This document shows positions 1-25,189 of a stretch of DNA of 25,189 bases, piece after piece. Each line of letters opens with the position of its first letter. The first letter of the stretch is position 1. The notes beneath the pieces were generated by a model. That model saw only the letters and a program-made list of their open reading frames with translations, was not told where the DNA came from and did not search any database. Origin of the DNA: a bacterium (GTDB lineage: Bacteria > Desulfobacterota > Binatia > UBA12015); NCBI GenBank assembly GCA_018970825.1, contig JAGWVP010000001.1, positions 1-25,189 on the forward strand, read 5' to 3'. A program made the translations under genes and the position numbers.

Positions 1-158
1 ACGAGACCTTCATCCGCCAGCTGAGCGTGATTCACAAGGAAGGGCGGCACTTCTCGCCGGCCGCCGAGCGGTTCATCGAGACGCTGGTGCCGAGCGAGGC
101 GCAGTCGGGAATCGAGCCCCCGTCGGAGAACGAGAAGGCGTCCTCGGCGGCGGGCTGA
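1..158 (+). CDS. LysR-family transcriptional regulator, C-terminal fragment (5' truncated by window edge)
   Basis: Frame from nt 3 reads ETFIRQLSVIHKEGRHFSPAAERFIETL...SSAAG* (TGA 156-158). The R-x-L-x-V-I-x5-R-x-x-S-P-A-A-x-x-F pattern is typical of the end of a LysR substrate-binding domain. Not in the ORF track. Confidence 0.7.
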   Translation, partial: ETFIRQLSVIHKEGRHFSPAAERFIETLVPSEAQSGIEPPSENEKASSAAG

Positions 159-777
159 TCCGCCCGTCCGGGGAAGACGAGGCGCCGGGGACCCGCGTCC
201 CGTCGGGGCGAGGGCGCCCGGTCCGCGGACCGGCGAAGGACCCGGACTCGCCGGCCAGGACGAGCCACGCCTCGAGCAACTCGATCTCCACCGCGAGCCG
301 CGACCGCTCGCGCGCGCGGTCGGCACGGGCGAGCGCCGCGTGCAGGGTGGGCGCCGCGGGATCGCCCGAGCGCCCGCGGAGTTCCGCCGCCTCGAGCCTC
401 GCGAGCGCGCGACGCCTGGCGTCGAGCTCGTTGCGAGCCGCCGCCGCGCGGCCCGCGTTCCCCGTCCCCGCGATCGCGAGCCGCACGAGCAGCGGCCGTC
501 GCAGCCAGTCCGCCGACGGCACCGGCCGGGCGAGCCAGCGATCGAGTTCCCGGCGGCCGAGATCGGTCACTTGCCAGACTCGCCGTCCGCGGGCGTCGGG
601 CGGCTCCTGGGCCGGCGCGATCGCGCCCTCGCGCTCGAGTGCACCGAGCGTCTCGTAGACGCGCGCGGACTCGACCCGCCGGACGGCGCCGGCGAGGGCC
701 GCGAGCCGCGCGGCGACGCGGTATCCGTGCGAGGGCTCCTGCCCGAGGAGCCCGAGGACCAGGTGCTTGAGTGCCAT
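73..777 (-). CDS. PadR-family transcriptional regulator
   Basis: MALKHLVLGLLGQEPSHGYRV...VYETLGALEREGAI...RRVWQVTDLGRRELDRWL matches the PadR winged helix and is followed by a helical C-terminal domain. GGAGG ribosome-binding site 8 nt upstream of the ATG. The last ~45 aa are low complexity and overlap the LysR 3' end. Confidence 0.9.
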   Translation of the reverse strand: MALKHLVLGLLGQEPSHGYRVAARLAALAGAVRRVESARVYETLGALEREGAIAPAQEPPDARGRRVWQVTDLGRRELDRWLARPVPSADWLRRPLLVRLAIAGTGNAGRAAAARNELDARRRALARLEAAELRGRSGDPAAPTLHAALARADRARERSRLAVEIELLEAWLVLAGESGSFAGPRTGRPRPDGTRVPGASSSPDGRISPPPRTPSRSPTGARFPTAPRSAPASR

Positions 778-840
778 GCGATCGACCTCCCGCGGGCTCG
801 ATCATCACGCCGTCGGTGCCCGGCCAAGCACCCGGCCCGC

Positions 841-863
841 CTTCATGCACTCGGTGCATGAAG
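841..863. promoter_or_regulatory. Perfect inverted repeat CTTCATGCAC-TCG-GTGCATGAAG; candidate PadR operator
   Basis: 10-bp arms with a 3-nt spacer, AT-richer than background, 64 nt upstream of the padR ATG, no U-tract on either side. Confidence 0.6.
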
Positions 864-891
864 ACCGCCGTCGCGGGGGCGTCGACCCGGC

Positions 892-1821
892 TCAGCCGAG
901 CAGCGGCCTCACCTCGGCGGCGAACAGCTCGAGCTGCTCGGGGCTGCCGAAGTCGCCGAACATGATCGCGAACTCGCCCACGCCGAGCGCCGCGCGCGCG
1001 CGCAGGGCCTCGGCCACCTGCTCCGGCTCGCCGACGTGGCAATCGCCGTCGAAGCGGGCGAACCCGCCGATCCGCTCCATCGCGCGCTCGCGGGCCTCGC
1101 GCACGCCCCGCTCGCCGCGCCCGACCACGACCAGCACCTGCTCGGAGACCGCGATCGCGTCGGGATCGCGCCCGATGCGCTCGCACTCGCGCCGGAGGCG
1201 CTCGCGCTTCGCCGCGAGCTCGCGCCAGGCCGGGTTCGGGCAGTTCCACTCGTCGGCGTGCCGCGCCACGAGCGCGAGCAGGCGTTCTCCCGCGCCGCCG
1301 ACGACGATCGGCAGCCGCCCCGGCTTCGGCAGCGACGGAGCGTCCGCGACCGAGTGGTGGCGACCGGCGAAGTTCGCCCGCGGGTCGCGCCACAGGCGAC
1401 GAGCGATCTCGATCGTCTCCTCGAGCTGCTCGAGCCGGACGCCGGCCCGCGGAAACGGGTAGCCGAAGGCACGGTACTCGTCCTCCATCCAGCCGACGCC
1501 GAGCCCGAGGCGCAGCCGTCCGCCGGACATGGCGTCGACGCTCGCCGCGAGCTTCGCGAGCAGCCCGGGCGAACGATACGAGTGGCAGGCGACGAGCGGT
1601 CCGATCGACACCCGGCGCGTGGCGAGCGCGACTCCGGCGAGCGCGGTCCAGACCTCGAGGTGATCCCGGTCGGGCTCGCCCGGAAACCAGAAGTGGTCGT
1701 CGAACCAGAGAGCGTCGTAGCCGAGGCTCTCGATCTCGCGCGCGCGGGACTCGACCTCGGGCCAGCGCAAGCCCGCGAGCGGCAGGAAGACGCCGCATCG
1801 TGGCGCACGGGGAAGGCTCAC
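892..1821 (-). CDS. LLM-class (luciferase-like) oxidoreductase, probable F420-dependent, Rv1855c-like
   Basis: Motifs GYDALWFDDHF, SYRSPGLLAKLAASVDAMSGGRLRLGLGVGW..EYRAFGYPFP, IVVGGAGE, HADEWN. Start moved to GTG 1821 (VSLPRAPRCGVFLP); the ORF-track extension to 2025 overlaps the asd promoter and start. Confidence 0.85.
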   Translation of the reverse strand: MSLPRAPRCGVFLPLAGLRWPEVESRAREIESLGYDALWFDDHFWFPGEPDRDHLEVWTALAGVALATRRVSIGPLVACHSYRSPGLLAKLAASVDAMSGGRLRLGLGVGWMEDEYRAFGYPFPRAGVRLEQLEETIEIARRLWRDPRANFAGRHHSVADAPSLPKPGRLPIVVGGAGERLLALVARHADEWNCPNPAWRELAAKRERLRRECERIGRDPDAIAVSEQVLVVVGRGERGVREARERAMERIGGFARFDGDCHVGEPEQVAEALRARAALGVGEFAIMFGDFGSPEQLELFAAEVRPLLG

Positions 1822-1902
1822 GATCGGCAGATTGCACCGTTTCGGCGCCCGGGCGCAACGCGGCGAGTTCGCGCCACGATCGTGGAGGCCCGGGCGCCCG
1901 GG

Positions 1903-1931
1903 TTGACAACGCGACGGTCGGTCGCGACGGT
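1903..1931 (+). promoter_or_regulatory. Putative sigma70 promoter for asd operon (TTGACA-17 nt-GACGGT)
   Basis: Perfect -35 TTGACA at 1903-1908. The hexamer 17 nt later keeps the conserved A2 and T6. It lies 26 nt before the asd ATG. Confidence 0.5.
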
Positions 1932-1957
1932 TCCTGCGGAATCGGGGGATCGAATCG

Positions 1958-3040
1958 ATGGCGGACAAGCGTGATCGTCGCGTCGCGGTGGTGGGAGCCA
2001 CCGGGGTCGCCGGGCAGCAGTTCATCGCGGCGCTCGACCGCCACCCGTGGTTCCGGGTGACGGCGCTCGCCGCCTCGGAGCGCTCGGCCGGGCGCAGCTA
2101 CCGCGAGGCTCTCACCGACGCGAAGACCGGCGCCCGACGCTGGTACTGCGACGAGGATCCCTCGCCCGAGATGCTCTCGATGCCGGTCGTCGACGCGCGC
2201 GATCTCGATCTCGACGCCTGCGACATCGTCTTCACCGCCGTCGAGAGCGACGCGGCCCGCGATCTCGAGCCCCGCTTCGCCAAGCGCCAGCCGGTGTTCT
2301 CGACCGCGTCCGCCTTCCGCTACGAGGAGGACGTCCCGATCGCCGTCCCCGGCGTGAACCTCGACCACCTCGACATCGTCGCGGCCCAGCAGAAGAAGCG
2401 CGGCTGGAAGGGCTTCGTCGTCCCGCTGCCGAACTGCACCACGATGGGGCTCGTCGTGACCCTCAAGCCGCTGCTCGACGCCTTCGGGCTCCGCCGCGTC
2501 GTCATGACCTCGATGCAGGGGCTCTCGGGTGCCGGTCGCTCGCCCGGCGTCGCGGCTCTCGACGTGGTCGACAACGTGATCCCGTACATCGTCGGCGAGG
2601 AGGAGAAGGTCGCAAAGGAGACCGGCAAGATCCTGGGCGGCGTCGCGGGCGACCGTTTCGCGCCGCACCCGGTCATGGTCGCCGCGACCTGCACGCGCGC
2701 GAACGTGCGCGAGGGACACACCGAGGCCGTGCAGGTCGAGCTCGAGCGCGAGGCGACCCTCGACCAGGTGCGCGAGTGCTTCCTGCGCTTCGGATCCGAG
2801 TTCTGCGCGCGCGGCCTGCCGTCGGCCCCGCAGAACCTGATCGTGCTCCACGACGACCCCTTCCGCCCGCAGCCGCGGCTCGACCGCGAGGCCGGCGGCG
2901 GCATGTCGACCTCGGTCGGCCGGCTCCGCCTCGACGCGGCGGGCCTGCGCTACATGCTCGTGTCGCACAACACGAAGATGGGGGCCGCCAAGGGCGCGGT
3001 GCTGGTCGCCGAGCACCTGGTGGACGCGGGCCGCATCTGA
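1958..3040 (+). CDS. asd: Aspartate-semialdehyde dehydrogenase (archaeal/fungal-like subtype)
   Basis: Rossmann motif VAVVGATGVAGQQF..L..HPWF, LAASERSAG, catalytic PNCTT, SMQGLSGAG, DNVIPYI.GEEEK, SHNT..GAAKGAVL.AE. Confidence 0.95.
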   Translation: MADKRDRRVAVVGATGVAGQQFIAALDRHPWFRVTALAASERSAGRSYREALTDAKTGARRWYCDEDPSPEMLSMPVVDARDLDLDACDIVFTAVESDAARDLEPRFAKRQPVFSTASAFRYEEDVPIAVPGVNLDHLDIVAAQQKKRGWKGFVVPLPNCTTMGLVVTLKPLLDAFGLRRVVMTSMQGLSGAGRSPGVAALDVVDNVIPYIVGEEEKVAKETGKILGGVAGDRFAPHPVMVAATCTRANVREGHTEAVQVELEREATLDQVRECFLRFGSEFCARGLPSAPQNLIVLHDDPFRPQPRLDREAGGGMSTSVGRLRLDAAGLRYMLVSHNTKMGAAKGAVLVAEHLVDAGRI

Positions 3041-4914
3041 CGCCGGGGGACGATCGGCGCGAGGCCGCGCGCGGCCTCGCCGCCGTCCTCGCGCTGGGCG
3101 CCCTGCTCCTCCTCCCGGGACTCGGAAGCTACCCGCTCGTCGACCCGACCGAGGCTCGACACGCCGCGGTCGCGAGCGAGATGGCGCGGGAGCACCGCGT
3201 GCTCGTGCCGCTCCTCTACGGCGAGCCCTACCGCGACAAGCCCTCGCCCTACTACCTCCTGTTGCGCGCGGCCCGGCGGCTTCCGCTCGGGGTCGAGGCC
3301 GCGCTGCGGCTGCCGTCGGTGGTCGGGACGCTCGCGACCGCGTTCCTGCTGTTCGGCTTCGCCCGCAGGCGCATCGGCTCGCGCGCGGCCGCGGTCGGCA
3401 CGGCGGTGTTCCTCGCCTCGCCGCTCGTCGTGGTGCTCGGTCGGTTCGCGGACCAGGACGCGCTCCTCGCGACCTTCGTCACGGCCGCGGTCGTCGGACT
3501 CCTCGCGGTCCTCGACGACCCGTCGCGCAGTCTCGCCCCGGCCGCGGTCGCGATGGGCCTCGGCTCGTGGGTGAAGGGGCCGGTCGCGATCGTGTTGCCG
3601 GCGTTCGCCGCGGGGGTCGTCGCCGCTTCCCGGCGCCGTCTGCCCGACGGGGACCTCCTGCGGCGGGCCGCGCTCGCAGGCGTCGTCGCGTGCGCGATCT
3701 TCGCGGCCTGGGTCGTGCCGGCGTGGGTCGCCGACCGGGACTACGTCTCGGCCTTCCTGCTGCAGCACAACGTCGGCCGGTTCGCCGACGCGTCGACCGG
3801 GCACCCGAAGCCCTTCTGGTTCTACCTGCCCGCGATGCTGGGGGCGATGCTGCCGTGGTCGCTGCTCCTGCCTGCCGCGATCGCGGCCCCGGCCTCCACC
3901 CGCGCCGGCGCGCGGGATGCGGAACGCGACCTGCTCGCGTGGGCGGCGGCGATCGTCGGCTTCTACTCGCTCTCGCGCGCGAAGAGCGCGGGCTACGTGC
4001 TGCCGGCGGTCGGGCCGATCGCGCTCTGGCTCGGATCTCGACTGGTCGCGGTCGCGGACCTCGCGACGGACCGCTTCCCCGCCGGGAAAGACGCGCGGGC
4101 CGGAGGTGTCGATGCCGCCGCGGCGGCGGCCGTTGCGGGCGAGCGTGCGACGGCCGTCGAGCCGGTCGCGCTCGCCCGCGTCGACGGGCTGCTGCGCGCG
4201 GCACTCGGCGTGCTCGCCGCCGCGACCGCGGTCTCGCCGCTCGCCGCCTGGATCGCGCTGCACCGCGAGGCACCCGCGATCGCGGCCCCGGCCGCGCTCC
4301 TCCTGGTCCCGGTCGCGATGGTCGGCCTTCTCTCGGCCCGTGCCGCCTGGCGCGAGCCTCGCCCGCTGCGCGGCGCCGCCCTCTGGACCGGGCTCGCCGC
4401 GACGTGTCTCGTCGTCGTCGTCTACGCGGCGCTGGCTCCACTCGCCGCGGAGATCGCGAGCGACCGGCACCTCGCTCGCTTCGCAGCGGAGCGGGCGCCG
4501 GGACTTCCGCTCGTCGGCTTCCGGCTCCACCCCGCGTCGCTCGCCTTCTACTCGCCCGGGGCGGTACGCAAGGAAGTCGACGTCGAGGAGGTGAAGCGGC
4601 TCGCGGCCTCGGGCCCGATCGTCGTGCTGGCGCGGGAGAGGGACGAGCGGGCGCTCGAGGAAGCAGGACTCCGCCTCCATCGCTGGACCCCGAGCGCGCG
4701 CCATTGCCTGTTCGGCACGACGCCCTCGCCGCCCGTGCCGGCCGCGGGCGACGACCGAGGGGCCGGGTCGATGCCCTCCGAGGCGCCCGGCGATCGCGGG
4801 GCGGGTCCCGGGGCGACCCGCGAGCGGGCCGGTCCGCGACGACGTGCCGACGCGGTCCCGGCGACGGGGCGACGGGGGCGACCCGCGTCGGACCCGGCCG
4901 CCTCTCGATGCTAG
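3037..4914 (+). CDS. ArnT/PMT-like GT-C membrane glycosyltransferase (paralog 1)
   Basis: Hydrophobic N-terminal helix, then DPTEARHAAVASEM, YGEPYRDKPSPYY, ALRLPS, KGPVAIVLP, QHNVGRF, HPKPFWFYLP, PWSLLLP, SRAKSAGYVLP. No ATG/GTG/TTG precedes the first motif; the start is inferred at CTG 3037, overlapping the asd stop (CTGA). Confidence 0.8.
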   Translation: MTPGDDRREAARGLAAVLALGALLLLPGLGSYPLVDPTEARHAAVASEMAREHRVLVPLLYGEPYRDKPSPYYLLLRAARRLPLGVEAALRLPSVVGTLATAFLLFGFARRRIGSRAAAVGTAVFLASPLVVVLGRFADQDALLATFVTAAVVGLLAVLDDPSRSLAPAAVAMGLGSWVKGPVAIVLPAFAAGVVAASRRRLPDGDLLRRAALAGVVACAIFAAWVVPAWVADRDYVSAFLLQHNVGRFADASTGHPKPFWFYLPAMLGAMLPWSLLLPAAIAAPASTRAGARDAERDLLAWAAAIVGFYSLSRAKSAGYVLPAVGPIALWLGSRLVAVADLATDRFPAGKDARAGGVDAAAAAAVAGERATAVEPVALARVDGLLRAALGVLAAATAVSPLAAWIALHREAPAIAAPAALLLVPVAMVGLLSARAAWREPRPLRGAALWTGLAATCLVVVVYAALAPLAAEIASDRHLARFAAERAPGLPLVGFRLHPASLAFYSPGAVRKEVDVEEVKRLAASGPIVVLARERDERALEEAGLRLHRWTPSARHCLFGTTPSPPVPAAGDDRGAGSMPSEAPGDRGAGPGATRERAGPRRRADAVPATGRRGRPASDPAASRC

Positions 4915-4924
4915 AGGCGAGCCG

Positions 4925-6784
4925 ATGCCCCGCTCCGTCTCGTTTCTCGCAGGCGCTCTCGCGATCGCGGTACTCGCCGCGGCGGTGAACCTCCCCGGGA
5001 TCTCGGACCAGCCCTTCTACACGAAGGGCGAACCGCGCGAGGCCATGGTGGTCTGGGAGATGGCCCACGACGGCGGGCTCGTCCTGCCGCTGCGCAACGG
5101 GACCGAGATCCCGTCGAAGCCGCCGTTCTTCCACTGGCTCGGGCTTCTCTCGTCGAAGGCGCTCGGCTCGGTGTCGGAACTGAGCGTGCGGTTGCCGTCG
5201 GCGGTGCTCGGCACGCTCGGCACGGTCGCGGTCTATGCCTTCGGCGCGTGGACCGGCCGCCTGCGGTCGGGCGCCCTCGCCGCGACGTCGCTGCTGCTCT
5301 CGTTCGAGTGGCTCCGCGCGGCGCGCTCGGCTCGCGTCGACATGACGCTCACCTTCTTCCTCACCGCCGCCTTCCTTCTGTTCGGCGTGATGGATCGCGC
5401 CGGCGTGACGCGCGCACGTCTCGTCCTCTTCTACGCCTGCGTCGTCGCCGCGAGCCTCGGCAAGGGGCCGGTCGGGATCGCGCTGCCGGCGGCGGTCGTC
5501 CTCGTCTACGCCGCGATCCGGCCGCCCGGGGACGAGGGCTCGCTCGTCGGCCGGGTGCCCGCGAGCCCCGGCGAGGACCCGGGCCCGCTGCGATGGCGGG
5601 AGCGCTTTCGGAGCGTGGTCGCGACCGTGCGCGATCTCGAGCCCCTGCCCGGGCTGGCGGCGGTCCTGCTGGTGGTCGGCGGCTGGTACGCGGCCGCCCT
5701 GTGGATCGGCGGCGACAGCTTCTTCGTGAAGCAGGTGCTGAAGGAGAACGTGTTCCGCGTGATCGACCCCGAGCGGCTCGACACGGGGCACGTCCACGGG
5801 CCGTTCTACTTCGTCCCCGGGTTCCTCCTGGGCGCGCTGCCCTGGAGCCTGCTCGCCCCGGCGATCGCGTGGTGGATCTGGCGCTCTCGCCCGGTCGACG
5901 CGACCACCCGCTACCTGGTCGTCTGGTTCTTCGTCGTGATCGGCCTCTTCTCGATCGCGTCCTCGAAGCGCACCGTCTACATCCTGCCGGCCTATCCCGC
6001 CGCGGCCCTCCTGTTCGGGCGAGTGCTCGGACCGGGGCCGGAGGGGTCGGCGCAGCGCCGTCTCGCCGGCGCGGGCTTCGCGCTCGGGGCCGCGGCGATC
6101 GCGCTCGTGGGCCTGGCCGGCCTCCTGATCGCGAGCGGGCTGCCGATCGCGTCGTGGATCGCGCCCCGGCTCGAGGCGCACGACGCCCAGGGCCTGCAGG
6201 CCGCGGTCCGGTCGCTCTTCGAGCATCGCTGGATCGCGATCGCCGCCGCGGCGGTCTCGATCGCGACCGCCGTCGCCGCGGCCCGCGAGGCTCCGGGCGC
6301 GCACTGGCTGCGCGGCACGATGCTGCTCGCCGTCTCGATGGTCGTCCTGCTCGCCGGCGTGGTCGCGCCGGTCGAGCGCGGCATCGCCTGGAGCCGCTCG
6401 CTCGACTCGTTCCTGCGCGACGTCCGCGGCCGGGTCGGCGCCGAGCAGCTCGGCTTCCTGTGCACCTTCGACTACGGTGCGGTGTACTACTCGCAGGCGA
6501 GGTTCCCGGCCGACGGGGCCCCGCGCTGCGCCGCCCGGGACGCCGCGGGCGGACACTGCCGCGACCACGTCCGCGAGATGCTCGACGACGCGGACTGCAA
6601 GGACCCGGCGCGTCGCCTCGATGCGCTCCGGGCCGACGGGGCCCCGCGTCACGTGCTGCTCTGGGAAGAGGACCTGGGCGCACTCGCACCGGAGGTGGCC
6701 GTCGTCCTCCGCAGCGAGGGCAGCGGTCCCAAGGGCCGCTCCCGGATGTTGCTCGTCGAGCGCAAGCCGCACGCGGGAGCGTGA
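4925..6784 (+). CDS. ArnT/PMT-like GT-C membrane glycosyltransferase (paralog 2)
   Basis: ATG 4925 with AGAGG 7 nt upstream. Motifs FYTKGEPREAMVVWEM, LPLRNGTEIPSKPPFFHW, SVRLPS, ARVDMTL, LGKGPVG, GHVHGPFYF, LPWS, SSKRTVYILPAYP. Confidence 0.88.
   Translation: MPRSVSFLAGALAIAVLAAAVNLPGISDQPFYTKGEPREAMVVWEMAHDGGLVLPLRNGTEIPSKPPFFHWLGLLSSKALGSVSELSVRLPSAVLGTLGTVAVYAFGAWTGRLRSGALAATSLLLSFEWLRAARSARVDMTLTFFLTAAFLLFGVMDRAGVTRARLVLFYACVVAASLGKGPVGIALPAAVVLVYAAIRPPGDEGSLVGRVPASPGEDPGPLRWRERFRSVVATVRDLEPLPGLAAVLLVVGGWYAAALWIGGDSFFVKQVLKENVFRVIDPERLDTGHVHGPFYFVPGFLLGALPWSLLAPAIAWWIWRSRPVDATTRYLVVWFFVVIGLFSIASSKRTVYILPAYPAAALLFGRVLGPGPEGSAQRRLAGAGFALGAAAIALVGLAGLLIASGLPIASWIAPRLEAHDAQGLQAAVRSLFEHRWIAIAAAAVSIATAVAAAREAPGAHWLRGTMLLAVSMVVLLAGVVAPVERGIAWSRSLDSFLRDVRGRVGAEQLGFLCTFDYGAVYYSQARFPADGAPRCAARDAAGGHCRDHVREMLDDADCKDPARRLDALRADGAPRHVLLWEEDLGALAPEVAVVLRSEGSGPKGRSRMLLVERKPHAGA
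6508..6648 (+). repeat. Exact 18-nt direct repeat GGCCGACGGGGCCCCGCG (6508-6525 and 6631-6648), in frame (ADGAPR twice)
   Basis: Both copies read directly from the sequence; period 123 nt = 41 codons. Confidence 0.8.
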
Positions 6785-6832
6785 CGCCGCGGGGGGCGAC
6801 CGGGGAGTCCGCGGCGCGAAGCAGCCCGGGCC

Positions 6833-6862
6833 TTGGACGCGCGGCGGAGCGGGGCATAGGGT
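6833..6862 (+). promoter_or_regulatory. Putative promoter (TTGGAC-18 nt-TAGGGT) for the two UPF0104 genes
   Basis: TAnnnT hexamer at 6857-6862 in the 95-nt gap; GGAG ribosome-binding site 7 nt before ATG 6880. Confidence 0.35.
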
Positions 6863-6879
6863 TCGGCCGGAGTGCCGCC

Positions 6880-7923
6880 ATGAAGACGGGAAGCCCCCTG
6901 CTCGAGGTCGTGGGCGCCGAGTCCACGACACGGCCGGGCTCGCGCCGGGAGGAGGCTCCGCCTCGCGACCGGCGCCGGCTCGCGCTGCTCGGGCTCGTGC
7001 TGCTCGGCGTGCTGATCTCGCAGGTCGGAGCCGAGGACCTTCTCGCCCGCCTGCGCAACCTCGGCTGGCGTGCCCCGCTCGTCGCGTTGCCCTTCGCGCT
7101 GATCGCCGCGATCGACGGGTGGGCGTGGTCGTTCACGCTGCCGCGCGACGCCGGGCCCCGGCCGGGGCTCCCGCTGCTCACGATGATCCGTCTCGCGGGC
7201 GAATCGGTGAACAACCTCACGCCGACCGCCTACCTCGGCGGCGAGCCGGTGAAGGCGATGCTGCTCGTCGACCGCGGAATCGACGCCGCGGGCGGGACCG
7301 TGTCGGTGATCGTCGCCAAGACCGCGCTCACCGTCGGGCAGGTCCTCTTCATCCTGCTCGGGATCGTGGCCGCCCTCGAACGCTTCGGCCTGCTGCGGAG
7401 CAGCACCCTGCCGGTCGCGTTCCTGTGCGCGCTGGGGGCCCTCTTCACCGCGTGGCTCGTGCGGATCCAGCAGCGCGACCCGATCGCCCGGGCGGTGGGC
7501 TTCGGTCGGCGGGTCGGGCTGCACGGACCGCGCTTCGAACGGCTCGCCGCGTCGGCTCCCCGGGTCGACGGCGAATTGCGATCCTTCTACTCGGTGCGAG
7601 GGCGCGATTTCGCGGCGAGCACCTTTCTGCACTTCCTCGGCTGGATCGCCGGGGCGCTCGAGATGAAGGTGTTCGCCGACCTGGTCGGGCTACCGCTCGG
7701 ATGGAGGGACGCATTCGTGATCGAGTCGCTTTCGCAGCCGCTCTCGGCCGGGGCGGCGATCGTTCCCGGCGCGCTCGGGATCCGCGAGGCCGGCGGGGTC
7801 GCCATCTTCCGGGTGCTCGGCCTCGACGAGTCGGCCGGGCTCGCGATCTGGATCCTGCGGCGCCTGCGCGAGGCCCTCTACAGCGCGCTCGGCCTCGCCT
7901 TCCTCGTCGCGAGGCGGCGATGA
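6880..7923 (+). CDS. UPF0104 / lysylphosphatidylglycerol-synthase TM-region membrane protein (HpnL/AglD2-like putative flippase)
   Basis: Multi-TM protein with IRLAGESVNNLTPTAYLGGEPVKA and IVPGALGIREAG motifs, typical of this family. Confidence 0.8.
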   Translation: MKTGSPLLEVVGAESTTRPGSRREEAPPRDRRRLALLGLVLLGVLISQVGAEDLLARLRNLGWRAPLVALPFALIAAIDGWAWSFTLPRDAGPRPGLPLLTMIRLAGESVNNLTPTAYLGGEPVKAMLLVDRGIDAAGGTVSVIVAKTALTVGQVLFILLGIVAALERFGLLRSSTLPVAFLCALGALFTAWLVRIQQRDPIARAVGFGRRVGLHGPRFERLAASAPRVDGELRSFYSVRGRDFAASTFLHFLGWIAGALEMKVFADLVGLPLGWRDAFVIESLSQPLSAGAAIVPGALGIREAGGVAIFRVLGLDESAGLAIWILRRLREALYSALGLAFLVARRR

Positions 7924-8924
7924 GCGCGGGTTCGACGGCGAACGCTCGTTCCCCGGGCCCCGTCGCGCGGTTCCTTCGCGCGGCCCTGCCCTGGCTGCTC
8001 ACGGCCGCGATCGCCGCGTTCCTGTTTCGCAGGTGGGATCTCCGACGCGTCGTCGAGACGCTCGCGCAGGCACGCTGGGGGCTCTTCCTCGCCCTCATGG
8101 TGCCGTGGTCGATGACCTACCTCGCGCTCGACACCGCGGCCGTGACCCAGGCCGCCCGCCGCTTTCTCGCCGACGTCCGCTGGGCCGAGATCCTGCCGGC
8201 GCGCGCGGCGACCTACGTGCTCTCGCTCGTGAACGGCAACGTCGCGCAGGGCGGGCTCGCCGTCTGGCTCGCCGGACGTCTCTCGGTGCCGGTGCTCGCG
8301 GCCGCGGGCGCGTTCCTCTTCCTCGCCTTCGTCGAGATCTCGCAGCTCGTCCTCTACTCGACGGTCGGGGTCGCGCTCACCGGCACGCGCGTGCCCGGGC
8401 TCGCGCGCTTCCAGGCGGTCGCGCTGGCGGTGCTGGTCGCATGGCTCGCGTGGGCGGCCCGACGTCCGGCTCGGGATTCGCGCGGCGACGCGGGGCTGCT
8501 GTCCGCCTTCTCCCGGGCACGGGTTCCCGACTACCTCGCGATCCTCGGCATCAAGAGCCTGTCGCTCGGCCTCGCGATCCTCGTCCACTGGCAGGCCCTC
8601 CGACTCTTCGGCATCGAGGTGCCGCTGCTCGCCCTGCTCGCGAACCTGCCGCTCGTCTTCCTCGCCTCGGCGGTGCCGCTGTCCGCGGGCAAGCTGCACG
8701 CGAGCGTGGCGTGGGCGCTGCTGTTCGGCGCCTGGGCGCCGGAGGAGAAGCTCGGCGCGTACAGCCTCGCCTCGCACCTGACCTTCCTCGTCCTGAACGC
8801 GCTGCTCGGCCTCGCGTTCGTCCCCCGCGTGGGCCGCGAGATCTGGGACCAGGCCGAGCGCTACGCGCGGTCGCGCGGCGGGCGTCCGACCGACGACGCC
8901 GGGGGCGAAGCCGCCGGGTCCTGA
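7920..8924 (+). CDS. UPF0104 / LPG-synthase TM-region membrane protein (second, divergent)
   Basis: ATGA overlap with the previous gene. LPWLLTAAIAAFLFRRWDLRRVVETLAQARW start, ARAATYVLSLVNGNVAQGG, PLVFLASAVPLS; all multi-TM. Confidence 0.7.
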   Translation: MSAGSTANARSPGPVARFLRAALPWLLTAAIAAFLFRRWDLRRVVETLAQARWGLFLALMVPWSMTYLALDTAAVTQAARRFLADVRWAEILPARAATYVLSLVNGNVAQGGLAVWLAGRLSVPVLAAAGAFLFLAFVEISQLVLYSTVGVALTGTRVPGLARFQAVALAVLVAWLAWAARRPARDSRGDAGLLSAFSRARVPDYLAILGIKSLSLGLAILVHWQALRLFGIEVPLLALLANLPLVFLASAVPLSAGKLHASVAWALLFGAWAPEEKLGAYSLASHLTFLVLNALLGLAFVPRVGREIWDQAERYARSRGGRPTDDAGGEAAGS

Positions 8925-9490
8925 CCCGCCCGGGTTCGCCGCGCCCGGGCCGCGCGCGCGAGCAGCGGCGCGACGTTCGCGATCGCCACCGCGACGCTCG
9001 CCCAGCGGACCGCGGCCGCGGCGCGGGGGACGAGAGGGAGAGCCGAGGCCGCGATCACCGCTCCGTAGTTGAGCACCCCCGCAGCGTGGCCGAGAACGTC
9101 GGCGACGGCGCGGGGCGCGGGCGGCGCGGCGGGGGAGGGCGGCCGCGACGCTCCTGCGCGTCTCGACCACGCGAAGGCGGCGAGAGCGACCGCCGCGGCG
9201 ACGGGCAGCGCGGGCACGACGGCCCCGGACCGGGCGAGCGCCGCGAGGGCGCACAGGACGAAAGCCGCGTCCCCCGCGACGTCGAGCGCGGCTCCTGCCG
9301 CCGACGTCGAACCGGTTCTCCTCGCGAGCCGCCCGTCGACGAAGTCGGTCGCCGCCGCGACCACGGCGATCGCGAGCGGCGCGAGCGAAGCCGGCGCCTC
9401 GCCTGCACCCGCCGGCATCGAGGCGACGAAGAGCGGGGCCAGGACGAGCCGGCTCGCGGAGAGGAGCATCGGAAGCGGGGCGTCGAGCAC
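8861..9490 (-). CDS. CDP-alcohol phosphatidyltransferase (PgsA-like family)
   Basis: Signature D-x2-D-G-x2-A-R-x8-G-x3-D-x3-D present as TDFVDGRLARRTGSTSAAGAALDVAGD; N-terminal LPMLLSASRL. GTG start 9490 with AGGGG 5 nt upstream. Confidence 0.85.
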   Translation of the reverse strand: MLDAPLPMLLSASRLVLAPLFVASMPAGAGEAPASLAPLAIAVVAAATDFVDGRLARRTGSTSAAGAALDVAGDAAFVLCALAALARSGAVVPALPVAAAVALAAFAWSRRAGASRPPSPAAPPAPRAVADVLGHAAGVLNYGAVIAASALPLVPRAAAAVRWASVAVAIANVAPLLARAARARRTRAGQDPAASPPASSVGRPPRDRA

Positions 9491-9559
9491 GATTGCCCCT
9501 CTCGATGCGACGCGGCGGCGGCGGGTGCAAACCCGGGGCCGGTGTTCTACACCCGCGGC

Positions 9560-10858
9560 ATGGCCTTCAAGTTCTGCCCCGAGTGCGGTGCCGAGCTCGA
9601 TCCCGCGGGGCGTTTCTGCGGCGGCTGCGGAGCGGCCGTCGCCGGGGGACGGGCGACCGGCTCCTCGCCCGCTCCGCTCGCCGGTCTCGTCTCGCTCGCG
9701 ACGCTGCTCGCGCTCGGAGGCGGATTCTGGCTCTGGACGCGCTTCGTGCCGCAGGCCCCTCGTCCGCTCAAGCCGGGAGAAGGCCGGGCGCCGGCCGCGG
9801 CGGCGGCCCCCGCGCCGCCGGCCGCGCAGGCGGGTGCGGCCGGAGCCGCGGGAGCGAGTCCCGGGCAGAAGGTCGACCTGCCCGACGACATCAAGCAGTA
9901 CATCGCCGGCCTCGCGAAGGACGCCGATGCGAAGCCGAAGGACCTCGCGGCCTGGCAGACCCTCGCGCGCGTCTACTACCGGGCTTCCCGCATCGATCCC
10001 GCCTACGCGGACAAGGCCACCGCGGCCTACGAGCACGTGCTGCAGATCGACCCGAAGGACCTCGACGGCCTGCGCGGGATGGCGAACGTCGCCTACGACC
10101 ACCAGGACCGTGCGAAGGCGATCGACTTCTACGGTCGCTACCTGGCGATCAAGCCCGACGATTCCGAGGTTCGCACCGACCTCGGCACGATGTTCTTCGA
10201 GAGCGGCGACAAGGGCCGCGCCATGCTCGAGTACCAGCGGGTGGTCGAGAAGAACCCGAAGTTCTTCCAGGCCTACTTCAACATGGCGGTCCTCGAGGAC
10301 TCCCAGGGCAACCGGGACGCGGCCCGCAAGAACCTCGAGAAGGCGCGCGACCTCGCGACCGAGGATCCGGTGAAGCAGCGCATCTCGGGACTGCTCGCCG
10401 CGACCGAGGGCGGCAAGTCGTTCGCCGAGGCTGCGGACCAGTTGCAGCAGCAGGCGGCCGCGGCGCCGCCGCCCGCACCTCCGGGCGCGGCCGGCAGCCC
10501 TCCCGGCGGCCCTCCCGGCGGCCTGCCGGGACCGAACGCGGCTGCGGCCGGTGCCGCCGCGCAGGCCGCCTCGGCCGCCGCGACCACCTACAAGGGCGCG
10601 GTCGAGGCGCTGTTCCGCGGACACGCGATCGCAGGGCCGAAGGTCGTCGCGGTCGAGTGGCCGGCCGAGGATCGCGTCCGGATCTCGCTGAACGGATTCC
10701 CGATGGCCCAGATGCCCGAGGGGATGCGCAACGGGTTCCTCGACAAGATGAAGCGCGGGGCGGCCGATGCACGTGCCCGTTTCGCGGGCTCGCCCGCGAC
10801 GACGATCGAGCTCGTCGACCAGTCCTCGGGCGACGTGATGGCGACGATCGCACCCTGA
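9560..10858 (+). CDS. Double zinc-ribbon + single TM + TPR repeat protein with uncharacterised C-terminal domain (CcmI periplasmic-half-like)
   Basis: FCPECG..FCGGCG at the N-terminus, TM LAGLVSLATLLALGGGFWLW, four or five TPR-like units (KDLAAWQTLARVYY; DLDGLRGMANVAY; DSEVRTDLGTMFF; FFQAYFNMAVL), Pro/Gly/Ala linker, ~90-aa C-terminal domain. Confidence 0.8.
   Translation: MAFKFCPECGAELDPAGRFCGGCGAAVAGGRATGSSPAPLAGLVSLATLLALGGGFWLWTRFVPQAPRPLKPGEGRAPAAAAAPAPPAAQAGAAGAAGASPGQKVDLPDDIKQYIAGLAKDADAKPKDLAAWQTLARVYYRASRIDPAYADKATAAYEHVLQIDPKDLDGLRGMANVAYDHQDRAKAIDFYGRYLAIKPDDSEVRTDLGTMFFESGDKGRAMLEYQRVVEKNPKFFQAYFNMAVLEDSQGNRDAARKNLEKARDLATEDPVKQRISGLLAATEGGKSFAEAADQLQQQAAAAPPPAPPGAAGSPPGGPPGGLPGPNAAAAGAAAQAASAAATTYKGAVEALFRGHAIAGPKVVAVEWPAEDRVRISLNGFPMAQMPEGMRNGFLDKMKRGAADARARFAGSPATTIELVDQSSGDVMATIAP
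10498..10521 (+). repeat. 12-nt tandem repeat (CCCTCCCGGCGG)x2 encoding PPGG-PPGG linker
   Basis: Read directly; followed by a degenerate third unit. Confidence 0.6.
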
Positions 10859-11003
10859 GCCGCGCCCGACCCGGTGGAGGAGGTCGGCGCGACGGCCGGG
10901 TGAAGGCCCGGCGGCTCGCTCCCGACCGCCCCGGTCCGGAGGACGCGGGAGTGCCGACGACGCTCGCTTGATCGCCGACGCCGGGAGGACGACAAGAAGG
11001 GCC

Positions 11004-13403
11004 GTGGCTCCGCCTCCGACGATCGCATCCAACGTCCTGCCGGCGGCGCTCGCGTTGCCGTTCGCGGCGGCGGCGCTGGTGGCGCTCCTCGGCCGGCGAC
11101 TCGGGCGCTCGGCAGGGTGGATCGTCGCGGCGGCCGCCGCGGGAAGTTCTCTCCTCCTGCTCGGCCTGCCCGGCCACGACGCCGTCTCCTCGTTCCGCGT
11201 ACCCTGGCTGCCCGAGATCGGCGTCGAGTTCGCGCTGCGTGCCGACCCGTTCGGGCGCTTCTTCGCGCTGCTCGTCTCGGGTGTCGGCTTCTTCGTCGCG
11301 CTCTACGCGATTTCCTACATGGCCGACGACGACGAGCGGCGCATGCCGCGCTTCTGGGGCGCGCTCGCGGCCTTCATGGGGGCGATGCTCGGCATCGCGC
11401 TCTCGGACGACATGCTGCTGCTCTTCCTGTTCTGGGAGATCACGAGCCTCTCGTCCTTCCTCCTGATCGGGCACCACGACGACGAGCCTGCGGCCCGCGC
11501 GGGCGCGCTCCTCGCGCTGCAGGTGACCGCGCTCGGCGGCCTCGTCCTCGCGCTCGGGGTTCTCCTGGTCGCGCAGGTGACCGGGACCTTCTCGATGAGC
11601 GCCATCGGCGGCGACCCGGCCCGGGTCCGGGCGCTGCTCGACTCGCCGCTCGCGCCGGTCGCGCTCGGTTGCATCCTCGTCGGGGTGTTCACCAAGTCGG
11701 CCCAGTTCCCGTTCCACTTCTGGCTGCCGCGCGCGATGGTCGCGCCGACCCCGGTGTCGGCCTACCTGCACGCGGCGACGATGGTGAAGGCGGGCCCCTT
11801 CCTGCTCGGGCGCATGCTTCCGGTGTTCGGGAGCCTGCCGATGTGGACGCCCGTGCTCGCGTCGGTCGGGCTCGTGACGATGCTGCTCGGCGCCTGGAAG
11901 GCGTTCCGCGAGACCGACCTGAAGGCGATCCTCGCGCGCACGACCGGCTCCACGCTCGGCCTCCTCACGCTGCTCTACGGCTTCGGCGCGGCCGAGCAGG
12001 ACGCGCTCCAGATGCTGAACCACGCCCTCTACAAGGGCGCGCTCTTCCTGGTCGCCGGGATCGTCGACCACCACGCCCACACGCGCGACCTGCGTCGCCT
12101 GGGCGGGCTTCGACGCGAGCTGCCGCTGCCTTTCCTCGCCGCCGTGCTGGCGGGCCTGTCGATGGCCGGCGTGCCTCCGCTGCTCGGCTTCCTCGTGAAG
12201 GAGTCGTTCTACGAGGAGCTGCTCCACAACGAGGCGGTCTCCGGTTTCGCGGGCGGTCGCGCGCTGGTCGTGTTCGCGTGCGTGCTCGCGAACGTCTTCG
12301 TCGCCGCGGTGGCGGCGAAGTTCGTCCTCGGGACCTTCCTCGGCGAGCGGCGCGACGCCGCCCACCAGGCGCCCGGGCAAGCGGCCCGGGAGGGCCACGA
12401 CGACCACCGGCCGTCCGGACCGCCCCTGTGGATCTCGCCGCTCGCGCTCGCGACGGGCGCACTCGCCCTGGGCCTGCTCGGCGCGACCGACTTCACCTCG
12501 CACCTGGCCGGGGCGATCGCCTCGCGACGGGCAAACCCCTTCCACGTCTCGCTCGTTCCTTCCCCCGGGCTCCCGCTCTGGCTGTCGATGGCCGGCATGG
12601 CGGCCGCGGTCGCGCTCTACCTCGCCCGCGGCCGGGTCGAGCGGATCCCCGACCTGGCCGAGTCGCACCACCGGCCGGACCGGCTGTGGGAGCGCATGGT
12701 CGCGAGCCTCGCCGTACTCGGGGAGGACGTCTCGATGCGGTGGCAGAACGGCTCGTTGCGGCGCTACCTCGCGGCGACGCTGCTCTCGGTTCCCGTGCTC
12801 GCGGGCTGGGCGCTCTTCCGGGCCGGCTTGTCGCACCGCGACGTGGTCGTGAGCCTCTCGGAGCTGCCCTGGTTCGGGCTCTTCCTGTGCGTGCTGCTCG
12901 GGATCGCGACGATGATCGCGGTCACCGCGACGACCCGCCTCCAGGCCTCGATCGCGACGACCACGATCGGCTTCCTCGTCTCGATGTTGTTCGTCGTCTA
13001 CCGCTCGCCCGACATCCTGCTGACCCAGATCCTGATCGAGACCGTTTCCACGATCTTCGTTCTCCTCGTCCTGCTGTTCATGCCCGCCTTCCCCAGGCGC
13101 GACATGAGCGGGCCCGCGCACCTCGGGGCGATCGCGGTCGCGACCGTGTTCAGCCTCGTCCTGACGCTCCTGCTGCTGCTGTCGATGACGCCCGGGCTCC
13201 GGGAGGAGGCGAACATCGCCGTCCGCCCGGGCGGACTCCTCTCGCTCGCGCTCGAGAAGGGCGGGGGCGCCAACGCCGTGAACGTCATCATCGTCGACAT
13301 CCGCTCGCTCGACACGAACGGGGAGATCACCGTGCTGGTCGCGGTGGGGCTGTGCGTCTACGCCCTGCTTCGCGCGAGGCGCGCGAGGGGAGCCGGGGCA
13401 TGA
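11004..13403 (+). CDS. mrpA: Multisubunit Na+(K+)/H+ antiporter subunit A
   Basis: FWEITSLSSFLLIG, FTKSAQFPFHFWLP.AM.APTPVSAYLHAATMVKAG, GVPPLLGFLVKE, SPDILLTQILIETV, NVIIVDIRSLDT. Start uncertain: GTG 11004 (AAGAAGG upstream) or TTG 10968. Confidence 0.93.
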   Translation: MAPPPTIASNVLPAALALPFAAAALVALLGRRLGRSAGWIVAAAAAGSSLLLLGLPGHDAVSSFRVPWLPEIGVEFALRADPFGRFFALLVSGVGFFVALYAISYMADDDERRMPRFWGALAAFMGAMLGIALSDDMLLLFLFWEITSLSSFLLIGHHDDEPAARAGALLALQVTALGGLVLALGVLLVAQVTGTFSMSAIGGDPARVRALLDSPLAPVALGCILVGVFTKSAQFPFHFWLPRAMVAPTPVSAYLHAATMVKAGPFLLGRMLPVFGSLPMWTPVLASVGLVTMLLGAWKAFRETDLKAILARTTGSTLGLLTLLYGFGAAEQDALQMLNHALYKGALFLVAGIVDHHAHTRDLRRLGGLRRELPLPFLAAVLAGLSMAGVPPLLGFLVKESFYEELLHNEAVSGFAGGRALVVFACVLANVFVAAVAAKFVLGTFLGERRDAAHQAPGQAAREGHDDHRPSGPPLWISPLALATGALALGLLGATDFTSHLAGAIASRRANPFHVSLVPSPGLPLWLSMAGMAAAVALYLARGRVERIPDLAESHHRPDRLWERMVASLAVLGEDVSMRWQNGSLRRYLAATLLSVPVLAGWALFRAGLSHRDVVVSLSELPWFGLFLCVLLGIATMIAVTATTRLQASIATTTIGFLVSMLFVVYRSPDILLTQILIETVSTIFVLLVLLFMPAFPRRDMSGPAHLGAIAVATVFSLVLTLLLLLSMTPGLREEANIAVRPGGLLSLALEKGGGANAVNVIIVDIRSLDTNGEITVLVAVGLCVYALLRARRARGAGA

Positions 13404-13801
13404 ACGCCGAGTCGCCGATCCTGCGCACCGTCGCCCGCTACGCGATCCCGCTCACGATGCTGGTGGCGCTGCGGATCTTCTTCCAGGGCCACGACCTGCC
13501 CGGCGGAGGATTCATCGCGGGCGTGCTGCTCGCGGCCGCGGGTGCGATCCACCTGCTCGCGAGCGGCGTCGGCGGGGCCGCCCGCGTCCGCTGGTGGCGC
13601 GTCGCCGTCCTCGGGCTCCTCGTGTCGGTCTCGAACGGGATCTGGCCGATGCTGCTCGGCCACCCGTACATGGACAACGAGTTCCTGCACCTGGGGCCCA
13701 TCCACCTGCCCACGGCGACCTTCTTCGACCTCGGGGTGATGCTGATCGTGGTCGGGACCCTGATGACGATCTTCGTCGAGCTGAGCCTGGAGAAGCGCTG
13801 A
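13400..13801 (+). CDS. mrpB: Mrp antiporter subunit B
   Basis: ATGA overlap with mrpA; GHDLPGGGFIAG and FFDLGVMLIVVG motifs. Confidence 0.92.
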   Translation: MNAESPILRTVARYAIPLTMLVALRIFFQGHDLPGGGFIAGVLLAAAGAIHLLASGVGGAARVRWWRVAVLGLLVSVSNGIWPMLLGHPYMDNEFLHLGPIHLPTATFFDLGVMLIVVGTLMTIFVELSLEKR

Positions 13802-13802
13802 G

Positions 13803-14201
13803 ATGGAACTCCCGCTCGCGATCGCGATCGCGCTGCTCTTCGCGGGCGGTGCCTACTCGATCCTGCGCCCCAATTTCTTCCGCATCGTCGTGGGCTTCGG
13901 CCTGCTGTCGAACGCGGTGAACCTGCTCATGATCCTCTGCGGCGGCTTCCGCAGCCAGACGGCCGCGCCCTTCGTCGCGGACCCGCGACGGGTCGACGGG
14001 CTCATGGACCCGATCCCTCCCGACATCATCTTGACGGCGATCGTAATCAGCTTCGCGGTGGGCGCCCTGTTCCTCACCCTCTGTTACGTGGTCTACCGCG
14101 AGTACGGCACCGACGACCCCGAGGCGCTCCCGGTGCGCGAGCCCGAGGACTGGGCGGGCGGCCCCGCCCGCGGCGCGGGCCTCCCGCGCTACGAGGAGTG
14201 A
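13803..14201 (+). CDS. mrpC: Mrp antiporter subunit C
   Basis: RIVVGFGLLSNAVNLL and DPIPPDIILTAIVISF (variant of DPLPQALILTAIVI); position in the operon. Confidence 0.9.
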   Translation: MELPLAIAIALLFAGGAYSILRPNFFRIVVGFGLLSNAVNLLMILCGGFRSQTAAPFVADPRRVDGLMDPIPPDIILTAIVISFAVGALFLTLCYVVYREYGTDDPEALPVREPEDWAGGPARGAGLPRYEE

Positions 14202-14205
14202 GGCC

Positions 14206-15774
14206 GTGAACGCCGTCGTCCTCGTCATCCTCGTCCCCTTCCTCACCGCGATCGGCACGGCCCTGCTCCACGACCGGCCGAGGGCCGAGTCGGCGTTGAA
14301 CGCCGTTTCCTGCCTCGGGCTCGCCGCCTTCGTCTTCTGGCTGCTCGCGAAGGTCGACGCGGACGGGCCCCAGGTGTCGATGATGGGCGGGTACGCCGCG
14401 CCCTACGGGATCGCCTTCGTCGCCGACCGGCTCTCCTGCATCATGCTGTGCCTGTCGATGCTGGTCGCGAGCGTGGTCGCGCTCTACGTGCCGTGGACGG
14501 TCACGCCTCTCCAGCAGTCGCACTTCTTCTACCCGCTCTTCCAGGTCCTGCTTCTCGGCGTGAACTGGTCGTTCATCACCGGCGACCTCTTCAACCTCTT
14601 CGTGTCCTACGAGGTCATGCTCATCGGCTCCTACGGGGTCATGATGTGCGGGTCGTCGCGACAGCAGGTGAGGCAGACCCTCACCTACGTCGCGATCAAC
14701 CTGCTCGGCGGGTCGCTCTTCGTCGTCGGGCTCGGCCTCGTGTACTCGATCGTCGGCACGCTCAACATGGCCGACATCGCGGTCGTGACGAGCCGGCTCG
14801 CGGGTCCGCGCGCCGGGATGCTCACGGCCGCGTCGATGGTCCTGCTCGCGGTGTTCGCACTCAAGGCGGCCGCGTTCCCGCTCTTCTTCTGGCTGCCGGA
14901 TTCGTACCCGATCGTCCCGCTCGGGGTGAACGGGTTCTTCGCGGGCCTTCTCACCAAGGTCGGAATCTACTCGCTCCTGCGGGTCTTCGTGATGACGTTC
15001 CGGCAGCCGGGCAACGAGCTCGCGCTCCAGGCCCTCCTCGTCGCGTCCGCCTTCACGATGGTCGTGGGCGTGCTCGGCGCGCTCTGCCAGTGGGAAGTCC
15101 GACGCGTCCTCTCGTGGCACATCATCAGCCAGGTCGGGTACATGGTCATGGGGATCGGCCTCGCGGCCGACGCGGGCATCGCGACCGCCGCGGTCGCGGC
15201 GACGATCTTCTACGTGGTCCACCACATCGTGGTGAAGGCGAGCCTCTTCCTGGTCGGCGGCATCGCCGAGGAGATCTCCGGCTCGGGGCGGCTGAAGGAG
15301 ATGGGCGGCATCGCGCTCGCGGCACCGGGCGCGGCGGCGCTTTTCTTCGTCTCGGCGCTCTCGCTCGCGGGCATGCCCCCCTTCTCGGGCTTCCTCGCGA
15401 AGCTCGTGCTCGTGCGCACGGCCCTGCGCGGGGCGCATTTCTGGGTCGTGGCGGCCGCGGTCGCGACGAGCTTCCTCACGCTGCTCTCGATGATGAAGAT
15501 CTGGAGCTACGCCTTCTGGGGCGACTGGCACGACGCTCCGCCGCGGCCGCTCTGGCGCCGCATGGCGGCGCCGGTCTCGGTGCTGGTCGCGACGACCGTC
15601 CTGCTCGGGCTCTGGGCGCAGCCCTTCCTGCGGATCGCCTCCGACGCCGCGCGCGGGATCGTCGATCCCGTCGACTACGTGCATGCCGTGCTGGGCCCGG
15701 AGGCGAGCGTCGAGGCCCGGTCCGGAGTCGGAGCGATCGCCTCGGCGCACCTCGCCGCGGAGGGACGGCCATGA
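14206..15774 (+). CDS. mrpD: Mrp antiporter subunit D
   Basis: GTG start after GAGGAG. TGDLFNLFVSYEVML, LKAAAFPLFFWLPDSY, LLTKVGIY, WHIISQVGY, HHIVVKASLF, GMPPFSGFLAK. Confidence 0.93.
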   Translation: MNAVVLVILVPFLTAIGTALLHDRPRAESALNAVSCLGLAAFVFWLLAKVDADGPQVSMMGGYAAPYGIAFVADRLSCIMLCLSMLVASVVALYVPWTVTPLQQSHFFYPLFQVLLLGVNWSFITGDLFNLFVSYEVMLIGSYGVMMCGSSRQQVRQTLTYVAINLLGGSLFVVGLGLVYSIVGTLNMADIAVVTSRLAGPRAGMLTAASMVLLAVFALKAAAFPLFFWLPDSYPIVPLGVNGFFAGLLTKVGIYSLLRVFVMTFRQPGNELALQALLVASAFTMVVGVLGALCQWEVRRVLSWHIISQVGYMVMGIGLAADAGIATAAVAATIFYVVHHIVVKASLFLVGGIAEEISGSGRLKEMGGIALAAPGAAALFFVSALSLAGMPPFSGFLAKLVLVRTALRGAHFWVVAAAVATSFLTLLSMMKIWSYAFWGDWHDAPPRPLWRRMAAPVSVLVATTVLLGLWAQPFLRIASDAARGIVDPVDYVHAVLGPEASVEARSGVGAIASAHLAAEGRP

Positions 15775-16133
15775 GCCTCCGGGGACTTCCGGCGCTGCTG
15801 CGCTACGTCGTCATCCTCGCGCGCGAGGTCGTGCTCGCGAGCATCAGCGTGACGAAACTCGTGTTCGGCCCGACCGACAGGCTGCGGTCCGGCTTCGTCG
15901 CCTACCCGATGGAGGCGGAGACCGACCTCGAGGTGACGACGCTCGCGAACTCGATCACCCTCACGCCCGGCACGATCACGGTCCACGTCGAGCCGGCCGA
16001 CAATCTCCTCATCATGCACGCGATCGACGTCGGCGACGACCCCGAGGGCGTGCGCGAGTCGACCCGGTCCGCGCTCGAGTCGAACATCCTGCGCTGGACG
16101 CGCGCGGGACGCGGCGGGGAGGGAACGCGATGA
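15771..16133 (+). CDS. mrpE: Mrp antiporter subunit E (short form, 120 aa)
   Basis: LANSITLTPGTITV and IMHAIDV motifs; ATGA overlaps at both ends. Confidence 0.9.
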   Translation: MSLRGLPALLRYVVILAREVVLASISVTKLVFGPTDRLRSGFVAYPMEAETDLEVTTLANSITLTPGTITVHVEPADNLLIMHAIDVGDDPEGVRESTRSALESNILRWTRAGRGGEGTR

Positions 16134-16408
16134 GCCCCTGGTTCGCCTGGGTCACCCAGCTCTGCCTGTTCGGCCTCTTCGTCGCGGCGATCCTGTGCCT
16201 CTACCGGATCCTCGTCGGTCCCGGCGCGGCCGATCGAGCGGTCGCCTTCGACACGCTGTCGGCGATCGTCATCGGGATGATCTGCCTGCTGTGCATCCTC
16301 TGGGAGTCGAGCCTGTATTTCGACGCCGTCTGGATCCTGACGCTGGTCGGCTTCCTCGGCTCCGCCGCGGTCGCCCGCTACCTCGCGCGGGGGAGGTTGT
16401 TCCCGTGA
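16130..16408 (+). CDS. mrpF: Mrp antiporter subunit F
   Basis: LYRILVGPGAADRAVAFD, LTLVGFLGSAAVARYL; 92 aa. Confidence 0.9.
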   Translation: MSPWFAWVTQLCLFGLFVAAILCLYRILVGPGAADRAVAFDTLSAIVIGMICLLCILWESSLYFDAVWILTLVGFLGSAAVARYLARGRLFP

Positions 16409-16788
16409 ACGCGCCGCTCGAACTCGCGCGCGAGGTCCTCGCGGCGGCCGCGATGGTCGGCGGAACCTTCTTCATGCTCGTCACCGGGCTCGGCCTGCTG
16501 CGCTTTCCCGACGTCTACACGCGCATGCACGCGGCGGGGAAGGCCGGCACGATCGGCGTCGCGCTGCTCATCCTGGCACCGGTCTTCTTCTTCGCCGCGA
16601 GCGAGCCCTTCGTGTCGCTGCGCGGCGTGCTCGCGATCGTCTTCCAGTTCATCACGACCCCGGCCGCGACCTACCTGCTCGCCCACGCCTGCTACGCGAC
16701 GCGATACCCGACCCACGCGGGGACGGCACTCGACGAGCTCGGCCGCTGGATGCCGGTCGTGCCCGACGAGAACTTCGGCAAGGAGTGA
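16405..16788 (+). CDS. mrpG: Mrp antiporter subunit G
   Basis: GTGA overlap with mrpF; GLLRFPDVYTRMHAAGKAGTIG motif. Confidence 0.9.
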   Translation: MNAPLELAREVLAAAAMVGGTFFMLVTGLGLLRFPDVYTRMHAAGKAGTIGVALLILAPVFFFAASEPFVSLRGVLAIVFQFITTPAATYLLAHACYATRYPTHAGTALDELGRWMPVVPDENFGKE

Positions 16789-16800
16789 GGTCGCCGACGC

Positions 16801-16829
16801 TCGACGCGCCGGGCTCGATCGGGTATCCG
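16801..16829 (+). promoter_or_regulatory. Putative promoter for (near-)leaderless purE (TCGACG-17 nt-TATCCG, 8 nt to ATG)
   Basis: Correct 17-nt spacing and no Shine-Dalgarno before ATG 16838. Confidence 0.35.
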
Positions 16830-16837
16830 GTCGGGCG

Positions 16838-17374
16838 ATGTCGGAATCGCACTCCGCCAAGAAGCCTCGCGGACCGCTCGTCGGGATCCTCATGGGGAGC
16901 GACTCGGACCTGCCGCTCATGCAGAAGGCGGCCGACGCGCTCGTCGACCTCGGCATCGGCTGCGAGGTCAAGGTCGCCTCGGCCCATCGCACGCCCGACG
17001 ACGTCGCGGAGTACGCCCGCGGCGCGCGCGACCGGGGCCTCAAGGTCCTGATCGCCGGGGCCGGCGGTGCGGCCCACCTGGCCGGCGTGATCGCCGCCTA
17101 CACGACGCTGCCGGTGATCGCCGTCCCGGTCGCGATCGAGCCGCTGCGCGGCCTCGACTCGCTCCTCTCGATGGTCCAGATGCAGAGCGGCGTTCCGGTC
17201 GCGACGGTCGCGATCGGCGGAGCGACGAACGCGGGCCTGCTCGCCGCCCAGGTCATCGGCACCTCCGACGAGGACGTGGCGTCGAGGCTCGCCGCCCACA
17301 AGGCGGAACTCGCCGAGGCGTGCCGGGCGAACAACCGCAACCTCGTGCGCGACAAGCCCCGATCGAAGCCGTGA
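16838..17374 (+). CDS. purE: N5-carboxyaminoimidazole ribonucleotide mutase (class I PurE)
   Basis: VGILMGSDSDL, SAHRTP, IAGAGGAAHLAG, GLDSLLSMVQM..GVPVATVAIG..NAGLLA. Confidence 0.96.
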   Translation: MSESHSAKKPRGPLVGILMGSDSDLPLMQKAADALVDLGIGCEVKVASAHRTPDDVAEYARGARDRGLKVLIAGAGGAAHLAGVIAAYTTLPVIAVPVAIEPLRGLDSLLSMVQMQSGVPVATVAIGGATNAGLLAAQVIGTSDEDVASRLAAHKAELAEACRANNRNLVRDKPRSKP

Positions 17375-18777
17375 GCGGGGCGGACGCCCTTCACCCGATC
17401 GAGCTCACCGCGGGCGAGATCGCGCAGGCGGCCGGCGGCCGGGTGGTCGTCGGCGACCCGGCCCGGCGTTTCTCGGCGCTCGCGATCGACTCGCGTCGCG
17501 TGCCCGCGGGTTCGCTGTTCGTCGCCCTGCCGGGAGCCCGGGTCGACGGTCACGACTTCGTCCCGCAGGCGCTCTCGGCCGGGGCGGCCGGGGTGCTGGT
17601 GTCCGAGGCCGGACCCTGGCCGGGTGCGGAGGTCGTGATCGAGGTGCCGGACACGCTCGCCGCGGTGCAGGCGTGCGCGGCACGCTGGCGGGACCGGATG
17701 CGCGGGACCGTCCTCGGCATCGCCGGCAGCAACGGAAAGACGACGACCAAGGAGGTCGCCTCGAGCGTGCTGTCGTCGCGCGGCCGCACCCGCGCCACGC
17801 CCGGGAACGAGAACAGCCAGATCGGCACTCCGATGACGATCCTCGCGACGCCGCTCGACGTCGACTTCCTGGTCCTCGAGATGGGGACGAGCCTTCCCGG
17901 CGAACTCGGGAGGCTCGCGTCGTTCGCGCGGCCCGACGTCGCGATCGTCACCGCGGCCTTCGCCGAGCACCTCGAGTTCCTCGACAGCGTGGACGGCGTC
18001 GTCGCGGCCGAGACCGAGATCCTCGACCGGCTCGCCCCCGGCGCGCTCGCCCTGGTCGGCTCGGCCGAGCCGAAACTCGTCGCGGCGGCGCGGCGGAGGG
18101 AGGGCCTCCGGCTGGAGACGCTCGGACGCCGGCCGGACGACGACTGGAAGCTCGGGGCGGTCTCTCTCGACCGTGCGGGCACCCTCTTCGGCCTCGAGGG
18201 CCCGCGCGCCGACCGCGCGCAGTGGCGGGTTCCCCTGCTCGGCGAGCCCGCGGCCTGGGCCGCCTCCTTCGCGATCGCGGCGGCGACCGCCCTCGGCCTG
18301 TCGCCCCGCGAGATCCGCGAGGGTCTCGAGCAGGCCCGACCTGCCGCCCACCGGATGTGCCCGGTGCGCCACGCCTCGAAGCCGCTGTTCGTGATCGACG
18401 ACTGCTACAACTCCAATCCCGCCTCCGCGCGCGCCGCGATCGAAGCGGCGGTCGCGCTGCGCGGGCCGGGCTCGCGCCTCGTCGCGGTGCTCGGCGACAT
18501 GCTCGAACTCGGCGGAGCGAGCGACGACGCCCACCGCGAACTCGGGGCCGAGGTCGCGCGGATCGCACCCGACGCGCACCTGGTCGCCGTCGGCCGGGAG
18601 ACCCGGCTCACCGCGGAGGCGGCACGCGCGGGGGGCGTCGCGGTCGACCACCTGCCGGACGCGACGGCGGCGATCGAGCGCGTCCTGGAACTGGTCGACG
18701 GCGTGGACGCGACGGTGCTGGTCAAGGGATCGCGCGGGATCGCTCTCGAGCGCGTCGTCGACGCGCTCCTCGCCTGA
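17371..18777 (+). CDS. murF: UDP-N-acetylmuramoyl-tripeptide--D-Ala-D-Ala ligase
   Basis: GTGA overlap with the purE stop. IDSRR, LFVALPG..VDGHDF, P-loop GIAGSNGKTTTKE, LEMG, EHLE, IDDCYNSNP.S, VLGDMLELG, LVKGSRG. Confidence 0.9.
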   Translation: MSGADALHPIELTAGEIAQAAGGRVVVGDPARRFSALAIDSRRVPAGSLFVALPGARVDGHDFVPQALSAGAAGVLVSEAGPWPGAEVVIEVPDTLAAVQACAARWRDRMRGTVLGIAGSNGKTTTKEVASSVLSSRGRTRATPGNENSQIGTPMTILATPLDVDFLVLEMGTSLPGELGRLASFARPDVAIVTAAFAEHLEFLDSVDGVVAAETEILDRLAPGALALVGSAEPKLVAAARRREGLRLETLGRRPDDDWKLGAVSLDRAGTLFGLEGPRADRAQWRVPLLGEPAAWAASFAIAAATALGLSPREIREGLEQARPAAHRMCPVRHASKPLFVIDDCYNSNPASARAAIEAAVALRGPGSRLVAVLGDMLELGGASDDAHRELGAEVARIAPDAHLVAVGRETRLTAEAARAGGVAVDHLPDATAAIERVLELVDGVDATVLVKGSRGIALERVVDALLA

Positions 18778-18807
18778 CCTCGGCTCGCCGCGCCCTGCGG
18801 ACCGCCC

Positions 18808-19638
18808 TCAACCGCGGCCGAACAGCAGCCAGGCGAAGACGGCGAGGCCCGCTGCGATCCGGTACCAGCCGAAGGGCGCGAGCGAGCGCGAGCCGACCCA
18901 GCGCAGGAACGCGCGGATCACGACCAGCGCGCTCGCGTAAGCGGCGAGGAGTCCGACCGCGAGTCCGAGCCCGCCCGCCCCGGCGAGGTCGTGCCTCGAC
19001 TTCCACAGCGAGTAGAGGCAGGCGGCGTACATCGTCGGCAGGGCGAGCAGGAAGGAGAAGTCGAGCGCGGCCCGGCGATCGAGCCCGGCGAGCATGCCCG
19101 AGACGATCGTCGCCCCGGATCGCGAGACGCCCGGGATCATCGACACGGTCTGGCCGAGCCCGATCGCGAGAGCCTGGCCGAAGCTCATGTCCTCGAGATT
19201 CCCGTCGGCGAGGCCGCCTGCGGATGCATCGGGCGAGCGGCCCGGCCCGTCGACCGCGAGCAGGACGAGTCCACCCGCGACGAGCGAGCCGGCGACGACC
19301 GCGGGCGTGAACAGGTGCTCCTCGATCGCGTGGTGGGCGAGGAATCCGACGACCGCGGCCGGCAGGAACGCGACCAGGATCTTGAGCAGGAAAAGGCGCG
19401 CGCCGACGCGACGAAGGCCGTCGCGCAGCAGCCCGAGGATGCGGTCCCTGTAGACCCAGGTGAGGGCCAGCATCGCACCCAGCTGGATGAAGATCTCGAA
19501 GGTGGGCGTGCCGTAGCCGAGAAGCCGCCCGACCACGATCAGGTGCCCGGTGGACGACACCGGCAGGAACTCCGTGAGCCCCTCGACGACCCCCATGACG
19601 GCCGCCTTGGCCAGGTCCGCGACTCCTCCTGCGTCCAC
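18808..19638 (-). CDS. uppP: Undecaprenyl-diphosphate phosphatase (BacA/UppP)
   Basis: GVVEGLTEFLPVSSTGHL, IQLGAMLA, PGVSRSGATI, FSFLLALP, FGWYRI. GTG 19638 preferred over 19644 because GGAGG sits 5 nt upstream of it. Confidence 0.95.
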   Translation of the reverse strand: MDAGGVADLAKAAVMGVVEGLTEFLPVSSTGHLIVVGRLLGYGTPTFEIFIQLGAMLALTWVYRDRILGLLRDGLRRVGARLFLLKILVAFLPAAVVGFLAHHAIEEHLFTPAVVAGSLVAGGLVLLAVDGPGRSPDASAGGLADGNLEDMSFGQALAIGLGQTVSMIPGVSRSGATIVSGMLAGLDRRAALDFSFLLALPTMYAACLYSLWKSRHDLAGAGGLGLAVGLLAAYASALVVIRAFLRWVGSRSLAPFGWYRIAAGLAVFAWLLFGRG

Positions 19639-19660
19639 GTCCACCTCCCCGCTCGCGACC

Positions 19661-19678
19661 CGGCCGGGATCCCGGCCG
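19661..19678. repeat. Perfect 18-bp palindrome CGGCCGGGATCCCGGCCG in the uppP leader
   Basis: Self-complementary as read; the core GCCGGGATC recurs 20 nt later (19683-19691). Confidence 0.6.
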
Positions 19679-19688
19679 CGGTGCCGGG

Positions 19689-19717
19689 ATCATAGGGGAA
19701 CGCAATTGCGCCCCCAA
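19689..19717 (-). promoter_or_regulatory. Putative uppP promoter (TTGGGG-17 nt-TATGAT)
   Basis: ATCATA at 19689-19694 is TATGAT on the minus strand; CCCCAA at 19712-19717 gives TTGGGG with a 17-nt spacer. Confidence 0.5.
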
Positions 19718-19734
19718 ACAGGTGGGGCTAGGGT
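19706..19734 (+). promoter_or_regulatory. Putative ccm operon promoter (TTGCGC-17 nt-TAGGGT)
   Basis: Exact 17-nt spacing; the -35 lies within the palindrome CGCAATTGCG (19701-19710). Confidence 0.5.
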
Positions 19735-19812
19735 CGAGGCACGGGGTCGGAGTCCACTCCTCCCATCGCCCACGCCCAGGCGGGGTCGGCCCCGCATCCC
19801 AGGGGGCTTCCG

Positions 19813-20307
19813 GTGAACCGCAAGAGAAAGTTTCTCCTCGGGTCCGCAATCCTGGTCGCCGCGATCGGCACGCTGGTCTGGACCGCCGTCCGCGAGACTT
19901 CCGCCTACTTCATGACCGTCGACGAGTGGGCGGTCGACCCCGGGGCCCATGCCGACGCCTCGCTCCGGCTCGCCGGCCGGGTCACGCAGGGCAGCGTCCA
20001 GTGGGATCCGAAGACCCTCGACCTGGCCTTCGTGCTCATGCCCATCCCCAAGGGGCAGGGCGGTAGCCACGAGGGAAGGCGGGCCGGCGAGACGCTGCCG
20101 ATCGCGACGGCAGAAGCCCGCCTCCCGGTGTCCTACAACGGCATCCTGCCCGACATGTTCGCCGACGGTCGCGACGTGATCGTCGAGGGGCGCGTCGTCG
20201 ACGGGGTGTTCCACGCGAAGTCGCTGCTCACGACCTGCCCGTCGAAGTACGAGGCGGACAAGCAAGCGCCGGCGCAGGAAGCCGGCGGGAACGGGAGCCC
20301 GGCATGA
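19813..20307 (+). CDS. ccmE: Cytochrome c maturation heme chaperone CcmE, CxxxY variant
   Basis: N-terminal TM, YFMTVDE, LRLAGRV..GS, PVSYNGILPDMFADGRDVIVEG, CPSKY in place of HxxxY. Confidence 0.93.
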   Translation: MNRKRKFLLGSAILVAAIGTLVWTAVRETSAYFMTVDEWAVDPGAHADASLRLAGRVTQGSVQWDPKTLDLAFVLMPIPKGQGGSHEGRRAGETLPIATAEARLPVSYNGILPDMFADGRDVIVEGRVVDGVFHAKSLLTTCPSKYEADKQAPAQEAGGNGSPA

Positions 20308-22295
20308 GCGAGATCGGCCGCCTGGCCATCGTCCTCGGTTTCGTCGTCGCCCTCTGGGGCATCGGCGCGAGCGTCCTCGGGGCGCTGCGGCGCGACCGCG
20401 ACCTCGTCGCGAGCGGGTCGCATGCCGCCTACGCCTTCTCGGCGCTCGTCGGCATCGCCGTCGCGGCGCTGCTCTATCTCCTGCTCACGCACGATTTCAA
20501 CGTCGAGTACGTCGCGTCCTATTCCTCCACCACGCTGCCGGTCTGGTACACGATCTCGGCGCTCTGGGGCGGGATGAAGGGATCGCTCCTCTGGTGGACC
20601 TTCATCCTCGCGGTCTGCAACGCGATCGTGCAGGCCCAGAACCGGGCGAAGAACCGGGACGCGATGCCGTGGGTCACCGCGGTGCTGCTCTCGGTGGGCG
20701 CGTTCTTCCTGTCCCTCCTCGTGTTCGTGACCGATCCCTTCGAGCGGCTGTCGTTCACGCCGGCCGAGGGTTCCGACCTGAACCCGCTGCTGCAGAACTA
20801 CTGGATGACGATCCACCCGCCGTCGCTCTACGTCGGGTTCGTCACGACGACGGTGCCCTTCGCCTTCGCGATCGCGGCGCTCGCCACCGGGAAGCTCGGA
20901 GACAACTGGATTCGCACGACGCGGCGCTGGACGATCTTCTCCTGGTTCTTCCTGACGCTCGGCAACCTGTTCGGCGCGGCCTGGGCCTACGTCGTCCTCG
21001 GATGGGGCGGTTACTGGGCCTGGGATCCCGTCGAGAACGCGGCCTTCATGCCCTGGCTCACCTCCACCGCCTTCCTCCACTCGGTGATGATCCAGGAGAA
21101 GAAGGACATGCTGAAGGTCTGGAACATGGTCCTCGTGATCCTGACCTTCGCGCTCACGATCTTCGGCACGTTCCTCACCCGCTCGGGCGTCATCTCGTCC
21201 GTCCACTCGTTCACCCAGTCGGGCATGGGGCCGTTCTTCATGGGCTTCCTGCTGTTCGTGCTCGCGGTCTCGATCGGGCTCCTCGCGTGGCGCCTTCCGA
21301 TGCTGAAGAGCCGCAACGAGCTCGAGTCGGTCTTCTCGCGCGAGGCGGCCTTCCTGCTGAACAACCTGGTGCTCGTCGGGATCGCCTTCACCGTCTTCTG
21401 GGGCACGGTGTTCCCGGTGATCTCCGAGTGGGTCCGGGGCGTGAAGATCACCGTCGGGCCGCCGTTCTTCAACCGGGTGAACGCGCCGCTCGCCCTCGCG
21501 CTCGTGCTGCTCATGGGCATCGGGCCGGTGATCGCCTGGCGCCGCGCGAGCTGGCAGAGCCTGAAGCGCAGCTTCCTGTGGCCGACCGCGACCGGCCTCG
21601 CGGTCGGGCTCGCCTCCCTGCTCCTCGCGGGCGGCAACTTCTACGCCGTCGTCGCGTTCTCTCTCTCGGCGTTCGCGCTCACCACGGTGTGGATCGAGTT
21701 CTGGCGCGGCATGCGGGTGCGCCAGGCGATGCTCGGCGAGCCCGCGTGGACCGCGCTCTCGCGCCTCGTGGGCAAGAACCGTCGACGTTACGGCGGCTAC
21801 GTCGTCCACGTCGGAACCGCGATGGTGTTCATCGGCATCGTCGCATCCTCCGTGTTCAAGCTCGAGAAGCAGCAGGGGCTCGAGCCGGGCGGCACGGTCG
21901 ACATCGGCCCCTACACGCTCCGCTACGACGGCGTCCGCACCGAGAGCGACCCGCACGTCGACAAGACCCTCGCGCAGGTCTTCGTCACGCGCGGCGGAAA
22001 GCCCGTCGGCACCCTCGAGCCGGAGAAGCGCTTCTACAAGCGCACCAAGCAGCCGACCACCGAGGTCGCGATCTGGTCGACGCTCGGAAGCGACCTCTAC
22101 GTCGTTCTCGGAAGTTACGACGCGCCTTCGAAGTCGGCCGTGCTGCAGGTCTTCCTGAACCCGCTCATGGCGTGGATGTGGCTCGGCGGAGTCGTCATGG
22201 CTCTCGGCACCGCGATCTGCATGTGGCCGGCCTGGTCGGAGCGCACGGCCACGGTGGCGGCGGGCCTGCCCGCGGGAACGCGGACCGCGTCTTGA
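20304..22295 (+). CDS. ccmF: Cytochrome c heme lyase subunit CcmF
   Basis: W.G..GSLLWW, LNPLLQNYWMTIHPP, WWD domain WAY.VLGWGGYWAWDPVENAAFMPW, TAFLHS, TFLTRSG..SVHSF, GGYVVHVG, NPLMAWMWLGG. Confidence 0.96.
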   Translation: MSEIGRLAIVLGFVVALWGIGASVLGALRRDRDLVASGSHAAYAFSALVGIAVAALLYLLLTHDFNVEYVASYSSTTLPVWYTISALWGGMKGSLLWWTFILAVCNAIVQAQNRAKNRDAMPWVTAVLLSVGAFFLSLLVFVTDPFERLSFTPAEGSDLNPLLQNYWMTIHPPSLYVGFVTTTVPFAFAIAALATGKLGDNWIRTTRRWTIFSWFFLTLGNLFGAAWAYVVLGWGGYWAWDPVENAAFMPWLTSTAFLHSVMIQEKKDMLKVWNMVLVILTFALTIFGTFLTRSGVISSVHSFTQSGMGPFFMGFLLFVLAVSIGLLAWRLPMLKSRNELESVFSREAAFLLNNLVLVGIAFTVFWGTVFPVISEWVRGVKITVGPPFFNRVNAPLALALVLLMGIGPVIAWRRASWQSLKRSFLWPTATGLAVGLASLLLAGGNFYAVVAFSLSAFALTTVWIEFWRGMRVRQAMLGEPAWTALSRLVGKNRRRYGGYVVHVGTAMVFIGIVASSVFKLEKQQGLEPGGTVDIGPYTLRYDGVRTESDPHVDKTLAQVFVTRGGKPVGTLEPEKRFYKRTKQPTTEVAIWSTLGSDLYVVLGSYDAPSKSAVLQVFLNPLMAWMWLGGVVMALGTAICMWPAWSERTATVAAGLPAGTRTAS

Positions 22296-22807
22296 GCGGC
22301 CCCCGGGTCCCCCCGTTGCGTCGCCGGGATTTCCTCGCGGGCGCCGCGGTCTCCTTCGCCCTGCTCGCGGGGCCCGCGGCCGCCGGAGCCTCCGCACCGA
22401 CGCAGGCGGGACTCGAAAGCGGTCTCACCTGCCAATGCGGCTGCGGCCTCACGGTGCATTCGTGCAACCACCTGAACTGCAGCTCGAGCATCCCCCTCAA
22501 GAAGGAAATCTCGGAGAGGATCGCCCTCGGCGGGTCCGAAGAGGAGATCCTCTCCTACTTCCAGGCCAAGTACGGCGAAAAGATCCTGTCGGCGCCGACG
22601 ACCACCGGCTTCAACCTCGCCGCGTGGACCATGCCCTTCGTCGGCATCGGCCTCGGGGCCGCGATCATCGGCTGGGTCCTCGCGCGGTGGCGCCGCGGTG
22701 CGGCGAGCCGGCCTGCACCGGTGGTCGCCCGGGACTCGCTCGAGGGCGATCCCGCGAGCCGCGACCGGATCGAGGCCGCCCTGCGCGACTGGGACACGCG
22801 GAGCTGA
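22292..22807 (+). CDS. ccmH: CcmH/CycL-like cytochrome c biogenesis protein, Cys-rich variant
   Basis: TTG start overlapping the ccmF stop (TTGA). LTCQCGC..C..C replaces LRCxxC; the conserved I..YF..KYGEKILSAP...GFN.AAW.MP block is followed by a TM. Confidence 0.82.
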   Translation: MSGPRVPPLRRRDFLAGAAVSFALLAGPAAAGASAPTQAGLESGLTCQCGCGLTVHSCNHLNCSSSIPLKKEISERIALGGSEEEILSYFQAKYGEKILSAPTTTGFNLAAWTMPFVGIGLGAAIIGWVLARWRRGAASRPAPVVARDSLEGDPASRDRIEAALRDWDTRS

Positions 22808-22808
22808 G

Positions 22809-23267
22809 ATGGCCCTGACGCTCGTGGGCCTCGCGGTCGTCCTCGCCGCCGCTTGGTGGATCACCTGGCCGCTCCTCTCTCCGGCCGGAGGAGACGCCTT
22901 CGGTTCGGTCGATGCCGGTCCCGGGCTGATCGTGGAGCGCAGCGAGGTCGAGCGCGAGCGCGACAACGCGCTCGCCGCGATCCGCGAGGCCGAGTTCGAC
23001 CATCGCCTCGGCAAGCTGACCGACGACGATTACGCGCGGCTGCGGAGGGACCAGGAGGAGCGTGCCCTCGCCGCACTGGCCTCGATCGAACGTTCGGCGG
23101 CCGGCGATCCGGGTATCGCCGCGAGCGCCGGCCGCAAGGCCGTCGACGTGCGCAAGTCGGGCTCGACGGGAGGCGCAGCCTTCTGCACCGCCTGCGGCAA
23201 GCCGGCGCGGGGCGCACGCTTCTGTCCCGCCTGCGGGACGAAACTCCGCGCACCCGCGCGGGGATGA
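22809..23267 (+). CDS. CcmI N-terminal-like membrane protein with C-terminal double zinc ribbon
   Basis: TM ending in WPLL, helical ERDNALAAIREAEFDHRLGKLTDDDYARLR (CcmI cytoplasmic loop pattern), then FCTACG..RFCPACG; no second TM or TPR. Confidence 0.75.
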   Translation: MALTLVGLAVVLAAAWWITWPLLSPAGGDAFGSVDAGPGLIVERSEVERERDNALAAIREAEFDHRLGKLTDDDYARLRRDQEERALAALASIERSAAGDPGIAASAGRKAVDVRKSGSTGGAAFCTACGKPARGARFCPACGTKLRAPARG

Positions 23268-23304
23268 CGACGAACACGACGGGACGCGGGGACACGGAGG
23301 GGAC

Positions 23305-23751
23305 GTGAGCGACAAGAACGACGAGGGAGCGCCCGGGGCGAGCGGGCCGCTCGCTTCTCCCCGGCCCGAGCAGGCGAAGGCCGGCGCGCCGCAGGGCCAG
23401 GCCGCGACCGCGGCGCCCGAGCCCGAACTCCGCACGATCGACGAGTTCGTGCGCTTCGAGTTCAAGGTCGGCACGATCCGCTCCGCGGAAGCCCATCCCA
23501 AGGCCGATCGGCTGGTCGTCCTGCAGGTCGATCTCGGCGAGGAGGCTCCCCGCCAGATCGTCGCGGGCATCCGGGCCGCCTACGCCCCCGAGGAGCTCGT
23601 CGGGCGCCAGGTGGTCGTCGTCGCGAACCTGCGCCCCGCGATGCTGCGCGGGATCGAGAGCCGCGGCATGCTGCTCGCGGCGAGCGACGCGGAAGGTCTC
23701 GCCCTCGTGCGCCCGGAGCGCCCGACCGCCCCGGGGTCGAAGGTCAAGTAG
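23305..23751 (+). CDS. Stand-alone tRNA-binding OB-fold protein (MetRS C-terminal domain / Trbp111-like)
   Basis: TIDEF..FKVGTI..AE.HPKADRL.VLQVDLGE..RQIVAGI..Y.PEELVGRQVVVVANL.PA.LRGIESRGMLLAA. GTG 23305 with GGAGG upstream; ~40-aa Ala/Pro-rich N-terminal extension. Confidence 0.88.
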   Translation: MSDKNDEGAPGASGPLASPRPEQAKAGAPQGQAATAAPEPELRTIDEFVRFEFKVGTIRSAEAHPKADRLVVLQVDLGEEAPRQIVAGIRAAYAPEELVGRQVVVVANLRPAMLRGIESRGMLLAASDAEGLALVRPERPTAPGSKVK

Positions 23752-24484
23752 CCGCGCGCCGCGGGGCCGGTCGAGCCGAGCTCCGGGGTCGCACCTTCGG
23801 CGTCCCCGACGAGGGGCGTCGAAGCGCGACCTTCTTCGCACCCGCGGAGGTCGACCGAGACCGTTCGGCCGTGGAGGCCGGCGGTCCGAGGTTCGCGAGG
23901 AAGATCCCCGCACAACGGACCCAGTCCTCGAAGCCCCCGGTCGTGTCGGGATCGATCTCCGCCAGCACGCGTCCGAAGGTGTAGGCCCGTGCGAAGGACG
24001 CGACGGCGCGGGCATCGATGTCGGAGCGGAACAGTCCCTTCTCCTGCGCCGCCCGGACCACCGCGGTGAAGGCGGCCTGCGTCTGCCGCTGCTGCTCGAC
24101 GAAAGCCCGCCGCAACTCGGGCCGGGTGCGCGAGGTGGCGATGAACTCGGCGAGGAACTGGCGGTTCCTCTCGCGCTCCGGCCCGAAGACGTCGCGAGCG
24201 AAGGCCTCGTGGAGTCGCACGAAGGTCTGGACGTCCGGGCTCGCGTCGACCATGTCCATGAGCGCCTGGCTGTCGACCACGCCGAAGCGTTCGAGACGCT
24301 CGAACATGACCGCCTCGAGCAGACCCTCGCGGCTGCCGAAATGGCGGTAGAGGAGGGCGACCGAACACCCGGCCCGGCTCGCCACGTCGTGGACGCGGAG
24401 AGCCGCCTCGCCACCCTTCTCCACCGCCTTCACGGCGGCGTCGAGGATCGCTCGTGCGAGCCGGGTGGGGCCGGCGGACGCCAT
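23744..24484 (-). CDS. TetR/AcrR-family transcriptional regulator
   Basis: ILDAAVKAVEKGGEAALRVHDVASRAGCSVALLYRHFGSREGLL HTH; VVRAAQEKGLFRSDID C-terminal pattern. Confidence 0.92.
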   Translation of the reverse strand: MASAGPTRLARAILDAAVKAVEKGGEAALRVHDVASRAGCSVALLYRHFGSREGLLEAVMFERLERFGVVDSQALMDMVDASPDVQTFVRLHEAFARDVFGPERERNRQFLAEFIATSRTRPELRRAFVEQQRQTQAAFTAVVRAAQEKGLFRSDIDARAVASFARAYTFGRVLAEIDPDTTGGFEDWVRCAGIFLANLGPPASTAERSRSTSAGAKKVALRRPSSGTPKVRPRSSARPAPRRAAT

Positions 24485-24492
24485 CGGCCGCG

Positions 24493-24525
24493 TTTCAACA
24501 CCGCTGCCCGAGGCAGGTCAAGACC
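24493..24525 (-). promoter_or_regulatory. Putative tetR promoter with embedded inverted repeats
   Basis: Minus strand TTGACC (24521-24516), 17 nt, TTGAAA, 8 nt, ATG. The spacer holds the IR CTGCC-CGA-GGCAG (24504-24516), and GGTC-AA-GACC overlaps the -35. The -10 match is poor. Confidence 0.4.
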
Positions 24526-24541
24526 GGGAATCGCGCCCGCT

Positions 24542-25072
24542 TCACGGTCCGTCCGCGGGCCCTCCCGCCGCGGCGATGGCGCGCTCCATCCACAGGACGT
24601 CCCAGAAGCGGCCGTGCTTGCGTCCGCACTCGCCGAAGCGGCCGACCACGGAGAACCCGAGTCGTTCGTGGAGGGCGACGCTCGCCGCGTTGGGCAGGGT
24701 GATCGCCGCCAGCGCCCGGTGGACGTCCTCCCCCCGCAAGGCCTCGAAGAGGGCCCGGTAGAGGATCGTTCCCATCCCCCGGCCGGTGCAGGCGGGATCG
24801 AGGTAGACCGACGTCTCGACGGTGGCGTCGAACCCCCGGCGCGGCCGGAACGTGGAACTCGCGGCCCACCCCGCGACCTCGCCCGCTCGCTCGAGGACGA
24901 TCAGCCGGTGGCGCCCCGTCGGGCCGTGGCGCTCGAACCAGTCACGCCGCTCGTCGAGGGTCACCGGTTCGAGGTCGAGGGTCCAGGCCGACTCCCGGAC
25001 CCAGTGGGCGTAGATGGCGGTGATCCGTTCGAGGTCGTCCGTGCGACCGGGTCGGAGGACGGGTGTCTCCAT
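24542..25072 (-). CDS. GNAT N-acetyltransferase, YncA/Pat (phosphinothricin / methionine-sulfoximine acetyltransferase-like)
   Basis: LRP...DLERITAIY, ETSVYLDP..TGRGMGT.LY..L, ITLPNAASVALHERLGF..VG.F.ECGRKHGRFWDV.WME. Confidence 0.88.
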   Translation of the reverse strand: METPVLRPGRTDDLERITAIYAHWVRESAWTLDLEPVTLDERRDWFERHGPTGRHRLIVLERAGEVAGWAASSTFRPRRGFDATVETSVYLDPACTGRGMGTILYRALFEALRGEDVHRALAAITLPNAASVALHERLGFSVVGRFGECGRKHGRFWDVLWMERAIAAAGGPADGP

Positions 25073-25111
25073 CGGGCTCGATGGCCGGGGGCGACGGCGC
25101 GGGCGACCCGC

Positions 25112-25189
25112 TCAACCCGCCGAGCGCTCGAGCCCCGCGTGTCGCAGGAGCGCCTCGGTGCTCGGCTCGCGCCCCCGGAAGTCGCGGAA
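25112..25189 (-). CDS. M3-family oligopeptidase (oligopeptidase A/PrlC-like), C-terminal fragment
   Basis: Minus strand reads FRDFRGREPSTEALLRHAGLERSAG*, matching the F..FRGR.PS..ALLRH.G terminus of M3A peptidases. Only 25 aa visible; not in the ORF track. Confidence 0.75.
   Translation of the reverse strand, partial: FRDFRGREPSTEALLRHAGLERSAG

Follow-up and report, generated by a model that had tools for sequence, protein, structure and literature searches.

A five-cysteine CcmH variant encoded beside Cys-type CcmE in a Binatia bacterium, with a candidate twin-arginine signal

Introduction

CcmH helps to attach heme to c-type cytochromes, and its classical part in this is thiol-disulfide exchange. 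System I*, which is defined by the Cys-type CcmE of Desulfovibrio and archaea (Allen et al. 2006; Goddard et al. 2010; summarised in PMC3601427 and PMC9084895), has been described as lacking CcmH, and reviews state that cytochrome c maturation with a Cys-type CcmE works without it (PMC3601427). The locus analyzed here, from a bacterium of the Binatia, encodes a Cys-type CcmE together with a CcmH-family protein, in which the LRCxxC dithiol is replaced by a cysteine-rich cluster and the N-terminus carries a twin-arginine motif. We refer to the gene as ccmH* and to its product as CcmH*. A first-pass annotation of the same DNA had proposed a metallo-CcmH exported by the Tat pathway, with the export route reflecting a cofactor. 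Our search of the literature on CcmH in combination with twin-arginine, zinc, cysteine-rich, Binatia and Leptospira returned no account of a five-Cys CcmH variant.

Results

The window, i.e., the whole stretch of 25,189 nucleotides that was analyzed, carries ccmE (19813-20307), ccmF (20304-22295), ccmH* (22292-22807) and a conserved downstream gene (22809-23267), all on the forward strand. CcmE was identified by its Pfam CcmE match and by its motif, which is of the Cys-type, CxxxY, and reads CPSKY (codons 20236-20250). CcmF matches Pfam CcmF_C and Cytochrom_C_asm and has a WWD motif at residues 234-241 and histidines at positions 171, 259, 301 and 502. The product of the downstream gene has a membrane helix, a coiled coil and a C-terminal zinc ribbon, for which the Pfam zinc-ribbon scores lie near their cut-offs. 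By translation, ccmH* encodes 171 residues between a TTG start and a TGA stop at 22805-22807. The TTG at 22292 overlaps the TGA stop of ccmF (22293-22295) in the tetranucleotide TTGA, the junction GTC TTG A is kept in two related genomes, and ccmH* is translationally coupled to ccmF. The module recurs widely: CcmE is of the CxxxY type in each of the 88 loci with a readable CcmE (72/72 and 16/16), ccmF directly precedes ccmH* in the window, as it does in 65 of 80 distant loci, and the zinc-ribbon gene follows immediately in 79/80 genome loci and 57/80 metagenome loci. No CcmG equivalog scored above the cut-off in the genome of the window.

The assignment of 22292-22807 to the CcmH family holds. 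CcmH* matches Pfam PF03918 (CcmH) at 53.3 bits against a cut-off of 25 over residues 41-139, and it is the only CcmH match in the genome. The periplasmic domain (residues 36-105; 22397-22606) is modelled by AF2 as a three-helix bundle with pLDDT 88-97, and in VIA-align this domain matched 2hl7_A with a Z of 8.2 (rmsd 3.0 Å over 66 residues), the next match having a Z of 4.5. Foldseek gave a probability of 0.99 and an E of 0.09 for the 2HL7/2KW0-type fold. A PDB search with the single CcmH* sequence gave no match, and it took a profile to reach 2kw0 and 2hl7 (E ~8e-7). No NCBIfam model matched CcmH*; matches in the ESM Atlas were CcmH clusters only, most frequently from Gemmatimonadota. These results show that CcmH* is a member of the CcmH family, in sequence as well as in fold. 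In a narrower alignment of CcmH*, residues W112, P115 and R132 are invariant. The domain is followed by a membrane helix (residues ~109-131, within an AF2 helix of 109-138) and the sequence RWRR (132-135), together at 22616-22696, and then by residues 136-171 (22697-22804), a cytoplasmic tail with a conserved C-terminal helix of the pattern R.RLE.ELRD.D.RS, predicted by AF2 at residues 154-170. The C-terminal membrane helix and RWRR had been read as fitting a tail-anchored Tat substrate; both are present, but with 36 residues of cytoplasmic tail after RWRR the anchor is not strictly a tail anchor.

The cysteine cluster (22430-22480) lies in the loop between helices 1 and 2, at the position of LRCxxC in classical CcmH, and reads C47-Q-C49-G-C51-G-L-T-V-H56-S-C58-N-H60-L-N-C63, so that a motif of the LTCQCGC type stands in place of the dithiol. 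In the profile alignment C47 aligns to the first Cys of LRCxxC and is the sole cysteine aligned unambiguously. Across 86 sequences of 30-80% identity, four of the cysteines (C47, C49, C51, C58) do not vary at all and the fifth, C63, has a conservation of at least 90%, which is beyond chance. The dithiol is replaced as first proposed. That proposal also counted two histidines in the cluster, and only one of these is conserved. Position 60 is His in 88, Met in 12 and Asn in 3 of the 103 representatives with x4 spacing, Met being found in some lineages, whereas position 56 is variable (mainly Ala in 22, His in 20 and Ser in 18). Met is invariant in the x5 spacing type (22/22), and so is M53 in the x1 type (9/9). 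The pattern of the subfamily can thus be written C-x-C-G-C-x6-C-x(1-5)-C plus one His or Met. CxCxC was present in 142 of 150 distant representatives, and a related subtype retains an embedded CxxC (C-x-C-G-x-C). At an E of 1e-10 or better, the subfamily comprises 781 clusters at 50% identity. Judged from these alignments, a five-Cys cluster with a His or Met in the active-site loop replaces LRCxxC throughout, and it marks a large subfamily of CcmH. Stretches rich in Met and His precede the domain in a few x5 members (six sequences); such extensions are rare across the subfamily.

A model of the CcmF-CcmH* complex reached an ipSAE of 0.68, compared to 0.00 for the best control, a mark attained by 58 of 80 solved complexes and by 2 of 110 mismatched pairs. 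Contact agreement between runs was at least 64%, and partner pLDDT at least 66. In the model, loop residues 50-54, 56-59 and 61 contact CcmF residues 232-241 (LGWGGYWAWD, the WWD motif) and 298-299, beside H301, and the membrane helix of CcmH* packs on CcmF helices 338-396; H60 is absent from the confidently modelled contacts. A solved CcmF-CcmH structure against which to check this interface was not found. The model supports the binding of CcmH* to CcmF, and we infer from it that the Cys loop may sit on the heme-handling WWD site.

Residues 1-31 (22292-22384) read as a signal peptide, with an n-region MSGPRVPPL, a twin-arginine motif, an h-region rich in Ala and Gly (F14-A31) and a predicted cleavage site AAA|G. 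The motif, RRRDFL (R10-L15; 22319-22336), follows the consensus RR-x-F-L, and R11-R12-D-F-L at the n/h boundary fits the fuller consensus S/T-R-R-x-F-L-K. Read manually, the signal appears to satisfy the TATFIND rules. As the first-pass annotation had observed, the motif outlasts the alternative TTG start at 22316: RRRDFL is present in CcmH* with either start because TTG 22316 is the only other in-frame start ahead of the Cys cluster. A still later start, which would remove the RR region, was ruled out since no ATG, GTG or TTG follows 22316 ahead of the cluster. The genome encodes TatC (133 bits) and three TatA/B proteins, one of them adjoining tatC.

Within this genome, a strict RRxF[LIVM] followed by an uncharged hydrophobic stretch at the N-terminus was found in 4 of ~2,360 coding-like frames, CcmH* excluded, and in 0/25 of the CxxCH cytochrome c ORFs, i.e., obligate Sec substrates. 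The four carriers of strict RRxFL are a PF04185 phosphoesterase, a PNPOx-like flavoprotein and two ORFs for which Pfam gives no assignment, and both assigned carriers are of families that suit Tat. The h-region of CcmH* is weakly hydrophobic relative to Sec signals of this organism: its best 10-residue Kyte-Doolittle window is 2.06, compared to 1.7-2.3 for RRRFL proteins on three contigs and 2.04-3.15 for the 25 cytochrome c ORFs. In the nearest clade, which is monophyletic, all 8 members retain RRx[FV]L exactly at the n/h boundary though the rest of the signal has diverged. Sec-like relatives have a stronger h-region (median best window 2.84, compared to 2.12). RRxFL is present in all three genomes of the genus, with Arg codons that vary between the genomes. 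Because the signal is similar to Tat signals of the same genome, Tat export is plausible in this genus, and we lean slightly toward it.

Beyond the genus the picture changes. In the GTDB family of the window, RRxFL is confined to its own genus; six of the seven other genera have Sec-type signals and one a lipoprotein signal. Outside the genus, the motif occurs only in a few metagenomic kin. In the set of the 80 closest species-level genomes, Sec-like signals predominate (57 genomes); a signal peptide is absent in 11, a loose RR is combined with a Sec-like hydrophobic core in 8, and a strict RRxF is present in 3; in distant subfamilies, 60 of 74 signals are Sec-like. The first-pass annotation had itself named mostly Sec-type homologues as evidence against its proposal, and that is what these counts give. 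It is thus quite conceivable, at rather less than even odds, that RRDFL is not a working Tat signal, that CcmH*, like its relatives, leaves the cytoplasm by Sec/SRP and that the RR is a by-product of Arg-rich n-regions at high G+C. The mature domain of the RR clade has no obvious change relative to its Sec-exported sisters, and the c-region of the window protein, PAAA|GAS, lacks a basic residue (A-R-A is found in 5 of 7 distinct clade sequences). High G+C favors Arg over Lys, and some RR signals can still engage Sec (PMC10924467). The G+C content of the genome is 72.7%, at which Arg-rich n-regions are common. Against export by Sec/SRP stand the exact placement and conservation of the motif in the clade and genus, the weaker h-region, the rarity of the strict motif in the genome and its absence from the cytochrome c ORFs.

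The identical cluster is thus carried by homologues with Sec-type signals, with lipoprotein-type signals and with no signal, and therefore it can mature after export by Sec or of an N-tail. This in turn argues against an Fe-S centre, given that Fe-S proteins of the periplasm depend obligately on Tat (PMC10924467). The argument does not extend to Zn or Cu. On this distribution, the cluster does not require Tat, export route and cluster are not linked, and Tat routing would be a genus-level switch of export route rather than a consequence of the cluster. The proposal that Tat export reflects a cofactor is not borne out.

Discussion

We favor the reading in which CcmH* is the CcmH subunit of a CcmF/H cytochrome c synthase that partners a Cys-type (CxxxY) CcmE, with a redox role taken from the function of the family, and we put its probability at roughly 0.6. 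Redox activity is known for CXC motifs, for example in the CPC site of Mia40 and in CGC peptides. In the mechanism that we prefer, CcmH* would act through a multi-cysteine thiol-disulfide site, in which a CxC or CxxxC pair would stand in for the classical CxxC and hold the CxxCH cysteines of apocytochromes reduced and in position; the other cysteines could form a second crosslink or a relay. In this genus the domain may be delivered by the Tat route, with the C-terminal helix inserting afterwards; in sister genera the same domain would be exported by a Sec signal peptide, a lipoprotein signal or a signal-less N-tail.

Two features of the cluster sit less easily with thiol-disulfide chemistry. 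A conserved His or Met beside five Cys has the appearance expected of a metal or heme ligand, and an odd count of invariant Cys misfits disulfides alone. The five Cys with the His/Met may instead be ligands of a soft metal, either Cu(I) or Zn(II), which could be acquired in either compartment and would structure the loop or assist at the CcmF site when heme or apocytochrome is handled there. We hold this as a tentative, minority reading. It draws on the five Cys and one His/Met lying within 17 residues of coil modelled at pLDDT ~95, on the interchange of His and Met at position 60 with the invariant Met of the x5 and x1 types, and on the Met/His-rich stretches of the few x5 members, which recall periplasmic copper proteins; in the genus with the Tat-like signal, moreover, the domain would have to fold in the reducing cytoplasm, which may be easier with a metal than with disulfides. 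Set against these points, the site has no likeness to a known metal site, the 26-residue Cys loop alone gave just one chance match in the PDB (E 7.8), the Met/His-rich extensions are exceptional, and the established function of the family is thiol-disulfide chemistry. A broader version, in which CcmH* would be a cofactor-bearing subunit and dedicated partner of Cys-type CcmE, its Cys5 and His/Met loop either binding Cu(I)/Zn(II) or ligating heme directly above the WWD site of CcmF, is in our judgment unlikely. If true, however, the 'CcmH-less' System I* would have its own metallo-CcmH in many bacterial lineages, with a chemistry unlike that of the CxxC dithiol.

His/Met interchange is typical of heme axial ligands, and the loop is modelled against WWD residues 232-241, beside H301, so that H60 or its Met counterpart might serve as a transient axial ligand of heme in the WWD site while the cysteines hold the loop. 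This we consider improbable, given that H60 is not among the confidently modelled contacts and that three representatives have Asn at this position. An Fe-S centre inserted in the cytoplasm and forcing Tat export, the strong version of the first-pass proposal, would suit a Cys-rich cluster behind a Tat-like signal in a genome with Tat machinery, but is very improbable, as seven of the eight genera of the family have the cluster behind other signals and Fe-S centres do not usually have a conserved Met ligand.

Contrary to the reviews, a widespread CcmH subfamily thus travels with CxxxY CcmE only, in every locus where CcmE can be read. It offers a concrete, testable way into the handling of thioether-linked heme and apocytochrome thiols in systems with a Cys-type CcmE. 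Within one bacterial family, one small domain is found behind a Sec signal, a lipoprotein signal, no signal or a Tat-like signal, which shows that export is easily re-routed. It also advises caution, in that a single RR motif is insufficient for inferring a cofactor.

Among known systems, the CPC active site of Mia40 and the CXC...CXXC zinc switch of Hsp33 are CXC redox or zinc sites. They share with CcmH* a Cys-x-Cys in a small helical domain that is redox-active or zinc-binding, but they have no detectable homology to it and serve as analogies only. The Tat-dependent C-tail-anchored proteins, i.e., hydrogenase small subunits, FdnH and HybA (PMC10924467), resemble CcmH* in their N-terminal RR signal, single C-terminal membrane helix and basic residues. 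The known examples differ in that they carry Fe-S clusters and conserve the RR across homologues, whereas for CcmH* the RR is confined to one genus, nothing points to a cofactor inserted in the cytoplasm, and the membrane helix is followed by a cytoplasmic tail. Classical CcmH/Ccl2/CycL (P. aeruginosa 2HL7; E. coli N-domain 2KW0) shares with CcmH* the Pfam family, the three-helix periplasmic fold, a redox loop between helices 1 and 2 with the first Cys aligned, the YG...P core, a membrane anchor after the domain and a gene adjoining ccmF. CcmH* differs in having LTCxCGC-x6-C-x4-C and a His/Met in place of LRCxxC, in a loop that is longer by ~3 residues, and in its partner CcmE, which is CxxxY rather than HxxxY. 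With System I*, the locus has in common the CxxxY CcmE and a genome in which no CcmG equivalog scores above the cut-off; it departs from System I* as described in that a CcmH variant is always beside ccmF in the loci with a readable CcmE, followed by a conserved zinc-ribbon membrane protein.

A CcmH-fold protein is encoded beside ccmF and a Cys-type ccmE

The five-cysteine CcmH variant of the window, CcmH*, is encoded by the third gene of a tight block (22292-22807, forward strand; 171 residues in translation). Upstream lie ccmE (19813-20307), identified by Pfam and of the Cys-type, with CPSKY (20236-20250) instead of HxxxY, and ccmF (20304-22295). The TTG start of ccmH* at 22292 and the ccmF stop TGA overlap, in a 'GTC TTG A' junction that is kept in two related genomes. 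Since the sole alternative in-frame start ahead of the Cys cluster is TTG at 22316, the motif RRRDFL (residues 10-15) is present with either start. It is followed by an Ala/Gly-rich h-region and AAA/G, then by the cluster C47-Q-C49-G-C51-GLTV-H56-S-C58-N-H60-LN-C63 (22430-22480, forward strand), a membrane helix at about residues 109-131, RWRR, and a tail of 36 residues in which a helix is predicted. Every element named in the first-pass annotation (RR motif, h-region, cluster, and membrane helix with RWRR) is found in this translation.

The protein matched PF03918 (CcmH) in Pfam at 53.3 bits (cut-off 25); no NCBIfam model matched it, and solved structures were not reached by single-sequence search. 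A profile of 86 homologues matched the CcmH structures of E. coli (2KW0) and P. aeruginosa (2HL7) with E of about 8e-7, aligning C47 with the first Cys of LRCxxC. The AlphaFold2 model (mean pLDDT 88; Cys loop about 95) superposed on 2HL7 with Z 8.2 and an rmsd of 3.0 Å over 66 residues (runner-up 4.5), and the Foldseek probability was 0.99. These results show that CcmH* is a CcmH-fold subunit encoded beside ccmF and a Cys-type ccmE.

The genome, a 3.8-Mb MAG in 776 contigs, encodes one CcmH, one CcmE, a DsbD-type membrane domain and, on a different contig, CcmB; no CcmG equivalog scored above cut-off in this 81.5% complete assembly. One nucleotide past the ccmH* stop begins another gene (22809-23267, forward strand), whose small product has a membrane helix at its N-terminus, a coiled coil, and a zinc ribbon (CxxC...CxxC) at its C-terminus. 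This gene lies directly downstream of ccmH* in 79/80 genome loci and 57/80 metagenome loci, and its product may be a CcmI-like partner with the zinc ribbon in the cytoplasm. A large TPR-repeat ORF (8033-10858, forward strand, borders approximate) lies 9 kb upstream of ccmE; its match to the CcmH/CycH TPR domain is sub-threshold (33.7 bits, cut-off 42), and it may encode an apocytochrome chaperone of the CcmI type. A Mrp/Mbh-type multisubunit cation-proton antiporter cluster (10968-16408, forward strand; Proton_antipo_M, MbhD/E, MrpF) is unrelated to CcmH*. Two genomes of the family contain, elsewhere in the genome, a further CcmH-like match that is only distantly related (L199, G016:C318, and L200, G001:C52; 32-33% identity, E about 1e-12).

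Five cysteines and one His or Met define the subfamily

CQCGCGLTVH[SA]CNH..C was present in all 120 closest database clusters. Among 1.84 billion representative proteins searched, 781 had E of 1e-10 or better, and CxCxC occurred in 142 of the best 150 of these. In the 86-sequence alignment, which reaches down to 30% identity, four of the cysteines (C47, C49, C51, C58) are invariant, and conservation of C63 and G50 is at least 90%. Spacing between the last two cysteines was four residues (x4) in 103 representatives, five (x5) in 22 and one (x1) in 12; in the x1 type, C58 is preceded by the usual x6 in nine and by x7 in three. A further subtype, C-x-C-G-x-C-x6-C-x4-C (P0199, P0239, P0240, P0253, P0255, P0264), retains an embedded CxxC and may stand midway between LRCxxC and CxCxC.

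Position 56 is not conserved (Ala 22, His 20, Ser 18). Among the 103 x4 representatives, position 60 carries His (88), Met (12) or Asn (3); x5 proteins all have Met two residues ahead of the last Cys (22/22), and in the x1 type M53 is invariant (9/9). The conserved unit thus consists of five Cys and a single His or Met. Of the proposed five-Cys/two-His cluster, the five cysteines stand, but of the two His only H60 does. The loop that replaces LRCxxC in CcmH* is a mark of the subfamily and not peculiar to the window gene. Some x5 members (P0191, P0184, P0202, P0257; loci L135, L169) have long Met/His-rich stretches preceding the CcmH domain, similar to the Met motifs found in copper proteins of the periplasm.

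The Tat-like signal is a genus-level feature

All RRx[FV]L sequences near the window (P0001-P0008) formed one clade in a tree of mature domains (SH-like support 88; inner six 98), nested among motif-free sequences. Among 20 genomes from eight genera of the GTDB family, RRxFL was confined to the window's genus (3/3 genomes); of the other genera, six had Sec-type signals and one had lipobox signals. The lipobox (LGGC or SAGC) in that genus, g6 (L196, L197, L198), suggests from sequence a lipoprotein form of CcmH. Signals in the 80 closest species-level genomes were Sec-like in 57, absent in 11, loose RR with a Sec-like hydrophobic core in 8 and strict RR in 3, and those of distant subfamilies were Sec-like in 60/74, often with Lys-rich n-regions. 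The signal-less proteins (L015, L022, L024, L025, L038, L045, L047, L049, L050, L053, L057; match at about 8001 in each) begin MN/KA[ST]Q at helix 1, and the 70-residue domain that precedes their only membrane helix would have to be translocated as an N-tail.

Within the genome, Tat machinery is present (TatC and three TatA/B genes). RR-D-F-L lies at the n-/h-region boundary of CcmH*, and the h-region is weak (best 10-mer Kyte-Doolittle score 2.06). Only four other frames of about 2,360 coding-like frames combine RRxF[LIVM] with an uncharged hydrophobic stretch; carriers include a PF04185 phosphoesterase (RRRFLAGLAAGAG) and a PNPOx-like flavoprotein, both from families suited to Tat export. 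The motif is present in 0/25 CxxCH cytochrome ORFs of the genome, whose h-regions score 2.04-3.15; CxxCH cytochromes must use Sec. Absence of RR conservation among close homologues counts against Tat, and high G+C raises the number of Arg pairs (PMC10924467). Here conservation is complete inside the genus and absent outside. On balance we lean slightly towards Tat routing in the window's genus; export by Sec despite the RR motif is somewhat less probable.

The loop is modelled at the CcmF heme site

In a model of the CcmF-CcmH complex, ipSAE was 0.68 (best of three controls 0.00), a mark attained by 58/80 solved complexes and 2/110 mismatched pairs; contact agreement between runs was at least 64% and partner pLDDT at least 66. 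In this model the membrane helix of CcmH lies against CcmF 338-396, and loop residues 50-54, 56-59 and 61 contact both CcmF 232-241 (LGWGGYWAWD, the WWD heme-handling motif) and CcmF 298-299, adjacent to H301. The model supports, as a prediction, binding of CcmH* at the CcmF active site, and we infer that its loop would work at the heme site there.

The favoured reading, with a probability of about 0.5, is that the loop is a multi-cysteine thiol-disulfide site derived from the classical CxxC. A tentative second choice is that it binds a soft metal, either Cu(I) or Zn(II), a reading supported by the His/Met position; heme ligation by H60/Met is improbable. The same loop is exported with Sec, lipoprotein, RR (in one genus) or no signal, so it is independent of cytoplasmic cofactor insertion, which makes an Fe-S centre very unlikely. 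This also undoes the link from Tat export to a bound cofactor drawn in the first-pass annotation. What that annotation observed is confirmed, and its interpretation is supported in part.

A five-cysteine CcmH tied to Cys-type CcmE

The main significance lies in a CcmH subfamily with five cysteines, so far uncharacterised and linked to Cys-type CcmE, rather than in the Tat-like signal. CcmE was C-P-S-K-Y in 72/72 species-level genome loci in which it was readable beside this CcmH type. In metagenome loci of the x5 subfamily and relatives, which share only 34-54% identity with their own query, 16/16 true CcmE hits were Cys-type, and ccmF lay immediately upstream in 65/80 loci, the remainder being short contigs. 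We found no description of the five-Cys variant in the literature. According to reviews, Cys-type systems (System I*) do without CcmH (PMC3601427, PMC9084895). In contrast to System I* as published, all CxCxC-type loci in which CcmE was readable encode a CxxxY CcmE and a CcmH together.
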